NCBI GenBank assembly: GCA_041394245.1
Contig: JAWKIR010000002.1
Span: forward strand, 2,858,970 to 2,922,969
DNA length: 64,000 bases
Reading direction: 5' to 3'
Origin: Acidimicrobiales bacterium
Lineage (GTDB): Bacteria; Actinomycetota; Acidimicrobiia; Acidimicrobiales; Aldehydirespiratoraceae
Shown: in pieces, positions 1-64,000 of the stretch
How the letters are laid out: every line of letters starts with the position of its first letter
How positions within the stretch are numbered: position 1 is the first letter of the stretch
Program-made: the position numbers and the translations under genes
The notes under the pieces: model-generated
The model's database searches: none
The model's input: only the letters and a program-made list of their open reading frames with translations
Told to the model about the DNA's origin: nothing

Positions 1-1318
1 CGAGGGCGTCGTCGTGGTCGCGGTCGACGCCGATCTCGTCGCACAGACGACGGATCGTGGCGGGGCCGACACCCTCCAGGGATGCGAGGACGCGATGCCA
101 GGCCAGCTGGTCGGCCGGATTGTCGAGGATGCGCAGGAGCGCCAGCAGATCTTTGACGTGGGCCGACTCGAGGTACTTCAGTCCGCCGTATTTCACATAG
201 GGGATGTCGCGTCGGGTGAGTTCGAGTTCGAGGCCGTCGGCGTGGTGGCCGGCCCGGAAGAGCACGGCCTGTTGGCGGAGATCGATCCCCCGCTCGCGGG
301 CGTCGAGCACGGCGGTCGCGACGGCGGCGCTCTGGGCACCCTCGTCGTGATGGGTCTTCAGCTTGGGGGTGAGGCCGTGCGGACGGGACGACCAGAGCTG
401 CTTCGCGTAGTGCTCGTCGCTCTGGGACAGCACGGCGTTGGCGACGGCCAGGATCGGCATGGTCGATCGATAGTTCTGTTCGAGGGTCACCCGCGTGGCG
501 CCGGGAAACTGCTCGGCGAAGTTCCACATGTTGGCCACGGTCGCCGCCCGGAACCCGTAGATGGCCTGGGCATCGTCGCCGACGGCGCACAGGTCGGTGT
601 CGGGGCGGCACATCCCCCGGACGATGTCGGCCTGGATCGGGTTGGTGTCCTGGTACTCGTCGATGAGGACGTGGTCGAAGAGATCCCGCATCGCGTCGCC
701 GACTCCGCTGACCGTGAGCCCACGCCAGAAGAGCAGCAGGTCGTCGTAGTCGAGCACCTGATGGCTGCGCTTGCGAGCGGTGTAGGCGGTGAAGATCGTC
801 CGCAGGTCGTCGGCGTGATCGGCGCACCAGGGGTAGTCGCGCTCGAGCACCTCGCCGAGCTTCGCCTGGCTGCTGACCATGCGCGAGTAGACGCCGGCGA
901 TGGTCTCCTTGCGGGGGAACCGCTTGCCCCGCTCCCCGAATCCCTCGTCGGTACGCACGATGCCCATCAGCTCGGTGGCGTCGGACTGGTCGAGCACGGT
1001 GAATCCGGGTGACAGCCCGGCGCTCTGTCCGAAGTTGCGCAGGAGTCGGTTGGCCGTGGAGTGGAAGGTGCCACCCCAGACCCGGGAGGCGGCCCGGTCG
1101 GTCGACACCGCCGCCACCCGGGCAAGCATCTCGCTCGCGGCACGTCGGGTGAACGTGAGCAGGAGGATCCGGCTCGGGTCGGCGCCGTCGTCGATGATCC
1201 GACAGACCCGGGCTGCGAGGGTCTTGGTCTTGCCGGTACCCGCGCCGGCGACGATGAGCAAGGGGGAGCCGGTGTGGTCGACGGCGGCCTGCTGCTGTGG
1301 GTTCAGCGAATCGAACAT
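1..1318 (-). CDS. UvrD/PcrA-family ATP-dependent DNA helicase, N-terminal part (3' end runs off the window)
   Basis: Absent from the ORF track because no stop lies in the window. Reverse translation from ATG at 1318 gives MFDSLNPQQQAAVDHTGSPLLIVAGAGTGKTKTLAARV (Walker A), then LIDEYQDTN. Plus-strand ORFs 14..1012 and 900..1928 are its shadows. Confidence 0.85.
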   Translation of the reverse strand, partial: MFDSLNPQQQAAVDHTGSPLLIVAGAGTGKTKTLAARVCRIIDDGADPSRILLLTFTRRAASEMLARVAAVSTDRAASRVWGGTFHSTANRLLRNFGQSAGLSPGFTVLDQSDATELMGIVRTDEGFGERGKRFPRKETIAGVYSRMVSSQAKLGEVLERDYPWCADHADDLRTIFTAYTARKRSHQVLDYDDLLLFWRGLTVSGVGDAMRDLFDHVLIDEYQDTNPIQADIVRGMCRPDTDLCAVGDDAQAIYGFRAATVANMWNFAEQFPGATRVTLEQNYRSTMPILAVANAVLSQSDEHYAKQLWSSRPHGLTPKLKTHHDEGAQSAAVATAVLDARERGIDLRQQAVLFRAGHHADGLELELTRRDIPYVKYGGLKYLESAHVKDLLALLRILDNPADQLAWHRVLASLEGVGPATIRRLCDEIGVDRDHDDAL

Positions 1319-1340
1319 GCGTTCGATCGTAGTCGAGACC

Positions 1341-2453
1341 TCAGCGGATCGAGGGAAGGGAGACGAACGGGGGCTCGGGTTTCGAGAGCGCGTATCCCTG
1401 GAAGAGCTCACAGCCGAGGTTCACGAGATGGTCGATCTCCCGGTGCGACTCGACACCTTCCGCCAACGTGATCGAGCCGAGGTCGCGACACACGACGATC
1501 ATCGACTGGACCAGCGTGCTCTGGGTCGATCGCACATGGATGTCGCGCACGAGTTCCATGTCGAACTTCACGATGTCCGGTTGCATGGTCGCGAGGCTGG
1601 TGAGTCCGGCGTAGCCGGCGCCGAGGTCGTCCAGCGCCAGCCGGTAGCCGAGGCGGCGAAGTGCGTCGAGCCGCGTCTCGACGTCGGAGATCATCGAGAG
1701 GGGTGCCCGTTCGGTGATCTCGAGCACGATGCGGTCGCGGTGAGGCGCCAGTTCGTCGCGGCCCTCGATGAGCATCGGGTCCTCGAGCGACTCGGGCAGC
1801 AGGTTCACGAAGACGGCGACGTCGTCGGGTGCCGACGGCATGTCGGTGGCGACCATGTGGCGGACCAGCCGGTCGAGATCGAATCGGCGATCCAGCTGCG
1901 TGGCGGCATGGATCAGGTCGGGGGGTGACGCGATCACCGGATGATCCACGCGGATGAGCGCCTCGTAGGCGAAGACGCGACCCGCGGGAAGCGCAACGAT
2001 CGGCTGGTACACCATGCGACAAAAGCCGAGTGCTTCCTCGAACGCCTCCTCCAGGCCGGGATCGACGTCGACCGAGCGAGAGGCGCGCCCTGCGGCCAGG
2101 GCGTCGTTGATGGCTTCGACGAGCACGTCGGACGGGCACGGCTTGACGAGGAACCGGTGGATCGCCGCGTCGTTGATCGCCGAGATCGTGGCTTCGAGCG
2201 ATGCCTCACCGGTCAGAATGATCCGCTGAACGTCGGGATGTTCCTCGCGGACGCGGGCCAGGAACTCCGTGCCCGTCATCTGCGGCATGCGCTCATCCGA
2301 CACCACGACGTCCACGTCGCCCGCAGCGAGTGCGGCGAGTCCGTCTCGTCCGGAGTTGGCCGTGCGGACTTCGAACGGCATCTTGCGGAGTGCGACCCGC
2401 ACGGCGTCGGTGACACCGACCTCGTCGTCGACGAAGAGGACGACCGGGCTCAC
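1341..2453 (-). CDS. Response regulator, REC + EAL (c-di-GMP phosphodiesterase type)
   Basis: 370 aa. N-terminal receiver (VLFVDDE...SDERMP...LVKP). C-terminal EAL-type motifs (YQPIV, EALIR, EITE, DDLGAGY, QGY). Confidence 0.9.
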   Translation of the reverse strand: MSPVVLFVDDEVGVTDAVRVALRKMPFEVRTANSGRDGLAALAAGDVDVVVSDERMPQMTGTEFLARVREEHPDVQRIILTGEASLEATISAINDAAIHRFLVKPCPSDVLVEAINDALAAGRASRSVDVDPGLEEAFEEALGFCRMVYQPIVALPAGRVFAYEALIRVDHPVIASPPDLIHAATQLDRRFDLDRLVRHMVATDMPSAPDDVAVFVNLLPESLEDPMLIEGRDELAPHRDRIVLEITERAPLSMISDVETRLDALRRLGYRLALDDLGAGYAGLTSLATMQPDIVKFDMELVRDIHVRSTQSTLVQSMIVVCRDLGSITLAEGVESHREIDHLVNLGCELFQGYALSKPEPPFVSLPSIR

Positions 2454-3592
2454 CGGGCCAGCTCCCGTGCCATCGACAGGGGTGCGAGCACCCGGATCGG
2501 TTCGACGATGCCCGGACCGGCCCCGAAGGTGCGGATGCGGCCGACGAGCACGGTGGTCAAGGTGACGCCTTCTGCCGCCAGTTTCGATCCGGTCGTGGTC
2601 ATCACGTCCTCCGTGAGCTTCATTCCCGCCGCGAGCTGGTCGGCGGTCGTGTCGATCTCGACCATCGCGTTCGACGACGGCTTCACCTTGCCGAGGGCGG
2701 TGAGCAGGAACTCGGGTGGTGGATGGCTCTCGGCGGCCAGGAGCGCCAGCGCGGCGACGCGGCTCTCGCCGGAGCTCACCAGGTCGTCGAAGCGGTACGC
2801 GAGTCGGAGCAGTTCGGTCTTCAACGCCGTGTCACCGCACTCGGCGAGCGTCTCGGCGGTCATCGCCGGCCGGGTGTCCTGCTGATGCGAGACGATCTCG
2901 GCGACGGTCTCGAGGCGTGGGATCCGTGTGAGCAAGTCGCCGGCCACCGTCGAGTGCAGGGCCACCGACCCGGGCAGCAGATCACCGTGGTCGTCGCCGA
3001 CCACGACACAGCCGATCTGGGAGAGGCGCGCGGCGAGGAGGAGGTCCCAGTCCACGTCGCGCTCGAGCTGACGGCACAGACCGGTCACGATGTCGACGAT
3101 GCGCATCGTCTTGCTGTAGGCGCCGACGCTGACCAAGCCGAGCACGTCGGTGAGCATGCCGACGGCGCCACTGAGCGTCTGGTCGAGCAGGTCACGTTCG
3201 ACGGTGCGAAGTCGCGACTGTTCGATCGCCTCGTCGATGGTCTCCGTGAGGAGTTCCGGAGGGCACGGCTTGGTCAGGAAACGGAAGACCCTCGCGTCGT
3301 TGACCGCAGCGATCGCCGCGTCGAGATCGGCTTGTCCGGTGAGGAGGATCCGGGGCAGCTCCGGGTGGCGTTCGCGCACCGCGGTCAGGAACTGCGCGCC
3401 GGACATCTGCGGCATGCGCATGTCCGAGACGACGGCGTCGACCCCGGCCTCGCGCGTCTCGGCGAGATACGAGAGCCCCTCGGCACCGCTCGACGCAACC
3501 GCGACGTTGTAGCGCTTGCGCAGGCCGAGACGCATGCCTTCGAGGAGCTCTGATTCGTCGTCGACGAAGAGAACGGTGGGCTTGTCGGTCAC
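2450..3592 (-). CDS. Response regulator, REC + degenerate HD-GYP-like output domain
   Basis: Real start is GTG at 3592 ([13 protein letters not shown]), a GTGA overlap with the upstream stop. The C-terminal domain aligns in pattern to HD-GYP, but HD is LSQIG, HHE is SHQQD, and there is no GYP. The track ORF 2450..5014 is an over-extension. Confidence 0.75.
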   Translation of the reverse strand: MTDKPTVLFVDDESELLEGMRLGLRKRYNVAVASSGAEGLSYLAETREAGVDAVVSDMRMPQMSGAQFLTAVRERHPELPRILLTGQADLDAAIAAVNDARVFRFLTKPCPPELLTETIDEAIEQSRLRTVERDLLDQTLSGAVGMLTDVLGLVSVGAYSKTMRIVDIVTGLCRQLERDVDWDLLLAARLSQIGCVVVGDDHGDLLPGSVALHSTVAGDLLTRIPRLETVAEIVSHQQDTRPAMTAETLAECGDTALKTELLRLAYRFDDLVSSGESRVAALALLAAESHPPPEFLLTALGKVKPSSNAMVEIDTTADQLAAGMKLTEDVMTTTGSKLAAEGVTLTTVLVGRIRTFGAGPGIVEPIRVLAPLSMARELAR

Positions 3593-4815
3593 GGTCTTGC
3601 CTCGACGAGCCCCGCCTCCCAGCGGTCGAGGGCGGCGGTCATGGTGTCGTCGAGTCGGGTGACGAGCGGCCGACCGAGTGAGTCCCCCAGACGTCGCTGC
3701 ACGATCAGGGCGGCGGCTTGTACCGCGGTGGTGCAGGTGAACGGCGTGTCGATGTCGGGGTCGGGAAGGTCGCTGGATGCGGCCACCGCGAGCACGAGTT
3801 CCGACGGAAGGCCCCAGATGGACAGCAGGTGTCCGGCCAGGTCGGTGTGGCGAACCCCGAACAGCATCCGCTCGGCGGTCGGCAGGTCGATGTCCTCGGC
3901 TTCGGCATGGTCGTAGGCCGCACGGAGGCGACCGGGCGTGGTCGAGGCTTCGAGCAGGATGCCGACGTGCGCGAGCAGACCGCCGACGGCGGCGATCGTG
4001 GCGTGCTCGGGACGGGCCAACGCCGAGGCGACGTGTCCGACCGAGGAGCCGTAGGTCGCGAGGGCATCGGGCGGGAATCCCCGGATGTCGGTGTCGGTGT
4101 CGAGGGCGCGCATCACCTCGACGGTCAGGGCGAGCTGGGCGACGGCGACGATGCCGATCCGGCCGACGGCATCGCGCACGGTCGTCGACGGCGTCGCGCC
4201 GGCGAACGCCGAGTTCGCGAGCTGGAGCAGCTTCGCGGTGATCGCCGGATCGGTTTCGGCAGCGGCCGCCACCGCGTCGAACGACACGTTGGGGTCGGCC
4301 AGAAGGGTCTGGATCCGCAGGTAGTGCTCGGGCAGGCTGGGCACGTTGTCGGCTCCGGCGATGACGCCGGCGACCTGATCGTCGAGGTGGAGCGAGCGAT
4401 ACCGGACCGCGTCGGCCAGGGCGGCGAGCAACTGCTCCCGCGGGCATGGCTTCGTCAACCAGCGGTGGGCCTCGAGCATCGACCTCATGACGAGTTGGGG
4501 CTCGGCCTCGCCGGAGAGGACGAAGCGCACGACATGGGGGTGTTCGCGTCGAATCGTGACCAGCAGGTCGGCGCCGTTGGCTCCGGGCATACGCATGTCC
4601 GTCACGACCACGTCGACGTGGTGTGCGTCGAGGATCTCGAGGGCCTCCTCGACACTCCCCGCCCAGAGGAAGTGATAGCTCTTGCGGGCCTGGCGCAGGG
4701 CGAGGCGAATGCCGTCGAGCACCCCGGGTTCGTCGTCGACGAACAGCACGGTCGGGCGAGGCTCGGCGCCGCCGGCCGGGGCACCGGTCGTGTCGTGGGT
4801 CGCGATCGTGGTCAT
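3589..4815 (-). CDS. Response regulator, REC + HDOD domain
   Basis: Start ATG at 4815 (MTTIATHD...), an ATGA overlap with the kinase stop. Receiver (VLFVDDEP...TDMRMP...LTKP), then an HDOD-like stretch ([19 protein letters not shown]...[16 protein letters not shown]). Confidence 0.8.
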
Positions 4816-6128
4816 GTCGGCGGCTCCGACGGCAACCAGATGCGGAAGGTGGTGCCGACCCCTTCCTCGACATCCACACCGATCTTGCCGTTGTGGCCGT
4901 CCACGACGACAGAGCGCGAGATCGCCAGTCCCTGGCCGGTCCCCCTGCCGGGTTCCTTGGTCGTGAAGAAGGGATCGAAGATCCGGTCGCGGATGGCTGC
5001 GGGGATCCCGCCACCAGTGTCGGCGATCGTCAGACAGACACCGCCGCCCTCCTCGACACACCGGATCGTGATGGTTCCCCGGTCCGGGGTCCCCTCGACC
5101 CGATCGGCGATGGCATGTGCGGCGTTCACCACGATGTTCAGCAGCACCTGCGACAGGTCACCCCGCTTGCACACGACCTGCGGGATCTCCGCCGGTACGA
5201 AGTCGACGTCGGCGATGTACTTGTACTCGTTGCGGGCGACGATGAGCGTCGTGTCGATCATCTCGTTGAGATCCTCGGGAGCGTGCTGCTCACTGCCGGG
5301 ATGGGAGAACTGCTTCATCGCCTTGACGATGGTCGACACCCGTTCGACGCCCTCGAGGGTGCGGCGTACGGCTGCGGGCCCCTCGACGGCGATGAACTCC
5401 AGGTCGGCCTCCTCTTCGGCCTCGTCGACAGCTGCGATCGCACTGTTGATCGCACTGTTGGTCGCGGCGTCGGCGCTGATCATCGTGCGGAGCGCACCGT
5501 GGGCCTCGGCGACTCGCAGGAGGTCGTCGATGACATCGCCCAGGAAGTGGACACTGTCACCGATGTACTGGATCGGCGTGTTGATCTCGTGGGCGACGCC
5601 GGCGGCGAGCTGACCGACCGACTCGAGCTTCTGGGAATGGCGGAGTTCGAGTTCGAGCTGTCGCCGCTCGCTGATGTCGGTCGCGACGCAGACGGCGCCG
5701 GTGGTCTGCCCTTCGTCGTCGACGAGGGCCGACGTCGCGACGAGGACCGGAAGGCTGCCGTCGGCCGTCGCCAGGGATGCCTCGCCGGACCAGACGAGGT
5801 CGTCATCGGAGACCACCTCGCCCGTCCGGCTGATGAGGGTCCAGAGCGACTCGCCGAGCAGTTCCGAGACGTCGGTGCCCGTGAGCCCGGCCGTCGTGCC
5901 CTGGGCCGACACGATCCGCGCGTCGGCATCGGTCACGATGACCGCCGAGTCCATACTCCGCAGGATGCTCTCGAGGAAGCGGCTCTTCGCGCTGATCTCC
6001 TCCTTCGCGAGATACAGCGACCGGGTGTTGTCCTCGATCATCCGCTCGAGGATCGAGATCTTCTCGCGGGCTCGCTCGAGTCGTCCCTCCAGCCGTTCGT
6101 GGGTGTCAGGCATCGACGGGAATGCCAT
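4812..6128 (-). CDS. Cytoplasmic sensor histidine kinase (coiled coil + PAS + HisKA + HATPase)
   Basis: 438 aa with no TM segment. PAS-like [15 protein letters not shown]-box [17 protein letters not shown]1 and G2 boxes (NAAHAI, DTGGGIP, GTGQGL). Confidence 0.9.
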
Positions 6129-6687
6129 CCGCCGGAGTCTGCGTCGTCCGTCCGTCGGCCAGGACGATCCGGAAGGTCGCGTTGGTTCCCTCCGAGCTCA
6201 CCATCTCGTGGGTGAACTCGGTCTCGAACCAGTCGCCGGCGCCGTCCAGCAGACCGTGGACCAACCCGAACAGCCCGAACGGCGACGCGTAGTGCATGAG
6301 GAGCTCACCGTCGCCGATCCGCTCGACGGCGAATCGGGCCGGGGACGCGTCCTGATCAAGCTTGCGGACCTCGGTGTGGACCACCGATTCCAGACCCAGC
6401 AGGAACGCCTCCAGGTCGTCGAAGTGCGCCATGAGGGAGGGAACGGCGCCCGCCAGGGTCGGGAAGGCGTGGCGGCCGCAGGCCTGGAGGGCCTCGTCGA
6501 CGGTCACTCCGAGCTTGGCCGCCGCGGTGACGACGAGCGCCACCAGGTCGCCGGCCGGATAGGTCCCCGGTCCGACGAAGGGCTCGGTGGTCTCGATCGT
6601 CGTGTCGGCCACGATGTCCTCGAGCACGTCCTCGCCGAAGGTCTCCACGACGAAGTTCTCGAACACGTTGAAAATGACGCCCTTCAC
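6106..6687 (-). CDS. H-NOX (heme-NO/O2-binding, HNOB) sensor protein
   Basis: GTG at 6687 is preceded by GAGGAG 6 nt upstream. VKGVIFNVFENFVVETFGEDV resembles H-NOX N-termini. His104, Pro116 and Tyr133-x-Ser135 sit at canonical positions. It overlaps the kinase start. Confidence 0.8.
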   Translation of the reverse strand: MKGVIFNVFENFVVETFGEDVLEDIVADTTIETTEPFVGPGTYPAGDLVALVVTAAAKLGVTVDEALQACGRHAFPTLAGAVPSLMAHFDDLEAFLLGLESVVHTEVRKLDQDASPARFAVERIGDGELLMHYASPFGLFGLVHGLLDGAGDWFETEFTHEMVSSEGTNATFRIVLADGRTTQTPADGIPVDA

Positions 6688-6817
6688 GGAGGACTCCTCT
6701 GCCGATCGATGTCGGCCGCAGCGTCGGTTGCCCCCTGCGCCACATGAGAGACTGGGTCGATGCTGTCGATCGCTGCGCTCCGATCCGCCCCGTCGTCGGG
6801 CGAGGGGTAGGTCGCTC

Positions 6818-9493
6818 GTGCCCGAGATTCCGGCGGGGATCGTGACGTTCCTGTTCACCGATGTCGAGGGGTCGACGCGGCTGTGGGCGGCCGACGCCGA
6901 GGCCACCGCGCGGAGCTTCGAACGCCACGACGAGATCATCCGCGACGCGATCGAGCGCTGCGGCGGCTACGTCTTCGGTTGGGCCGGTGACCACTTCCGC
7001 GGCGCTTTCGGTGATCCCGAGGCGGCGGTCGCCGCAGCGGTGGCTGCGCAGGCGGCGCTGGCGTCGTGTGACTGGCACGGCGACCCGGCACTGCGGGTGC
7101 GGATGGGTCTGCATCGCGGCCGCTCGACCCAGCGGGCCGGCGACTACTTCGGGCCGGTGCCCAACACGGCGGCGCGGTTGGAGGCACTCGCCGCCGGCGG
7201 GCAGATCCTGCTGTCGGCCGCCGTCGCCGACCTGGTCGACGTCGAGATGCTGGCGCTCGGCCAGCACCGTTTGCGTGACGTCCCCGAGCCCGTCGACATC
7301 TTCCAAGTCGGCGTCGAGTCGTTCCGGCCGCTCCAGGTCATCGACCCGTCGCTGTCGACCCTCCCGCTCCCCGGGTCACCGCTGATCGGACGACAACGCG
7401 AAGTCGGGCGGATCCGCCAGCTGCTCGAGACCTCGGCGATGGTGACGCTCACCGGATCCGGTGGCTGTGGGAAGACCCGGCTGGCCGTGGAGGTCGCCTA
7501 CCAGGAACTGCCGAGCCGATCCGACGGCTGCTACTTCGTCGACCTGTCGAGCGTGTCGGACGGGTCCGAGCTGCCGGCCGCCCTCGCGATCGCGGTGCGC
7601 CTCGAGTTCGGCGGCTCGGACGAAGGAGCGCTCGATCAGGTGATCGCGCACCTGGAGCGACGCGATGCCCTCCTCGTTCTCGACAATTGCGAGCACATCG
7701 TCGACGACTGCGCAGTGTTCGCCGAGCGCCTCCTGGCCCGCAACAGCGCGACCGCGGTGCTCGCGACCACCCGGGAGCGTCTCGACGTGGCGGGAGAGGA
7801 TGTGGTCGCCGTCGGTTCGCTGAGCATCGAGGGCGACGCTCCGGCCGTGCAACTCTTCGTCGAGCGGGCAAGGGCGGCGAGCCCGACCTTCACCTGCGGT
7901 GATGAGCCCGACGATCCTGTGCGGGCGACCGTGGGCGAGATCTGTCGACAGCTCGACGGCATGCCACTCGCCATCGAACTCGCCGCCGCCCGAGTGTCGG
8001 TGCTGACGCCCGCCCAGCTGCTCGATCGTATGTCCGACCGATTCCGTCTCCTGTCCGGCGGGCGCGGTCGGCACAAGCGGCGGACACTCCAGGCGACGCT
8101 CGACTGGTCCTACGACCTGCTCGACGAGGACGAGCAGCAGTTCTTCCGGCGTTGCGGGGTCTTCGTCGGGTCCTTCGACCTTCCCGCCGCGGTCGCCGTT
8201 TCGGGCTTCGACGACTATGACGCCATCGACTTGCTCGGCTCTCTCGTCGCCAAGTCGCTCCTGGCGATCGACGACTCGCCCGGCAATCCGACCACGCGGT
8301 ACCGGATGCTCGAGACCATCCGCATCTATGCCGGTGACCTGCTCGCACGGTCCGACGATGTGCTCGCGGCCCGCGAAGCCCACCTGCGCTGGTTCCGTTC
8401 CCGAGCGGTCACGCAGGATTTCGTCGAGGCGGCCGACCTGAACCGGGCGCGCGGGCTCAGGGCCGACTGGCCCAATCTCGCGAGTGCCCTCGAGTGGGCG
8501 CTGGTGCGTGGCACCGATCCGGAGACGGGCGCCACCGGGAGCGAGGTCGCCGCCCACCTCGCGTTCGGTTGTCAGGGCCTCTGGGAGGCGCAGGTGCCGG
8601 CGATCGAGGGACGTCGCTGGGTCGAGCAGATCGCCGAGGACCTCGAGGCCGGGGAGTGCCGTGACTGGATGCGATACATCAGCGTCGTGCTCTCCATGCA
8701 GCTCGACGACTTCGCCGTGGTCCACCGGCAACTCGAGGAACTGATCGCGGCCGAGGGCACGGTGCCCGAGGTGTTGGCACAGGCGGCGGGGCTGATAGCG
8801 TTCCTGTGCGGTCGTCAGGACCGGGATCGGGCCCGAGCGCTCGCCGAGCGAGCCGAGCAGGTGGTGACCGAGCACCGTTTGGCCGGGGAGCATCTCACGC
8901 CCGGTATATGGGCCAGCGGGTGCCTGGCGCTCTACGAGAACCGCGCCGACGTGTCGTTGCCCGAGTTCGCCAGGGCTTCTGCACTGTTGGAGGCCACGGG
9001 GCGTCACACCAACCATCGGGTGATGGCCGGGCTCGCGCTGGCATCGGCCCACATCCTCATCGGCGATCCGGCCCGGGCGCTCGACATCGTCGAGTCGGGA
9101 GAATGGGCGTCGTCGGTGTGGGATTCGTCGCCGACCGTGCGGGCGCTTGCGCTCGTCGACCTCGGACGGACCCCCGAGGCCGCCGAGCTGGTGATCGACT
9201 TCGGCTACGCGGCGCTACGAGGTCGGCTCAGCCGCATGGCCAACGACGCGCTGGTCGGGTTGGCCGCACTGGCGATCAAGCGCGGCGAGGAGGCACATGC
9301 CTGGGTCCTGCTCCAACAGGCCGCGTCGCCGAAGACCCCCTTCACCATCGCGCTGGCGGAGGGACTGGCCGATCGGCTCGGCCACGGCGAGGACCTGCGA
9401 GCCATCCATCGCGACCGTCGGCGGCCGCTGACGGAGCTCGACGCGTCCGAGCATCTCCGGGCCGAGCTCGACCGGATTCGGCTCGTTCGCTGA
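6818..9493 (+). CDS. Class III adenylate/guanylate cyclase fused to a STAND/AAA ATPase and TPR-like repeats
   Basis: GTG at 6818 (VPEIPAGIVTFLFTDVEGSTRLW). Cyclase motifs GDHFRGAF and PNTAARL. P-loop GSGGCGKTRLA. Long helical-repeat C-terminus. No HTH seen. Confidence 0.85.
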   Translation: MPEIPAGIVTFLFTDVEGSTRLWAADAEATARSFERHDEIIRDAIERCGGYVFGWAGDHFRGAFGDPEAAVAAAVAAQAALASCDWHGDPALRVRMGLHRGRSTQRAGDYFGPVPNTAARLEALAAGGQILLSAAVADLVDVEMLALGQHRLRDVPEPVDIFQVGVESFRPLQVIDPSLSTLPLPGSPLIGRQREVGRIRQLLETSAMVTLTGSGGCGKTRLAVEVAYQELPSRSDGCYFVDLSSVSDGSELPAALAIAVRLEFGGSDEGALDQVIAHLERRDALLVLDNCEHIVDDCAVFAERLLARNSATAVLATTRERLDVAGEDVVAVGSLSIEGDAPAVQLFVERARAASPTFTCGDEPDDPVRATVGEICRQLDGMPLAIELAAARVSVLTPAQLLDRMSDRFRLLSGGRGRHKRRTLQATLDWSYDLLDEDEQQFFRRCGVFVGSFDLPAAVAVSGFDDYDAIDLLGSLVAKSLLAIDDSPGNPTTRYRMLETIRIYAGDLLARSDDVLAAREAHLRWFRSRAVTQDFVEAADLNRARGLRADWPNLASALEWALVRGTDPETGATGSEVAAHLAFGCQGLWEAQVPAIEGRRWVEQIAEDLEAGECRDWMRYISVVLSMQLDDFAVVHRQLEELIAAEGTVPEVLAQAAGLIAFLCGRQDRDRARALAERAEQVVTEHRLAGEHLTPGIWASGCLALYENRADVSLPEFARASALLEATGRHTNHRVMAGLALASAHILIGDPARALDIVESGEWASSVWDSSPTVRALALVDLGRTPEAAELVIDFGYAALRGRLSRMANDALVGLAALAIKRGEEAHAWVLLQQAASPKTPFTIALAEGLADRLGHGEDLRAIHRDRRRPLTELDASEHLRAELDRIRLVR

Positions 9494-9523
9494 GCGCGCC
9501 GGAAGGGGGACGCGAGAGGACCC

Positions 9524-9553
9524 TTGACAGAGAACATCGAAAACGCATGAAAT
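9524..9553 (+). promoter_or_regulatory. Putative promoter of the toxin operon (TTGACA -35, TGAAAT -10-like), possibly giving a leaderless mRNA
   Basis: TTGACA at 9524-9529, an 18-nt spacer, then TGAAAT at 9548-9553 in a local AT-rich patch. ATG at 9561 lies 7 nt after the -10. AATGCATT palindrome at 9551-9558. Confidence 0.4.
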
Positions 9554-11588
9554 GCATTCAATGTCTCCACAACTCACGCCGCGACCCGCTGATCTCTCGA
9601 CGACCGGATCGTCCGACACGCTCGTTCTCGACGTGCCGGCCGCCCGCGAACTGGTCGGGGCGCTGACGAACGCCGCCGAGGCGCTGGCCGTCGATCACCT
9701 TGCGCTGCGGTCGATGCTCGACGAAGCCACCGCCATCCTCCGAGCCGACCACACGGGCGCACTGGTGCCGCTCACGGCCGCGCGTCAGGCATGCGCCGGA
9801 CTCGCTGCGGATCTGAGGTTCCGTGTCGATCTGGTCGAGCGGACCACACACTCGCTCGACCGGATCGACGAATTGTCGCGGGGCGACTCGGCCTGGGGAA
9901 CCCGCGAGCGCCGACGCCTGCTGCTCGGTCTGGTCGGCGGCGATGTCGACCACGCCCGGCGGGTCGAACGGGCGATGGCGGCAGGGCACGATGCCGCCGC
10001 GGCATTCCGGATCGTCGATGCCGAGCTGCGCCTCGAGTATCGGGTCGGTGCGCTCATGGAGGCGTTTTCGATCGACGAGGCCGCCGCCCTCGCCATGGTC
10101 GAACGGGTCGACGCGGCACTGATCGATCTCCTCGACCGGGGCTACGCCACCGACGACGCAGTGGCCGCGCTCGCGATCGTCGAGAACTTCGGGCTCGACC
10201 TCGCCACCGCACTCGACCATGCCGCTGCCGTCGGGATCGACCTGCACGCCGCACTCGGACAGATGCTCACGGCCCGCGCGCTCGGGGTGACCCTGGCCGA
10301 GTATGTCGCGCTCACCGGTCTGGAGGAGCACTTCGCGGTGTTCGACAACGCCACCGGAGGCTCCCGCGACCAGCGGGTGTCGGCCAAGGACCTCGAGTTC
10401 GTCGTCGCCCATCCGTGGCGGTTCACTCCGAGCCAGGTACTCGCCGCCCAGGCGCTGCTCGACCAGCCGCTCCTGCGCAATCGGCTCGACACCGCCAACC
10501 ACAACGCCGACCTCTTCTCCGGCACCGCCTTCGGGTCGATGGAGCCCGGCGACGGCCTGATCGCCGACGTCGACCTGCACGCCTTCCTGCTGAAGGCCCA
10601 GCTCCACACGATCCTCGGCGACTACGCCGACCGGATCGACGTCGCGAACGATCCGTCGGGCATCGTCGACGGGTTCCGTTCCGAGAACGACTTCCGCGCG
10701 TTCATCGCCGACAACCCCGACCTCCCCGAGTCGGTCCTGGCCGCGGCGACGGTGGCACTCGAGTCCGGATGGTTCGACCAGACCTGGTGGGACGAGCACA
10801 AGGACGAGCTGGCGATGGGGGCGGCGCTGCTCGCCGCAGGGCTGGTCGTCGTCGCGACCGGTGGTGCCGCCTCGATGATCCTCGTGGTCGGCGCCGGCGC
10901 GCTCGCCGGTGGAGCGACGACGGTCGCCATCAACCTCGCCACCGGCGCACCGATACTCGACGACGCCCTCATGAACTCGGTCAGGGGTGGCTTCATCGGC
11001 GCCGGCGTGCATGGTGTCGTCACGGGCGCAGCGGCCTACGGGACGGCGTCGACGGGGGTCGCTCGGGTCGCCGCCGTCGCCGGCGCGACATCGGGTGCCG
11101 CCGACGTCGTGGCCGCCGGAGGCGTCGACCTGCTCATCGACGAGCAGTATGAGGCGGCCGTCCACGGCATGGCCAACGACGTCGGCAATGTCGCCGGGGC
11201 GATCGACCTCGGCCTCAGTGCCGGCGAGTGGGCGAGCCGTACGCCGGTCACCTTCGATTCGGTCGAGGAGCAACTCGCCGCGCTGTCCGACCGGATCAGC
11301 CGACAGCGCCAGCTCCGCCACATCAAGGATTCACCGCTGCACCGGTCGGGGGGCTACTTCGTCGATCCGGCCGATGCCCAGCGGGTGCTCGACGCCGTCC
11401 ACGATGGGTCGGCGGAGGTCTTCGGGATCACTCGCGGTCAGGATCTCCTGGTGCGCTACGACGAGGTCATCGGGATCCATGTCAACCGCAACGGCGGAGT
11501 CGTGCCGGGCATCGAGACCACGACGTTCACCGTCAAGGGAAGCGCGAAGCCGAGTGTGGTGCCGGTGCGTCCGGGGAGGACGGAGTGA
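9552..11588 (+). CDS. Polymorphic toxin: helical N-terminal region, Gly-rich hydrophobic region, C-terminal Ntox50-like toxin domain
   Basis: 678 aa. Gly/Ala-rich TM-like stretch at ~10805-11140. The C-terminus RQLRHIKDSPLH...DAQRVL...VRYDEVIGIHV...TTTFTVKGSAKPSVVPVRP matches the recalled pattern of polymorphic toxin type 50 domains. Alternative start at 9561. Confidence 0.7.
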   Translation: MHSMSPQLTPRPADLSTTGSSDTLVLDVPAARELVGALTNAAEALAVDHLALRSMLDEATAILRADHTGALVPLTAARQACAGLAADLRFRVDLVERTTHSLDRIDELSRGDSAWGTRERRRLLLGLVGGDVDHARRVERAMAAGHDAAAAFRIVDAELRLEYRVGALMEAFSIDEAAALAMVERVDAALIDLLDRGYATDDAVAALAIVENFGLDLATALDHAAAVGIDLHAALGQMLTARALGVTLAEYVALTGLEEHFAVFDNATGGSRDQRVSAKDLEFVVAHPWRFTPSQVLAAQALLDQPLLRNRLDTANHNADLFSGTAFGSMEPGDGLIADVDLHAFLLKAQLHTILGDYADRIDVANDPSGIVDGFRSENDFRAFIADNPDLPESVLAAATVALESGWFDQTWWDEHKDELAMGAALLAAGLVVVATGGAASMILVVGAGALAGGATTVAINLATGAPILDDALMNSVRGGFIGAGVHGVVTGAAAYGTASTGVARVAAVAGATSGAADVVAAGGVDLLIDEQYEAAVHGMANDVGNVAGAIDLGLSAGEWASRTPVTFDSVEEQLAALSDRISRQRQLRHIKDSPLHRSGGYFVDPADAQRVLDAVHDGSAEVFGITRGQDLLVRYDEVIGIHVNRNGGVVPGIETTTFTVKGSAKPSVVPVRPGRTE

Positions 11589-11968
11589 TGGACGACCATC
11601 TGGGGGAGGACCGTCGGTCGGAGGCGCACCAGTTCACGACGCGCATGTTCCTGGCGGTGTGCGAGGCGGCCTTGGGCGCGTTCGACGACAACCTCTGGGG
11701 TATCGCCTTCACGACGGAGTTCGAGACCGAGACCGTCGATCTCCATCTGTTCTTCGAGGTGGAGCCGACCGATCTCGACCGCTACGAGATCTCCGAGTTC
11801 GCATTCGCCTTCGATGCCATCGGCGAGGTCGGACTGCGCATCCATCGAACCGTCATGGCTGCCGAGAGGTTCGTCCCCGACCACGGCCCGTTGATCTGGT
11901 GTTTCCGCCGTCGCCATCCCGCGGCAGAGCTGCCCGACGACGTCGGCTTCGAGGAGCTCGACTACTAG
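11588..11968 (+). CDS. Putative cognate immunity protein (126 aa, acidic)
   Basis: The ATG overlaps the toxin stop (TGATG). Small acidic protein directly downstream of the toxin domain. No recognised family. Confidence 0.55.
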   Translation: MDDHLGEDRRSEAHQFTTRMFLAVCEAALGAFDDNLWGIAFTTEFETETVDLHLFFEVEPTDLDRYEISEFAFAFDAIGEVGLRIHRTVMAAERFVPDHGPLIWCFRRRHPAAELPDDVGFEELDY

Positions 11969-13548
11969 CTCGACCAGGCAACAGCGGGATCGTCGACCTC
12001 TCGCACGTCGGCGTCGTCGGTGAAGGCGACGAAACGATCGAACGAACGCAGGAACCAACGGTCGTGGGTGACGCACACCACCGTCCCCTCGAACACTGCG
12101 AGTCCGGCCTCGAGGGCCTCGGCCGACGCGACGTCGAGATTGTCGGTCGGTTCGTCGAGCAGGAGCAGGTTGGCGCCGTCGATCTCGAGCAGCAGGATCT
12201 GGAAACGCGCCTGTTGACCTCCCGAGAGGGTCTCCCATGCCTGATCGGCGGCCAGGTTCAGCTCGTAGCGCCGGAGCCGCGCCATGGCCGGCCCCCGATT
12301 GAGGTCGCGGGCCGCGAGGATGTCGATCAGGGGGCGTCCGCGGAGTTCGGGATGATCGTGGGTCTGGTTGAACAGGCCCGCCACGACTCGGGCGCCCAGT
12401 TTCCACTCGCCCTCGTGGTCGACGTCGCCGCCTGCGAGGAGGCGCAGGAAATGCGACTTGCCGGTGCCGTTGCGGCCGACCACGGCGACCCGTTCACCGA
12501 ACCAGATCTCCAGATCGAACGGATACGTGAGGTCGCTGAGTTCGAGCTGTTCGCACATCACGACGCGCTTGCCGGTGCGGCCCCCCTCGAGTCGCATGTC
12601 GATCTTCTGCTCGCGGGCGAGCTCGCGGGGTGCACCCTGCTCGTCGAAGTGACGAAGCCTGGTCTCGGCGGCGCGGGCCCGACTCGCGTTGGCGTCGCTC
12701 ATCGCGGCGCGGCGCTTCTGCTCCTTCATGTGGTTCACGAGACGCTTGCGCTCCTCGGCCCACCGGCGCTGCTCGTCGCTGATGAGCGACAGGCGATGCT
12801 CGCGCGCCTCGCTCCAGGTCGAGAACGATTCACCGTGGGTCCACGCGCCGTTCGCCTCGATCGTCACGACCTTCTGCGACGCCTCGGCGAGCAGCTCGCG
12901 GTCGTGGCTGACGAAGAGCACCGCCTTCGGGGTCGCTCGGATCCGTTCGGCCAACCACTCCTTGCCCGGCACGTCGAGGAAGTTGTCGGGCTCGTCGAGC
13001 AGGAGGACGTCGTGTTCGGAGCGCAGCAACAGTTCCAACGCCATGCGCTTCTGCTCACCTCCGGAGAAGGTCGCCATCGACCGATCGGCGATGTCGGACC
13101 ACGGGAGGTCGGTGACGCGATGGGCACACTCCTCCCAGAGGACCTCGGCGTCGTAGCCGCCGATGCCGCCCCAGAGATCGAGCGCCTTCGCGTACTTCAT
13201 GCCGTCGTCGGTGCCATCCATCATCTGGCCGTGGGCCCGATCGAGGCGAGCGCCGACCTCCCGGAGCTCGGGGGAGGACAGCGACAGATAGAGATCGCGC
13301 ACGGTCGTCGAGCTGTCGAGGGCACCGACCAGCTGGGTCATCACGCCGAGCGAACCCTGGACGGAGATGGTGCCGTCGGTCGGCGTTTCCGTCCCGGCGA
13401 CGAGTCGCATCACCGTGGTCTTGCCGGCGCCATTGGCGCCGACCAAGGCGACGTGCTCGCCCTCGCCCACGCGAAACGACACGTCGTCGAGCAGCATCTG
13501 CCCGTCGGGAAGCGACCATCCGAGATGGCTGACCTGGATGGAACCCAC
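11965..13548 (-). CDS. ABC-F family ATPase (two ABC domains, no TMD)
   Basis: 527 aa. Two Walker A sites (GANGAGKTT, GRNGTGKSH), two signature motifs (FSGGEQKR, LSGGQQAR) and an inter-domain linker. Confidence 0.9.
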   Translation of the reverse strand: MGSIQVSHLGWSLPDGQMLLDDVSFRVGEGEHVALVGANGAGKTTVMRLVAGTETPTDGTISVQGSLGVMTQLVGALDSSTTVRDLYLSLSSPELREVGARLDRAHGQMMDGTDDGMKYAKALDLWGGIGGYDAEVLWEECAHRVTDLPWSDIADRSMATFSGGEQKRMALELLLRSEHDVLLLDEPDNFLDVPGKEWLAERIRATPKAVLFVSHDRELLAEASQKVVTIEANGAWTHGESFSTWSEAREHRLSLISDEQRRWAEERKRLVNHMKEQKRRAAMSDANASRARAAETRLRHFDEQGAPRELAREQKIDMRLEGGRTGKRVVMCEQLELSDLTYPFDLEIWFGERVAVVGRNGTGKSHFLRLLAGGDVDHEGEWKLGARVVAGLFNQTHDHPELRGRPLIDILAARDLNRGPAMARLRRYELNLAADQAWETLSGGQQARFQILLLEIDGANLLLLDEPTDNLDVASAEALEAGLAVFEGTVVCVTHDRWFLRSFDRFVAFTDDADVREVDDPAVAWSS

Positions 13549-13625
13549 GGCCGTCGACGCTAGCGGGCACCGCGCCGACCCCAGGCCGGTTTCCGCGGAC
13601 CCGTCGACATCGGTAAGTTCGCCGG

Positions 13626-14645
13626 ATGCCCGACATCGCGAACGACCGCCGTCTCGACCCCCGGATCAAGGCGATGCTGGCGGCCATGCCGGAAGCGGAA
13701 CCCCGCGATGTGTCGAGCTGGGAGGAACTCGTCGAGGAGGCTGCGGCCAACGACATGGCGCAGACGGTCACCGCCTTCATGGAGATCCACGACACCGAGG
13801 AGGTCGCCCCGTCGGCCGGGCTCCGGATGTCGGAGTACTCCTTCACGTCGTCGCCCGACGGCAACACGGTCAAGATCAACCTGATCCGGCCCGACAACGA
13901 CGAGACCGTGCCGTGCGTCTACTACATCCATGGCGGGGCGATGGCCACGTTGTCCGCCTTCGACGGGAACTATCGGGCGTGGGGAAAGATCATCGCCGCC
14001 AACGGTGTGGCGGTGGCGATGGTGGACTTCCGCAACTCGGTCGTGCCGTCATCGGCGCCCGAGGTCGCGAAGTATCCGGCCGGTCTGAACGACTGCGTGG
14101 CCGGCCTGCACTGGGTCATCGACAATGCCGAACTCCTCTCCATCGATGCCGGCCGGGTCACCCTCGCCGGCGAGAGCGGCGGTGGGAACCTCGCGATCGC
14201 GACCACGATGCGGCTCAAGGCGAGCGGTGAACTCGGCCTGATCCGGGGGCTCTACGCCCTGTGTCCCTACATCGCCGGGGAGTGGCCGCTCCCGCAGTAT
14301 CCGTCGTCGACCGAGAACCACGGGATCTTGTTGAGCCTGCACGACAACCGGCCGCGGATGGGCTACGGCATCGAGGCCTTCGAGGCGAAGGACCCGATGG
14401 CGTGGCCGGCGTTCGCCACCGTCGACGATGTCGCCGGGTTTCCGAAGACGATGATCAGCGTGAACGAATGTGATCCCTTGCGCGACGAGGGGATCGAGTT
14501 CTATCGACTCCTCCTCGAGGCCGGCGTGGACGCCCGATGCCGCCAGGTGATGGGCACGATGCACGGCATCGAGATCTTCCCCCTGATCTGCACGGAGATC
14601 TCGCGCGACACCGCCCGCGATCTCGCCGCCTTCGCCACGGACTGA
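13626..14645 (+). CDS. Alpha/beta hydrolase, hormone-sensitive-lipase-like esterase
   Basis: HGGA oxyanion motif (YYIHGGAM), nucleophile elbow GESGGGNLA, C-terminal DPLRDEG. Confidence 0.85.
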   Translation: MPDIANDRRLDPRIKAMLAAMPEAEPRDVSSWEELVEEAAANDMAQTVTAFMEIHDTEEVAPSAGLRMSEYSFTSSPDGNTVKINLIRPDNDETVPCVYYIHGGAMATLSAFDGNYRAWGKIIAANGVAVAMVDFRNSVVPSSAPEVAKYPAGLNDCVAGLHWVIDNAELLSIDAGRVTLAGESGGGNLAIATTMRLKASGELGLIRGLYALCPYIAGEWPLPQYPSSTENHGILLSLHDNRPRMGYGIEAFEAKDPMAWPAFATVDDVAGFPKTMISVNECDPLRDEGIEFYRLLLEAGVDARCRQVMGTMHGIEIFPLICTEISRDTARDLAAFATD

Positions 14646-14672
14646 CCGGGTACGACGACCGACCGCGGCGAG

Positions 14673-15446
14673 TCAGGTGCCGCGGGCGTCGGGCAGCGCG
14701 TCGAGCGCGATCACCGGCACGTGGATCCAGCCCTCGACCCGGGCGACGTCGCGATGTTCCGGCGGCGCCGACGTCGTCAGTCCCATGTGGGCGAGACCGG
14801 CGACGACGGCGGTGATCACCGCGTCGAGGTCGTCGTCGTTGTCCACGAGTCGGCCGGCCGTTCCGGCGAGATCGATGTGGTCCGCCAGCGCGTCGACGAT
14901 CGCGCGGCGGGCGTCGGTCCCCGCCTCGTCCTTGTAGCCGGTGGAACGCAGCCCCCACTTCGCGAGCGACCCGCCGGGATACGTCTCGTAGACCCCCGCC
15001 GCGCCGCTGCGGTCGGCTCCGGCTCCGGCGATCCGTTCGAGGATCCGGATCCCCCGCAGCGCGACGATGCCGAGCCGGTCGGTCGACACGCTCAACGGAT
15101 CACGCGGCACATGGTTGGTGCGGATCCACTGATCGGTGGTGCGCAGTCGGAGTGCTCGCGGTGTCGTGTCGACATCGGCGACCGAACGGCCCTCGTGGTG
15201 TCGGCGCACCGTCTCGACGAAATCGGATGGCCAACCGAACGGGCAGTCCAGGCCTGTCGCGTCGGCCGCATCGGCGTGGGCGACGATGAGATCGTCGTCG
15301 GCGGGGCGGGCCAGCTCGACGACCCGTGGGTGCTCCTCCCACTCGATCACACAGAGGCTGGACTTCTTCGGCTGCGACGCGAGGTCGACGCCCACGACGC
15401 GGAGTGGGCGGTCGGATGGATCGGGCCGCGTGGACATCCGAGCCAC
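14673..15446 (-). CDS. DUF429-like protein (predicted RNase H-fold nuclease)
   Basis: VVGVDLAS...GLDCPFGWP pattern. Start is GTG at 15446 or ATG at 15437. Confidence 0.5.
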   Translation of the reverse strand: MARMSTRPDPSDRPLRVVGVDLASQPKKSSLCVIEWEEHPRVVELARPADDDLIVAHADAADATGLDCPFGWPSDFVETVRRHHEGRSVADVDTTPRALRLRTTDQWIRTNHVPRDPLSVSTDRLGIVALRGIRILERIAGAGADRSGAAGVYETYPGGSLAKWGLRSTGYKDEAGTDARRAIVDALADHIDLAGTAGRLVDNDDDLDAVITAVVAGLAHMGLTTSAPPEHRDVARVEGWIHVPVIALDALPDARGT

Positions 15447-15460
15447 GGTAGGTTCACCCC

Positions 15461-15895
15461 ATGCCGAGTGACGCGATGCTCAAGGGAATGAATGCGCTCC
15501 ACCGAGGGCTCCTCAAGGTCAGCGGCGGCCGCCTCGGGTGGACGGCCGCGAAGATGCCGGTGCTCGAGCTCACGACGACGGGGCGCAAGTCGGGCAAGAA
15601 GCGTTCCGTGATGCTCACCTCGCCGCACCAGGACGGCGATTCGCTCCTGATCGTCGCGTCACGAGGCGGCGACGACATCCATCCGGCGTGGTTCCTCAAC
15701 CTGCGCGACGATCCCGCGGTCGAGGTGGCACTCGGGGGCAAGGAGGCCAAGCCCTACACGGCTCGAGTGCTGTCGTCGGAGGAGCGGGCCGAGCTGTGGG
15801 ACAAGGTCACATCGGACTTCGCGAACTACGGCGGCTACCAGAAGAAGACCGACCGTGAGATCCCGCTCGTCTATCTCGATCCGGTCGAGACGTAG
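15461..15895 (+). CDS. Deazaflavin (F420)-dependent nitroreductase family protein (DDN-like)
   Basis: LTTTGRKSGKKRSVML...ASRGGDDIHPAWFLNLRDDP...REIPLVYL is typical of the family. Confidence 0.8.
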   Translation: MPSDAMLKGMNALHRGLLKVSGGRLGWTAAKMPVLELTTTGRKSGKKRSVMLTSPHQDGDSLLIVASRGGDDIHPAWFLNLRDDPAVEVALGGKEAKPYTARVLSSEERAELWDKVTSDFANYGGYQKKTDREIPLVYLDPVET

Positions 15896-17076
15896 GCGAG
15901 GCTGCGGCTGCGGTCCTGGATGAACGGCCAGGCGAGCGCCACGCCGATCGCCGCCAACACGACCATGCCGACCGCCGCGGCGCCGTAGGCGACGGCTCGA
16001 CCCGGGCCCTCGTAGAGACCGGCGATCACGGGGGCCGCGATGCCGGCCGTCAACGACTGCGCGGCGCCCATGAGGCCCTGCGCTCCCGCCTGACGCGCCT
16101 CGGGCACGGCCATGGAGATGGCGACGCCCGACGACGCCACGGTGATCCCGTCGGCGCAGGCATGCAGCATCGCGACGGCGAAGATCCAGCCGCCGGTCGG
16201 GAGCTGTCCGTAGGCGAACATGAAGGCGGCACCTGCGAGCAGGCCCGCGGTGCCGATCCGGAACGGCCCGATGCGCTGGGCCAGCCGTCCGCTCGTCGGC
16301 CCGAGCACCACGAGGGGGACCGCGAACAGGGTGATGCCGAGGTTGGCGAGCCAGTCGGTGGTGGCGAGGTCCTCGTGGACGACGTCCCACAGGGCGTCGA
16401 ACGCGCCGATCATCAAGAAGACGGCGCTGCCGAGCACGACGGCACCGGCGACGACCCGATTGCGCAGCAGGCCGAGTGCGAGGCGCTGGCCGGTCTCGTC
16501 GGGGGTCTCCTCGACGGCGATCGCGAGGGCGAACGGGATGATGGCGATCGTGAGCGCGCTGACGACGACGAACGGCGAGGCGAGGCCGAACGGGCCCACC
16601 AACGCCGCACTGATGGCGGGGCCGCAGGCGAAGCCGAAGACGTCGGCACTGAGCAGCCGACCGAGGTTCTGACCGAGATTGTCGGGGTCGGCCAGGATCA
16701 CGATCCGGCGAATGGCGGGCAATGACGCGCCGATGCCCACACCCGACACCAGGCGGCCGGCGAGGAGCGGGACGAGCGCCGTGCCGAACGCCATCATCAG
16801 GAGGCCCACCACGTTGGCCAGGACGCCGGCGATGATCAGCTTCCGGGCGTGGCCCCGATCGGCCAACGGCGCGATGAAGATCTGGGCCAGGAACGCAGAG
16901 ATGAACCCGGCACCGATGAGCACGCCCAGCCAGGTCTCCGCGATCCCGTACTCGTCGCGATAGTCGCCGACCACGGTGAAGAGCACGCCGTAGCCCGACG
17001 CGAGGGCGGCCGAGAGCGCGGAGAAGACCCACGCCGGCGGGATGCGGCTGCGCAGCGACGTGGCGGTCTCGGACAC
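15871..17076 (-). CDS. MFS transporter
   Basis: 401 aa, about 12 hydrophobic segments, MFS-like loop motifs. Convergent 25-nt overlap with the upstream gene. Confidence 0.85.
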   Translation of the reverse strand: MSETATSLRSRIPPAWVFSALSAALASGYGVLFTVVGDYRDEYGIAETWLGVLIGAGFISAFLAQIFIAPLADRGHARKLIIAGVLANVVGLLMMAFGTALVPLLAGRLVSGVGIGASLPAIRRIVILADPDNLGQNLGRLLSADVFGFACGPAISAALVGPFGLASPFVVVSALTIAIIPFALAIAVEETPDETGQRLALGLLRNRVVAGAVVLGSAVFLMIGAFDALWDVVHEDLATTDWLANLGITLFAVPLVVLGPTSGRLAQRIGPFRIGTAGLLAGAAFMFAYGQLPTGGWIFAVAMLHACADGITVASSGVAISMAVPEARQAGAQGLMGAAQSLTAGIAAPVIAGLYEGPGRAVAYGAAAVGMVVLAAIGVALAWPFIQDRSRSLAYVSTGSR

Positions 17077-17153
17077 CCGGGCAGGCTACGGACTCGCCGC
17101 GGCGATCGCCGCGATTTCCAGACGCCCGGACCACGCGGGCCTAGGCTCCGGCG

Positions 17154-19439
17154 ATGGCGCAACGGTTCAGCGGCGGCTTCCGGTGGCTCATCGGCCTCAT
17201 CCTCACGCTCCTGGCGCCGGTCGTGGTCGAGATGCTCGGTTGGAACGACCCGTGGGTGATCATCGTCCCGTCGGCGCTGCTCGGGGCGTTGTGTCTGTGG
17301 AACATCAACGCCGCGTACGCCCACTGGGTCAACGAGGCCGGTCGCTGGGACGTGCGGAGCTGGCTGTCGCATCACCTGACGCTCGCGGGCGCGGGCATCG
17401 CGGTCGTTGCCGTGGCCGCGCTGCTCATGGCCTGGTCATCGACCGACAACGTCCAGGCCGGTATCGCCTACGCGCTCGGTCTCTGGCTCGCCGGCACGGT
17501 GCCGGTCGTGCAGGTGGTCAGGGCGAAGCTGGCCGACATCGCCGACGCGTTCCCGTTCGCGCTCGCATGGATCCTCAACGCCCTCCTCATCGCCGGAACA
17601 ACGGTGCTGCCGGCCGGGCTGCTCACGGGATGGGAGTGGTCCGGTCTCGCCGTCGGCGCGGTCGCCGGCGGGGTGTGGCTCGCGTTCGAGGTCGCCCGTC
17701 GGCTCATCTCGGTGTGGCCGTGGCTGGTCGGCGTTGGCGCGTTCGCGATGCTGCTGCCGATCGCTTTCGTGCTGTTCGCCGAGGCCGACCGCGTGCGATG
17801 GCCACTCCTCCTGCTCCTCCCGGTCGGGTTGGCGCTGGTCTCGGCCCGTCAACGTGGTCCGCGGCCGGTGGCCGTGGGTCCGACGCGGGCCGACCCGTGG
17901 AAGATCACCGCCCTCGCGGCAGTGGTGCTGTTGATCGTCGGCTTCGTCTGGTGGCTCGTTGTCATCGGCGACGACGTGTCGACGACCCTCGTGTTCGCCG
18001 GTGCCCTCGGCTCCCTGCTCTTCGGTGCGTCGCTCGTCACCCGCGGTGAGGGGCTCGTGGTGCTGGTGCTCGTCGGCCTGCTGATGGTGTGGGTCGTGCA
18101 GGACCACACCGGCCCACCGGCACCGATTCCCTCCGTGTCGTCGGACGCGGTGCTCGCTGCGTTCGGCGACTCGTATCTGTCGGGTGAGGGGATCGGCACG
18201 TTCTACGCCGACACCAACACGGGGACATCGGGCGATCCCGACCTCGCGATCGGCGGTGTGAACTCGTGTCGCCGCAGCGACGATGCGTACAGCCCGATCG
18301 TCGCGGCCGCGCGCGGCCTGGAGCTCGCGTTCTACGGGTGCTCCGGCGCGCTCGCGACGTCCGGCGGGTTCTCCGGTGCGCCCGACGACATCGAGACCGA
18401 GCGCGGCGTCAACTCCGTCTACGGCCAACTGCTGCGGTGGGAGGACGAACGGGGAACCGACAACGATCCCGAGCTCGTGCTGCTCTCGCTCGGCGGCAAC
18501 GACGCGGGCTTCGCCACGATCGGTGCGGCCTGCTTCCTGCCGGGATCGTGCGACGACGCGCTCGATGCCGGGGCGACGCCGGCGCTCTCGGGGGTCACCG
18601 ACCGGGTCGAGATCGCGCTCACCAAGGCGAGGGAGCTCTTTCCCACGTCACCGATGGTCGTGGTCGCCTACCCGCAGATGTTCGGGCCCGACGTCGACCG
18701 CTGTGGCGGTCAGGTGCCGTTCAACGGCACCGAGACCCGCGCGCTCCAGGGTTTCGTCGACGCCCTGAACCGGGCGGTCGGCGCGGCGGTCGAGCGGGTG
18801 GGCGACAGCGGGATCGTGCACTTCACCGGCGCGTCGACCTCCTATGAAGGGGAGCGGTTCTGCGAGGTCGATACCGGCGGCGCCCTGGTCGAGCCTGCGG
18901 CGATTCGGTCCCTCAGCTTCCAACCGACCGAGGGCGATGACCTCCTCGATCGACTCGTGCCGTCCAGGATCATCCACAACACCTTCCACCCGACACGGCG
19001 CGGTCACGAACTCGTCGCGGCGAAGCTCGTCGAATTCCTCGATCACGATTGCCACCTCGGAGCGGCCGACGGGTTCTGCGAGACCAACACCGCACCCGTG
19101 GCGGCCCCTGGACAGGCGCCGCCCATCGAGCCGAGCGGCCTGGCCGGTGTCGGCGGGCCGGCCGCTGAGGGTCCCGGTGCCGAGGTCGTCGCCGACGCGC
19201 CGGTCGGCGGCTGCGACGACCTCGAGTCGTTCACCCAGTGCACCCTCATCCAGAGCCTTCGTCTGGTGTTGGTGCCGATCGTGTTGATGGTGCTCGCCGG
19301 GCTGCTGCTCGTGCTCGCGGCCGGGCAGGGACAGCTCCTCGCCGTGGTCCGCAACCGGCTCCCGGGGCTTCGCCGAGTGATCCAGGCCACGCCGCTGGGG
19401 GAGGCGAGTCAGCGCCGACCGGAGGGTCCGCTACGTTGA
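17154..19439 (+). CDS. Polytopic membrane protein with C-terminal SGNH/GDSL hydrolase domain
   Basis: About 10 N-terminal TM segments, then AAFGDSYLSGEGIG (GDS block I), LSLGGND (block II) and a distal HPTRRGH. Confidence 0.75.
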   Translation: MAQRFSGGFRWLIGLILTLLAPVVVEMLGWNDPWVIIVPSALLGALCLWNINAAYAHWVNEAGRWDVRSWLSHHLTLAGAGIAVVAVAALLMAWSSTDNVQAGIAYALGLWLAGTVPVVQVVRAKLADIADAFPFALAWILNALLIAGTTVLPAGLLTGWEWSGLAVGAVAGGVWLAFEVARRLISVWPWLVGVGAFAMLLPIAFVLFAEADRVRWPLLLLLPVGLALVSARQRGPRPVAVGPTRADPWKITALAAVVLLIVGFVWWLVVIGDDVSTTLVFAGALGSLLFGASLVTRGEGLVVLVLVGLLMVWVVQDHTGPPAPIPSVSSDAVLAAFGDSYLSGEGIGTFYADTNTGTSGDPDLAIGGVNSCRRSDDAYSPIVAAARGLELAFYGCSGALATSGGFSGAPDDIETERGVNSVYGQLLRWEDERGTDNDPELVLLSLGGNDAGFATIGAACFLPGSCDDALDAGATPALSGVTDRVEIALTKARELFPTSPMVVVAYPQMFGPDVDRCGGQVPFNGTETRALQGFVDALNRAVGAAVERVGDSGIVHFTGASTSYEGERFCEVDTGGALVEPAAIRSLSFQPTEGDDLLDRLVPSRIIHNTFHPTRRGHELVAAKLVEFLDHDCHLGAADGFCETNTAPVAAPGQAPPIEPSGLAGVGGPAAEGPGAEVVADAPVGGCDDLESFTQCTLIQSLRLVLVPIVLMVLAGLLLVLAAGQGQLLAVVRNRLPGLRRVIQATPLGEASQRRPEGPLR

Positions 19440-20416
19440 CGCGGGTGTCCCCGTTCCTCGCGACCGAATCGGCTCGCGACAACTTCGTCGAACTCGAGGT
19501 CGGGGTGGGATGGTGGGCCGGCCTTGCCGTGGCGATCGTCGCTCTCCTCGCCATCGACCTCTACCGGCACCGCGAGGATCACGAGCCGACGACCCGCGGC
19601 GCGTTCGTCGAGACGGCGGCCTGGATCACCGTCGGTCTCTCGTTCTCGCTCGTGGTCCTCGCCGGTTTCGGCGGGGCGGCGTTCGGTGAGTACCTGTCGG
19701 GCTACCTGATCGAGAAGTCGCTCAGCATCGACAACGTGTTCGTCTGGTCGATTCTCTTCTCCACCATGGCGATCCCGCTGCGGTTCCAGCACCGGGTGCT
19801 GTTCTGGGGCATCTTCGGCGCGCTGGCACTTCGGCTGGTGTTCATCCTGCTCGGCTCGGCGCTCATCCAACGCTTCGCCTGGATCCTCGTCGTCTTCGGC
19901 ATCTTCCTCGTGGTCACCGGATTTCGGATCATCCGTCACCGTGACGACGAGGGTGAGGACGCGTCGACCGTCGGACTCGGCATCCTGCGACGGATCATGC
20001 CGGTGACCGAGACATTCGACGGTCACAAGTTCTTCACCGTCCACAACGGGATGCGGGCGGCGACGCCGCTGTTCGCCGCGCTCGTGGTGGTGGAGGCGAC
20101 CGACGTGATCTTCGCACTCGACTCGGTCCCCGCGGTTCTCGCCGTCTCCAACGAGTCGTTCATCGTGTTCTCGTCGAACGCGTTCGCCATCCTCGGTCTG
20201 CGGGCCATGTACTTCCTGCTCGCCGATGCGCGTCAACGGTTCCACTATCTCTCGCATGCCCTCGGCGGCATCCTGATCTTCGTGGGTGCCAAGATGGCGG
20301 CGAGCCACTGGTACCACCTCGACACCTACGTCTCGCTGTCGATCATCCTCGGGATGCTCGTCGGAGCGATCGTGTTCAGCGAACGCAAGACCCGTCGCGA
20401 AGCGCTCGTCGGTTGA
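19436..20416 (+). CDS. TerC family integral membrane protein
   Basis: TTG at 19436 (GGAGGG 9 nt upstream, TTGA overlap) or GTG at 19445. EKSLSIDNVFV and LDSVPAVLAVS motifs. Confidence 0.85.
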   Translation: MTRVSPFLATESARDNFVELEVGVGWWAGLAVAIVALLAIDLYRHREDHEPTTRGAFVETAAWITVGLSFSLVVLAGFGGAAFGEYLSGYLIEKSLSIDNVFVWSILFSTMAIPLRFQHRVLFWGIFGALALRLVFILLGSALIQRFAWILVVFGIFLVVTGFRIIRHRDDEGEDASTVGLGILRRIMPVTETFDGHKFFTVHNGMRAATPLFAALVVVEATDVIFALDSVPAVLAVSNESFIVFSSNAFAILGLRAMYFLLADARQRFHYLSHALGGILIFVGAKMAASHWYHLDTYVSLSIILGMLVGAIVFSERKTRREALVG

Positions 20417-20436
20417 GATCCCGCTAGAACGGGGCG

Positions 20437-22068
20437 ATGGTTTCCGCCGGTGCTCCCACCCTCACGCCCCCGTCGAGGTCCGCCCGCCTCGACGAGTTGG
20501 AGGCCGATCGCTTCGACGTGATCGTCGTCGGCGGGGGGATCACGGGGGCCGGTGTCGCCCGTGACGCGGCGGGGCGTGGGCTTCGGGTCGCCCTTCTCGA
20601 GGCCGACGACTTCGCGGCCGGCACGTCGTCGCGGTCTTCCAAGCTGATCCACGGAGGTTTGCGCTACCTGGCCAGCGGCGAGGTCGACCTGGTTCGCAAG
20701 ACGGCACGCGAACGCGCCGCGGTGCACGCCATGGCCCCCCATCTCGCCGAGCCGTGCTGGATGGTGGTGCCGGCCCGCAACCGGGCCGCCGTCACGACCT
20801 TCCGGGCCGGGATCGGTACCTACGAGAAGCTGGGCGGGATCGACGGTGTCGACCGCCACGAAGTCTGGAAGGGCGCCGACATCACGGCCCATGAGCCGCA
20901 TCTGCGCACCGACCCCTACCACTTCGCCGTCGCCTACCGCGAGTACCTGACCGACGATGCCCGGCTGGTGCTCGCCACCCTCCGGGCCGCGGTCGGCACG
21001 GGCGCGGTGGTCGCGAACCGGCTCCCGGTCGTCGGAATGCTCCATGGCCCCGACGGCGTCCGCATCGAGGGTGTCGTCGCCCGTTGTGCCCGCACCGATC
21101 GTGAGGTGAACGTGCGGGGCGCGGTCGTCGTCAATGCGGCGGGGCCCTGGGTCGAGGGGATCGCCCGGATGGAACAGGATCCCCCGGCGACCCCGTTGCA
21201 CCTGTCGAAGGGCGTGCACATCGTCGTGCCGAGGTCCCGCTTCCCGGTCAACCACCTCGTGATCTGCAACACCCGCGACAAGCGGTCGATCTTCGTGATC
21301 CCGCGGGGCGACACCGTCTACATCGGCACGACCGACACCAGCTACTACGGCGACCGTCCCCTCTGGCCCGAGATCGAGCCCGACGATGTCGAGTACCTCC
21401 TCGATCCGATGACCCGCTACTTCGACATCGATCCGCTGACGCCCGACGATGTGATCGCGTCCTGGTCGGGCGTCCGGCCGCTGATCGCCCAGGAAGGCAA
21501 GGAAGCCAAGGAGATGTCGCGCAAGGACGAGATCACGGTGGGGCCGGGCGGGATGATCTCGATCGCCGGCGGCAAGCTCACCGGCTTCCGGCGCCTCGCC
21601 GAGGACGTCATGGACGTCGTCGCCCGCTCCCTCGACCGCCCCTTGGGCGCGGGCCCCGGTCTGGCCCGCGTGCCCGGTGGGGCCCCCGTCGACGCCGATC
21701 CCGATCGTCAGGCGACCCGCCTTCGGCGCCTCTACGGATCGGAGGCCCCCGACGTCCTCGCCCTCGGCGCGGGCCATCTGGTCGACGGTGAGCCGGTCGT
21801 CGTCGGTGAGGTCGACTGGGCGATCGACATGGAGGCGGCGACCACGCTGGTCGACGTCGTCTATCGACGCACGCGGCTCGCCTGGTACGTGCCGGCTCGT
21901 CGTGACGAACTGAGTGCGGCGGTGGCCGCCCGCATGGCGGAGCGCCTGGGTTGGTCGGCCGAGGAGCGGCTCGCCCAGGAAGCGGAGGTGCGCGCCCGGT
22001 TCGCCGATGAGCTGGCCTTTCGCGACGACGACCCATCGGCCCACGGAGAAGACGGAGACCCCACATGA
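20437..22068 (+). CDS. glpD: FAD-dependent glycerol-3-phosphate dehydrogenase
   Basis: DVIVVGGGITGAGVARDAAGRGLRVALLE...SSRSSKLIHGGLRYL, 543 aa. Confidence 0.9.
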   Translation: MVSAGAPTLTPPSRSARLDELEADRFDVIVVGGGITGAGVARDAAGRGLRVALLEADDFAAGTSSRSSKLIHGGLRYLASGEVDLVRKTARERAAVHAMAPHLAEPCWMVVPARNRAAVTTFRAGIGTYEKLGGIDGVDRHEVWKGADITAHEPHLRTDPYHFAVAYREYLTDDARLVLATLRAAVGTGAVVANRLPVVGMLHGPDGVRIEGVVARCARTDREVNVRGAVVVNAAGPWVEGIARMEQDPPATPLHLSKGVHIVVPRSRFPVNHLVICNTRDKRSIFVIPRGDTVYIGTTDTSYYGDRPLWPEIEPDDVEYLLDPMTRYFDIDPLTPDDVIASWSGVRPLIAQEGKEAKEMSRKDEITVGPGGMISIAGGKLTGFRRLAEDVMDVVARSLDRPLGAGPGLARVPGGAPVDADPDRQATRLRRLYGSEAPDVLALGAGHLVDGEPVVVGEVDWAIDMEAATTLVDVVYRRTRLAWYVPARRDELSAAVAARMAERLGWSAEERLAQEAEVRARFADELAFRDDDPSAHGEDGDPT

Positions 22069-23459
22069 GCCTGATCGACGACCTGGGCGCGGTGCTCGGG
22101 AGTGATGCCCTGCTGCTCGACGACGGCGACCGCGCCGCACGCTCGCGCGACACCTGGATGCGCTCGCAGATCCCGCTGTCGGCCGGCGAGACCGTTGCCG
22201 CGCCGGTGGCGGTGGTGGCCCCCGAGTCGACGGCCGAGCTGGCCGAGGCGGTCAAGGTCTGCCGCGCCCACGGCGCCCCGATGATTCCCCGCGGTGGCGG
22301 GTCGGGTGTGGTCGGTGGGGTGCTGGCGTCGGCCGATTCGGTGGTGCTGTCGACCGAACGCATGGCCGGACTCCGAGGGCTCTCGTCGACCGACCTCACC
22401 GCCACGTTCGGTGCCGGCACCAACGGTCTCGCCGCCGAGGAGCGGGTGCAGCAGGAAGGCCTCACCATCGGGCACTGGCCCCAGTCGATCGAGCTGTCGA
22501 CGGTCGGCGGCTGGGTGGCGACCAGGGCATCGGGCCAGTATTCGACGGCCTACGGCAACATCGAGGACGTCGTCCTGTCGCTCGAAGCGGTGCTGGCCGA
22601 CGGCACCGTCTACCGGGGCCGCGACACGCCTCGCGCATCGGCCGGCCCCGACCTGCGGCAGCTGCTGTTGGGTTCGGAAGGGACGCTCGGCATCGTGACC
22701 GAGGTGACGTTGTCGCTGCGGGAGCAGCCCGAACCGGGTGTGCGCCAGGCGTTCCACTTCACCGAGTTCTCACAGGGGCTCGACGCCATTCGCCGTGTGA
22801 TGCGGGCGGGCTGGCGTCCGCCGGTCGTGCGTCTCTACGACGGTCGCGAGTCGTGGCGCCACTTCCGTGACCAGATGCCCAAGGGCCACTCGATGCTGAT
22901 CTTCCTCCACGAGGGCCCCCCGGGACTCGCTCCCCTCGAGGCCGAGGCGGTCGCCGGGATCTGCACCGCCGGTGGCGGCGCAGCAGCCTCGGTGGAAGCG
23001 GTCGACGCGTGGTTCGCCCATCGCAACACGGTGCCGAGCTGGGACGAGTTGCTGACATCAGGGGTCGTCGCCGACACCATCGAGGTCGCCACCGACTGGT
23101 CCCGACTTCCAGCTCTCTACGACGCCGTCGTCGACGCCCTCAACGACGTGCCCGGCGTGGTGGCCGCATCGGCGCACTCGTCGCACGCCTATCGCTCGGG
23201 GGCCAATCTCTACTTCACGCTCGCGGCGACGCCCGGCGACGCCACCGAGTACGCCGCGACCTACGACGCCTGCTGGGACGCAGCGATGCGGGCGGCCGAC
23301 GGCCTCGGTGCCGGCCTCGCGCACCACCACGGCATCGGGCGCGTGCGGCGCGACTGGATGCAGGCCGAGATCGGCGCTGGTGGGGTGTCGATGCTGCGGG
23401 CCGTGAAGTCGGCCCTCGATCCCGATGGCCTGCTCAACCCGGGCGTGCTGATCCCGTGA
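22065..23459 (+). CDS. FAD-linked oxidase (GlcD / alkyl-DHAP-synthase-like)
   Basis: ATGA overlap with glpD. PRGGGSGVVGG FAD_binding_4-type motif. C-terminal HHHGIG...LDPDGLLNPG. Confidence 0.85.
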   Translation: MSLIDDLGAVLGSDALLLDDGDRAARSRDTWMRSQIPLSAGETVAAPVAVVAPESTAELAEAVKVCRAHGAPMIPRGGGSGVVGGVLASADSVVLSTERMAGLRGLSSTDLTATFGAGTNGLAAEERVQQEGLTIGHWPQSIELSTVGGWVATRASGQYSTAYGNIEDVVLSLEAVLADGTVYRGRDTPRASAGPDLRQLLLGSEGTLGIVTEVTLSLREQPEPGVRQAFHFTEFSQGLDAIRRVMRAGWRPPVVRLYDGRESWRHFRDQMPKGHSMLIFLHEGPPGLAPLEAEAVAGICTAGGGAAASVEAVDAWFAHRNTVPSWDELLTSGVVADTIEVATDWSRLPALYDAVVDALNDVPGVVAASAHSSHAYRSGANLYFTLAATPGDATEYAATYDACWDAAMRAADGLGAGLAHHHGIGRVRRDWMQAEIGAGGVSMLRAVKSALDPDGLLNPGVLIP

Positions 23460-24793
23460 ACGCGCGCAGTGGGCGGAGCGGTCGGCTGGTCGCCGGGCTC
23501 GATGTCGGCACGACGACGATCCGGTTCGGTCTGTTCGATCCGGCGTCGGGCGAACGGGTGGCCATCGCCCGCGAGACCCTCGACCTGTCGGTGCCGTTCG
23601 CCGGCGCGGTCGAACAGGATCCGGCTGCCTTCGTCGCGGCGACGCAGCGGCTGTGGGGATCGGTCCTCGCCGATGCCGGCGTGGTCGCCGGCGACGTCGG
23701 CGCGCTGGGCATCGCCAACCAGCGGGCGACGATCGTGTGCTGGTCGTCGGTCGACGGGCGGGCCATTCGGCCCGCGGTCGGCTGGCAGGACGCCCGCAGC
23801 GCCGGGGCCGTCGCCGAGCTGGTCGCCCAGGGGATTCCGGTCAACACCGCCGCGTCGTGCACGAAGATGCGCTGGCTGCTCGACAACGACCCGGCCGTCG
23901 CAGCGGCGGCGGCCGACGGCACCTTGCGGATGGGCACCGTCGATTCATGGATGACCTGGGCGCTGTCGGATGGGCAATCCTTCGTGACCGATCCCGGTAA
24001 CGCGGCGGCCACCGGGATGTACGACCCCCGGGTCGGTGATTGGTCCGACGGCGCGCTCGAGCTCTTCGGGGTGCCACGAGCACCCCTGGCCGAGATCGTC
24101 GCGTCCGATGCCGATGCCGGCGCAGCCGTTCTCCTCGATCCGGCCGGTGGCATCGCCCTCACTGCCCGCGTCGGTGATCAGATGGCGGCCTGCGCGGCCC
24201 ACCGGCTTGCCGAGGGTGAGGCGAAGATCACGCTCGGCACCTCGGCGATGCTCGACGTGCACGCGGGGCCCGAACCCGGCACGGCCCCGGTTGGCTGCTA
24301 CACGCTTCCGTTGTGGCGACGCACACCGACCGGCGGCGCCGCGCCGGTCGAGGAGTTCATGTTCGAAGGCTCGATCACCACGGCGGGCAGCGTGGTCGAA
24401 TGGCTCGTGCGCATCGGGATGCTCGACCGGGTCGACGCGCTCGACGCCGTTGCGTCGGAGGGGCGCCCGGGCGCAGTGCGGTTCGTGCCCGCGCTCGCCG
24501 GTCTCGGGTCGCCGCATCACGACCCGGGGGCTCGGGGTGAATGGACGGGGCTCGCCCTCGACACCACCCGACCCGACATGGTGCGGGCCGTGGTCGAGGG
24601 CATCGCCGACCGGGTCGCCGAGCTCGCGGTGCACATGGGGGTGCCGTCGCTCGCCGTCGACGGCGGATTGAGTCGCTCGCAGGTGATGGTCGACGCGCTG
24701 GAGCATCGGGGTCTCCACATCCGGCGGGCCGCCGACGACGAGGCGAGCCTGCGCGGCGCGGCCGAGATCGCCGCGTCGGCGCTCAGTCGATGA
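23456..24793 (+). CDS. FGGY-family carbohydrate kinase (glycerol-kinase-like)
   Basis: GTG at 23456 (GTGA overlap). GLDVGTTTIRFGLFD...NQRATIVCW...GDQMAA. The track ORF 23009 start is an over-extension. Confidence 0.8.
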   Translation: MNARSGRSGRLVAGLDVGTTTIRFGLFDPASGERVAIARETLDLSVPFAGAVEQDPAAFVAATQRLWGSVLADAGVVAGDVGALGIANQRATIVCWSSVDGRAIRPAVGWQDARSAGAVAELVAQGIPVNTAASCTKMRWLLDNDPAVAAAAADGTLRMGTVDSWMTWALSDGQSFVTDPGNAAATGMYDPRVGDWSDGALELFGVPRAPLAEIVASDADAGAAVLLDPAGGIALTARVGDQMAACAAHRLAEGEAKITLGTSAMLDVHAGPEPGTAPVGCYTLPLWRRTPTGGAAPVEEFMFEGSITTAGSVVEWLVRIGMLDRVDALDAVASEGRPGAVRFVPALAGLGSPHHDPGARGEWTGLALDTTRPDMVRAVVEGIADRVAELAVHMGVPSLAVDGGLSRSQVMVDALEHRGLHIRRAADDEASLRGAAEIAASALSR

Positions 24794-25655
24794 CCGCCTG
24801 AAGGCCGATGACGGGGAGGTCGACCGACGTGGTCAGGCTGACGGTGCCCCACACCACCCAGGATCCGGCGGTGCGGTCGGTCCGCTGCCAGATCGTCCAG
24901 CTGGCGGTCGCCGATATCGGCCCCGGGTCGGAGGGTGATGGCGCGCGGGTGAAGGTGTGGATGCAGCGACTGTGCTGGTCGTCGGGTCCGGTCGGGTCCC
25001 ATCGGGTCGTCGCGTCGTCGGTGCAGACGAGGCGGGCGCCATCGCCGAGATCCCAGGTGACGTCGCGAAAGACCGGGCGCACCGTCGCCCACACCGGGCC
25101 GGCCTGCGCCGACGCGGGGGCGTAGTCGAGTTCGCTGTCGACCGCGAACCACGAGGGAATGCCGACGATCTGGATACCGGCGGGCGAGGTCACGACCGAC
25201 GGACGCTCGAACTCGATGCTGTCGAGTGCGTACCGGGCGGCTACCGGGGTGGTGATCAGCGGACCGGGAGGATCGACGATCGGGTCGTAGACGGCAACGA
25301 GCGGGTAGCCCGGGTAGCGGTCGTCCCACGGGTCGACGAACCAGCAGTTGTAGACGTAGGTGGCACCGACCTCGGGGTCGGCGATGCGCACCGCGTCGAG
25401 GGTGGTTCCGCCGATGACGAGCGTGAACCACGCGCAGTGGATGCGGGGGCCGTCGTAGGGGGCGCCGGGGGTGTCGGTCAGCTCGAGGGTTCCGGGTGCC
25501 GCGGCGGTGACCACCAGCGTGTTGTCGCTCCATTCCGTCGTCGTCTCCGACGGTGGCGGGTCGTCCTGGGCGGCCGCACCGCGCTCGGTCGGGACGAGCA
25601 CGCCGATCAACCCGACCAGTACCAGTGGGAGGAGAGCGGTGCGATGTCGGTGCAC
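24783..25655 (-). CDS. Secreted hypothetical protein
   Basis: GTG start with GGAGGA 6 nt upstream. Signal peptide RTALLPLVLVGLIGVLV. No recognised domain. Confidence 0.6.
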   Translation of the reverse strand: MHRHRTALLPLVLVGLIGVLVPTERGAAAQDDPPPSETTTEWSDNTLVVTAAAPGTLELTDTPGAPYDGPRIHCAWFTLVIGGTTLDAVRIADPEVGATYVYNCWFVDPWDDRYPGYPLVAVYDPIVDPPGPLITTPVAARYALDSIEFERPSVVTSPAGIQIVGIPSWFAVDSELDYAPASAQAGPVWATVRPVFRDVTWDLGDGARLVCTDDATTRWDPTGPDDQHSRCIHTFTRAPSPSDPGPISATASWTIWQRTDRTAGSWVVWGTVSLTTSVDLPVIGLQAVID

Positions 25656-25695
25656 GGTGGATCCTCCGTGGTCGGCCGTGGTGGGCTGCGTGGTG

Positions 25696-27858
25696 CTACA
25701 TCCGGGTCAACGCCTCCAGGATGCTGGCGCGACTCCAACTTGCATGGTGGTATCGCAAGCCTGCCACGTCAAGGCCTTGGCTGGTGCGGTGGCCGCAATG
25801 GGTCCAGATGAGTACGACCAGGTCGCGGTCGGGGTCGACGGCGCCGGCCCAGTCGAGCGACGGTGGCTTCTTGCGCTCGCTCTCGTGCCATCGCAGATCC
25901 TTCAGCCCGAGATCGGTCGCGAGGCGCTCGGCCCAGGGTTGACGACGGCCGCCCACGATGTGGAGGACCTTCCCCTGTACCGTCGATCGCAGCCTCGACG
26001 CCACGTCCCCGTCCCGTTTCTCGCGCCACTCCTGGAAGTCGACGAGCTCGTCGAGCACCGTCCGGAGCCGCTCGACCGCGGTGTCGACCGCCTCGTCGGC
26101 ACCGGCGGGCCAGCGCTCGCGAAGGGTGAACGCCAACTCGGTGGAGATGTCGGGATCGCCGAGCCCGGCGCTCTCCGCGGCGGCTTCGAGGAGGAGATCG
26201 CGGGCGATCGGAAGCGTCTCGTCCTGCTCGAAGAACAGGCGGGCGGTCGCGATCCGGAGCCGCACCTGGTCGAGGCGGGGCAAGAGCGAGCGGCCCCGTT
26301 CACCGAGCTCGAGGACGTCGTCGAGCTCCCCGGCATCGATGTGGTTCTCGATCGCTTCGCGCAGGTAGGGCGCCAGCGCCGCGGCGTTGATGTCCCAGGT
26401 GAGAATCTCCCGCAACGCGTCGTCGGGCATGCGGTGTGGGTCCGGCCAACGGGTGAGGGCGCGATCGAGCCAGGCGTCGGGGTCGGCGGGTGCACATTCG
26501 CGAGCGACGCGCAGCGCGAGATCGTCTCGCAATCGCAGGAACACCGATGGCAGCAGCCGGTCGAGCACCTCCTTGCCGGCCAGCTCGTCGAGGATGACCT
26601 CGGCGATCTCCCTCACCGCGCCATCGGGAAGGCGGGGGAGCTCGGCTGCGAGACGAGCCACGTTGGACTCGACTCCGAGGTCGATCTCGCGCAGCAGCGC
26701 GGCGACCTGTGTCGGAATGCTGAAGTGCAGGCCGGCACTGAGTCGTCGAAAGGCATCGCCGGTGCGGAACCGCGCCGGGTCGTCGAGCAGATCGATGACC
26801 ACCTGGTAGTCGCCGATGTCGTAGGCGGCTTCGGCGGTCATCGATCGGACCACTGCGTCGTCGGGGGCGAGCGGGAGGATGTGGTCCTGGAGGAGGTTGA
26901 GCCACTGGGCGGGCTCGATGGCGTCGAGTCGTCGCAGGCGTTCGGCCAGTGCCTGCACCAGCGCCGGATCGGTGGCGACCGGCGCCGGCAACGCCGCGGC
27001 TTCGGCGGACGGGGTCGGCGCCGCCGGGAGCCTCGGCGGGGGAGGCGGTGAAGGAGCGGGAGCGGCGGCCTTGTGCGCATCGATCGCGAACGTGATCCGT
27101 GTCGAGAGCAGGGGCTCGGGCACGAAGGCCATGTCGATCGTGTGGGTGCCGGCGGCGAGTGGGCGGACGGGCACGTGGAGATAGTCGTCGTGGTCGGCGC
27201 GCTCCTTCTCGATTCCACCGACGACGGCGCCGGGCGGATTGGAGTCGACGAGGACGGAGTGGACGTGGTCGTCGCCGCCGGGGGAGTGGACCTCGATCAC
27301 CGCGTTGGCGATCTCGCCGAGTTCGAGGCTGCGCTCGCGAACCTCGTGGCCGTGCGGATCGAGCACACGCACCAGACGGGCGAAGTTCGATTCGGCGTAG
27401 AACTGGTTACCCCGGAGGCGATGGACGACGTGGCGCCACGCCTCGCGCAACTCGTGGTCCGACCGTGGCGGCCGCAGCCCCTCGGCCGGCGCCCGCCAGG
27501 CGAAGTAGGGCGGCTGGGTCGGGTGCGGGCGCAAGGGCGCGATCAGTGCGTCGTCGTCCTCCACGACCGGCCATGGCCCGACCTTGATCGTGACCTGGAG
27601 CCCGTTGCGGGTTCGTTCGGCCGCGGTGATCGAGGCGTAACGGGCGGGGTCGACCTGGCTGTACGGGGAGTCCGACAGGATCACGATGGCACCTTCGCCG
27701 ACCTCCACGTCGAGCCCGGGGGCCAGCCATCGTTCGGCGTAGACGATGTCGAACTCGGTGCCTTCGGGTGCGGAGACGAGCGCGACGTTCTGTTGTCGGT
27801 ACTGCAGGATCCGTCCTGCCTTGAGCAGGTGGAGCAGCTGTGGTGCCTCGTCCGCCAT
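25696..27858 (-). CDS. Large uncharacterised protein (720 aa) with Pro-rich linker, helical repeats and a DUF2325-like C-terminal domain
   Basis: The C-terminus KVLHIVGGRRQPW...DRDLVVLIWTHCGHRTSQ fits the recalled DUF2325 pattern. N-terminal 270 aa unrecognised. Its ATG shares a CCATGG with a divergent ATG. Confidence 0.65.
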   Translation of the reverse strand: MADEAPQLLHLLKAGRILQYRQQNVALVSAPEGTEFDIVYAERWLAPGLDVEVGEGAIVILSDSPYSQVDPARYASITAAERTRNGLQVTIKVGPWPVVEDDDALIAPLRPHPTQPPYFAWRAPAEGLRPPRSDHELREAWRHVVHRLRGNQFYAESNFARLVRVLDPHGHEVRERSLELGEIANAVIEVHSPGGDDHVHSVLVDSNPPGAVVGGIEKERADHDDYLHVPVRPLAAGTHTIDMAFVPEPLLSTRITFAIDAHKAAAPAPSPPPPPRLPAAPTPSAEAAALPAPVATDPALVQALAERLRRLDAIEPAQWLNLLQDHILPLAPDDAVVRSMTAEAAYDIGDYQVVIDLLDDPARFRTGDAFRRLSAGLHFSIPTQVAALLREIDLGVESNVARLAAELPRLPDGAVREIAEVILDELAGKEVLDRLLPSVFLRLRDDLALRVARECAPADPDAWLDRALTRWPDPHRMPDDALREILTWDINAAALAPYLREAIENHIDAGELDDVLELGERGRSLLPRLDQVRLRIATARLFFEQDETLPIARDLLLEAAAESAGLGDPDISTELAFTLRERWPAGADEAVDTAVERLRTVLDELVDFQEWREKRDGDVASRLRSTVQGKVLHIVGGRRQPWAERLATDLGLKDLRWHESERKKPPSLDWAGAVDPDRDLVVLIWTHCGHRTSQGLDVAGLRYHHASWSRASILEALTRM

Positions 27859-27913
27859 GGCGGGAGGATACGGCTGGTCGCCCCGGGAGACCAGCGAGTC
27901 GTACGCTGCACGG

Positions 27914-29044
27914 ATGGCTCGCTATCGACGTCGTCGGCCCAAGTCGGTTCGAGAGGTACTCGACGGTCTGGGCTTCGATCCCGAGACGATCGAGGAGGCC
28001 GAGGAGACCGGCACCGCCGAGTTGCTCGCGATCGACGGCCTGGTGCTCCCCGAACGAGGGAAGCTGACGCTGGCCGAACTCGCCGACAAGGTCGGTGCGG
28101 AGCCCGCCGCGGTGCGAGTGCTCTGGCGCAGCCTCGGCTTCGTCGAACCGGTCGAGGACGACCCGATGTTCACCAAGACCGATGTCCGGATCCTGCGCAA
28201 CCTGATCGGCCTCACGAAGGCCGGGGCCGTACGTCCGGCGGTCGCGCTGCAGCTCGGGCGGGTCCTCGGGCAGGCGATGTCGCAGGTGGCGACGGCGGTT
28301 GTCGATGCGACCGAGGCCCAGGCCGCCGAGGCTCGCGACAGCGATGACGAAGCCGAATCCCCCTTCGCGGCCAGTGCCGGTGAGATCCTCCCGTTCCTGT
28401 CCGACGCGGTCGACTACACGTTTCGACGTCACCTCAGGGCCGCCGCTCGACGTCGCGTCGATCTGGCGATGCTCGTCGAGGGCACCGGCCAGGTCGTCGG
28501 CTTCGCCGACCTCGTCCGGTTCACCGAGCTCAGCATGCAACTCGCCGACGACGAGCTGGCCGAGGTCGTGGGCCGCTTCGACGACCTGGTCCATCAGGTG
28601 GTCGTCGAACACGACGGCCGCATCGTCAAGATGATCGGCGACGCGGCGATGTTCACGGTCGTCGATCCGGTGCAGGGCGCGATGATCGCGCTGGAGATGG
28701 CGGAGGCCGTTGCCGCCGAGGACGCCCTGGGAAGCGTGCGAATCGGTATGGCCTACGGGCCGATCCTGACGCGTGACGGTGATCTCTACGGGCCGGTCGT
28801 CAATCTCGCGAGTCGGCTGGTGGGAGTCGGCCGTGCCGGTGCGGTCAACGTGAGCCACGAGTTGCGCGACGCGATCGGCAGCGACCACCGGTTCGCACTG
28901 CGCAGCCTCGGGCCCAAACCGCTCAAGGGCATCGGGGATGCGCGGGTGTATCGCCTGCGTCCGGGTGAGGACTGGGGACTCGATCTACGGACGAGCGCTC
29001 CAGCCGCGGCCGCCGAGATCGCGGATCAGCTCCATCATCCGTGA
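27914..29044 (+). CDS. Class III adenylate cyclase with Rv1264-like N-terminal regulatory domain
   Basis: ATG at 27914 (alternative 27857). Catalytic FADLVRFT...KMIGDAAM...GPVVNLASRL. The N-terminal helical domain resembles the Rv1264/Rv2212 architecture. Confidence 0.8.
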   Translation: MARYRRRRPKSVREVLDGLGFDPETIEEAEETGTAELLAIDGLVLPERGKLTLAELADKVGAEPAAVRVLWRSLGFVEPVEDDPMFTKTDVRILRNLIGLTKAGAVRPAVALQLGRVLGQAMSQVATAVVDATEAQAAEARDSDDEAESPFAASAGEILPFLSDAVDYTFRRHLRAAARRRVDLAMLVEGTGQVVGFADLVRFTELSMQLADDELAEVVGRFDDLVHQVVVEHDGRIVKMIGDAAMFTVVDPVQGAMIALEMAEAVAAEDALGSVRIGMAYGPILTRDGDLYGPVVNLASRLVGVGRAGAVNVSHELRDAIGSDHRFALRSLGPKPLKGIGDARVYRLRPGEDWGLDLRTSAPAAAAEIADQLHHP

Positions 29045-29887
29045 CGGGTCGCCGCTGGTCCCCGCGATGATCCGCTTGCGGATCGCCGACGAAACGGTGT
29101 CGATGAACACCACCACGGCGATGGTGATGATGAGCACGGCGCCGACCTGGGGGAAGTTGCGGAAGTTGAGCTGTGCGATCAGCTCCGAGCCGACGCCGCC
29201 GGCCCCGATCATGCCGAGCACGGCGGAGGCGCGGACGTTGATCTCGAAGCGGAACAGCCAGTAGCTGGTGATCTGCGGCATCACCTGGGGCAGCACGCCC
29301 CAGCGGACCCGTGAGACGAATGTGCCGCCGCAGGCCTCGACGGCCTCGACGGGACCGTGGTCGGACGACTCGATCTCCTCGCTCGAGAGCTTGCCCAGCG
29401 TGCCGATCGAGTGGAGCCCGATGGCGAGGGCGCCGGCCCACGGGCCGAGGGGCACGACCCCGAGGAGCACGACGGCGACGATCAGTTCGGGTACGGCCCT
29501 GATCACGTTGAACAGCTGGCGAATGGGCAGACGAACGAAACTCGGCGAGACGTTGTTCGACGCGAGGAACGCGAGTGGCAGCGACAGCGTTGCCGCGATG
29601 ACGGTGCCGACCCACGCGATGTAGACCGACTCGAGGACCTTGCCGAGCACGCCCCGGTCGATCTCCGTGGCGAAATCGGGTGGCCACATCAGGCGGATGA
29701 TCGCCCACGCATCGCCGGGGGCGGTGCGGAGCCGGGTCCAGGATGCGTCGAGTCCCGAGACGCCCCAGACGAAGGCCAAGCCGATCACCACAACCATCGC
29801 GAGGCGGAAGACCTGCGACCCACGCGGGGGAGCGGGTCGGGTGCGGGCCGCGGTGTCGGCCTGATCGGGCGGAATCGTCGCCGTCAT
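28985..29887 (-). CDS. phnE: Phosphonate ABC transporter permease
   Basis: Start ATG at 29887 (TGATG junction with the upstream permease). EAVEACGG...RWGVLPQV and NVRASAVLGMIGAGGVG motifs. Confidence 0.85.
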   Translation of the reverse strand: MTATIPPDQADTAARTRPAPPRGSQVFRLAMVVVIGLAFVWGVSGLDASWTRLRTAPGDAWAIIRLMWPPDFATEIDRGVLGKVLESVYIAWVGTVIAATLSLPLAFLASNNVSPSFVRLPIRQLFNVIRAVPELIVAVVLLGVVPLGPWAGALAIGLHSIGTLGKLSSEEIESSDHGPVEAVEACGGTFVSRVRWGVLPQVMPQITSYWLFRFEINVRASAVLGMIGAGGVGSELIAQLNFRNFPQVGAVLIITIAVVVFIDTVSSAIRKRIIAGTSGDPSRMMELIRDLGGRGWSARP

Positions 29888-30693
29888 CAGACGAGCCTCC
29901 GGCGGAGCGCCACGCTGATCTGCTCGATCACGAAGACGACCACGAATACCAGGATCAAGATGCCCAGGATCCGGTCGAAGCGGAAGAAGCTGCGCTGGGC
30001 TTCGATGATCCGACCGATGCCACCGGCGCCGACGAGACCGAGCACGATGGAGGCACGGATGTTGAGCTCGAACACGTAGAGCGCGTAGGCCACATACGAC
30101 GGGAGAACCGTCGGCAACACGCCGGTGCGGACGGCCGGCACGTGACGGGCGCCCGCGGCCCGCGCGGCCTCGAGCGGCCCGGGATCGGCGCCGTCGATGG
30201 TCTCGGAGAAGAGCTTGACCATCACGGCGAACGAGAAGATGGACAGCGCCCACGACCCGGCGAACGCCCCGATACCGATCGCGGTCACCAGGATCTTCGC
30301 CCAGAAGAGATCGGGCACCGCGCGCACGATGCTCATGAGGATGCGGCTCACCCAGTAGGTGGGTGCGTTGGGGGTGGTGAGCCGACTCATGGCGAACGCG
30401 GCCGGGAGCGCGAGTCCGCAGCCGATCACGGTGGCGACGATCGCGATCTGGAAGGTCTCGATCAGCGGGTCGATCACGTTGCCGCGGTCGAGGACCCAGT
30501 CCCATGGGATCGGCCAGAACAGGCCCCAGAGCTTGTTGGTCCAGATGTCGATGAAGGTCGACCAGCGGAAGCCGACCTGGCGGGCGGTGAAGACGGTCCA
30601 CGCCACGAGCGCAATGGCGACCAGATAGACGAGCGGATTTCGCCGCGGCTTCGTCGGACGCTGGGTTGCGCCGGGGGTTGTCGCCCCGGTCAC
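29887..30693 (-). CDS. phnE: Phosphonate ABC transporter permease (second copy)
   Basis: GTG at 30693 (GTGA overlap with the phnC stop). EAARAAGA...RTGVLPTV and NIRASIVLGLVGAGGIG. Confidence 0.85.
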   Translation of the reverse strand: MTGATTPGATQRPTKPRRNPLVYLVAIALVAWTVFTARQVGFRWSTFIDIWTNKLWGLFWPIPWDWVLDRGNVIDPLIETFQIAIVATVIGCGLALPAAFAMSRLTTPNAPTYWVSRILMSIVRAVPDLFWAKILVTAIGIGAFAGSWALSIFSFAVMVKLFSETIDGADPGPLEAARAAGARHVPAVRTGVLPTVLPSYVAYALYVFELNIRASIVLGLVGAGGIGRIIEAQRSFFRFDRILGILILVFVVVFVIEQISVALRRRLV

Positions 30694-31463
30694 TTGTCGT
30701 TGTCGGCGAGAACGTCGCCGGTGGTGATCGAGCGCCCGTAGATCTCGCGGAACGTGTCGTCGTCGACGTCGGCGATGTTGCCGTCGAAGACGAGCTCGCC
30801 GGCCCGGAGACCGATCAGGCGTTGGCCGTATTCCTGGGCGAGATCGAGATAGTGGAGGTTGATGAGGGTGGTGATGCCGAGTTCGGTGTTGATGCGGGCG
30901 AGGTCGCCCATCACCTGGCGGCTCGTCACCGGGTCGAGGGCGGCGACGGGTTCGTCGGCGAGCATGAGTGTCGGCTATTGGGCGAGAGCCCGGGCGATGC
31001 CGACGCGTTGTTGCTGGCCACCCGACAGGTTCGACGCCCGCACGTAGGCCTTCTCGACGATGCCGACCCGTTCGAGGGCCTCGAGGGCGATCTCGCGATC
31101 GGCCGCCGGCCACAGGCCGATGGTCGAGCGCCAGGCGGGCACGTTGCTGAGGCGGCCCATGAGCACATTGTTGAGCACGGTCGTGCGCTCGGCGAGGTTG
31201 AAGGTCTGGAAGATCATGCCGATGCGCGAGCGCACCTGGCGAAGGGCCGCTCCCGAGGCACCCACCACCTCGATGCCGTCGACCTTCGCCGAACCGCTGG
31301 TGGCGGGGACCAGCCCGTTGAGGACGCGCAGCAGGGTGGACTTGCCCGCGCCCGAGAGGCCGACGACCACCACGAACTCACCGTCGTCGATGGTGAGATC
31401 GACGTTGCGCAGCGCCTTGACCCCGTCGCGATAGGTGACGGACACGTCCTCGAGTTCGATCAT
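30690..31463 (-). pseudogene. phnC: Phosphonate ABC transporter ATP-binding protein interrupted by one in-frame TAG
   Basis: Track ORFs 30975..31505 and 30690..30965 are in the same frame. The sequence reads [35 protein letters not shown], so the stop (30975-30977) lies between the signature and Walker B. Confidence 0.75.
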
Positions 31464-31502
31464 GTGTCGGGCCTGACTCCTCGTGCGGTGGGCCGAACGT
31501 GG

Positions 31503-31543
31503 CACCGGCTGCGGACCTCCTGTCGGGGGTTCCGCAGCCGGTG
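31503..31543 (-). promoter_or_regulatory. Intercistronic 13-bp perfect stem-loop between phnD and phnC
   Basis: CACCGGCTGCGGA (31503-31515) pairs with TCCGCAGCCGGTG (31531-31543), 15-nt loop, within the 115-nt phnD-phnC gap. Confidence 0.5.
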
Positions 31544-31578
31544 ACCATCACGGGATGGCGGGAGACCCCGCCGAGTGA

Positions 31579-32772
31579 TCAGCCGGGGGGCTCGGTGATA
31601 CCGAGGGCCGTGGCGGCTTCACGAACGACGTCGAAGTCGGCGTCGTTCGCCGGTGCGATGTCGGTCCAGCTGTAGATCTCGTCGAAGACGGCTTCGCCCT
31701 CTTCGGTCTGCAGATACGCATCGATCGCGTCGTAGATGGCGTCCTTCAGCGACTGCGGGAGTGCGGTGCGGACGGCGACGACGTCGTTCGGGATCTCGTC
31801 GGTGATCGAGAACACGATGACCTTCTCGCCGACATCGGGGTTGACGTCGTCGATGGTGCTGCGGGCGTCGTCGAAGGACAGGCCGAACTTGGCGCTGCCG
31901 TCGTAGACGGCCGTGACCGCGGCATCGTGGCCACCGGTGAAGATGGGGGTGATACCGGTCGCGGGATCGATGCCCAGGTTGGTGAGGTCGAGCGCCGGGA
32001 AGAGGTAACCCGAGGTCGAGGTCTCCGAGGTGAAGGCCACGGTCTCGCCGGCGACCGACGACAGGTCGCCGATGCAGCTCGTGCCGGAGCTGATCACGTC
32101 GCCGTTGTCGTTGACCTTGCCGAACTGGGGACCGTCGTCGCCGAACTCCACACCGACCTGCAGGGCCACTGCTTCGAGTGCCGGGACCTGGACGATCTCG
32201 CCGTTCTGGTTCTCGAGGGCGGTCGCCTCGGCGAGGGTGCCCTCCTGACAAACGGACGGGTCGTTGGTGAACCACTGGCCGTGGTAGGTGGCCGAGCCGA
32301 AGCGCACCGACTGGATCAGGGGCTCGATGTTGCCGAACTGGTCCTTGCCGAGCGTGTAGCCGAACGGGCCGAAGGCGCCGAGGTCGGTCTGGTCGGTTCC
32401 CATCGAGGTGACGAGGCCGGTGTAGTCGGTGGTGACCACGCCGTTGACGGTGATGCCGAGGGCCTCCTCGAGGACTGCGATGAACGGGTCGATGTTGTCC
32501 TGCAGCGTCGCCTGGTCCTGGCTGGGAACGAAGCCGAACGTGATCGACTCGGGCCAGTCGGCCATGTCGTCGTCGGCCATGTCGCCGCTGTCGTCGGCCA
32601 TGTCGCCACTGTCGTCGCTCATGTCGTCGCTGGCGCTGTCGTCGGCCATGTCGCCGCTGTCGTCGGCTGAGCTGTCGTCGGCGGCATCGCCGCTGTCGTC
32701 GTCGCCGCACGCAGCGGCGAACAACGCGAAGCCGAGCAACAACGCCAGAAAGCGCATCATTGTCTTGTTCAT
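31579..32772 (-). CDS. phnD: Phosphonate/phosphite ABC substrate-binding lipoprotein
   Basis: ATG at 32772 with GGAGGGA upstream. Lipobox LFAAAC. Acidic linker, then FGFVPSQD...GAFGPFGY (PhnD-type). Confidence 0.85.
   Translation of the reverse strand: MNKTMMRFLALLLGFALFAAACGDDDSGDAADDSSADDSGDMADDSASDDMSDDSGDMADDSGDMADDDMADWPESITFGFVPSQDQATLQDNIDPFIAVLEEALGITVNGVVTTDYTGLVTSMGTDQTDLGAFGPFGYTLGKDQFGNIEPLIQSVRFGSATYHGQWFTNDPSVCQEGTLAEATALENQNGEIVQVPALEAVALQVGVEFGDDGPQFGKVNDNGDVISSGTSCIGDLSSVAGETVAFTSETSTSGYLFPALDLTNLGIDPATGITPIFTGGHDAAVTAVYDGSAKFGLSFDDARSTIDDVNPDVGEKVIVFSITDEIPNDVVAVRTALPQSLKDAIYDAIDAYLQTEEGEAVFDEIYSWTDIAPANDADFDVVREAATALGITEPPG
32557..32706 (-). repeat. In-frame acidic low-complexity repeat (DDSGDMADD-type) in the PhnD linker
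   Basis: Repeated gtcgtcggccatgtcgcc(g/a)ctgtc units encoding about 50 D/S/G/M/A residues after the lipobox Cys. Confidence 0.8.
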
Positions 32773-32843
32773 GTGGTCCCTCCAGGGATGTGGGTTGGAA
32801 GCGACCGTAGTCAGCTCGAGCCGGCTTTGCGTCGCCGACCGCG

Positions 32844-33431
32844 TTACGTGCCTGTGAACGCCGCCCGGCGGTCGACGATCTCCTGGAAGTCGGCCCAGTC
32901 GTAGACGTCGATCGCGCCGGCGATCGGGCGGTTCCACGGGCGGACGTATCGGCACACCTCGGCGTCGGGGTGGGCGCCGGTGAGGGCCTCGAGGTTGTGG
33001 TCGGCATCGTCGAGGTACACGTCGCAGGTGACCTGGGTCTTGTCGTCGAGGATGTGGATTTCCGTCGACGGGATGCGGTGGCGGGCCAGCCAGTCGTAGG
33101 TGTCGTGGACCGAGAAATGCGGCTTGGTGGTGAGGATCACCAGGTGGTGACCGGCGCCGCGCAGTGCGTGGAGGGCGTCGAGCGCACCCTCGTAGGGCTC
33201 CAATCCGTGGAACAGGCTGCGTCCGTCGGCACACGTCTCCGCCCACTTCCAGAACGCGGACATGCTGGGGAAGTGGCTGAGGGAGGTGGGTGCATCCCAC
33301 TCGACGACGTCGTCGGCGCGGAGTTCGCGCTCGAGGTGCTCGGGAAAGTCGCGGTTGTAGCGAGTGGTCCAGCCATGGTTGAAGTCGGCGACCACGCCGT
33401 CGAGATCGATGCCGAGTCGGAGTTTGCGCAC
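32844..33431 (-). CDS. 5'(3')-deoxyribonucleotidase-like HAD hydrolase (NT5C family)
   Basis: GTG at 33431 gives VRKLRLGIDLDGVVADF (DxDG motif). Track start 33488 would overlap the divergent paralogue. Confidence 0.7.
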   Translation of the reverse strand: MRKLRLGIDLDGVVADFNHGWTTRYNRDFPEHLERELRADDVVEWDAPTSLSHFPSMSAFWKWAETCADGRSLFHGLEPYEGALDALHALRGAGHHLVILTTKPHFSVHDTYDWLARHRIPSTEIHILDDKTQVTCDVYLDDADHNLEALTGAHPDAEVCRYVRPWNRPIAGAIDVYDWADFQEIVDRRAAFTGT

Positions 33432-33475
33432 AGACCAACTCTCGCAGCTCGGCTCCGATGTGGCACCCTCGGGGT

Positions 33476-34135
33476 ATGTCCCGGCCATCTCGCCCGTTCG
33501 TGTTCGGCGTCGACCTGGACGGCGTCGTGGCCGACTACACCGCGGGCTTTCGCGAGATCGTGGCGGAGGATCGCGGGGTCGATCCGGCGACCCTTCCCGT
33601 CGAGCGTTCGTGGGACTTCCACGAGTGGGGACTCGACGCCGACGAGTTCAACCGGCTCCACAACTACGCCGTCAACGAGCGCCGCATGCTCGCGACATTG
33701 CCTGCGTTCGACGGCGCGGCCGACGCGCTGTGGCGTCTCTCCGATGCCGGGATCTGGATCCGTGTCGTCACCCACCGGCTCTATGTGAACTGGGGTCACG
33801 CCGCCGCGATCAACGACACCGTCACCTGGCTCGACGTCAACCGGATCCCGTATCGCGACATCTGCTTCCTGGGCGCCAAGCCCGAGGTCGAGGCCGACTG
33901 CTACATCGACGACGCGCCGCACAACATCGAGCAACTGCGCGCCGCGGGCAATGATGTCATCGTGTTCGATCAGCCCTACAACGTCGACTTCGACGGCCTC
34001 CGGGCCCGCGACTGGCGAGAGGTCGAGGCGATCGTGGTCGAACTCGCGGCGGCCAAGGCCGGTGCCGTCGAGGTGCAGCTGCCGGGGATCGAACCGGGTG
34101 CCGATCGGCTGACGCGTCGAGTCGGCCCGGCGTAG
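33476..34135 (+). CDS. Second NT5C-like HAD hydrolase, divergent paralogue
   Basis: MSRPSRPFVFGVDLDGVVADY. Alternative start at 33458. Only 26-44 bp separate the two starts. Confidence 0.7.
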   Translation: MSRPSRPFVFGVDLDGVVADYTAGFREIVAEDRGVDPATLPVERSWDFHEWGLDADEFNRLHNYAVNERRMLATLPAFDGAADALWRLSDAGIWIRVVTHRLYVNWGHAAAINDTVTWLDVNRIPYRDICFLGAKPEVEADCYIDDAPHNIEQLRAAGNDVIVFDQPYNVDFDGLRARDWREVEAIVVELAAAKAGAVEVQLPGIEPGADRLTRRVGPA

Positions 34136-34145
34136 CCTCTTCATC

Positions 34146-34607
34146 ATGAGCACAGATGCAGACAGCGGCAGCGACTACGAACCGAGCGCGTGGGGATGGG
34201 TGGCCGACCAGGTCGCCGAGTACGAGGCTTCGGGTGGCGAGCGGGCCAACACGCTGATGGACACGGGCATCCCGATCGTGGTCACCACGATGGTGGGGCA
34301 CAAGAGCGGCAAGGTCCGCAAGGTGCCGTTGATGCGGGTCGAGCACGAGGGCGAGTACGCACTCATCGCCTCGAAGGCGGGCATGCCGCACCATCCGGGC
34401 TGGTACTACAACCTCGTCGACGCCACGCACGTCACGGTGCAGGACGGCCCCGAGCCGAAGAACTACACCGTCCGCGAAGTCACCGGCGCCGAGCGCGACG
34501 AGTGGTACGCCCGTGGGGTCGCGGTCTATCCGGACTATGCCGACTACGCCGTGTCCGCGGCCGAACACGGCCGGGTCATCCCGGTGTTCGTCGCCACACC
34601 CGTGTAG
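34146..34607 (+). CDS. Deazaflavin (F420)-dependent nitroreductase family protein (second DDN-like)
   Basis: VVTTMVGHKSGKVRKVPLM...ASKAGMPHHPGWYYNL...RVIPVFV. Confidence 0.8.
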   Translation: MSTDADSGSDYEPSAWGWVADQVAEYEASGGERANTLMDTGIPIVVTTMVGHKSGKVRKVPLMRVEHEGEYALIASKAGMPHHPGWYYNLVDATHVTVQDGPEPKNYTVREVTGAERDEWYARGVAVYPDYADYAVSAAEHGRVIPVFVATPV

Positions 34608-34610
34608 GGG

Positions 34611-34904
34611 TCAGAGGCCGCCGGCCGACAGTGCGTTGGCGATGCGGTTGAACGTCTGCACCAGGCCGAGGTGTTCGGTTTCGAAACGAGAGAGCGACTC
34701 CTCGAGGCTCTCGATGAGGTTCGGATCGTCGTCCTCGTTCTCGTCGGCCTCGACCTCGATCCGTCGAACCAGTTCCGCGAGGTGGGAGCGGTCGTCGTCG
34801 CCCAAGCCGTCGGCGGCGGCGATCGCCGACCGCAGCTCGTCGAGCAGTTCCTCCATGTCGCGGTCTTCGGTCTCGCTCACCACATCCCCCTCGGTCGCGT
34901 ACAT
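34611..34904 (-). CDS. Small acidic DUF4404-like protein
   Basis: ATG at 34904 (MYATEGD...). Helical acidic body ending FETEHLGLVQTFNRIANALSAGGL, as recalled for DUF4404. Confidence 0.5.
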   Translation of the reverse strand: MYATEGDVVSETEDRDMEELLDELRSAIAAADGLGDDDRSHLAELVRRIEVEADENEDDDPNLIESLEESLSRFETEHLGLVQTFNRIANALSAGGL

Positions 34905-34940
34905 CAGCCCTTGCCGGTCAGCCCTGTTTCTACTCGCTCC

Positions 34941-35006
34941 CACCCGCCACAGCGGTGTCAGACACCCGCCACAGCGGTGTCAGACACCTGCCACGAGGTG
35001 GTGGGA
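34941..35006. repeat. 22-bp tandem repeat (2 perfect + 1 degenerate copy) carrying two 13-bp palindromes, a putative operator
   Basis: CACCCGCCACAGCGGTGTCAGA occurs at 34941-34962 and 34963-34984, with a degenerate copy at 34985-35006. GGTGTCAGACACC palindromes at 34954-34966 and 34976-34988. Confidence 0.8.
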
Positions 35007-35031
35007 GACTGCGTCGGTGTCCGATCTGCGC

Positions 35032-36381
35032 ATGAACCAGACCATCGATCTGCTGCGGGAACTGATTCGCAACGAGTGTGTCAACGACGGCACGGCGGCG
35101 TCGGGCCAGGAGGTGCGCAACGCCGATGTGTTGCAGCATTGGCTGGAGGGATCGGGGCTCGATCTCCAGCGCTACGAGCCGGCGCCCGGCCGGGTGTCGC
35201 TCGTGTCGCGTATCGAGGGCACCGACCCGAGCGCGCCGAGCCTGTGCCTGATGGGACACACCGACGTGGTGCCGGTGAATCGCGACGGCTGGAGTCGCGA
35301 CCCGTTCGGTGGCGAACGAGTCGTGTCGCCTGCCGGCATCGACGAGGTGTGGGGCAGGGGCGCGGTCGACATGTTGAACCTCACCGCGTCGATGGCCGTC
35401 GCGTTCCGTGAGCTGGCGCGCAGCGGGTTCCGGCCGCGGGGTGACCTCATCTTCTTCGCCGTTGCCGACGAGGAGTCGGGGAGCGCGCACGGCGCTCGGT
35501 GGATGGCCGACCACGAACGCGACGCCATCTTCGCCGACTACGTGCTCACCGAGAACGGCGGGCTCCACTCGGGGTCCCCGGAGGCACCGAGGATCGGCAT
35601 CAACGTGGCCGAGAAGGGAGTGGCGTGGCGGCGGCTACGGGTCAAGGGCACACCCGGTCACGGGTCGCGGCCCTATCGCGGCGACAACGCGTTGGTGAAG
35701 GCCGCCGCCGTCATCCAGCGAATCGCCGACTACCGACCGCCGCCGCGATTCCACGAGCTCTGGCCGCAGCAGGTGGCCACCATGGACGTCGACGACGACA
35801 CCAAGGCGGCGATGCTCGATCCCGACCGACTCGACGATCTGCTCGCCGAGCTTCCCCACGCCCCGCATGCGTCGCACCTCTACTCGTGCACGCACACCAC
35901 CTTCTCGCCGAACCTGATCGCGGGCGGCGACGGCAGCCGGATGAAGACCAACGTCATCCCCGACTCGGTCGACATCGACGTCGACATTCGCACGATGCCC
36001 GGCGACACCACCGACGAGGTGCGGGCCCATCTCGACACGGCGCTCGGTGACCTTGCCGACGAGGTCCACGTCGACGTGATCATGAACGACCCGGCCAGCA
36101 CGAGCCCGTCCGACACGCCCCTGTGGCAGAGCCTGCAGCGGGCGGTCGAGAAGCCGTTCCCGGGTGCACGGTTGGCCCCCCAGTTCGTCGTCGGGTTCAC
36201 CGATTCGCGGATCTACCGGGAGATGGGAGCGGTGGCGTACGGCGCAGGGCTGTTCAGCCCCGAGCTCGATGTCGGTTCGTTCGGGCAGCGCTTCCACGGC
36301 AACGACGAACGCATCGACGTCGAGTCACTGCGACTCAGCACCGACCTGTTCCACGACGTGGCGAAGGATCTCCTGGGATGA
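35032..36381 (+). CDS. M20-family metallopeptidase
   Basis: ATG at 35032 (MNQTIDLLRELI). LMGHTDVVPV, DPFGGE...GRGAVDM, ADEESGS motifs. Confidence 0.85.
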   Translation: MNQTIDLLRELIRNECVNDGTAASGQEVRNADVLQHWLEGSGLDLQRYEPAPGRVSLVSRIEGTDPSAPSLCLMGHTDVVPVNRDGWSRDPFGGERVVSPAGIDEVWGRGAVDMLNLTASMAVAFRELARSGFRPRGDLIFFAVADEESGSAHGARWMADHERDAIFADYVLTENGGLHSGSPEAPRIGINVAEKGVAWRRLRVKGTPGHGSRPYRGDNALVKAAAVIQRIADYRPPPRFHELWPQQVATMDVDDDTKAAMLDPDRLDDLLAELPHAPHASHLYSCTHTTFSPNLIAGGDGSRMKTNVIPDSVDIDVDIRTMPGDTTDEVRAHLDTALGDLADEVHVDVIMNDPASTSPSDTPLWQSLQRAVEKPFPGARLAPQFVVGFTDSRIYREMGAVAYGAGLFSPELDVGSFGQRFHGNDERIDVESLRLSTDLFHDVAKDLLG

Positions 36382-36406
36382 GCACGGCACCACCACCGAG
36401 GTCGCG

Positions 36407-36538
36407 ATGGCGCCGCCGACGCAGGTGATCGGCGACATGCTCGATCGTCACGAGCGGATCGAACCGGCGGGGTCGGTCGAGCGAGTCCGCAGCAACCTGC
36501 TCCACGGCGTGGAGCACCGGCCCGTGCGGCTGCGCTGA
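36407..36538 (+). CDS. Possible 43-aa ORF coupled to the DUF1971 gene
   Basis: ATG at 36407. The stop is separated from the next ATG by 1 nt (TGAcATG). No family recognised, so this may be non-coding. Confidence 0.2.
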   Translation: MAPPTQVIGDMLDRHERIEPAGSVERVRSNLLHGVEHRPVRLR

Positions 36539-36539
36539 C

Positions 36540-36830
36540 ATGGGCGACGATCCCGTCGTCGAGGAGCTTCCACCTGGCCTGGCGCTGGTACGCACGACGC
36601 CGGAGTTCACGATCGACACCGTGCCCGCCGGCCTGCTCGGTGCGCATCGCGTGGCCGACGACGTGTGGGGCGTGCTGCGCGTGAATCGCGGCACGGTGGT
36701 CTTCGTGCTCGAAGACACCGGCGTGCGGCGGTCGTTGACGACGAACGACGCGCAGGTGATCGAACCCGGGGTGTTGCACCACGTCGAGCCCTCGGCCGAC
36801 GCCCGTTTCGTCGTCGAGTTCCACCGCTAG
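36540..36830 (+). CDS. DUF1971 (TehB-associated) domain protein
   Basis: 96 aa. LPAGLLGAHRVADDVWGVLRV..G...F pattern as recalled for DUF1971. Confidence 0.6.
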   Translation: MGDDPVVEELPPGLALVRTTPEFTIDTVPAGLLGAHRVADDVWGVLRVNRGTVVFVLEDTGVRRSLTTNDAQVIEPGVLHHVEPSADARFVVEFHR

Positions 36831-36901
36831 GTCCGTCTCGCTCGCGGTGCTCGCGGGCGGACTGTGGTCAACTGGTTCCGAACCCGACGAGAGGGGCCTC
36901 C

Positions 36902-37783
36902 GTGGCGGACAGGAACGTACTCATCACCGGTACCTCGACGGGGATCGGTGCGGCCTGCGTGCAACGCATGGCGGGCTCGGGGTGGCGGGTCTACGCCGGT
37001 GTCCGACGCGAAGAGGACGGCGAACGCCTCGCCGCCGACGCCGACGCCGGCGCCGCGGGCGAGGTCGTCCCCGTCCTCCTCGATGTCGTCGATCGGGGGC
37101 ACGTCGACGCCGCCCTGGCCCGGATCCGCGACGAGGCGGGCGTGCTGCACGGGTTGGTGAACAACGCGGGGATCGGAGTCGGTGGACCGATCGAGCTCCT
37201 GACCGACGAGGAGTGGCGCCGCCAGTTCGACGTCAACTTCTTCAGCCTCGTGTCGCTGACCCGAGAAGCGATGCCGCTGATGGAGGACGTCGGCGGCCGG
37301 TTCGTCCACATCGGTTCGATCGCCGGACGAGTGTCGCAGCCGGCACTCGGTCCCTATGCCGCGAGCAAGCACGCAGTGGAGGCGTTCAACTGGTCGTTGC
37401 GCGGTGAGCTGGCGCGGACGTCGATGAACTCGTCGGTCGTCGAGCCGGGCGAGATCAAGACGGCGATCTGGGACAAGGCCGACGACACGATCGCCGGGTC
37501 GGAGGCGCGGATCGATGCTGCGGGGCGGCGGGCTCGCTACGGCTTCCTGATCCAGCGCCAACGGGCGTTCAACGTCGAGGGCCGGGAGAAGGGAATCGAT
37601 CCGGATCGGGTGGCGCAGGCGGTCGAGCACGCACTCACGGCGTCGAGGCCGAAGGCCCGCTATCTCGTCGGTCCCGACGCCAAGCTGATCGGTCTCATGG
37701 CCCGTTTGCCGGACCGCGTGCTCGAGCCGCTGCTCGGTCTCAACGGCCGGCGTCTGGAACGGGCAGGCCGCAAGCTCGTTTGA
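36902..37783 (+). CDS. Short-chain dehydrogenase/reductase
   Basis: GTG at 36902. VLITGTSTGIG, NNAG and YAASK catalytic motifs. Confidence 0.9.
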   Translation: MADRNVLITGTSTGIGAACVQRMAGSGWRVYAGVRREEDGERLAADADAGAAGEVVPVLLDVVDRGHVDAALARIRDEAGVLHGLVNNAGIGVGGPIELLTDEEWRRQFDVNFFSLVSLTREAMPLMEDVGGRFVHIGSIAGRVSQPALGPYAASKHAVEAFNWSLRGELARTSMNSSVVEPGEIKTAIWDKADDTIAGSEARIDAAGRRARYGFLIQRQRAFNVEGREKGIDPDRVAQAVEHALTASRPKARYLVGPDAKLIGLMARLPDRVLEPLLGLNGRRLERAGRKLV

Positions 37784-37858
37784 TCGGCGGGGCCCGAGGG
37801 CACCTACAGTCGGTGCGGTCCGGGCCGGTGCGGTCCGGTGTCGGCAAGGGGGAATCCG

Positions 37859-39043
37859 ATGGCAGACGACGTGGCGGCGCTCGACGTCGACGGGGTGTTG
37901 CGCACCGCGTCGGAACGGGCCGGAGGGCTCGACGACCTCGACGACGGACCGGGCGGTTCGTTCATGGAGGGACTCGGTCGCTTGGTCGACTCGCTGTCCG
38001 CCGAGGCGCAACTCAACGACATCGGCCGGATCATCAGCAACGAACGGATGTTGCTCCACACGGTCAACCGCCTCCACTATGTCGACGATCGCAAGCGCCA
38101 TCCGGACATCGCGACGCAGAAGATCGTGCGTCCGGTGTTCATCATCGGCATGCCTCGAACGGGTACGACGATCCTGCACGACATCCTCGCCTGCGACCCC
38201 CGCAGTCGGGCCCCGATGACCTGGGAGGTGATGTTCCCGTCGCCGCCACCCGAGGCCGCCACCTTCGACACCGACCCCCGCATCGCCCAGTGCGCGGCGA
38301 CGATGCCCGACCGCGACATGCAGCTGCCCGGCTTCGACGCGATCCATCCGATGGGTCCGCAGCTGACACAGGAGTGCGTCGTGCTGATGGGTGAATCGAT
38401 GTGCACTCCGCTGTTCCACAACCAGTTCCGGGTGCCGAGCTACGAGGACTGGGTCGACACCGAAGCCGATTGGCGTCCGGTCTACGACTTCCATCACCGT
38501 CAGCTCCAGCACTTCCAGGCCCGCAACCCCGGCGATCGCTGGGTGCTCAAGACCGGCGCCCACCTGTGGGGTCTCGATCAGCTGCTCGAGACCTACCCCG
38601 ACGCCCGCATCGTGTTCACCCATCGCGACCCGGTGAAGTCGATGACCTCCTACTCGAGTCTCACGTCGATCGTGCGTCGGGTCGGCAGCGACGCCGTCGA
38701 CCCGATCGAGGTGGCCGACGACTGGATCGACCGACTGCGGAGGGTCCTCCTGCGCGGTATCGAGATCCGTCAGGCCCGCGAGTACCCCGACGCGATCTTC
38801 TACGACATGTACTTCCCCGACTTCATCTCGGATCAGTTCACCGAGGTCGAGAAGATCTACGAGGCGCTCGACCTGCCGATGTCGGGCGAGGGCGCCGACG
38901 CGATGAAGGCGTTCATCGACGACAACCCGCCGGGCAAGCACGGTATCCACCGGTATTCGCCCGAGGAGTTCGGTGTCGACCCGGCCCAGGTCCGCGCCGA
39001 GTTCCGGACCTACATCGACCACTTCGGATTGACGGAGGAATGA
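37859..39043 (+). CDS. Sulfotransferase family protein
   Basis: ATG at 37859 with AAGGGGGA upstream. PAPS-loop-like GMPRTGTTILH and RDP..S motifs. Confidence 0.8.
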   Translation: MADDVAALDVDGVLRTASERAGGLDDLDDGPGGSFMEGLGRLVDSLSAEAQLNDIGRIISNERMLLHTVNRLHYVDDRKRHPDIATQKIVRPVFIIGMPRTGTTILHDILACDPRSRAPMTWEVMFPSPPPEAATFDTDPRIAQCAATMPDRDMQLPGFDAIHPMGPQLTQECVVLMGESMCTPLFHNQFRVPSYEDWVDTEADWRPVYDFHHRQLQHFQARNPGDRWVLKTGAHLWGLDQLLETYPDARIVFTHRDPVKSMTSYSSLTSIVRRVGSDAVDPIEVADDWIDRLRRVLLRGIEIRQAREYPDAIFYDMYFPDFISDQFTEVEKIYEALDLPMSGEGADAMKAFIDDNPPGKHGIHRYSPEEFGVDPAQVRAEFRTYIDHFGLTEE

Positions 39044-40101
39044 TGGCCGAGGACGTGACGATGCGGGCCTGGCGGGTCCACGAGTACGGGGCCCCACTCG
39101 AGGTGCTGCAGCTCGAGACGGTGCCGGTGCCCGAGCCCGAGGCCGGTGAGGTGCGGGTTCGGGTGCAGGCGATTCCGCTCAACCTCAACGACATCGAGCG
39201 CATCACCGGCGGCAACATGATGGCCCCGCCCGAGTTCCCCTACAGCCCGGGCATGGAGGTCATGGGTGTGGTCGACGCGTGTGGTCCCGGTGCCGAGGCC
39301 TGGCAGGGTCGGCGGGTGGTGGCGACCACGCGGCGGGCGTTCGGCGGGTTCGCCGAGCAGGCGATCTGCTCGACCCCCGCGGTGTTCGACATGCCCGACG
39401 ACATCCCACTCCCCGACGCAGCCGCCCTCTATTTCCCGTTCCACCTCGCGTGGTTGGGCTTGTTCGACCGGGCCGAGTTGAAGGCCGGCGAGAGCGTGTT
39501 GATCCATGCCGCAGCCGGTGGTTCGGGCTCGGCCGCCGTGCAGCTCGCCGCCAACGCCGGAGCCCGGGTGTTCGCGACCGCGGGGACCGACGAGAAGGTG
39601 CAGCAGTGCCTCGACCTCGGCGCCGACGTCGCGATCAACTACGCCGACACCGACTTCGCCGAGATCGTGTTGGCCGAGACCGACAATCGGGGCGTCGACG
39701 TGGTGTTCGACAACGTCGGCGAGGCGGTGATGGAGCAGTCCATGAAGTGCACCGCCTACAACGGGCGCTACCTCATGATGGGCTTCGCCTCGAACAAGAC
39801 GGTGGCCGACGAGCCCTTCATCGTTCCCCGTCGCGTTGCGCTCGGGAACTTCAAGCTCTGTGGTGTGCTGCTCAACTATGCCGGCGACGACATGATCCAG
39901 ATGATGAAGACGGCGCTCGGCTGGAACGTCTCGCCCACCGCGTTGGGTGAGCGGATCACGGCCGACATCGTCGACCTGGTCCGGGCGGGGGCGGTGAAGC
40001 CGGTGATCGGTTCCGTCGTCGCGTTCGAGGAGCTCCCCGGCTTGATCGACGACATGGCCAACCGTCGCACCACCGGCCGCGCCATCGTGATGGTTGACTG
40101 A
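39040..40101 (+). CDS. Zinc-type/quinone oxidoreductase (MDR family)
   Basis: Start ATG at 39040 or 39043, overlapping the upstream stop. GMEVMGVV and AAAGGSGSAAVQLA Rossmann motifs. Confidence 0.85.
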   Translation: MMAEDVTMRAWRVHEYGAPLEVLQLETVPVPEPEAGEVRVRVQAIPLNLNDIERITGGNMMAPPEFPYSPGMEVMGVVDACGPGAEAWQGRRVVATTRRAFGGFAEQAICSTPAVFDMPDDIPLPDAAALYFPFHLAWLGLFDRAELKAGESVLIHAAAGGSGSAAVQLAANAGARVFATAGTDEKVQQCLDLGADVAINYADTDFAEIVLAETDNRGVDVVFDNVGEAVMEQSMKCTAYNGRYLMMGFASNKTVADEPFIVPRRVALGNFKLCGVLLNYAGDDMIQMMKTALGWNVSPTALGERITADIVDLVRAGAVKPVIGSVVAFEELPGLIDDMANRRTTGRAIVMVD

Positions 40102-40125
40102 GTCGTCGAAGGACCAAGGGGAGAC

Positions 40126-41046
40126 ATGGACACACGCACGATCGGTTCGCTCGAGGTCTCGGTGGTGGGGCTGGGGTGCAACAACTTCGGTATGCGCATC
40201 GATGCCGACCAGACGAAGGCCGTGGTCGACGCCGCGATCGACGCGGGGATCACCTACTTCGACACGGCCGAGGCCTACGGCGGCGGGAAGTCCGAGGAGT
40301 TCCTCGGCGCCGCGCTCGTCGGTCGCCGTGACCGGGTCCACATCGCCACCAAGTGGGGCATGCGCCCGGCGGAGGACGGCGCTCCGGCCAACGGCAGCCG
40401 CGACGCGGTGCGGACCGCGATCGAGGGGAGCCTGCGGCGGCTCGGGACCGACTACATCGATCACTACCAGTTCCACAATCCCGACGCCGACACGCCGATC
40501 GCCGAGACGTTGGCCGCGCTGGCCGAGCTCGTGGCCGAGGGGAAGGTGCGTGAGGTGGGGTGCTCGAACTTCAGCGCCGCACAACTCGACGAAGCGGCGG
40601 CGGCCGGGCCGATCCCGTTCGCGACGGTCCAGAACCACTACAGCCTGCTCACGCGTGACCCGGAGACCAACGGTGTGCTCGACGCGTGCCGTCGTCACTC
40701 GATCGGGTTCGTGCCGTACTTCCCGCTCGAGTCGGGCCTGCTGACCGGCAAGTACCGGGACGGCGAGGATCTGCCCGAGGGAAGCCGGCTCGCTGCCTGG
40801 GGCGACCGGGCCGGCACGTTCATCACCGACGAGCGGCTGGCCACCGTCGCCGCGATCTCCGAATGGGCGGCCGACCGAGGCCACACCGTGCTCGACGCGG
40901 CGATGAGCTGGCTGACGAGCAACCCGCAGGTCGCAACCGTCATCTCGGGGGCGACCAAGGTCGAGCAGGTTCGGGGCAACGTGGCTGCGGGCGGCTGGGC
41001 GATGACCGCCGACGAGCGATCCGAGCTCGAGGCGCTGCTGAGTTGA
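40126..41046 (+). CDS. Aldo/keto reductase
   Basis: LGCNNFG...FDTAEAYG...DYIDHYQFH...GCSNF. Confidence 0.9.
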   Translation: MDTRTIGSLEVSVVGLGCNNFGMRIDADQTKAVVDAAIDAGITYFDTAEAYGGGKSEEFLGAALVGRRDRVHIATKWGMRPAEDGAPANGSRDAVRTAIEGSLRRLGTDYIDHYQFHNPDADTPIAETLAALAELVAEGKVREVGCSNFSAAQLDEAAAAGPIPFATVQNHYSLLTRDPETNGVLDACRRHSIGFVPYFPLESGLLTGKYRDGEDLPEGSRLAAWGDRAGTFITDERLATVAAISEWAADRGHTVLDAAMSWLTSNPQVATVISGATKVEQVRGNVAAGGWAMTADERSELEALLS

Positions 41047-41058
41047 TCGGAGCCCCGG

Positions 41059-42315
41059 TCAGAGCACGTCGAAGGTGAGCCCGGCGTGGGCCTGCAGCGC
41101 CTCGATCAGGGTGTCGCCGAGGGCCGTCGACGGCGTCCAGAAGCCGCCGGCCACGCCGGCCTCGCCATCGCGGGGAAGATGCAGCAGCGTGACCGCGCAC
41201 TCGCCGAGCATCCTGGCGGTCGACCCGTAGCCGGGGTCGCGGTCGCCGGTGACCTTCGTGGCGATCGTGCGACCGCTCGCCGTGGTGCCGAAGAAGCGGA
41301 TGTCGAAGAAGCCCTTCTCCTGCGCTTCGGGACTCGGGCCGTCACCCGGCTTGGGCAGCACGAACCGGTTGAGGAGGCGGCGTGCCGGTCGGAGTGCGGC
41401 GATGCCGACAAAGCCGCCGAGGCCGCCGGCGAGGCCGGCCGCCTTGGCCGCGCCCTTCGGGCCGGCCCCCATCATCATCGCCTCGTCGTAGAGGAAGTCG
41501 TCGCCCCACGGACGGCCGAGCAGTGCATGGCTGCGGTGCACGACCCGGGTGTTGATCGCCGCCATCACGAACGGGGCGATCCATTCGCCGGATGCCTCGT
41601 CGTTCTTCGGCACCAGCACATTGGGCTGGTCGACCCCGCTCCGCATGCCGTCGGGCGCGAGCGCGTAGGGGTTGGCGAGCATCTTGCGGAGCGCCGGGTC
41701 GCCCGCGGTCTCCTCCAGAACGTTCATCATGCTGGCGATCGTGCCGCCGCTCGCTCCGCCCCTCATGGCCTTGACCCTCATGGCGATCGTCGTGCACGGC
41801 TCGCCGAACTCCTCGATGGCGGCGTGCTGCGTGAACCACACGCCGAGGTCGGAGGGGATCGAGTCGAAGCCGCAGGTGTGCACGATGCGGGCGCCGCTCG
41901 CCTGGGCCGTCGCGTAGTGGGCGTCGATCATCTTCTGCATCCATTGCGGTTCGCCGGTGAGGTCGCAGTAGTCGGTTCCGGCGGCCGCACACGCGGCGAC
42001 GAGCTCGGATCCGTAGAGCGCATAGGGCCCGACCGTCGAGACCACGACCCGGGTCGAATCGGCGAGTGACGCCATGTCGGTGGCGCTCGACGCGTCGGCC
42101 ACGATCTGCGGCACCGTGGCGCCGGTGGCAGCGGCAACAGCGTCGAGCTTGGCGGTGCTGCGACCGGCGATGGCCCACCGAAGCCCGCCCGGGTCAGTGC
42201 CGGGTCCAGGGCCGATGCCGTGGCGGTCGACCAGATACCGGCAGAGAATCTGGCCGACGAAGCTGGTGGCGCCGAACAGCACGATGTCGAACGGTCGGTC
42301 GTCGCGAGATGTCAT
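41059..42315 (-). CDS. Saccharopine dehydrogenase-like NAD(P)-binding oxidoreductase
   Basis: FDIVLFGATSFVGQIL N-terminus, 418 aa, family-typical length. Confidence 0.8.
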   Translation of the reverse strand: MTSRDDRPFDIVLFGATSFVGQILCRYLVDRHGIGPGPGTDPGGLRWAIAGRSTAKLDAVAAATGATVPQIVADASSATDMASLADSTRVVVSTVGPYALYGSELVAACAAAGTDYCDLTGEPQWMQKMIDAHYATAQASGARIVHTCGFDSIPSDLGVWFTQHAAIEEFGEPCTTIAMRVKAMRGGASGGTIASMMNVLEETAGDPALRKMLANPYALAPDGMRSGVDQPNVLVPKNDEASGEWIAPFVMAAINTRVVHRSHALLGRPWGDDFLYDEAMMMGAGPKGAAKAAGLAGGLGGFVGIAALRPARRLLNRFVLPKPGDGPSPEAQEKGFFDIRFFGTTASGRTIATKVTGDRDPGYGSTARMLGECAVTLLHLPRDGEAGVAGGFWTPSTALGDTLIEALQAHAGLTFDVL

Positions 42316-42571
42316 GGACCCCGAGGCTACGGGCGGGACGGGGTCCCAGTGATCAGCAGAATCAGCGTCTCGGTCGCCTTCGCGATGTTTGCATCGGGAG
42401 TGACGTTCTCAGGGAGTGCCACTGAGCGGCGTGACGATGGCACCAAGCTCATTCCCGTCGAGAGCCCTCCGCCCGTGAACGATCCTCCGCCTCGCGCAAC
42501 TTGTACCACTCTGCGTGGCTGTGTAGCCTCCCGCCCCTGGCCTGTTCGGGGGCAGGTCGAGGGGTTGGGCG

Positions 42572-45500
42572 ATGGTTGCACGGGTCAGGATTCTGATCGT
42601 TCTCGCGGTGTTGGCCGCCGGAATGGGAACCGCGAGCGGGGCATCAGCCCAAAGTGACGGCGAGGTCCCGGCCGGCGATCCGCCGATCGTCGATGGGCTG
42701 CTGGACTCGGCGCTTCGCGACCTCGTCGCCAATGCCGGATCCTCGCGCTCCACGTCCGCGGGGACCGTGCTCGTCGAGGCGCATTACAACGTGGGGTCGG
42801 CTCAGGCCCGTGCCCTGGTCGAGGGCGCCGGTGGTGTGATCACCGGTGAGGTTCCCGGCTGGCTCATCGAGGCCTCGGTGCCGGTGGGCAACCTCGAAGC
42901 CCTCGAGGCGGAGGCCGGGATCGACTTCCTGCGTCTGCCCGGGGCCAGCTCCCCGATCTTCGACCCGCCGTCACCCGAACCCGGGCCGGGCCAGGCGGTC
43001 AGCGGCCAGCACGTGGTCGAATCGAACGCCGACGACTGGCACGCGGCCGGATACGACGGCGCCGGCATCAAGGTCGGCATCATCGACTTGTTCAACCTTC
43101 CCGACTGGAACAACGCCGTCGCGAGTGGGGATCTTCCGGCTGTCAGCGGCACCTTCTGTCGGTGGTCGGGTTCGTCCTGCAACGTCTGGAGTGTGTTCGC
43201 GACCGTGGCAACACACGGCAACAACGTGGCCGAGATCATCCACGACATGGCGCCTTCTGCGGAGCTCTACATCGCGTCGGTGTCGACAGCATCCGACTTC
43301 CAGGCCGCGGTCGACTGGTTCGACAGCAACGATGTCGACATCATCAGCCAGTCGCAGACGAACCGGTACGACGGTCCTGGCGACGGCACCGGACCGTTCG
43401 GCTCGGTCGTCGACGATGCCGTCTCCAAGGGGATGGCCTGGTTCAATGCAGCCGGCAACAACAGCGGCACCACGGGCAACGGCTCCTACTGGCGAGGCAC
43501 CTGGACCGACACCGACAACGACGGCTGGATGAACTTCAACGGCGGCGACGAGGACCTGCAGTTCTGGGCCACGTTCCAGAACGGCGTCCGATGGGACGAC
43601 TGGGGCGAAGCCGGCGTCACCGACTTCAACATCTGCGTCTACAGCAACCCGAATGCGGTCGGACTGCGCGGTTGCAGCTCGAACAGCCAGGTTGGTGGTG
43701 CCGACCCGCTGGAGGTCGTGACGAATCTGGCCTATCAAAGCTCGGCCAATTACCTCCGCATCCAGCTCGTTGACCCAGGTGCCGGCGCCGGCACCGACAC
43801 CATCGAGTTCATGCAGAACGGCGGCGGGGTCGAAGCCTCGTCCAATCCGGGCAACGCCGGAGGACCCTTCTCCGACTCGGCCAACGCCGGGGCGATGTCG
43901 ATCGGTGCGATCGATCCGGCCACCGGGAACAACATCGCCGGCTACAGCTCCTGGGGTCCGACCAACGACTTTCGCACGAAGCCGGACATGGCGGGACAGG
44001 CGTGCCTCACGACGAGCCTCACACCCTGCTTCGACGGGACCAGCTCGGCGACGCCGGTCGTTGCCGGCGCCGCTGCCCTGATCCTGCAGAGCCGGCGGAC
44101 CACCACGCCCGCCGGTGTCGTGTCGTATCTTCGCAACCAGTCGACGGTCGATCGCGGTGCAGCCGGGGTCGACAACATCTACGGCTGGGGTGAGCTTCTC
44201 CTGCCCGCGCCCTGCGCGATCGACACCCACGAAGACAACGACACACAGGCGACCGCCACCTCGATGGCCAACGGCACGGTGCTTTCCGCCTCGGTCTGCG
44301 TGGGCGACCCGGACTGGTATTCGTTGCGGGTCACCGAAGGTCAGGACATCTCGGTCGATCTGACCTTCGATCACGCCAACGGTGATGTCGACGTCAAACT
44401 CTTCGATCCGTCCGGCCAGCTCGTCGGCTCGTCGACGTCTGGCTCCAGCAACGAGAGCATCACACACACGGCCCTCGCGAGCGGTCTCTACGCCGCTCAG
44501 GTCTACGGCTTCGGTGGGGCGGAGAACACCTATCAGATCGACATGCATCGTTCGATCTGTCCGGTCGACGATGCGTTCGAGGTCAACAACTCGCAGGCGA
44601 CCGCAACGCCGCTCACCGATGGCGTGTCCGTTTCGGCCATCGCCTGCGACATCGCGGGCCCGACCGCCTACGACGTCGATTGGTACTCGTTGCCGGTGCA
44701 GGCCGGCGACACGGTCACTGCGACGGCCGAGTTCATCCACGACGGCGGCGACTTGACTGCGATTCTCTATGACCCGTCGGGTCTGACGCAGCTCGGTATC
44801 GGGACCTCGACGACCGACAACGAGGTCGTCGCCAGTGTCGCCGAGGAGGACGGGGCGTACGCGGTCCTCGTCTTCGGCGCCGGCAACGAGGAGAACGAGT
44901 ACACGATGACGATGTCGGCGAGTTGTGTCGATGACGCGTTGGAGGACAACGACACCCGGTCGACGGCGACGGCATTGGCGAACGGGTCGTCGCAGAGCGG
45001 GGTGCAGTGTCCGGCTGATGATGACTGGTTCTCTCTCGATGTGGCGGCTGGCCTCGATGTCACAGTCGATCTCGCGTTCGTGGATGCCTACGGCGATCTC
45101 GATGTGCGGTTGTTCGATCCGTCGGGGTCCGAGGTTGCCTCGGCGACTTCGGGAACCGACAACGAGTCGATCGTGCACACGGCGCTGTCGGACGGCACGT
45201 ACACCGCTCGGGTGTATGGCTATCTGGGGGCGCAGAACGTCTATGACATCACGATGTCGAAGTCGATCTGTCCGGGCGACGACACGATGGAACCCAACAA
45301 CACGCAGGCGACTGCGACACCGTTGGGGAGTGGCGTGACGCAGGCGGCGATCGCGTGTGACGTCGACTGGTACTCGATTCCGGTGGTGGCCGGCGAGACG
45401 GTCAGCGCCGATGTCGAGTTCGCTGATGCGGCGGGCGATCTCAGCATCGCGTTGTACAACCCTTCGGGTTCGACGCAGGTGTCGAACAGCGTGTCCACGA

Positions 45501-46354
45501 CCGACAACGAGTCGTTGAGTCATGTGGCGACCGAGACCGGCGACTACGGCCTGGTCGTCTTCGGGGCGGGCGGGGCCCAGAACGTGTACGACGTGACATT
45601 GTCGACGGTGTGCACCGATGACGGGTTCGAGGAGAACGACACCCGGGCGACGGCGACGCCGCTGTCCAATGACGTGGCCGTAGCCGGGCGTGTGTGTTCC
45701 GGTGACGATGACTGGTTCTCGATCCCGGCCGTGTCGGGTCAACTGGTGACGGCAGTGGTCGATTTCGTCCATGCCGACGGTGACCTCGACATCAGCTTGG
45801 TCGACCCGGCCGGGACCGAGGTGGAGTTCTCGACATCGACGAGCGATGGCGAGGCGATCACGTGGACGGCGGCGTCTTCAGGGACCTACAGCTTGGTGGT
45901 GTTCGGCTACAACGGAGCGGCGAACGACTACACCGTGTCGATGAAAGCAGGAGCACATCCGCGGGTTCGTCCGTTCGGTGCGGTGGCGAACCCGGAGGGC
46001 GACACGGGATCACAGATCGCGGATCTGTACCTGTACCTCGAGGATGCGTCAGGTCAACCGTACGCGTCGCCCACACCAGTGACGGTGTCGTGGACCACGC
46101 TCGATATTCCGAGCAATCCGCTGGTCGCGCATCCGGGTGAGGATTTCGTGGCGGCGTCGGGGGTGGCGACGTTCTTGCCGGGGGAGACGATCACGACGGT
46201 GCCGGTGGAGGTGTTGGGTGACACGGTCGACGAGCCGCCGCTGCTCTATGGCGAGTGGGGCTTGTGGACGGTGAGCAACCCGTCGTTGAACGCAAAGATC
46301 GACACAACGACCTTCTTCGGAATCGGCCTGCTGATCATCATCGACGACGACTGA
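42572..46354 (+). CDS. Secreted S8 subtilisin-like protease with 5 PPC (pre-peptidase C-terminal) repeats and a Calx-beta-like C-terminus
   Basis: Signal peptide. Catalytic GIKVGIIDLF (D), THGNNVAEI (H), GTSSATPVVAGAAAL (S). Five C..D..E.N(D/N)..ATA...DWYS repeats. C-terminal GEDFVAASG..F.PGE...V.V.GD.V.E. Confidence 0.9.
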   Translation: MVARVRILIVLAVLAAGMGTASGASAQSDGEVPAGDPPIVDGLLDSALRDLVANAGSSRSTSAGTVLVEAHYNVGSAQARALVEGAGGVITGEVPGWLIEASVPVGNLEALEAEAGIDFLRLPGASSPIFDPPSPEPGPGQAVSGQHVVESNADDWHAAGYDGAGIKVGIIDLFNLPDWNNAVASGDLPAVSGTFCRWSGSSCNVWSVFATVATHGNNVAEIIHDMAPSAELYIASVSTASDFQAAVDWFDSNDVDIISQSQTNRYDGPGDGTGPFGSVVDDAVSKGMAWFNAAGNNSGTTGNGSYWRGTWTDTDNDGWMNFNGGDEDLQFWATFQNGVRWDDWGEAGVTDFNICVYSNPNAVGLRGCSSNSQVGGADPLEVVTNLAYQSSANYLRIQLVDPGAGAGTDTIEFMQNGGGVEASSNPGNAGGPFSDSANAGAMSIGAIDPATGNNIAGYSSWGPTNDFRTKPDMAGQACLTTSLTPCFDGTSSATPVVAGAAALILQSRRTTTPAGVVSYLRNQSTVDRGAAGVDNIYGWGELLLPAPCAIDTHEDNDTQATATSMANGTVLSASVCVGDPDWYSLRVTEGQDISVDLTFDHANGDVDVKLFDPSGQLVGSSTSGSSNESITHTALASGLYAAQVYGFGGAENTYQIDMHRSICPVDDAFEVNNSQATATPLTDGVSVSAIACDIAGPTAYDVDWYSLPVQAGDTVTATAEFIHDGGDLTAILYDPSGLTQLGIGTSTTDNEVVASVAEEDGAYAVLVFGAGNEENEYTMTMSASCVDDALEDNDTRSTATALANGSSQSGVQCPADDDWFSLDVAAGLDVTVDLAFVDAYGDLDVRLFDPSGSEVASATSGTDNESIVHTALSDGTYTARVYGYLGAQNVYDITMSKSICPGDDTMEPNNTQATATPLGSGVTQAAIACDVDWYSIPVVAGETVSADVEFADAAGDLSIALYNPSGSTQVSNSVSTTDNESLSHVATETGDYGLVVFGAGGAQNVYDVTLSTVCTDDGFEENDTRATATPLSNDVAVAGRVCSGDDDWFSIPAVSGQLVTAVVDFVHADGDLDISLVDPAGTEVEFSTSTSDGEAITWTAASSGTYSLVVFGYNGAANDYTVSMKAGAHPRVRPFGAVANPEGDTGSQIADLYLYLEDASGQPYASPTPVTVSWTTLDIPSNPLVAHPGEDFVAASGVATFLPGETITTVPVEVLGDTVDEPPLLYGEWGLWTVSNPSLNAKIDTTTFFGIGLLIIIDDD
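44213..45945 (+). repeat. Five tandem ~345-bp coding repeats (PPC domains) inside the protease gene
   Basis: Repeat-initial Cys codons lie at 44213, 44558, 44924, 45269 and 45611, all in frame. Confidence 0.8.
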
Positions 46355-46368
46355 TCGGAAATCGCAAG

Positions 46369-46394
46369 CCACCGGGGCCTCACGGCCCTGGTGG
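46369..46394 (+). terminator. Putative stem-loop terminator after the protease gene
   Basis: CCACCGGGGCC-tcac-GGCCCTGGTGG (10 of 11 bp paired), 15 nt after the stop. No U-tract, as is often the case in high-GC genomes. Confidence 0.45.
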
Positions 46395-46448
46395 GACCAG
46401 ACCACACTTCGTGCCGACGCCGCCCTGGGAGCGGACTACCGTGCGCTC

Positions 46449-47774
46449 ATGAAGACCCAGGCCTACGCCGACACCGTGGTGCGGCAGCGAGACGCCATCC
46501 CCGGGATCTACGGCGACGTCGACTTCTCGATCGTGCCCGAACGCTACGACGCCGGGGCGGCCGTCGACGATGCCCGATTCGCGAAATCGCACGCAGCGGT
46601 GCGGCGGGTCTTCGACGACCCGGCCCTCAGGGAGATGGTGCGCGACTACACCATGACCGGCGACCGGGTCGCCGATGCCTACGCCGCCCTGATTCCCGAG
46701 TACGGGTTCCGGACGCTCGTCGAGATGCTCGACGCGGCATGTGAGGGTGGTCTCGAGAGCGTCGAGAATGCACCCCCGGAGCTCGCAGCCTTCATCGAGG
46801 CGATGGAGGCGACGCCGGATTGGGTCGACATGGCGCTCGTCGAGCAGGGGGCCCGGGCCGAACGCATCCCGATGGCGACCGCCACCCCGTTCGCGATCCG
46901 CGGCGCCTTCCTCGCCACGTTCCTCAACAAGTACGCCGCGCTGCCCATGACCATGACGGGCACGCTCTCCGACGCCGCCGCAGCCAAGCGGGTGTTCGAG
47001 ACGGCGAGCTTCTTCACGGCCACCACCATGCCGGGCGCGCTCGAACGCGACGGCAAGGGATTCCAGGCCGCGGCGAAGGTCCGCCTCATGCACTCGATGG
47101 TGCGCTTCCATCTGATGAGCTCCGGAAAGTGGGACGTCGCCACCTACGGGATCCCGATCCCACAGATCGACCAGATGCCGGCGGGGACGATCGGTGTGTT
47201 CCTCATGTCGGCGCGGCTCCTCGCGAAGGGCAGGACCGAGTTCACGCCGGCGCAGAAGGCGACCGTCGAACTCGCCCGCTACCGCTGCTTCCTGCTCGGC
47301 CTGCCCCAGGATCTGCTCGGCGAAACGCCCCAGGAGATCGTCGACCTGCTCGTCGCCCGCCACGTGTCGTTGCGGGAGGCCTACGACGACGAAGTCTGCG
47401 GCGCGCTGGTGCGAGGGACGATGAAGGCGGATCTCTTCGACACCTCGTCGACCAAGGGACGGGTTCACGCGTGGCTCGAGAACGGCTTCTCCCGTTTCGT
47501 CCTGATCAACAACTTCCTGGGCGGTGACCGGGCCCGCGCCGAGTCGATCGGCATCACCTTCGGCCGGATGGACAAGGTCGCCGCCGTCTTGTCGATGGGT
47601 GTGATCGCGGTCAAGACCGCGTACTACACGCTGGGCGTGCGAGTTCCGCTGCCGGTGGTTTCCGAACGGATCGACGCGCAGCTCAACGCCCGGCTGGCCC
47701 GGCTGCTCGACATGTACGGCCACGCCGACTTCGTGACCGACCCGGACCAATACGACCTCAGCGCCGCGCCATAG
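46449..47774 (+). CDS. MpaB/DUF2236-family (Lcp/rubber-oxygenase-related) putative oxygenase
   Basis: 441 aa. AAKVRLMHSMVRFHL core motif and family-typical length. Confidence 0.7.
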   Translation: MKTQAYADTVVRQRDAIPGIYGDVDFSIVPERYDAGAAVDDARFAKSHAAVRRVFDDPALREMVRDYTMTGDRVADAYAALIPEYGFRTLVEMLDAACEGGLESVENAPPELAAFIEAMEATPDWVDMALVEQGARAERIPMATATPFAIRGAFLATFLNKYAALPMTMTGTLSDAAAAKRVFETASFFTATTMPGALERDGKGFQAAAKVRLMHSMVRFHLMSSGKWDVATYGIPIPQIDQMPAGTIGVFLMSARLLAKGRTEFTPAQKATVELARYRCFLLGLPQDLLGETPQEIVDLLVARHVSLREAYDDEVCGALVRGTMKADLFDTSSTKGRVHAWLENGFSRFVLINNFLGGDRARAESIGITFGRMDKVAAVLSMGVIAVKTAYYTLGVRVPLPVVSERIDAQLNARLARLLDMYGHADFVTDPDQYDLSAAP

Positions 47775-47810
47775 GTGCCATCGCATCGGATGTGAACGTT
47801 CCCCTGCGTC

Positions 47811-47830
47811 CGGAGCGAGGTTTCGCTCCG
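47811..47830 (+). promoter_or_regulatory. Perfect 8-bp stem-loop abutting the heliorhodopsin RBS
   Basis: CGGAGCGA-ggtt-TCGCTCCG, immediately followed by tAGGAGGtgggGAAGGA and the start codons at 47849 and 47855. Confidence 0.5.
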
Positions 47831-47854
47831 TAGGAGGTGGGGAAGGACGTGGCA

Positions 47855-48652
47855 ATGCTCGATTTCGACCGACAATCCGTGGAGATCGGCGAGGGCCGTC
47901 TCGCCAAGCTGCGCCGCTTCAACCTGGTGATGGGTCTGGTCCATCTCGTGTCCGGTGCGCTGATGGTGGTGCTCGGCAACGACTTCGAGCTGGAGATCAG
48001 CTCGTTCAGCCTGGGCGGCCCCCCGGGCACCCCGCTCGCCGACGGCACCCTCGATTCGGTGATCGGCGTTCCACTCGCGTGGGCGACCGCGTCGTTCCTC
48101 TTCCTGTCGGCCTTCTTCCATTTCGTGATCGCCACCGTCGGGTTCCGTGCCTACGGCTCGGAGCTCCGCCACGGGCGCAACCGGTTCCGCTGGGTCGAGT
48201 ATGCGCTGTCGTCGACGCTGATGATCGTGTTGATCGCGCTCGTCACCGGCATCACCGATCTGGCCGCGCTCATCGCGATCGCGTTCGTGAACGCCTCGAT
48301 GATCCTCTTCGGCTGGATCATGGAGATGGTCAACGACGCCGACCGCCCGGTCTGGTGGACGCCCTTCTGGTTCGGGTCGATCGCCGGGATCGGTCCGTGG
48401 GTCGCCATCGCGACCTATCTCGTGGTCAACCTCAGCCGTGAAGGCGCCGAGGGTCCCCCCGGCTTCGTCTACGGGATCATCGTCACGATCTTCGTGCTGT
48501 TCAACATCTTCGCCATCAACCAATGGCTGCAGTACCGCAGGGTCGGCCGTTGGGCCGACTACGTCTACGGCGAGACCGCCTACATCGTGCTCAGCCTCGT
48601 GGCGAAGAGTGTCCTGGCATGGCAGATCTTCGTCAACACGCTGATCGATTGA
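47855..48652 (+). CDS. Heliorhodopsin
   Basis: Near-colinear motif match to recalled HeR 48C12: RFN..MG..H, GGPPGT, FFHFVI, FRWVEYALSS (counterion Glu), VNASMILFGW, PFWFGSIAGI.PW, PGFVYGII, YIVLSLVAKSVLAWQIF (Schiff-base Lys). Alternative GTG starts at 47837 and 47849. Confidence 0.9.
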   Translation: MLDFDRQSVEIGEGRLAKLRRFNLVMGLVHLVSGALMVVLGNDFELEISSFSLGGPPGTPLADGTLDSVIGVPLAWATASFLFLSAFFHFVIATVGFRAYGSELRHGRNRFRWVEYALSSTLMIVLIALVTGITDLAALIAIAFVNASMILFGWIMEMVNDADRPVWWTPFWFGSIAGIGPWVAIATYLVVNLSREGAEGPPGFVYGIIVTIFVLFNIFAINQWLQYRRVGRWADYVYGETAYIVLSLVAKSVLAWQIFVNTLID

Positions 48653-48957
48653 TCGGGTCGATCAGCCGCCTGCGGCGATGCGGCCTTCGACGCTGCGATG
48701 ATCGCGGCGATCCGCGAGGTCCCGGCGCCGGTCGAGTGGGCCGGCTGACCGAGTCGGTCGTTCTCGATGCGATCGTGTTCGATGCGATCGTGGAGGGTTG
48801 CCCGCGGGGTCTGGGGTGCGTTCCGGGGTTCGGTCATGAGCATGCTGCTCGATTCTGGGCCAGTGGTCTCCCCCAGAAGTCGGGGGCCTACTCCTACAAC
48901 GGCGGAAACGCGACGAAGTCGCGTGATTCGTCGGAACAATTCCCGAATCGGTGTCGT

Positions 48958-50223
48958 TCAGCCGGCGTAGGCCGAGATCTGGGCGTCGACGAGGGCGACG
49001 AGATCTCCCATTGCCACCTGCGCGTCGGCGAGGTGCAGGCCCCACTCGGGGGTGAGGTCGCCGTTGATGTCATCGGTGCGGGGATCGGCCGGGTCGCCCA
49101 GGATCTCGATCGACAGGTAGCCGAAGGTGCCGTCGTCGACGCATTCGGCGACGATGAAGTCGGGGTAGCCGACCCATGGGGTCGTGATGGCCTCGGCGTC
49201 GGCGGGGTCGGTGAACGGGCTCGCGCCGGCGAAGGCGGCCGAACCGGCGTTGAAGAGGTACTCGGGGTGTGTGGTGGCCGCTGAACCTTCGAGGTTGGCC
49301 GGGTTGGTGCACAGCGCGGGGCCGGCGTCGTTGCGGCCGAAGAAGGAGTTCGAGGGCGGCGGGGCGGTTTCGCGGAAGGTCGCGTAGCTGATGACACAGC
49401 CGATCTCGCCGACCTCGGTGCACCCCGGAATCGTGTCGTACGCCCGGGCGGAGCTGCCCAGGATGTGGGCGGTCACGAACTGGTCCTGGATGCCGGGCAC
49501 ACCGTCGATCTCCTCGGCGATCAGGTTGGCGATGAGGCCGGCGCCCTGGGAGTGGCCGAGAAGGACGAAGCCGCGGCCTTCGTTGGCCGTGGCCATGTAG
49601 TACTTGAAGGCGTCGAGCACGTCGGCGTAGGCGACCGCGTAGGTGTCGACGCCCTCGTCGGCCTGGACTCGGCCGGTCATCGAAGCGAGCGTGTTCTGTC
49701 GGTAGACGGGAGCGAACACCCGACACACCGAGCCGTAGCGGGCGGCCTGGCTGCGGGTGGTGAAGATCTCCTGTTCGGGCTGCGGGTCGAAGTCGCTGTT
49801 GGGGGTCTGGTCGCCACTGATGGTCGGGTAGACGTAGAAGCAGTCGACCGGGGCGTCGTCCACGGGGGTGAAGGGGACGACCTCGAGGCTCCCGTCGGGC
49901 GCCACGAGGGTCAGGTCCTGGTTCTCGGCGCAGGTGTCGTCGGCGCCGGGCCAGCAGATCCACACCGCCGGGTCGTCGTAGATCTCGCTGACGTAGCCCG
50001 CGTACGGAGCGGGTGAATCGACCGGATCGTCGGGCGCGGCCTCGATCGTGGTCGTCGTCTCCGCGGGGGTCTCCGCTTCGGTGGTCGTGGTGACGGCCGA
50101 CTCGGTCGTGGTGGTCGCGTCGTCGGTCGATGTGGTGTCGCCGTCGTCACTGCAGGCCCCGGCGAGCAGGGCGAGCGCGAGAGCGACGGTGACGATGGTG
50201 CGGATGGTTCGGCGACGAATCAT
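48958..50223 (-). CDS. DUF3089-like alpha/beta-hydrolase lipoprotein
   Basis: ATG at 50223 (MIRRRTIR). Lipobox LLAGAC, Thr/Asp-rich linker, GHSQGA nucleophile elbow. Confidence 0.7.
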   Translation of the reverse strand: MIRRRTIRTIVTVALALALLAGACSDDGDTTSTDDATTTTESAVTTTTEAETPAETTTTIEAAPDDPVDSPAPYAGYVSEIYDDPAVWICWPGADDTCAENQDLTLVAPDGSLEVVPFTPVDDAPVDCFYVYPTISGDQTPNSDFDPQPEQEIFTTRSQAARYGSVCRVFAPVYRQNTLASMTGRVQADEGVDTYAVAYADVLDAFKYYMATANEGRGFVLLGHSQGAGLIANLIAEEIDGVPGIQDQFVTAHILGSSARAYDTIPGCTEVGEIGCVISYATFRETAPPPSNSFFGRNDAGPALCTNPANLEGSAATTHPEYLFNAGSAAFAGASPFTDPADAEAITTPWVGYPDFIVAECVDDGTFGYLSIEILGDPADPRTDDINGDLTPEWGLHLADAQVAMGDLVALVDAQISAYAG

Positions 50224-50465
50224 GGCCGCGACCGTAGTCACAAACTCCGGGTCGGAACGGAACGATTGTGGCGATGAGGCCGGTGGCGTCGCCCCGGCCG
50301 GCGAGCAGGCTGCCCGGACCGTCTTCGGGCCGTGCCATGGGTCGAGGTCTTCGGAGGACTCGCTGGCCTGACGTGCCACCGCCTCGGATGGCCGATCCGT
50401 GTGAGATCGGCTCCCGGCCCGGGACCCTCCCGGTGGGTTTGCCTGGTCCCCCAGCGGGGAGTTGC

Positions 50466-51959
50466 ATGGGCGCCATGGCAGAACGCGCAGACCGGGGAGC
50501 ACCCACGTTCGGGATCATCGGGGCGGGGATGTCTGGCATCCTCGCAGCGATCAAGCTGCAGGAGGTCGGCTACGGGTTCACCGTCTTCGAGAAGGCCGAT
50601 CGGCTCGGGGGGACCTGGCGGGAGAACACCTACCCCGGCATCGCCTGCGACGTGCCGTCGCACATCTACAGCTACTCCTTCGCTCTCAACCCTGACTGGA
50701 GCCACTTCGCCTCGCCGGGGGGAGAGATCCTCGAGTACTTCGAGGAGGTGGCCCGGCGCTACGGCGTCGATGATCAGATCCGCTTCTCTGATGCCGTGGT
50801 GCGGTGCACCTGGTTCGACCCGACCGAGGATGCCGACGGCCGATGGGAGATCGAGACCGCTTCCGGGCATGTCGAGACGGTCGACTTCGTGATCGCGGCG
50901 ACCGGGATCCTCCATCACCCGAAGCTGCCCGACATCGCGGGGCTCGACTCGTTCGCGGGTCCGATGTTCCACAGCGCCCGCTGGGATCACGACGTCGCTC
51001 TCGACGGCAAGCGCATCGGGCTCATCGGCACCGGTTCCACCGGCGTGCAGATCACCGGGGCGCTCGCGCCGCGGGCCGGCCATCTCAGCGTGTTCCAGCG
51101 GACAGCGCAATGGGTGGTGCCGGTCGACCAGGTGGCGTACACCGAAGAGGAGAGGGCCACGTTCCGAACCGACGCCGATACGTTGGCGAAGCTTCACGAA
51201 GACCTGAAGAAGTCGTTCAACGACGGGTTCGGGACCACGATCCTCGACCAGCAGTCGGGAATGGTCGACGCCATCGAAGCCCGCTGTCAGGAGGAACTCG
51301 CGGCCATCGCCGACGAAGAGCTCCGGGCCAAGATCACGCCGACATATCGCGCCGGCTGCAAGCGGCTCGTGATCTCGCACAACTGGTACGACGCGGTGCA
51401 GCGAGACACCGTCGAGATCGTCACCGACGACATCGAACGGATCGAGCCGACGGGGGTGCGCACCGCCGACGGGCGTCTCCACGAGGTCGACGTGCTCGTG
51501 CTCGCAACCGGGTTCAAGGTCGACGCCTTCATGCGGCCGATGACGATCACCGGCGCCGACGGGGTGGATCTCGACGACGTGTGGGCCGAGCGACCGAGTG
51601 CCTACATGGCGATCACCATCCCGGGTTTCCCGAACCTCTTCATGCTGAACGGGCCCAATTCGCCGGTCGGCAATTTCTCGCTGATCCAGACGGCCGAGCT
51701 CCAGTTCGAGTACGTCATGGACATGGTCGAGCGGGTCGTGTCGGGGCAGCTCGATCGGGTCCAGCCGACGCAGGACGCAGCCGAGCGCTTCGAGGAGGAG
51801 CGGGTCGCCGCTGCGCGAAACACGGTGTGGGCGACCGGCTGCAACAGCTGGTACCTCGATGATCGTGGCATCCCGTTCGCCTGGCCTTTTCCGTTCGAAC
51901 GGTTCCGGCGCGAGATGGCCGAGCCTCGCCTCGGCGACTACGAAGCGGCCGGGGTCTGA
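50466..51959 (+). CDS. Flavin-containing / Baeyer-Villiger-type monooxygenase
   Basis: GGGGAG RBS 5 nt upstream. GIIGAGMSG (FAD), FEKADRLGGTW, GIACDVPSH, GLIGTGSTG (NADP). Confidence 0.85.
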   Translation: MGAMAERADRGAPTFGIIGAGMSGILAAIKLQEVGYGFTVFEKADRLGGTWRENTYPGIACDVPSHIYSYSFALNPDWSHFASPGGEILEYFEEVARRYGVDDQIRFSDAVVRCTWFDPTEDADGRWEIETASGHVETVDFVIAATGILHHPKLPDIAGLDSFAGPMFHSARWDHDVALDGKRIGLIGTGSTGVQITGALAPRAGHLSVFQRTAQWVVPVDQVAYTEEERATFRTDADTLAKLHEDLKKSFNDGFGTTILDQQSGMVDAIEARCQEELAAIADEELRAKITPTYRAGCKRLVISHNWYDAVQRDTVEIVTDDIERIEPTGVRTADGRLHEVDVLVLATGFKVDAFMRPMTITGADGVDLDDVWAERPSAYMAITIPGFPNLFMLNGPNSPVGNFSLIQTAELQFEYVMDMVERVVSGQLDRVQPTQDAAERFEEERVAAARNTVWATGCNSWYLDDRGIPFAWPFPFERFRREMAEPRLGDYEAAGV

Positions 51960-51972
51960 GTTCGGCGCAACG

Positions 51973-53052
51973 TCAGGAGCCGACCGGTCGAGGGAGCGGA
52001 CCCGAGAAGTCGATGGCGATGATCCTCAGGGCGCGGTGGCCCGGATAGCCCGGCGCCTCGAGCCACGCGTGATAGGCGAGCAGCGCCCGCCCCGACCGGT
52101 CGACGAAGAACTCGGCGCCGCCCGGACCTTCCGCCCCGGGGGAAGAGGCGATGATCGGCCCCTCGAAGGGCTTGTCGCACGGGCCGACGGCGGACGTGCA
52201 ACGGGCCAGTCCGATGCCGTAGGCGGCCTGGTTGTACCAGTTCCCCGAGTAGGCGAGCCAGTACGTGCCGTCGACGATGTGCATGCTCGGGGCCTCGACG
52301 TGGGGGTATTCCCAGTCCTGGTCGGTGGCGATGAGGCGCACTGGCTCGCCGATCAACGAGCGTCCGTCCGGGGCGAGTCGTTGGCTCCAGATCGATGATT
52401 CCCGACGCAGGGTGATGCCATCGTTCTTCCAGAGCAGGAAGATCGAGCCGTCGTCATCGACGAAGGGGCTCGGATCGATGGCGCCGCCGAGATCGGTGGG
52501 ACAGAGCCAGGGCTCGGTGCTGACGTCGACGAAGGGGCCGTCCGGTGCGGCGCCTTCGGCGACCGAGAGGCAGTGCTTGTCGGTGCCGTCGACCCTGGCC
52601 GTGTAGTAGAGGAGGTAGTGGTCGTCGACGGCGAGCACCGCGGGCGCCCAGCTCGACAGTGGGGTCGCCCAGCCGGGAAGCGTTGTGAGTGCGTCGGTCG
52701 GACCCGACCACTCGGCCAAGGTCGGCCCGTCGAGTCGCTGCACCTGTACGAACCCCGACGCCGTGGCGTAGGCGTGGTAGCCGTCGTCGTCGGCCAGCAC
52801 GAACGGGTCGGGGAAGTCCCGATCCCACACGAGTCGATCGTCGTCGACCCGATCCTCGGGAACAGTGGTCGTGGTCGTGGTCGTCGTGGTGGTGGTGGTC
52901 GTCGTCGTCGTCGTGGTGGTCGTCGTCGTCGTGGTCGTCGTCGTCGTGGTGGCCGTCGTGGTCGTCGATGGTGAGCCAGCGGTGTCGCCGGCGCCGCACC
53001 CGCCGAGCAGGGCGAGCGCCGCGATCAGTACCGGCACCCAGGGCCGCGGCAA
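51973..53052 (-). CDS. GH43-family glycoside hydrolase lipoprotein with poly-Thr linker
   Basis: TTG start. Lipobox LLGGC. FPDPFV, WAPAV...YYT, DPSPFVDDDG, EAPSM...YWLAYS motifs. Confidence 0.8.
   Translation of the reverse strand: MPRPWVPVLIAALALLGGCGAGDTAGSPSTTTTATTTTTTTTTTTTTTTTTTTTTTTTTTTTTVPEDRVDDDRLVWDRDFPDPFVLADDDGYHAYATASGFVQVQRLDGPTLAEWSGPTDALTTLPGWATPLSSWAPAVLAVDDHYLLYYTARVDGTDKHCLSVAEGAAPDGPFVDVSTEPWLCPTDLGGAIDPSPFVDDDGSIFLLWKNDGITLRRESSIWSQRLAPDGRSLIGEPVRLIATDQDWEYPHVEAPSMHIVDGTYWLAYSGNWYNQAAYGIGLARCTSAVGPCDKPFEGPIIASSPGAEGPGGAEFFVDRSGRALLAYHAWLEAPGYPGHRALRIIAIDFSGPLPRPVGS
52864..52965 (-). repeat. Imperfect ACC/ACG triplet repeat encoding TTTT-A-T(29)
   Basis: Counted codon by codon: 29 consecutive Thr codons (52864-52950), one Ala, then four Thr. 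Confidence 0.9.
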
Positions 53053-53053
53053 C

Positions 53054-53626
53054 TCAGGGTTCCAGGCAGAAGGGGATGGAGTCGCCGGGGGTGTCCGGTG
53101 ACCCCGTCTCGCCGGCGGGGTCGTAGATCTTCACGGCGTCGATGGACGTGAACTGCAGCAGCGTCGGGACGATCTGGTTGGCCACCGTGAAGGTGGACCC
53201 GCCGCTCGAGCAGCCCCCGGCGAGGCGCACCTGGGCGGTGCGCTCGAGTATCGAGAACTCGGCGATGCCGGTCGCCTCCGACGCCACGAACCGGAGTCCG
53301 CCCGCCTGTTCGTCACTCGTCGGACCCTCGAAGAGCGCGTCGAGCGCGGCAGCTTCCGGGGAGGCAGGATCCACGGCGCGCTCGACCGGGCGAACGTAGG
53401 GCAGGCGCCCGATGTTGAAGGCCTCCTCGTCGAGGAAGAACACCTGGACGACGATGGATTCGGGCTCGCTGGTGCTCGGCGGGACTGTCGTCGATGTGGG
53501 AGATGTTGTCGAGGTCGATGTTGCCTCCGGAGCGGTCGTGGTGGATGTGGGCGAACCCTGTGGGTCGTCGCCGCACGCCGCGCTGAGCACGCAGATGGCG
53601 ACCAACACCGGGAGAACGCGAGACAT
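53054..53626 (-). CDS. GerMN-domain lipoprotein
   Basis: ATG at 53626. Lipobox LSAAC, S/T/P linker, VQVFFLDEE...AALDALFEGPT...LAGGC pattern. Confidence 0.65.
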   Translation of the reverse strand: MSRVLPVLVAICVLSAACGDDPQGSPTSTTTAPEATSTSTTSPTSTTVPPSTSEPESIVVQVFFLDEEAFNIGRLPYVRPVERAVDPASPEAAALDALFEGPTSDEQAGGLRFVASEATGIAEFSILERTAQVRLAGGCSSGGSTFTVANQIVPTLLQFTSIDAVKIYDPAGETGSPDTPGDSIPFCLEP

Positions 53627-53681
53627 GACGCGAGTCAATCCGGTGCGGCAGCGACGCGCCAGGGTCCTTGGGCCCGAGCGC

Positions 53682-53708
53682 CGCTGCCGCCAGGCGGTTG
53701 CGGCAGCG
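53682..53708 (-). terminator. Putative terminator hairpin after the leftmost island gene
   Basis: CGCTGCCGC (53682-53690) pairs with GCGGCAGCG (53700-53708), 9-nt loop. A third copy of the arm at 53645-53653 allows an alternative pairing. Confidence 0.35.
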
Positions 53709-53724
53709 CCGGCCGGCGGGCCAA

Positions 53725-54213
53725 TCAGCCGAGTGCGCCCGACGCGAGCAGTGAGGTGATCGTCCCTGCGACGAACACGGCGAGCATCACCGCCATCGTG
53801 GCGGCACCGATGGTGACGGCGCGGCCGAGGTCGCTCATGTGGCCCCCGAGGACGTCGATCCGTTCGCCGATGCTGTCCATTCGCATGCTCAGGCTGTCCA
53901 TGCGCGAACTGAGCGATGCCCCCTGTGCGGCGACGAGTCGGGTGAGCTCCTGCAGGTCGCTCGAGGTCTGATCAGCCCGCAGCGTCAAGGCTTCGATGCG
54001 TCCCTCGACCCCGCCGATGCGTCCCTCGACGCCGCCGAGTCGGTCCTCGACGCCGCCGAGTCGGCGGTCGAGCAGCGCGATGTCGTCCTTGGTGGCGAGC
54101 TGCGTCCACGGGATCGGCGGCATGGACTCCATCATGGCATCCGCAGCGCTCTCGTCCATCAGTTCGATGAGGTACTGGCGGATACGAAGGCGGGTGTTCT
54201 CGTCGACGGGCAT
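53725..54213 (-). CDS. Tail-anchored coiled-coil protein, paralogue A (DUF1640/XhlA-like)
   Basis: MPVDENTRLRIRQYLIELMDESAADAMMESMPPIPWTQLATKDDIALLD, GGVExRL heptads, C-terminal TM. RBS AGGAGGGG. Confidence 0.7.
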   Translation of the reverse strand: MPVDENTRLRIRQYLIELMDESAADAMMESMPPIPWTQLATKDDIALLDRRLGGVEDRLGGVEGRIGGVEGRIEALTLRADQTSSDLQELTRLVAAQGASLSSRMDSLSMRMDSIGERIDVLGGHMSDLGRAVTIGAATMAVMLAVFVAGTITSLLASGALG

Positions 54214-54279
54214 CGGCCCCTCCTGGTTCGAGAGTTGGAGGGGAAGTCCGTGTCGTGACCCTAGGACGAGTGTGTGACA
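54214..54279 (-). promoter_or_regulatory. Conserved upstream module A: TGTCACA palindrome, 8 nt, TAGGGT -10, anti-SD/SD hairpin
   Basis: Minus strand reads TGTCACAC-N8-TAGGGT...CTTCCCCTCC-13 nt-GGAGGGGccgATG. Arms at 54237-54243 and 54217-54223. Confidence 0.5.
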
Positions 54280-54420
54280 GAAGGTCGTGGTGGTGAATGC
54301 GATCCCCGGAAAACGCCGGTTGGCGGTGTGCGGGTGCGCTCGCATCGGTGATGGCCCTGCCATGTTGAAGTCGACGTACTCCGCCGCAGCGTCGTCGCAC
54401 GCGTCGAGTCTGCTGCTGCA

Positions 54421-54528
54421 CTCAGCCGCGTCTCGGCTGTGCCGCGAAGTCGCTGAGTCGTTGCATGACGGCATTGCTCTCGTCGTCGAAGACGCCTCCG
54501 TAGACCCCGAGGATCAGCGCCGGGTTCG
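54421..54528. repeat. Left copy of a 108-bp direct repeat (70 bp perfect), equal to the integrase 3' end
   Basis: 54459-54528 is identical to 58319-58388. 54421-54432 is identical to 58281-58292. Constant offset of 3,860 bp. Confidence 0.9.
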
Positions 54529-55375
54529 AGTGGCCGGCCCACTTGGCCGCGGCACGGGGCGACGCCAGCGAGCGGCTCCACATCGCGACGCACGTGTGGC
54601 GGAGATCGTGGATCCGGAGGCCGTCGAGCCCGGCGGCTTCGGTGGCCGGTTTCCAGATGCGTCGCCGGAAGTTGGCGTCGCCGAGCGGCTTGCCGTTCGG
54701 TGAGGTCCAGATCAGCTCGTCGGGTTCGACGCCGCGGCTCGCCATGTCGATGACGAGCTCTTCCATCACGAAGCTCGGGACGGGGACCGTCCGGCGCCCG
54801 GCCCGTGACTTCGGTGGGCCGAAGGTCGGTGTGCCGTCGCGGCTGAGGGTACGCGTTTCGGTGACGTCGATCGTGGTGGTCGCCGCGTGGACTCGCTTGG
54901 CCCGGAGGGCTGCGAGCTCGCCGTTGCGGAGACCGGCGTAGGCGCCGACGAGCACGAAGGTGCGATACGGCGCGGCGATCGCATCGGCGAGGCGTTCGAC
55001 CTCCGCGGGTTCGAGGAACGTCGGCTCCTTGTGGGGCACTTGGGGGAGCGAGAGCCCCCGCGTCGGGTTGTGTTCGAGCAACCGGGACCGCACGGCGATG
55101 TCGAGGCTCTGGGCGAGCAACCCGGCGGCCTTGCGCACAGTGCGGGGGGACAGGTCGGTCGCCGCGAGCTCGGCGACGAAACGCTGGGCGTCGCGAAACC
55201 CGATCCGGTCGATCGCCACGTCGCCGAAGAACGGCTCGAGATGACACCGGAAGATCGATTCGTCGCGCAGACGGGTCGAGGGTCGGACACCGACCCTCGT
55301 CGAGATGAATTCGGCCCACCAGTCGCGAAACGACGGCGCGGGTTCCGCAGGGAGGCCCAGCGATGGCGCGTCCAC
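54422..55375 (-). CDS. Tyrosine recombinase / phage-type integrase
   Basis: GTG at 55375. SAM-like N-terminal domain, AYAGLRNGEL (R), HDLRHTCVAMW (HxxR), GHSNPALILGVYGGVF (Y). Confidence 0.9.
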   Translation of the reverse strand: MDAPSLGLPAEPAPSFRDWWAEFISTRVGVRPSTRLRDESIFRCHLEPFFGDVAIDRIGFRDAQRFVAELAATDLSPRTVRKAAGLLAQSLDIAVRSRLLEHNPTRGLSLPQVPHKEPTFLEPAEVERLADAIAAPYRTFVLVGAYAGLRNGELAALRAKRVHAATTTIDVTETRTLSRDGTPTFGPPKSRAGRRTVPVPSFVMEELVIDMASRGVEPDELIWTSPNGKPLGDANFRRRIWKPATEAAGLDGLRIHDLRHTCVAMWSRSLASPRAAAKWAGHSNPALILGVYGGVFDDESNAVMQRLSDFAAQPRRG

Positions 55376-55389
55376 GGGTCTGGCGCAGT

Positions 55390-55608
55390 TCAGGCGAGGG
55401 TGGTGGCCAGCACCGCGACGACGCCGACGATCCGCGTCATCATGGCGATGACGATCATGCCCGTCGTCTCGGCGCACCGCACTGGCAGCAGCCCTTCGAG
55501 CAGCGCCATCTCGCCGGAGAAGTTGTGGATCTGGGGGTCGATGCGTTTCGTTCCTGCGTCGGAGAGGCGCCGGTGGAGGCGGAGGCGTACTGGTTCGTCG
55601 ACGGACAT
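55390..55608 (-). CDS. Short paralogue D of the tail-anchored family (72 aa), 14 nt upstream of the integrase
   Basis: MSVDEPVRLRLHRRL... and a C-terminal TM (MIVIAMMTRIVGVVAVLATTL). Lacks the coiled-coil middle. Confidence 0.5.
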   Translation of the reverse strand: MSVDEPVRLRLHRRLSDAGTKRIDPQIHNFSGEMALLEGLLPVRCAETTGMIVIAMMTRIVGVVAVLATTLA

Positions 55609-55671
55609 GGGTTCCCTCGGATCGGAGTGCAAGGAGGGAAGTGACGGCGAACCTACGCGTCGGGTGTGACA
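55609..55671 (-). promoter_or_regulatory. Conserved upstream module D
   Basis: TGTCACAC-N8-TAGGTT...CTTCCCTCC-15 nt-GAGGGAAcccATG. Arms at 55634-55640 and 55612-55618. Confidence 0.45.
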
Positions 55672-55726
55672 GTCCTGCGCCGACGGGATGCCGGCTCGCT
55701 CGGTCCGTGGATCCCCGAGGTGAGTG

Positions 55727-56260
55727 TCAGAGATTGAGCAGACCCACGGCCACGCCGGTGACGGCGAGGAACAACGTGATCATGGCGAACACGAGGATCC
55801 GGGTGGTCTCCATCCATCGCAACGACAGCCGCCCCTCCATCGCGAGGAGTTGCCCCTCGAAGACCGAGCGGCTGCCGTCGAGCTGCGCGCCGAACCCTTC
55901 GAGCTTCGCGCCGACCCCCTCGAGCTGGGCATCGACGGTGTCGAAGCGCCGGTCCATGGCGTTGAACCGTTGGTCGACGTCGTCGAACCGTCGGTCGACG
56001 ATGTCGAGGCGCCGGTCGACGGTGTCGAGGCGCCGGTCGACGGTGTCGAGGCGCCGGTCGACGTTGTCGAGGCGCCGGTCGACGTTGTTGAATCGTTGGT
56101 CGACATCGTTGAACCGCAGGAGCATCTCGTCGCGGCGAGCGATCTCCGACCAGTCGAACGGCGGCATGGATTCGAGTATGGCATACGCCACCTCGGGTTC
56201 GAGCTCGTGATCGATCAGCCATTGGCGGAAACGGAGGCGAGCGTCCTGCTCAGGGGTCAT
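55727..56260 (-). CDS. Tail-anchored coiled-coil protein, paralogue C
   Basis: MTPEQDARLRFRQWLIDHELEPEVAYAILESMPPFDWSEIARRDEM, about nine VDRRLDx heptads, C-terminal TM. Confidence 0.7.
   Translation of the reverse strand: MTPEQDARLRFRQWLIDHELEPEVAYAILESMPPFDWSEIARRDEMLLRFNDVDQRFNNVDRRLDNVDRRLDTVDRRLDTVDRRLDIVDRRFDDVDQRFNAMDRRFDTVDAQLEGVGAKLEGFGAQLDGSRSVFEGQLLAMEGRLSLRWMETTRILVFAMITLFLAVTGVAVGLLNL
55931..56119 (-). repeat. Nine tandem 21-bp in-frame repeats (heptad repeat VDRRLDx)
   Basis: gtcgacggtgtcgaggcgccg-type units. Units at 56015-56035 and 56036-56056 are identical. Confidence 0.9.
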
Positions 56261-56319
56261 GGGTCCTCCCGGATGGGGTGGGAGGGGAAGTGGACCCACC
56301 GTACGCGCCCGGTGTGACA
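56261..56319 (-). promoter_or_regulatory. Conserved upstream module C
   Basis: TGTCACAC-N8-TACGGT...CCCCTCCC-9 nt-GGGAGGAcccATG. Arms at 56280-56285 and 56265-56270. Confidence 0.45.
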
Positions 56320-56593
56320 CTGGGGGCCGGTCCTCGCGTCGAGCGGTTCTTTGAGAACGCGTCGTCTCGACCGGCCAACAGATACAGAACGCGCCGCCGT
56401 TGGTGGGGAAGAGCGGGATCCAACAGCGCGGGAACCCGATCGCGACGCCGGCGAGCACGCGTGCGATCCACGACCAGTGGCGAGCCGAGCTGGAAGGAGG
56501 CTGAAATCGGTTGGTCGCGTTCGAAGCTGCACCGGTTGCACCCCACTGAGGGGAGCCCAGGAGAATTCATCGAAGCCGGTGTCTCCAGTGTGA

Positions 56594-57001
56594 TCAGGAG
56601 CTGGTCGCGAGGACGCTGACGATGAACACCGCAATGGTGATCGCGAGGGTGGCGGCGCCGATCGTGACCGCCCGGCCGAGGTCGGTCATGTGGTTGCCCA
56701 ACGCGTCGATCCGGCCGCCGATGCCGTCCATGCGCGTGCCCAACGAGGTGCCCTGCTGGGCGACGGCCCTGGTGAGCTCCTGCAGATCGCTCGACGTCTG
56801 GTCCATCCGCGCCGTCAGCGAGTCGAGGCGGTGCTCGACGCCGCCCAAGCGTGTGTCGAGCGCGGCGATGTCGTCCTTCGTGGCGAGTTGCGTCCACGGG
56901 ATCGGTGGCATGGACTCCATCATGGCATCCGCGGCGGCTTCGTCCATCAGCTCGATCAGGTACTGGCGGATACGAAGTCGGGTGTTCTCGTCGGCGGGCA
57001 T
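56594..57001 (-). CDS. Tail-anchored coiled-coil protein, paralogue B
   Basis: MPADENTRLRIRQYLIELMDEAAADAMMESMPPIPWTQLATKDDIAALD is nearly identical to the N-terminus of A. C-terminal TM. Confidence 0.7.
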   Translation of the reverse strand: MPADENTRLRIRQYLIELMDEAAADAMMESMPPIPWTQLATKDDIAALDTRLGGVEHRLDSLTARMDQTSSDLQELTRAVAQQGTSLGTRMDGIGGRIDALGNHMTDLGRAVTIGAATLAITIAVFIVSVLATSS

Positions 57002-57064
57002 CGGCCCCTCCTTGGTCGACGTGTTGGAGGGGAAGTGGGCGCACGCTACGGCGCGGCTGTGACA
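57002..57064 (-). promoter_or_regulatory. Conserved upstream module B
   Basis: TGTCACAG-N8-TAGCGT...CTTCCCCTCC-14 nt-GGAGGGGccgATG. Arms at 57026-57032 and 57005-57011. Confidence 0.5.
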
Positions 57065-57089
57065 GTCGACATCGCTCTCGCGCCGTCAT

Positions 57090-58232
57090 TCATGAAGCAA
57101 GCGGTCGACGAGCTGCCAGGTCGGCCCGGTTGGCCGCCGCGACGCCGGCGCCGTAGCCCGACCCGTCGAATGTGGCGTGAGACGGGCGCAGGCGCGAGAG
57201 GGAAGGGAAGACCTCGTCCACCATGCGGTCGACCGCAGCCGCGCGGCTGGCGAGGACGGGGAGGAGTGGTCCGTCGGCCGCGGTGGTAGCGGCGGCCCGC
57301 TCGGTGGCCCGTGCGTTCTCCGCGGACAGGCGCTCGTCGATTCGTCCTGCGAATCCGATCAGGAATGAACGCCGAAAGGCGCGCGTCGTCGACTTGCCGT
57401 AGCCGTCGGTGGTCGATCCGTGGCGCAGCATGGCCCGGGACGCCTGAACCAGCAGCGAGGTGAACAGGAGTTCGGTCGCTTCGAGGTCGATGGTGTAGCC
57501 GATGACCGTGGCCAACCCGAGGCCACTGTGGCGAATGGCCGTCGCCCGATTCGACCGCGCGATCACGCTGAGTAGCCCGAACTTCTCACGGTCGTAGGGC
57601 CGCTCGACGGCCAGCCGGATCGCGTCGGGGCCCGTGTGCGGCCCGGAGCCGGCGGCGCTGCGCAACGCGTCGGCGAGCGAGTGATCGGTGATGAGCGCCT
57701 GGGCCTTGGCGGTGAACGCCTCGGCTTCTGCCTCGAACGCACTCGACTCGGCCTTGGCCAGCATGGCGCGCACCTTCCTCAGGATGTCGTGGTCCAACGC
57801 TCCGCCCGTTGCGGGCGACGCATCGCCAACGGAACGTGGCGCCGACGCATCGGCCTCGCCAGGGAGGGGTCCCAGCTGCCGCAGCCCGGGCAGGAAGGCC
57901 AGTCGAGACCACAGTTCGAGTCGGTCGGTACGCCAGCCCCGATGGCGGGACTCCACGGCTTCGTCATCGTCGCCCGCCACATTTCGGACGTGGTTGATCT
58001 GCACCTGCCACCGGGGCGAGAGTCGATCGCCGTAGCCCTGAACCTCGTGTTCGCGCAGGATCAGCGTGGCAGCGAGGCGCAGGGCGGTCGGGGTGAGGTC
58101 ATGGTCGACCATCGCCAACAGATCGCCCGGCATCCAGCCGATCTGCCAGGCGTAGGTGATGAGCGCGACGAGGCCGGCATCGAGTTCGTCGGGATCTTCG
58201 GGTGGGCGGTGTGGTGTGAAGTGGTTCGGCAT
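57090..58232 (-). CDS. DUF2786-domain protein
   Basis: ATG at 58232 with GAGAGGGTGGA upstream. ILRKVRAMLAKAESSAFEAEAEAFTAKAQALI is the recalled DUF2786 signature. TGTGACA palindrome at 58254-58260. Confidence 0.7.
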   Translation of the reverse strand: MPNHFTPHRPPEDPDELDAGLVALITYAWQIGWMPGDLLAMVDHDLTPTALRLAATLILREHEVQGYGDRLSPRWQVQINHVRNVAGDDDEAVESRHRGWRTDRLELWSRLAFLPGLRQLGPLPGEADASAPRSVGDASPATGGALDHDILRKVRAMLAKAESSAFEAEAEAFTAKAQALITDHSLADALRSAAGSGPHTGPDAIRLAVERPYDREKFGLLSVIARSNRATAIRHSGLGLATVIGYTIDLEATELLFTSLLVQASRAMLRHGSTTDGYGKSTTRAFRRSFLIGFAGRIDERLSAENARATERAAATTAADGPLLPVLASRAAAVDRMVDEVFPSLSRLRPSHATFDGSGYGAGVAAANRADLAARRPLAS

Positions 58233-58281
58233 GCGTCCACCCTCTCGCGCCGGTGTGACACGGCTGAGCGGCTTCGTCAAC

Positions 58282-58388
58282 TCAGCCGCGTCGCGGGGGT
58301 GACGCGTAGTCGCTGAGCCGTTGCATGACGGCATTGCTCTCGTCGTCGAAGACGCCTCCGTAGACCCCGAGGATCAGCGCCGGGTTCG
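58282..58388 (-). pseudogene. Orphan 3' fragment of an integrase gene (right copy of the direct repeat)
   Basis: Encodes ...NPALILGVYGGVFDDESNAVMQRLSDYASPPRRG*, matching the last ~35 codons of the intact integrase. No upstream integrase sequence. Confidence 0.75.
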
Positions 58389-58464
58389 CCGCAACACCGC
58401 CGCGCCGATTGATCCAGCCGTAGCATCCTGCTACAGTCGTATCAGTCCAGTACAGGAGATTCTG

Positions 58465-58842
58465 ATGGCGAAGGGTGCCTCGACCCCCACCCGAGTGAAC
58501 GCGGACGTTGCGGCGGCTGCTGCCGCGGTGGCGCCCGCCGAGAACCGGACGACAGCTGAGCAGATCAACTACTGGGTCAGGCTCGGCATGCAAGTCGAGC
58601 GGGCGGCGTCCGCCACCAGCCGACGTGTGCTGGCCGTCGTCGCCGGTGACGCCCAGTTCTCGACCCTCGACCCGCACGACCGAACAGCCGCCCACGCGTC
58701 GATCGATGCCCGGATGGCGGAGCGTGTGGCCGACCAGCGATTCGGGCCCGCCGCGCGCAAGGCGGGTCGCGTGACGGTGTCGATCGACGACGACGGCGCA
58801 CTCGTCGAGATCGCGCCGGACGGTACTCGTCGGCTCCTGTGA
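58465..58842 (+). CDS. ParD-like type II antitoxin
   Basis: AGGAG 7 nt upstream. AENRTTAEQINYWVRLGMQVE matches the recalled ParD_like motif. Confidence 0.7.
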   Translation: MAKGASTPTRVNADVAAAAAAVAPAENRTTAEQINYWVRLGMQVERAASATSRRVLAVVAGDAQFSTLDPHDRTAAHASIDARMAERVADQRFGPAARKAGRVTVSIDDDGALVEIAPDGTRRLL

Positions 58843-59408
58843 GCCGTCTCGATCTGATTGCAGGACCGAACGGCGCAGGAAAGTCCACGCTCTACGAGCG
58901 AGTGATCGCCCCTGACCGGCCTGGTCTGCCCTTCGTCAACGCAGACCGCATCGCACGCGAGCGATTCCCGGGCGCGGAAACAACGGAGGCCTACAAGGCT
59001 GCGGAGATCGCCGCAAAGGCGCGGGAAGCGCTCATCGCCGCCCGCCTCGACTTCTGCACCGAAACCGTGTTCTCGCATGAGTCGAAGGTCGACCTGGTCG
59101 CGAGCGCTTCTTCATCTGGCTACGACGTCGTCTTGCACGTGGTCATGATCCCTCTCCGTCTGTCTGGGCCCCGAGTCGCCGCTCGTGTCGCCAACGGAGG
59201 ACACGGCGTACCGGCCGAAAAGCTCGAGACGCGGTACGAGCGCCTCTGGCCGCTTGTCGTGGCCGCAGTGCCGCTGTGCCATCGTGCGGTGTTCTACGAC
59301 AACTCCGCAGACGCGGGCCCGCTCGAGGTCGGCTCCTACCGCTACGGCGTCCCCGACTACGAACCTCGGTGGCCCGCGTGGTCCCCGGATCCAGTCCGAA
59401 CACTCTGA
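58839..59408 (+). CDS. Zeta-toxin / COG4185-type P-loop kinase toxin
   Basis: GTGA overlap with the antitoxin. LIAGPNGAGKSTL Walker A. 189 aa. Confidence 0.75.
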   Translation: MSRLDLIAGPNGAGKSTLYERVIAPDRPGLPFVNADRIARERFPGAETTEAYKAAEIAAKAREALIAARLDFCTETVFSHESKVDLVASASSSGYDVVLHVVMIPLRLSGPRVAARVANGGHGVPAEKLETRYERLWPLVVAAVPLCHRAVFYDNSADAGPLEVGSYRYGVPDYEPRWPAWSPDPVRTL

Positions 59409-59771
59409 GCTCTCCGTACGACGGACTCGTCTCCCGCCGGAGTGAGAGTCGACTGCATCTCGTCGTGAGAAGGGGTCGCATGCGCTTCGGGTTTCCGCGA
59501 CTTCCCAACTCGGCGTGTCACACGCTCTCTCTCGTTTCGGGAATCACTGACGAGAGGAGACGTGATGAAGGTGCTGGTGGCACCTGAAGATTGGTGATCT
59601 CGCCGATGCACTGACCGACTCGCTCGAACGTGGCGGCTGGTTGCAGGGAAGTAGCGAGAACGAAACGGTGGCGATGGTGGGCGAGCTCCTGACGGTGCTC
59701 GTGAACATCACGGAGCCGGCCGAGCCGGGGTCAGTTGTTCGCCGGAATGGCGACCTGGCGTATGTCAGATG

Positions 59772-59817
59772 AGGTGTACACCTCATAGGTGTTCTACGTG
59801 TAAGAAGCGTGTAGTCT
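59772..59817 (+). promoter_or_regulatory. vapBC promoter/operator: 12-bp palindrome plus TAGTCT -10, likely leaderless
   Basis: AGGTGTACACCT (59772-59783). TAGTCT (59812-59817) ends 7 nt before the vapB ATG. No SD sequence. Confidence 0.45.
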
Positions 59818-59824
59818 CTGAACT

Positions 59825-60019
59825 ATGGCTCGAACCAACATCGAGATCGACGACGAAACGCTCGACGTCGTGATGCGGCGCTACGGCATCCACACCAAGA
59901 CCGAGGCGGTCGATCTTGCGTTACGGCGGCTCGCCGGTGAACCCATGACGATCGCTGAAGCCTTGGAGATGCGCGGTGCCCGTGCGATCAGCGACGTGCC
60001 GGCTGATACCGGTCCATGA
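59825..60019 (+). CDS. vapB: VapB-family antitoxin
   Basis: [36 protein letters not shown]. Confidence 0.85.
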
Positions 60020-60411
60020 TCCTCGCCGATACTTCGGCATGGGTTGAGTTCGACCGTGCCACCGGCTCTGGCGCCGACGAGCGCCTCGCCGGATTGATCG
60101 AAGCAGGCGGCGGCGACCTTGCCGTCACCGAACCCGTCATGATGGAGGTGCTCGCAGGTGCACGGACCGACCAGCGCAGCAACGAGCTTCGCCGGCTCCT
60201 GACATCATTTCGATGGATCGCCGCCGACCCCGTCGCCGATTTCGAAGGTGCGGCACTGCTCTACCGACAGTGTCGATCTGCCGGCGTCACTCCGCGAGGT
60301 CTCATCGACTGCATGATTGCCACGATCTCGCTGCGATCCGGAGCAGAACTCTTGGCGGTCGACGGCGACTTCGCCGCGATCGCGGAAGTCGTTCCTCTGC
60401 GCCTCGCCTAG
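60016..60411 (+). CDS. vapC: PIN-domain VapC toxin
   Basis: ATGA overlap. [12 protein letters not shown]..., E43, and the D..IA and DGDF acidic residues typical of PIN domains. Confidence 0.9.
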
Positions 60412-60540
60412 CGCGGGCGGGGTATGAGCCCACGCCGGCGGTGACCGCGGCGTCCCGTCCGGACCGGGCATGTTCATCATGGCGGTCATACCCCCTTGGA
60501 CAAGGATGGACTCAGTCAGCCACTCGACCAAGGAGCTATC

Positions 60541-60738
60541 GTGAACGCTGTGCCTGAAGGCAAGATCTGGACCACAGATGAACTCCTGGCGATGACGCCG
60601 AACGAACGCCACGGCGTTGTCAACGCTGGCATCGTGACGGACGTGCACGCGGTCCCGCCGGACCTTCTCGAGCGTGCGCGCTCCGACATACGCGCCCACA
60701 TCGCCGACGACGAGGCAGCGACTACCACCGAGCCGTGA
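60541..60738 (+). CDS. Small hypothetical protein (65 aa), first gene of a TA-like pair
   Basis: GTG at 60541 with AAGGAG 5 nt upstream. No family recognised. Confidence 0.45.
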   Translation: MNAVPEGKIWTTDELLAMTPNERHGVVNAGIVTDVHAVPPDLLERARSDIRAHIADDEAATTTEP

Positions 60739-61046
60739 ACACGCGGCGGCCGGTCAAGGTCGACGAGCGCTTCCTCGAACTTCTCGACACCCAACTCGGC
60801 AGTGAAGGCGGCCCGAACGGCGAGCCCTCGGCGACGGACTTCCTGCTCGTCGAGCTGCCGCCGATCGCGGAGCGGTTTGCCACCGCGTTCCATGAACTGA
60901 TGACGCCCATTGCCGATCGCCCGGACTATCGGTCGGTCCTGAGTGTCGGCACCCTTGTTCCACGGGTCCTCGAAACCGGTGTCGTCGAAGCCGACGGCGC
61001 GGTCAATCGCATCAGCATCCGCATCGACATGGAGGCCGGGTGGTGA
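60735..61046 (+). CDS. Hypothetical protein (103 aa), second gene of a TA-like pair
   Basis: GTGA overlap with the upstream gene. Loosely ParE/RelE-like layout. Family not recognised. Confidence 0.45.
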   Translation: MNTRRPVKVDERFLELLDTQLGSEGGPNGEPSATDFLLVELPPIAERFATAFHELMTPIADRPDYRSVLSVGTLVPRVLETGVVEADGAVNRISIRIDMEAGW

Positions 61047-61237
61047 GATCACCCAACCTTCTCGTCGGTTGACGAATCCGAGTATCGGACCGGTTCTTCT
61101 CCTCAGAACGAGTCGCGCGGCCGGTTCATAGAGAGTAGTCTCGGGCGCTCCGATCCCGACGGCATGGGAGCGGTCAGGGGAACTGCGCCCGGAGAAACCG
61201 TCCCGTCCGCGCCGTGGAGGATCCCTAGGCTGCGAGA

Positions 61238-62890
61238 ATGGCAGCCGACCACGAACAGATAGGCGATGAGGTCACCGAGGGCGTTCTGCGCGGCTACTTC
61301 AAGACGGGCAAGCGATTCGTGCCTCCGATCATGGCGTTGCCGGGTGCTATCTCTTCGGACTGGGTGAAGTCGAGCCTGCCTGATCTCTTGTGGCCGATCC
61401 TGTTGGTGTCGCAGTTCGGTGACCGGGGCTCTGTCATGTTTGCGATGGCGCAGCGGGCCGTCATCGAGGCTGTGGGCACGGACACGTTGGAGACCGAAGG
61501 CATCGATCTCGACGGTCGCCTCACCAGCCTCGAGCGGGCGTCAGACTACCGCGACGTCGTCGCCGCTGCGGTTATGGCTCAGCCTGAGGCCTACGAGCTG
61601 TTCGATCCTCTGGTTCTCGGAGTCATGGCCGCCTACGGCGATGCTCTGCCCGGTGCCTGGCTGTTTGAACGAGCGCTCGAGCTGCAACCCGGTCTGAGTA
61701 TCGAGGAGTCGCTTGACCTCCTTGCGTCTGCCGTCTTGCGTGTCATCGAGGATCGACATCTGAACGCCCTTGCCAAGGCGGCGCCCTTCGGATGGGCCAT
61801 GCAGATGGGCAAGATGCGATTCCCGTCCGACCTTCCTGCTGTGGACTCTCTTGTGGGCTATCCCGGGGTGCCTGAGAACGTGGACGAGGCCGACGCCTTC
61901 ATCCTTTCAACGTTCCTGGCGATGAACATGATGGTCCCGGAACAGACTCAGCGGGCGCGTGACGACTGGTGTCGCATGTTCTGGAATCTCAACTGGGCTC
62001 TCACGCCGTGTATCCCAGCAGAGGTTGCCGCTGCGGAAGACCCCGAAGACTCCGCCGAAACGCGTCGAGGTGGGGGCCAAGCCGCTCCTCGGAACGTGGC
62101 AAGTGACCCGAGCGGCGCCAGCCCGCTCGCAGAAGGGGCTGCGGGCGAGAACGACCTGGAAGAGGCCTCGCCATTGGACGTCGCGGCTTCGATGTACGAG
62201 GAGTTTATGGAGAAGATCCTCGCTCGTGACGCGCAAGTCGACTTGTACTCGCCGGCCAAGTTCGAGGTCCTATCGGGGCTTGTCGCCCGCGCATTCCACT
62301 CCGTCGTCGGGCTTCTACGCGCTCCGCACCTATGGACGGGGGAGCAAGCGTCCGGGGTACTGCGGTCGTTCCGGGAGTCCCGCATACACATCGCGTGGAT
62401 GTTGAAGAACGAGGAGGGGGGTTCGTTCGATCGCTACCAGGACTACGGTCTGGGCAAGCGCAGGTTGTACGAACAGGTTCTCAAGGGCCTTGTGCCGGAT
62501 GACGAGGAAGCTCCTCCTGACCTTCAGACGCTCATCGAGACAATCGAGAGGCAGACCGGCGGCGATCACGGAGCGATGTTCCAGACGGTATCCGTCGAGG
62601 CCACCTTCTCTGGCAAGAACCTGAGGGCGATGGCCGCAGAGGTGGGTCTCGCCGACGAGTACCGAGCCGTCTATCAGCGGGAGAGCGGTGTGACGCACGC
62701 CGAGTGGTGGGCGTTGGAGGACTACGCAATGCAGCGGTGCCTTAACCCGCTACATCGGTTCCACTGGCTGCCTACGTTCAGTGCGGCCGCCGCCCCGACC
62801 AGAGGGTTCCCAGTCGTCCTCCTGGATGCGTTCGAAGAACTCGTCGCGCTGGCAGCCGAAGGGCTCTCGCGCACCGAGGGACCGGAGTAG
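61238..62890 (+). CDS. Uncharacterised 550-aa protein, C-terminal half DUF5677-like
   Basis: Unknown N-terminal domain, acidic disordered linker, then GVLRSFRESRIHIAWML...YRAVYQRESGVTHAEWWAL, resembling the recalled DUF5677 pattern. Lower GC3 codons. Confidence 0.6.
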   Translation: MAADHEQIGDEVTEGVLRGYFKTGKRFVPPIMALPGAISSDWVKSSLPDLLWPILLVSQFGDRGSVMFAMAQRAVIEAVGTDTLETEGIDLDGRLTSLERASDYRDVVAAAVMAQPEAYELFDPLVLGVMAAYGDALPGAWLFERALELQPGLSIEESLDLLASAVLRVIEDRHLNALAKAAPFGWAMQMGKMRFPSDLPAVDSLVGYPGVPENVDEADAFILSTFLAMNMMVPEQTQRARDDWCRMFWNLNWALTPCIPAEVAAAEDPEDSAETRRGGGQAAPRNVASDPSGASPLAEGAAGENDLEEASPLDVAASMYEEFMEKILARDAQVDLYSPAKFEVLSGLVARAFHSVVGLLRAPHLWTGEQASGVLRSFRESRIHIAWMLKNEEGGSFDRYQDYGLGKRRLYEQVLKGLVPDDEEAPPDLQTLIETIERQTGGDHGAMFQTVSVEATFSGKNLRAMAAEVGLADEYRAVYQRESGVTHAEWWALEDYAMQRCLNPLHRFHWLPTFSAAAAPTRGFPVVLLDAFEELVALAAEGLSRTEGPE

Positions 62891-63126
62891 CTGTTCCCGA
62901 ACAGGGCGGGGTGGTTTCCCCATCTCATGGACCCCTGCTCGTTGCGGTCCCTGACTCGTCCAGAGCTCGTCAAGGAAGCTCTTCACCTCCAAGGTGGTTG
63001 CGGTCGGCCGGCGCCGGCGGAACCTGGGGGGCAAGCGGCCCTGTAACGATCTGCGGCGCAAGGTTGGGTATCGATTACGGTTGGCTGGCCGGCGGCGGGT
63101 CAGAGCCGGTCGGAGGGAGGCGCGAA

Positions 63127-63621
63127 ATGGCTCGATCCAATCGGCATGGCGGTCCCGCGGACTCGGCATGGGAGGAGTGCCTAGAGGTCACCGCGTCGAT
63201 CGAGCGTAAGGCCGGGAAGAACAAACGACGGGCGCGAGTGGTGACCCTAGTGATGATCGGATCCACCGCCATGATCCCGGTTGTTCTTGCCTACGCGAGC
63301 AGTGACTTCTGGCAAAGGCTGGTCCCATCAGTGCTGGCTGCGGTCTCGGTCGTTGCGGGGACATGGGCACAGTTCGAGAAGCCTCACGAGCGGTGGGTCC
63401 TCTATCGCCGTTACCACAGGATTCTTCAGGGTGAACAGAATCGGTACAAGTACCGCTTGGATGCCTATGCAGCGGAAGCTGACGACGAGAGTAACAAGCG
63501 GCTGGCGGCGAGGCTCGTGGAGCTGCAGCTGCAGCTTCACCGAGAATGGGAGGGACTCGTGCCCGCAACGGATGAACTCGGCGGGGTTCAGACCAGCCCT
63601 GGGAGTTCGCATGGCACCTGA
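63127..63621 (+). CDS. DUF4231 / SLATT-superfamily two-TM effector protein
   Basis: GGAGGGAGG RBS. KNKRRARVVTLVMIGSTAMIPVVLAY (TM1), LVPSVLAAVSVVAGTWAQF (TM2), then ERWVLYRRYHRILQGEQNRYKYRLDAY. Confidence 0.75.
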   Translation: MARSNRHGGPADSAWEECLEVTASIERKAGKNKRRARVVTLVMIGSTAMIPVVLAYASSDFWQRLVPSVLAAVSVVAGTWAQFEKPHERWVLYRRYHRILQGEQNRYKYRLDAYAAEADDESNKRLAARLVELQLQLHREWEGLVPATDELGGVQTSPGSSHGT

Positions 63622-64000
63622 TCTTTTTGACCATGCCAGCTCGCCTCTCAAGTCGGTGTTCGGGTCAGCGGTTCTTCATTGTTTCTCGTTCGGTGAGCAT
63701 GAAGAGGACAACGTCCTGGTCATCGACTGTTTGGACAGAAGTGGCCAGGACTGGCCACCGGTGCGTGTTCAAAGTGCGTGCTACACCGCTGAGATCTTTA
63801 GGAGCACCGACTGTGACTGCCACGGGCAGCTCGCCGCCAGTCTGAGGCGCGTCCACGCCGAGGGTGGGCTTCTGGTCTACATGATTGCCGATGGACGCGG
63901 AGCCGGCCTCCTCACCAAGGTCAGAGGCCTCTCCTTGGGCGCAACGGAGGGATTGGATACCTATGACGCATACGAGCGGCTTGGTGTCGATTCGGACCCC
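63611..64000 (+). CDS. GTP cyclohydrolase II (RibA)-like protein, N-terminal 130 codons (truncated by window end)
   Basis: Not in the track (no stop). Own translation: MAPDLFDH...VRVQSACYTAEIFRSTDCDCHGQLAASLRRVHAEGGLLVYMIADGRGAGLLTKVRGL, with the three Zn Cys (SAC, CDC) conserved. Overlaps the SLATT gene by 11 nt. Confidence 0.8.
   Translation, partial: MAPDLFDHASSPLKSVFGSAVLHCFSFGEHEEDNVLVIDCLDRSGQDWPPVRVQSACYTAEIFRSTDCDCHGQLAASLRRVHAEGGLLVYMIADGRGAGLLTKVRGLSLGATEGLDTYDAYERLGVDSDP

Follow-up and report, generated by a model that had tools for sequence, protein, structure and literature searches.

Four paralogous genes, here called A to D, lie on the minus strand of a 64-kb stretch of DNA (the window) from an uncultured marine-type actinobacterium, an Acidimicrobiales MAG. 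They encode related membrane proteins of 72-177 aa that combine a conserved N-terminal domain of 45 aa with coiled-coil repeats. Coordinates of start codons and hairpin arms are given in plus-strand numbering. Gene A (53725-54213, ATG at 54211-54213) specifies a protein of 162 aa, identical to MEZ5246294.1, in which the conserved N-terminal domain is followed by coiled-coil repeats and a C-terminal TM helix. The product of gene B (56594-57001, ATG at 56999-57001) has 135 aa, and that of gene C (55727-56260, ATG at 56258-56260) has 177 aa with repeats of the DRRLD type. Gene D (55390-55608, ATG at 55606-55608; 72 aa) is a paralogue shortened internally. None of the four is recognisable as a heat-shock or virulence gene. 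Each is a separate transcription unit.

In every leader a pyrimidine tract can pair with the gene's own Shine-Dalgarno (SD) sequence. The tract of gene A, ACTTCCCCTCC (54237-54247), contains the anti-SD arm CCCCTCC (54237-54243), which in the MFE structure pairs with the SD arm GGAGGGG (54217-54223) across a 13-nt loop (54224-54236). Gene B has the same tract, ACTTCCCCTCC (57026-57036), with the anti-SD arm CCCCTCC at 57026-57032, the SD arm GGAGGGG at 57005-57011 and a 14-nt loop between them (57012-57025). For gene C the tract is ACTTCCCCTCCC (56280-56291); its arm CCTCCC (56280-56285) and the SD arm GGGAGG (56265-56270) enclose a 9-nt loop (56271-56279). The tract of gene D, ACTTCCCTC(C) (55634-55642), provides the arm TTCCCTC (55634-55640) for the SD arm GAGGGAA (55612-55618), with a 15-nt loop (55619-55633). 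These arms and loops, all on the minus strand, are exactly those tabulated in the initial annotation. Secondary-structure folding returns the tract-SD hairpin as both the MFE and the centroid structure in each of the four leaders.

The leaders are preceded by a bipartite promoter motif, TGTCAC-N10-TAnnnT, which occurs four times in the window (0.19 expected) and only at genes A-D. By pattern match, the TGTCAC that would serve as the '-26 element' of a PafBC-type promoter lies on the minus strand at 54274-54279 (A), 57059-57064 (B), 56314-56319 (C) and 55666-55671 (D). The corresponding -10 hexamers are TAGGGT (54258-54263), TAGCGT (57043-57048), TACGGT (56298-56303) and TAGGTT (55650-55655). 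Transcription is predicted to start at an A near 54251 for gene A, at the A of ACTTCC for genes B (57036) and C (56291), and at 55642-55643 for gene D, so that the leader from predicted +1 to AUG would measure about 31-41 nt. With +1 set 7 nt past the -10, TGTCAC occupies -28 to -23. No sigma-70-type promoter was matched within 53.6-57.2 kb, and the promoters of A-D are without a -35. Mycobacterial PafBC recognises the motif tGTCgg(N10)tA(N3)T with contact at -23 to -28 (PMC8635444). The A-D promoters resemble these PafBC / RecA-NDp 'sigma adaptation' promoters (PMC8635444, PMC6789036) in their identical spacing, in the element at -28 to -23 and in the lack of a -35. They differ in that GTC is kept but is followed by AC rather than GG, and in that the described promoters are mycobacterial while A-D come from an Acidimicrobiales MAG. 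A bipartite motif with its element at -23 to -28 and no canonical -35 suggests a PafBC-type promoter for all four genes, which may then be damage-inducible.

The position of the transcription start can be narrowed with related loci, where the same promoter motif precedes helicase and nuclease genes that are often leaderless, with the start codon 7-8 nt after the -10. Such leaderless genes include those for an HNH endonuclease, a DUF4007 protein and an SF2 helicase (read as RecQ-like). Because they share the promoter and start 7-8 nt past the -10, +1 should fall at or before the tract in 26/26 TGTC-type family leaders. The earlier proposal that the tract lies downstream of the -10, and hence in the mRNA, therefore holds for the predicted +1. 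By our own count, of the 22 family leaders measured that have a TGTCAC-type promoter, 12 carry the A of the tract 7-8 nt past the -10.

The tract is conserved. Of 57 homologous leaders in Acidimicrobiales MAGs, most carry (A)CUUCCCCUCC 30-41 nt before the start codon, and its distance to the AUG is nearly fixed, mostly 33-38 nt. Grouped by leader cluster, a CTTCC-type tract is present in 16/23 clusters but in only 4/105 background genes; it is absent from three or four clusters. Some subfamilies have a longer leader behind another type of promoter, sigma-70-like, and they keep the tract as well. Homologues with as little as about 30-35% protein identity retain both tract and pairing, with loops and promoter type changed. 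Loops are free to vary in sequence and length while the arms stay. Between -30 and -9, a zone treated as the loop, CGAA occurs in 25 of 57 leaders vs 7 of 105 background genes. Conservation of the ACTTCC tract greatly exceeds that of the 3' arm and is higher than pairing alone requires.

Taken singly, the hairpins of A-D are thermodynamically not exceptional, with individual z-scores of -0.4 to -1.3 against dinucleotide shuffles. Nor do the upstream and SD zones reach a better duplex energy in the family than in 105 crudely called background genes, from genomes of 68% G+C. Perfect complements are rare in that background, however: at least 7 bp in 2% of the genes and at least 6 bp in 6%. Family SDs are predicted to pair upstream with a probability of 0.58-0.69, about twice the 0.28-0.31 of the background (p 5e-4 to 2e-7). 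When minimal leaders are folded, about 19 of 21 clusters pair the tract with the SD; the mean energy is -9.8 kcal/mol, and the mean z against dinucleotide shuffles is -1.13 (p ~5e-5). The hairpins exceed chance, but not on energy. The RBS-sequestering architecture first noticed in the four leaders is thus, in silico, a conserved family trait by family folds, shuffles and SD pairing relative to background.

The initial annotation had also held that the two arms change together. This holds only weakly. Among A-D the upstream tract is almost constant (ACTTCCCCTCC, with one C more in gene C and one C fewer in gene D), and the SDs meet it in differing registers. When the arms of A-D are exchanged in all 4x4 combinations, the SD of A and B is the best partner of every tract, and only C and D have an SD whose best partner is the gene's own tract. 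Family-wide, the signal is modest. A register-free swap test gives -12.1 kcal/mol for own arms vs -10.7 for swapped arms, about 1.3 better (cluster-level permutation p = 0.004); applied to background genes, the test yields z = +0.33. Complementary variants occur, e.g., TTCCCTC/GAGGGAA in gene D vs CTCCCTC/GAGGGAG in L046, CCCTC/GAGGG vs CCCTT/AAGGG in L006 and L007, CCCTCG/CGAGGG vs CCCTCA/TGAGGG in L040, and CCTCCT/AGGAGG in L018. Some lineages extend the helix past the SD core, to 8 bp in L042, 10 bp in L004 and 7 bp in L046. RNAalifold on sequence alignments of the leaders gave no consensus anti-SD/SD helix, and column-wise covariation was not found in these alignments; the core pairs, being invariant, are uninformative about covariation. 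Most of the pairing potential is generic, since swapped arms still reach -10.7 kcal/mol.

It had further been suggested that the hairpin might be thermometer-like, or a switch opened by a factor or ligand. The first suggestion fails on predicted stability. Partition-function folding of A-D with their predicted 5' ends, from 4 to 85 °C, keeps SD pairing above 90% up to 65-75 °C. The probability of an unpaired SD does not exceed 5% at 4-37 °C, where the AUG is mostly open; its mean reaches no more than 0.06 at 45 °C and 0.12 at 65 °C. With 6-7 perfect G+C-rich pairs and stems closed to at least 65 °C, an RNA thermometer is implausible. The leaders were rightly said to match no named riboswitch class: Rfam (including ROSE, FourU, Hsp17 and cspA) gave no hit at gathering score in the whole 64-kb window, and at E up to 1 only two irrelevant sub-threshold matches appeared between 50 and 64 kb. 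The brevity of the leader (about 31-41 nt), its single simple hairpin and the lack of a conserved multi-helix core or an Rfam family also speak against a riboswitch. The switch itself is not borne out, for neither a competing structure nor an aptamer or a trans partner turned up. No competing fold for the tract was seen in the leaders of A-D with 30 nt of coding sequence, and the hairpin dominates the ensemble.

The leader hairpins are real and conserved and are probably a fairly ordinary kind of translation brake, neither a thermometer nor a proven switch. The best reading, to which we give about an even chance, is a constitutive SD-occluding hairpin at the mRNA 5' end on damage-type promoters. 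A promoter made of the -10 hexamer and TGTCAC at about -28 to -23, in the PafBC / "sigma-adaptation" DNA-damage geometry, would start transcription at, or a few nt before, the conserved pyrimidine tract 5'-ACUUCCCCUCC. The tract would then pair with its own SD 9-15 nt downstream, forming in the cell a stable 6-7 bp G+C-rich hairpin at the extreme 5' end of the mRNA that hides the SD and leaves the AUG free. Its most likely role would be a constitutive translational brake, by which even an induced mRNA yields little of the membrane-anchored coiled-coil protein; it may also protect the mRNA 5' end. Opening, if there is any, would need a trans-acting factor or RNA processing, not temperature in the physiological range. 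At -11 to -15 kcal/mol, such hairpins would all but shut off initiation that depends on the SD, which raises the question of how the protein gets made.

Several other explanations share parts of this evidence. The tract could be an independent conserved signal whose complementarity to the SD is only a by-product. It might bind a protein, ribosomal protein S1, standby ribosomes or a G-rich small RNA, or act as a 5'-end/initial-transcribed-sequence signal. This is a minority possibility, although the bias of conservation towards ACTTCC over the 3' arm, the near-fixed distance to the AUG and the A at the expected +1 in about half of the TGTCAC-type leaders all fit it. So do the findings that any such tract with any family SD gives about -10.7 kcal/mol, that own arms are not the best partners among A-D, and that family duplex energy equals background. 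Against it, own arms significantly beat swapped arms and background genes are without such an effect, the lineage-specific helices of L042, L004 and L046 reach past the SD core, and 3' arms such as GAGGGAA and GGGGAA match the tract better than they match CCUCC of 16S rRNA. With both arms transcribed, moreover, a hairpin of -9 to -15 kcal/mol would form whatever other roles the tract has. A hairpin without function, one fortuitous ancestral complement inherited by four copies at 68% G+C where runs of C and G pair easily, was already disfavoured and is quite improbable. The four leaders are paralogous and do not represent four independent events, single z-scores are weak, and background leaders pair equally strongly in energy; yet tract and pairing outlast the divergence to about 30-35% protein identity despite changed loops and promoter type, and the family-level tests (shuffles, swaps, background genes) are all significant.

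The arms might instead be a DNA inverted repeat, the operator of a dimeric DNA-binding protein just past the promoter, with no RNA structure at all. When the antisense strand is folded, the preference for cognate arms is equally strong, and G-U pairs do not favour the sense strand, so these measures do not tell RNA-level selection apart from a DNA inverted repeat. The element also sits at about +5 to +31 (+9 to +35 in gene A), a region where repressors frequently bind. Even so, an operator has very little likelihood: the spacing of the arms runs from 9 to >20 nt with a pairing register that differs between lineages, a highly conserved 5' arm and a 3' arm that is not do not make equivalent half-sites, and the distance is fixed to the AUG, not to the promoter, in an element kept with two promoter types. 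A regulated switch is unlikely. In that model the hairpin would represent the OFF state, and it would be released by temperature, a ligand, a tract-pairing small RNA, a helicase or chaperone, or 5' processing. Precedents exist for a small RNA as an anti-antisense opener (rpoS/DsrA) and for 5' processing (tisB). Since the prediction leaves hardly any of the SD accessible, an opening mechanism would make biological sense. Recognition could involve the conserved single-stranded ACUU 5' overhang and the CGAA-rich loops, and a damage-type promoter before a membrane protein recalls translationally inert SOS-induced toxin mRNAs. However, the predicted stems argue against temperature, the short single-hairpin leader without an Rfam match argues against a ligand, and no mutually exclusive pairing of the tract was seen in A-D.

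Beyond the constitutive brake, a more specific proposal is speculative and doubtful: that the leaders are an undescribed, Acidimicrobiales-specific cis-regulatory RNA, a 5'-terminal "anti-SD lock" on PafBC-type promoters, which would block translation of a membrane-anchored coiled-coil protein, multi-copy and integrase-linked, until a dedicated opener acting in trans frees the SD. A G-rich small RNA, an RNA-binding protein for ACUUCC or the CGAA loop, or 5' processing could be that opener. If true, the lock would put a damage-induced function, e.g., a division inhibitor or a mobile-element function, under two-key control of transcription and translation.

Several known systems resemble these leaders in part. 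RNA thermometers (ROSE, fourU and the cyanobacterial/hsp17 type) share a single SD-occluding hairpin in a short 5' UTR, but their stems are weak, mismatched or U-rich and melt at 30-42 °C, in contrast to the perfect G+C-rich stems of A-D. The DNA-damage-induced membrane-toxin mRNAs tisB/istR-1 and dinQ/agrB have translationally inert primary transcripts. As proposed for A-D, their promoter is of the damage type, their product goes to the membrane and 5' structure conceals the RBS. They encode hydrophobic peptides of <60 aa from LexA-type promoters, however, and A-D encode coiled coils of 72-177 aa from PafBC-type ones. No antisense promoter or terminator was detected at A-D, and no antisense RNA gene or processing site of the tisB/dinQ kind was identified there. 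Products of that size with a 45-aa domain and coiled coils, and no antisense promoter, led to the rejection of a type I toxin mRNA. Stabilising stem-loops at the 5' terminus are found in the E. coli ompA and the B. subtilis aprE and ermC leaders. In genes B, C and D the stem likewise starts 2-6 nt from the predicted 5' end, but in the stabilisers the SD is normally outside the stem and in A-D it is inside. There is also a likeness to self-inhibitory leaders whose RBS is paired with an anti-SD segment upstream of it, e.g., E. coli rpoS, opened by DsrA, RprA or ArcZ. There too a pyrimidine-rich upstream arm of the 5' UTR covers the SD, the AUG is free and the arrangement is conserved among homologues. 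The leaders of A-D differ in being very short (~31-41 nt), in having the hairpin at the 5' terminus and in showing no sequence relation. In their favoured predicted fold the SD is paired with a stretch of the mRNA that precedes it, as in SD-sequestering leaders generally, and they would be a further example of this known kind, the SD-occluding translation brake.

Genes A to D, four paralogous membrane-protein genes, all lie on the minus strand (coding sequences at 54213-53725, 57001-56594, 56260-55727 and 55608-55390, for products of 162, 135, 177 and 72 aa, respectively), and each is preceded by a pyrimidine tract, the anti-SD, complementary to the gene's own Shine-Dalgarno (SD) sequence. The arms and loops described in the initial annotation are exact on re-reading of the sequence: CCCCTCC faces GGAGGGG in both A and B (loops of 13 and 14 nt), CCTCCC faces GGGAGG in C (9 nt) and TTCCCTC faces GAGGGAA in D (15 nt). 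In 47-nt windows this hairpin is both the minimum free energy (MFE) and the centroid fold of each leader, at -10.7 to -15.3 kcal/mol. The aligned upstream regions share three conserved blocks: TGTCACA, a TAnnnT hexamer separated from it by nine further bases (i.e., TGTCAC-N10-TAnnnT), and (C)ACTTCCC(C)TCC. Since the last block is conserved in the alignment, the anti-SD is part of a conserved 11-nt pyrimidine tract and not a freely varying arm. Other copies of ACTTCCCC in the window (29150, 33267, 38811 and 52810) were considered as further leaders, and all read as inside coding sequence. The possibility that GGAGGGGAAGT is the SD of a divergent ORF on the opposite strand was rejected, as no conserved ORF follows it on the plus strand.

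The 64-kb window contains exactly four matches to TGTCAC-N10-TAnnnT, against 0.19 expected, and each precedes one of genes A to D (54258-54279, 55650-55671, 56298-56319 and 57043-57064, minus strand). A consensus promoter scan of this region found no sigma-70-type -35/-10 pair, and a terminator scan found no terminators. The arrangement resembles the mycobacterial PafBC promoter of DNA-damage genes (RecA-NDp, with its '-26 element') in its equal spacing, GTC core and lack of a -35. The PafBC consensus is tGTCgg(N10)tA(N3)T; in that system the GTC triplet at -23 to -28 is recognized by PafB, and promoters do without a -35 (PMC8635444, PMC6789036). The four promoter motifs thus suggest a DNA-damage regulon in Acidimicrobiales.

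Loci bearing homologues of A to D help to place the transcription start. A TGTCAC-type motif precedes 26 family genes in the fetched loci, plus two long-leader variants (L008 and L041). It is also found before non-family genes (L049:692-760, L051:492-2311, L020 minus strand 3617-5869, L016:6868-7112, L014 minus strand 364-606 and L023 minus strand 1492-2556), among them an SF2 helicase read as RecQ-like, an HNH endonuclease, an Rv0078B-like antitoxin, a small Cys-rich ORF and a DUF4007 gene. The start codon of most of these lies 7-8 nt after the -10, so that they would be leaderless; for the DUF4007 gene the first candidate start is 23 nt after it. Leaderless genes beginning at this distance support the motif as a real promoter with +1 at 7-8 nt after the -10, and the mRNAs of B, C and D are then predicted to start at the A of cACUUCC, that of A 4 nt earlier. 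By our count, in 26/26 family leaders with this type of promoter the tract starts 0-7 nt downstream of the expected +1, and in none upstream of it. It would therefore be transcribed, as the initial annotation had proposed from its position downstream of the -10, and the hairpin would form at the extreme 5' end of the message.

How unusual the pairing is depends on what is measured. For A to D the hairpin has a z-score of only -0.4 to -1.3 against dinucleotide shuffles (four windows). Duplexes between positions -45..-22 and -18..-1 were compared with those of 105 ordinary genes, crudely called from the window and related loci. Raw energies are no different (mean -12.9 kcal/mol for this background, -12.1 for the family), and at 68% G+C raw duplex energy alone is uninformative. 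A perfect complement of at least 7 bp is found in 2% of background genes and one of at least 6 bp in 6%; the unusual feature of the A to D pairing is the length of perfect complement, not energy. Because the four genes share a common origin, their hairpins do not count as independent observations.

Homologues provide the broader test. The 52 loci fetched from genome and metagenome collections contain 57 family starts, which form 23 clusters at 70% leader identity. Most leaders, and 16 of the 23 clusters, carry a CTTCC-type tract 30-41 nt (mostly 33-38 nt) before the start codon. It is kept in distant subfamilies (~30-35% protein identity), whose leaders are longer and whose promoter is of a different, sigma-70-like type. 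Among the 105 background genes just 4 have such a tract at that position; two background carriers, a DUF222 gene (L013:4007) and a gene starting at 32772 of the window, are outside the paralogue family and probably chance occurrences. When minimal leaders (tract to AUG) are folded, the tract lies on the SD zone in ~19 of 21 tract-bearing clusters, with a mean energy of -9.8 kcal/mol (range -1.9 to -14.7). The cluster-level mean z against dinucleotide shuffles is -1.13 (Wilcoxon p = 4e-5). In partition function calculations the probability that the SD is paired upstream is 0.58-0.69 for the family versus 0.28-0.31 for background (p = 5e-4 to 2e-7). Because tract, folds, shuffle scores and pairing probabilities hold across these homologues, occlusion of the SD by an upstream segment is a family trait. 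The RBS-sequestering architecture first proposed for A to D is thus supported at the level of predicted structure.

Some homologous leaders have further features. The distant leaders with a sigma-70-like promoter (L018:3226-3298, L028:3919-3991, and 3931-4003 of L021/L024/L026, L022 and L016) have an extra 5' hairpin (TCGCT..AGCGA, TCACT..GGTGA) preceding CAA-CTTCC; RNAalifold predicts six pairs, three of them showing compensatory changes, and the leaders of this group may be structured RNAs of a more elaborate kind. In L008:3864-4003 and L041:1864-2003, a family variant with the TGTCAC promoter, the leader is ~115 nt long and a CCTCCC tract lies opposite the GGAGG of an upstream ORF of 14 codons, whose end meets the main start in TGAcATG; this variant may represent the anti-SD/SD theme in translationally coupled form. 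The motif CGAA(C/T) is enriched in hairpin loops just 5' of the SD (54224-54236, 57012-57025, 55619-55633 and their counterparts in homologues); with the -30 to -9 zone treated as the loop, 25/57 leaders contain CGAA versus 7/105 background genes. TCGAAC is a half-site of the actinobacterial LexA box.

The claim that the two arms change together hardly holds among A to D themselves, where the tract is nearly fixed. In a 4x4 swap the best SD partner of every tract is that of A/B, and only when each SD is considered in turn is the own tract the best partner, which is so for those of C and D; the single additional C in gene C and the single C lacking in gene D each add 1-2 bp to that gene's own helix. 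Across the family the claim fares modestly better. A register-free test took each upstream zone and compared the best duplex it forms with the gene's own SD zone against those it forms with SD zones from other clusters. Own arms are better by 1.0-1.6 kcal/mol (cluster-level permutation p 0.0007-0.014, 0.004 at the main setting). Background genes give z = +0.33 in this test, and only 0.3% of 23-gene subsamples reach the family z of -2.77. Complementary variants include TTCCCTC/GAGGGAA (gene D) versus CTCCCTC/GAGGGAG (L046), CCCTC/GAGGG versus CCCTT/AAGGG (L006 and L007), CCCTCG/CGAGGG versus CCCTCA/TGAGGG (L040), CCTCCT/AGGAGG (L018) and, in an inner helix, TGTT/AACA versus CGTT/GACG (L001 versus L005). 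Swapped arms still pair at -10.7 kcal/mol, and the longest Watson-Crick run is 4.9 for own versus 4.55 for swapped arms (p = 0.04). Column by column no covariation emerges: MAFFT and RNAalifold gave no consensus anti-SD/SD helix for 26 close or 9 distant leaders, because the register shifts between lineages and the core pairs are invariant. Taken together, these sequence comparisons give modest support to co-evolution of the arms.

The initial annotation had envisaged a switch, either thermometer-like or opened by a factor or ligand. Folded from the predicted 5' ends with 30 nt of coding sequence, the SDs of A to D are predicted to be at most 5% unpaired at 4-37 °C and to remain 88% paired or more at 65 °C, with the AUG mostly open. 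A thermometer is physically implausible because the stems are 6-7 perfect G+C-rich pairs. A ligand-opened switch is likewise disfavored by the lack of any sign of an aptamer: the leader is ~31-41 nt from predicted +1 to AUG and has one hairpin, and these folds contain no competing structure. Searches of Rfam gave nothing relevant at gathering score (whole window) or at E up to 1 (50-64 kb), in keeping with the earlier remark that the leader is not recognizable as a named riboswitch class.

The A to D leaders are best explained, with about even confidence, as constitutive SD-occluding hairpins. A damage-type promoter would produce an mRNA whose first nucleotides fold back onto the SD; the hairpin would throttle translation constitutively and possibly protect the 5' end too. 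Such a throttle would fit a protein that is anchored in the membrane and expressed from an inducible promoter. The tract, nearly invariant in A to D and retained in distant subfamilies, could instead have an independent role with its SD pairing incidental; own arms do pair better than swapped ones across the family, and we consider this rather unlikely. A regulated switch, occluded as predicted here and opened by a putative trans-acting factor, is unlikely.

Two other readings are less probable. Counts of G-U (versus A-C) pairs and antisense folding were aimed at telling a hairpin in RNA from an inverted repeat in DNA. Own arms are preferred just as strongly when the antisense strand is folded, and G-U pairs have no sense-strand bias; the antisense strand folds even better because of composition, and equally so in swapped pairs. 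The RNA level of the pairing is thus argued from context, not from wobble pairs. The arms could then be a DNA operator, but their spacing is variable, their conservation asymmetric, and their position tied to the AUG, not the promoter, which makes this highly improbable. Common descent might also have preserved a functionless hairpin in all four genes; the family-level tests speak against this, and we regard it as quite improbable.

The proteins themselves share a strongly conserved N-terminal stretch of ~45 aa (MPxDExTRLRIRQYLIELMDE..AADAMMESMPPIPW); behind it lie variable coiled-coil repeats and, at the C terminus, a hydrophobic helix. Searches of Pfam, PHROGs, NCBIfam, PADLOC and PDB sequences gave only coiled-coil noise and weak, sub-threshold DUF7310 and XhlA-like matches. 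With 63 cluster representatives at E up to 1e-3, this is a small family. Its named matches are all actinobacterial MAGs, nearly all labeled Acidimicrobiales, and no relatives were found in viral contigs (IMG/VR). The gene A product is identical to MEZ5246294.1 from an Acidimicrobiales MAG. Gene D (55390-55632) is an internally shortened paralogue without the conserved ADAMMESMPP segment. A collection of 15 billion proteins that includes A has no exact match to B (56594-57001), C (55727-56260) or the integrase (54422-55477) with the start codons chosen here; in the source annotation these genes may have been overlooked or given other starts.

Genes A to D sit in a mobile-element-like island with a tyrosine integrase (54422-55477) and a DUF2786/DUF7168 gene (57090-58334). 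Direct repeats of 109 nt, 94% identical (54420-54528 and 58280-58388), bracket a 3.86-kb unit int-D-C-B-DUF2786, with gene A just outside. The integrase gene ends in one of these repeats, and the other is a remnant of an integrase 3' end; the arrangement looks like att-type repeats or like a small integrative element that has accreted in tandem. The 3' end of gene D overlaps the longest integrase ORF (GTG at 55477); the integrase therefore probably uses a start downstream of this GTG. Beside the island are a P-loop ORF read by eye as putatively zeta-toxin-like, another read as PIN/VapC-like, and a 550-aa protein matching the PADLOC DitA model (E = 1e-18); these ORFs (58839-59408, 60016-60411 and 61238-62890) look like a toxin or defence neighbourhood. 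In another Acidimicrobiales genome (L053:4966-7697), integrase, family gene and DUF2786/DUF7168 gene are adjacent, and zeta-toxin and AbiEii genes adjoin them. In L054:3934-6435 a family copy follows a photolyase gene, with a frameshifted D-like copy bearing the same leader just upstream. An ORF at 51973-53052 (minus strand), read by eye as a secreted or lipoprotein-type enzyme, contains a run of ~35 threonines encoded by an (ACS)n tract (52856-52985), the largest tandem repeat family of the region.

The Acidimicrobiales belong to an actinobacterial class that has been little studied and has few cultured members. If the preferred reading is true, a compact, conserved translational occlusion operates in this class. 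To our knowledge the PafBC promoter type has been characterized so far only in mycobacteria, and its '-26 element' logic would be extended to Acidimicrobiales. The integrase-associated membrane protein family would become a candidate DNA-damage-response gene with two layers of control.

Compared with known systems, the A to D leaders fail the defining features of RNA thermometers and riboswitches as far as these are testable. Their likeness to damage-induced, translationally inert toxin mRNAs is only loose, since the A to D products are not small hydrophobic peptides. SD-sequestering stems are a well-known device, so the hairpin by itself opens no new question. The A to D leader is of this known kind, absent from Rfam, and would work much as generic self-inhibitory SD-sequestering leaders do.

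Follow-up and report, generated by a model that had tools for sequence, protein, structure and literature searches.

A probable PafBC-class promoter repeated upstream of coiled-coil, DUF2786 and integrase genes on an Acidimicrobiales genomic island

Promoters dependent on the activator PafBC share the in vivo consensus tGTCgg(N10)tA(N3)T, in which the 5' part lies at positions -23 to -28, the GTC triplet is strictly conserved and no -35 element is present; the 'gg' following the triplet is at most 50% conserved in the Mycobacterium smegmatis consensus (PMC8635444). Recognition of the GTC triplet by the PafBC complex falls to a single helix-turn-helix (HTH) domain, and the motif has been described as non-palindromic (PMC8635444, PMC6789036). 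Both recA and uvrC are documented targets (PMC8223512). According to the literature PafBC, whose genes pafB and pafC are of the HTH-WYL-WCX type, is present in almost all Actinobacteria, and the published alignments of recA promoters comprise the class Actinomycetes only, with Acidimicrobiia absent. The -26 region is also needed by SiwR, another WYL activator (PMC10693628). In a different family of promoters, those of ECF41 sigma factors, the consensus is TGTCACA-n16-CGTC (PMC3426412). Among titles and abstracts, nothing was found that associates PafBC with prophages or integrases, and a search of the literature on DUF2786 found nothing relevant.

The window analysed here, a 64,000 nt stretch of a 2.95-Mb contig, with locus tags R2707_*, from an Acidimicrobiales genome bin, contains an island in which five genes on the minus strand, termed A to E, are each preceded by one copy of TGTCACA on the coding strand. 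Genes A (53725..54213, 162 aa), B (55390..55608, 72 aa), C (55727..56260, 177 aa) and D (56594..57001, 135 aa) form a paralogous family. The product of gene A has a conserved N-terminal region of approximately 50 aa, coiled-coil repeats and a C-terminal transmembrane (TM) helix; gene B encodes a short member of the family, and in gene C the coiled coil is encoded by 21 nt tandem repeats. The model of protein D consists of two short helices followed by one long helix with a terminal TM segment, such that it is essentially one long helix. Gene E (57090..58232) encodes a protein with DUF2786 and DUF7168 domains (phrog_421), in agreement with the original prediction that the fifth copy of the motif precedes a DUF2786 gene. 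A tyrosine integrase CDS (54422..55375, minus strand) probably shares the transcript initiated at the promoter of gene B, because it begins 14 nt past the gene B stop codon and lacks a promoter motif of its own. The arrangement of motif, family gene and integrase in this order, all in the same orientation and separated by 12-360 nt, is found in the window and in five related loci (L002, L003, L005, L010 and L013). The window also has a pair of 109 nt direct repeats, at 54420-54528 and 58280-58388.

At each of genes A to E the motif forms the upstream part of a bipartite element: the -26 element, TGTCACAC with core GTC, covers roughly -28 to -21, in the interval that separates the -35 position from the -10 box. 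All five are on the minus strand: TGTCACAC-actcgtcc-TAGGGT at gene A (54258..54279), TGTCACAC-ccgacgcg-TAGGTT at gene B (55650..55671), TGTCACAC-cgggcgcg-TACGGT at gene C (56298..56319), TGTCACAG-ccgcgccg-TAGCGT at gene D (57043..57064) and TGTCACAC-cggcgcga-GAGGGT at gene E (58239..58260). The first four -10 boxes are canonical SigA-type TAnnnT sequences; that of gene E departs from TAnnnT at position 1, at the same spacing, and is followed 6 nt on by the ATG in a leaderless layout. A gap of exactly 8 nt between palindrome and TANNNT box had been described for genes A to D, which holds only if measured from the conserved 8-mer TGTCACA(C/G); from the 7-mer, the distance to each of the four boxes is 9 nt.

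A scan of the window located TGTGACA on the plus strand at 54273, 55665, 56313, 57058 and 58254, and TGTCACA at 59516, recovering all six copies originally described, as well as a seventh, TGTCACA at 45058, absent from the earlier list. Over the window as a whole the bare 7-mer is not enriched (7 observed against 5.0 +/- 2.2 expected). It is nevertheless clustered, with six copies within 5.25 kb where ~0.4 would be expected; the corresponding Poisson probability of ~4e-6 is a hand estimate that is uncorrected for the choice of interval and treats as independent a set of copies that, owing to the paralogy of A to D, are not. The composite pattern TGTCAC-N10-TAnnnT has four matches in the window against 0.06 expected, and at least four occurred in none of 100 shuffles.

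Aligning the five window sites with 23 sites from related loci allowed the architecture of the element to be defined. The spacing of 6-mer, N10 and tA(N3)T, 22 nt in total, is exact in all 28 sites. Each base of the GTC triplet is invariant (28/28), as are the A at position 2 and the T at position 6 of the -10 box (28/28 each); the T preceding GTC is found in 25 of the 28, and AC directly follows the triplet in 26-27. As originally observed, no conserved -35 element is evident, the information content of these 28 sites being approximately zero upstream of the T of TGTC, and the island promoter region has no matches to a sigma-70-type promoter. In 17 loci that belong to other genome bins, mostly of Acidimicrobiales, the motif lies upstream of homologues of A to D and of E. 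At loci with A-D homologues, the sequence 5' of the retained motif is unrelated, and a DUF2786 homologue in locus L004 has kept the motif in an identical layout with a different spacer. The repeats could be leftovers of gene duplication, upstream regions of A to D having been copied along with the genes and having no regulatory meaning. These genes are indeed paralogous, with long stretches that are almost the same in A and D (D2-D4, D6 and D9), but similarity between the upstream regions of A to D ends exactly at the T of TGTC, spacers vary between invariant boxes, and genes outside the family, among them gene E, a DUF4262 gene and others, also carry the motif; we regard duplication as a very unlikely explanation. 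That the element represents a real cis-regulatory site is supported.

How the site is read is a separate question. TGT-N-ACA had been proposed as the palindromic target of an island-wide dimeric regulator, acting as an operator or class II activator site in the spacer and -35 region. The position, at approximately -28 to -22, is compatible with an activator, and this part of the proposal is supported; a palindromic operator is not. Conservation is asymmetric, following the pattern TGTCACAcC, which extends in the 3' direction (cC) and not in the 5' direction, and the natural variants CGTCACA, TGTCTCA, TGTCGCA and TGTCATA each alter one half only, with no compensating change in the other. Formally the 7-mer is a palindrome, its copies cluster within the island, part of which extends past the window, and the sixth copy (59516..59522, plus strand) is embedded in a perfect 13 nt palindrome, GCGTGTCACACGC; these are the features that would favour a regulator encoded by, or specific to, the island. 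Yet this palindromic site, which as had been stated lies upstream of the vapBC region, and does so by ~300 nt from vapB, is without a TAnnnT at the needed spacing. It has TCGTTT at the expected place and thereby fails the pattern, since all 28 real sites have A as the second base of the -10 box; it was not counted as a promoter of this type. The copy at 45058..45064 (plus strand), inside a 1260 aa ORF (42572-46354), similarly lacks a -10 partner and is likely to be a chance occurrence; neither of these two copies looks functional. No WYL or other regulator gene was found among the scanned window proteins, in line with the original remark that no obvious HTH gene is visible, and no regulator family, WYL or other, recurs near the 17 related loci, which further counts against a dimeric regulator of the island.

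Metagenome contigs were scanned for the exact pattern TGTCACACCC-N5-GTAnnnT, and 88 matches were obtained in contigs with a GC content of 58% or higher; an ORF lies downstream of 75 of them. Among these ORFs are some for RecA (seven, with a best E value of 1e-143), RmuC (four), DUF222/HNH proteins (three) and UvrC (two), and others for RadA, DnaX, GyrB and exonucleases. In 36 of 80 matches the -10 box is followed, at a distance of 5-8 nt, by the start codon of an ORF of 60 aa or more, compared with 30 of 269 other GTAnnnT sequences in the same contigs, and TTG occupies the -35 position in just two of 101 metagenome matches. The same 10-mer promoter occurs in many uncultured viral contigs, often in a leaderless arrangement and sometimes as several copies per genome, where it precedes genes for PD-(D/E)XK and YqaJ recombination nucleases, Mu Gam and DNA methylases; comparison of these contigs with cultured phage genomes gave no match. 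In the mid-GC viral subset a good TTGACA -35 adjoins the element in 12 of 75 matches, a misfit with a strictly activator-dependent promoter. The presence of the same 10-mer promoter before recA, uvrC, radA, rmuC and further genes of DNA metabolism in unrelated high-GC contigs implies that the factor recognising it is probably host-wide. It argues against both an island-wide regulator and an island-specific dimer bound to the palindrome, a reading that we consider improbable. Most likely, judging from the sequence, the site is instead a host-wide DNA-damage activator site, and the best reading of its architecture is that an activator stands in for the -35 contact. The five coding-strand sites thus seem likely to be hybrid RecA-NDp / PafBC-class promoters, an assignment in which we have good confidence.

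An activator other than PafBC might serve a DNA-damage regulon through the same region, beside or instead of PafBC: a different -26 adaptor of the SiwR-like WYL type, or of another type, specific for TGTCACAC. SiwR provides a precedent for other WYL activators that need the -26 region (PMC10693628), the bases after GTC are unlike those of the mycobacterial consensus, and one contig (L014) has a canonical leaderless TGTCGGTG-N8-TACAGT promoter alongside a TGTCACAC site, which could mean that two specificities coexist. However, recA, the hallmark PafBC target, has the TGTCACAC version in seven contigs, the positions that differ show little conservation in M. smegmatis itself, and the 19 bp imperfect palindrome recognised by SiwR, spanning -10 to -35, is not seen here. 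A different activator is accordingly unlikely, albeit the least so of the alternatives to PafBC. Three other arrangements were rejected on inspection: GTCACA as a -35 element with a 17 nt spacer, since no conserved hexamer is found there; the sigma-54 pattern TGGCAC-N5-TTGC; and the CRP/FNR pattern TGTGA-N6-TCACA, neither of which fits.

Between promoter and start codon, the leader of gene A (54214..54257, minus strand) contains a box, CUUCCCCUCC, predicted by single-sequence folding to pair with the Shine-Dalgarno GGAGGGG, and the leaders of B, C and D resemble it. The box CUUCCCCUC is a candidate for Shine-Dalgarno sequestration. The anti-Shine-Dalgarno hairpin is suggested by folds of individual sequences; RNAalifold returned no structure from a MAFFT alignment of the leaders, which was out of register, no known RNA family matched the leaders above threshold, and such a hairpin is not consistently present in the recA leaders of the metagenome contigs. 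Transcripts of A to D would be expected to begin ~7 nt past the -10 box, at ACUUCCCCUC, and pairing of the leader box with the Shine-Dalgarno may add translational control, whereas the mRNA of gene E would be leaderless.

Extrapolating from mycobacteria, RNA polymerase with the housekeeping sigma factor would be unable to use such promoters alone. The WYL-domain activator PafBC of the host, switched on by single-stranded DNA arising from DNA damage, would insert itself between the DNA and domain 4 of sigma, with one HTH reading the GTC triplet, a mechanism termed 'sigma adaptation'. This would place five island transcription units under the host's DNA-damage signal: those of A to D, encoding paralogous tail-anchored coiled-coil membrane proteins, with the integrase expressed via the gene B promoter, and that of the DUF2786 gene E. 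If the island promoters are of the RecA-NDp / PafBC type, the genes behind them are probably turned on as part of the DNA-repair response of the host.

The promoter described is a further instance of an already known class, and a repeated 'palindrome' that had lacked an explanation can now be recognised as a regulatory signal, from which DNA-damage regulons can be read directly in the genomes of uncultured Acidimicrobiia. If the assignment is true, the PafBC 'sigma adaptation' promoter class would reach beyond the class Actinomycetes. A further suggestion is that, in Actinobacteria, integrative elements and phages sense DNA damage via a host activator site, and not a cleavable repressor. More tentatively, and with rather less conviction than the promoter assignment itself, it may be proposed that such mobile elements and phages have captured the host PafBC -26 promoter as a repressor-free, LexA-independent means of coupling to DNA damage or incoming single-stranded DNA. 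The prediction follows that, on exposure to mitomycin C or UV, the gene B-integrase operon would be switched on and the element would excise, both depending on the GTC triplet.

With respect to described systems, LexA/SOS control of prophages and integrative elements is alike, by inference, in that genes of mobile elements respond to DNA damage in the host, but operates through repressor cleavage, as opposed to the direct activation via a host activator site envisaged here. No LexA SOS box of the actinobacterial form (CGAAC-N4-GTTCG) was found at the promoters of A to E, the sole perfect one in the window being at a UvrD-like gene (1312-1325). ECF41 promoters have an identical upstream heptamer, TGTCACA (PMC3426412), raising the idea that the island sites are promoters of an ECF41-type sigma factor; but the partner element is CGTC at n16 in that case and SigA-type TAnnnT at n9 in this one, CGTC occurs at n15-n17 in none of the 28 sites, and neither an ECF41 sigma gene nor the usual targets are found beside them, which leaves this the least credible of the explanations considered. 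The SiwR promoter of msmeg_1357-56 has an activator site between -10 and -35, as here, and combines a genotoxic-stress response with a housekeeping sigma factor. SiwR controls only adjacent dinB-like genes, with its own gene beside the target, whereas no WYL gene neighbours the island sites, and their motif precedes genes of many different families. The closest resemblance is to PafBC promoters, with which the island sites share the 22 nt bipartite layout, GTC at about -27 to -25, N10 to a SigA-type TAnnnT, the lack of a -35 element and frequent leaderless starts; in metagenome contigs the motif precedes recA, uvrC, radA and 13E12-like DUF222-HNH genes, as do PafBC promoters. They differ in having ACAC(C) after GTC in place of GG(TG), so that the weakly defining 'gg' feature is missing, in their occurrence in an Acidimicrobiales bin, from a class outside the published alignments, and in the island genes they drive: an integrase operon, a DUF2786 gene and a tail-anchored coiled-coil family.

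Genes A to E are carried on the minus strand of the window, whose source, judging by the names of its database matches, is an Acidimicrobiales genome bin. Four of them form one paralogous family: A (53725-54213), B (55390-55608), C (55727-56260) and D (56594-57001). Its members share an N-terminal domain of ~50 aa that is conserved, a coiled coil (RxDxxxx) that varies, and a transmembrane helix at the C-terminus; the predicted structure of gene D is one long helix after two short helices. Coiled-coil repeat number varies widely between family members (135-190 aa), and 21-nt tandem repeats within gene C (56000-56111) encode the heptad repeat DRRLDxV. A tyrosine integrase gene (54422-55375) starts 14 nt past the gene B stop, gene E (57090-58232) encodes a DUF2786/DUF7168 protein matching phrog_421, and past it lie ParD-like/zeta and VapBC toxin-antitoxin pairs. 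Neither a sigma-70-type promoter nor an intrinsic terminator was matched in the region. A heliorhodopsin gene (Pfam E = 9e-97) is located at 47837-48652 on the plus strand.

All six heptamer positions listed in the original prediction were confirmed, and a seventh copy is present at 45058, within a 1260-aa ORF. Counted across all 64 kb, the 7-mer by itself shows no enrichment (7 observed against 5.0 +/- 2.2 expected), and six of the seven copies fall inside 5.25 kb. On the minus (coding) strand, the upstream half of the bipartite promoter, or -26 element, reads TGTCACAC at genes A, B, C and E and TGTCACAG at gene D, followed by the spacers actcgtcc (A), ccgacgcg (B), cgggcgcg (C), ccgcgccg (D) and cggcgcga (E) and the respective -10 boxes TAGGGT, TAGGTT, TACGGT, TAGCGT and GAGGGT. 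The proposed 8-nt spacing holds only if measured from the 8-mer; from the 7-mer the gap is 9 nt. The composite TGTCAC-N10-TAnnnT occurs four times in the window against 0.06 expected, a number reached in none of 100 shuffles; the copies at 59516 and 45058 depart from it, with TCGTTT and GCGTTC at the -10 position. Between the zeta-toxin gene and vapB, GCGTGTCACACGC (59509-59521) forms a perfect 13-nt palindrome with no -10 partner.

An alignment of the five A-E upstream regions places the onset of their similarity precisely at the T of TGTC, and homologues of A-D at 17 loci of other genome bins, mostly Acidimicrobiales, have the same bipartite element in the same place, preceded by unrelated sequence. 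Across 28 sites, G1, T2, C3 and A6 of the -26 element are each found in 28/28, T0 in 25, A4 in 26, C5 in 27, c7 in 23 and C8 in 27; in the -10 box, A17 and T21 never vary (28/28), unlike (T/C)16, and there is about zero information upstream of the motif. The motif also precedes a DUF2786 homologue of gene E in L004 (leaderless, -10 CAGCAT, ATG 6 nt on), a DUF4262 gene in L001 (leaderless) and two further genes in L015 unrelated to A-D. Both this footprint pattern and the presence of the motif before unrelated gene families contradict the view that the copies are a relic of duplication; on this comparative evidence, the A-E site is functional instead. An interpretation as ECF41 promoters, TGTCACA-n16-CGTC (PMC3426412), likewise fails, CGTC being found at 0/28 sites.

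The A-D family leaders (54214-54257, 55609-55649, 56261-56297 and 57002-57042, minus strand; also L001-L015) share a conserved box (C)ACUUCCCCUC near the leader start, which pairs with the Shine-Dalgarno sequence GGAGGGG/GAGGGA in single-sequence folds (mean z about -1.5); an alignment-based test found no structure in these leaders, and the box occurs in the recA leaders of some contigs only. L014 contains two versions of the promoter, so that both are present in one genome: a TGTCACAC site and a leaderless TGTCGGTG-N8-TACAGT promoter of the canonical mycobacterial type, located at position 2634 (minus strand), 6 nt upstream of the ATG of an 81-aa gene. The family gene and promoter of L008 (CAXMSE010000027.1), labelled 'uncultured Gammaproteobacteria', are as in Acidimicrobiales bins, and an error in binning or labelling probably accounts for this assignment.

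In metagenome contigs of >=58% GC, TGTCACACCC-N5-GTAnnnT was matched exactly at least 88 times. Among the matches listed, 75 of the 88 are followed within 130 nt by the start of an ORF of >=60 aa; for 37 of these 75 ORFs the start lies 5-8 nt past the -10 box. At this distance, 36/80 listed motifs have a start codon opening an ORF of this kind, against 30/269 other GTAnnnT hexamers in the same contigs, and TTG occupies the -35 position in 2/101 listed matches. A Pfam scan of the 75 downstream proteins identified, among the matches listed, at least seven RecA (L142, L144, L189, L198, L204, L223, L240), four RmuC, three DUF222 + HNH and two UvrC (L170, L231) proteins, at least one each of RadA (L179) and DnaX (L184), and also GyrB, exonucleases and DndB; of these, recA and uvrC have been documented as co-regulated by PafBC and SOS (PMC8223512). 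The element is therefore most likely of the DNA-damage promoter type, rather than an island-private operator. The originally envisaged activator site in place of the -35 is supported, but a palindrome-binding dimer specific to the island is contradicted by this regulon and by the asymmetric conservation of the sites, as natural variants such as CGTCACA, TGTCTCA, TGTCGCA and TGTCATA each disrupt just one half of the palindrome.

Viral contigs were scanned with CTGTCACACCC-N6-TAnnnT, and among the matches listed many are promoter-like and often leaderless. The 10-mer promoter is common in these uncultured viral contigs (L018-L137; for example L027:588-1819, L033, L025 and L047), where recombination nuclease genes often lie downstream of it, some contigs having multiple copies, such as three in 1.9 kb of L027; no relatives were found among cultured phages. 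Downstream proteins among the listed matches include PD-(D/E)XK nucleases (at least nine), YqaJ (at least two), Mu Gam, DNA methylases and DUF3263. A TTGACA-like -35 adjoins the element in 12/75 unique viral contexts listed, mostly in mid-GC contigs, a subgroup in which a consensus TTGACA precedes the element by one base.

A one-strand arrangement of motif, family gene and integrase, in that order, recurs in the window (gene B, then the integrase), L002, L003, L005, L010 and L013, with gaps of 12 to about 360 nt, and the same integrase family lies alongside the A-D family at 7/18 loci. This gene order suggests that the integrase would be co-transcribed from the DNA-damage promoter, and the element's recombination would then be coupled to DNA damage. 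The integrase 3' end is duplicated in a 109-nt direct repeat whose copies, at 54420-54528 and 58280-58388, are 94% identical, the second being a fragment of that end; the pair, with genes B, C, D and E as well as the integrase between its outer limits (3.86 kb), could represent att-like ends or a scar of tandem elements. A literature search combining PafBC with prophage or integrase listed no paper whose title or abstract dealt with promoters of the PafBC type in mobile elements or phages.

No WYL domain was detected in the window proteins scanned, and neither WYL nor another regulator family recurs among 106 neighbour proteins of the related loci, where the recurrent families are integrase (six members) and Fic/DOC (three); hence, the regulator gene presumably lies in another part of the host chromosome. 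At 1312-1325, a perfect SOS box of the actinobacterial type, CGAACATGCGTTCG, overlies the start of a UvrD-type helicase gene (2-1318, minus strand) at its start codon, which suggests that the host has a classical LexA regulon too; the island promoters have no box of this kind.

PafBC, a mycobacterial activator of the DNA-damage response that is itself activated by ssDNA, has the published in vivo consensus tGTCgg(N10)tA(N3)T, of which the 3' part is the SigA -10 and the 5' part, at -23 to -28, the "-26 element"; these promoters are without a -35 (PMC8635444). The GTC triplet, strictly conserved over Actinomycetes recA promoters, is read by a single HTH, that of PafB, and the PafC HTH contacts sigma domain 4 in "sigma adaptation" (PMC8635444). 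The motif is that of the older RecA-NDp promoter (PMC6789036, PMC8223512). A separate -26 adaptor with TGTCACAC specificity seems improbable. The window motif, TGTCAC-N10-TAnnnT, is identical to the mycobacterial consensus in spacing and core, the sole departure being AC in place of the weakly conserved "gg", and is likely to represent a new member of the PafBC/RecA-NDp promoter class, carried by an Acidimicrobiales island in which the integrase is plausibly linked to DNA damage.
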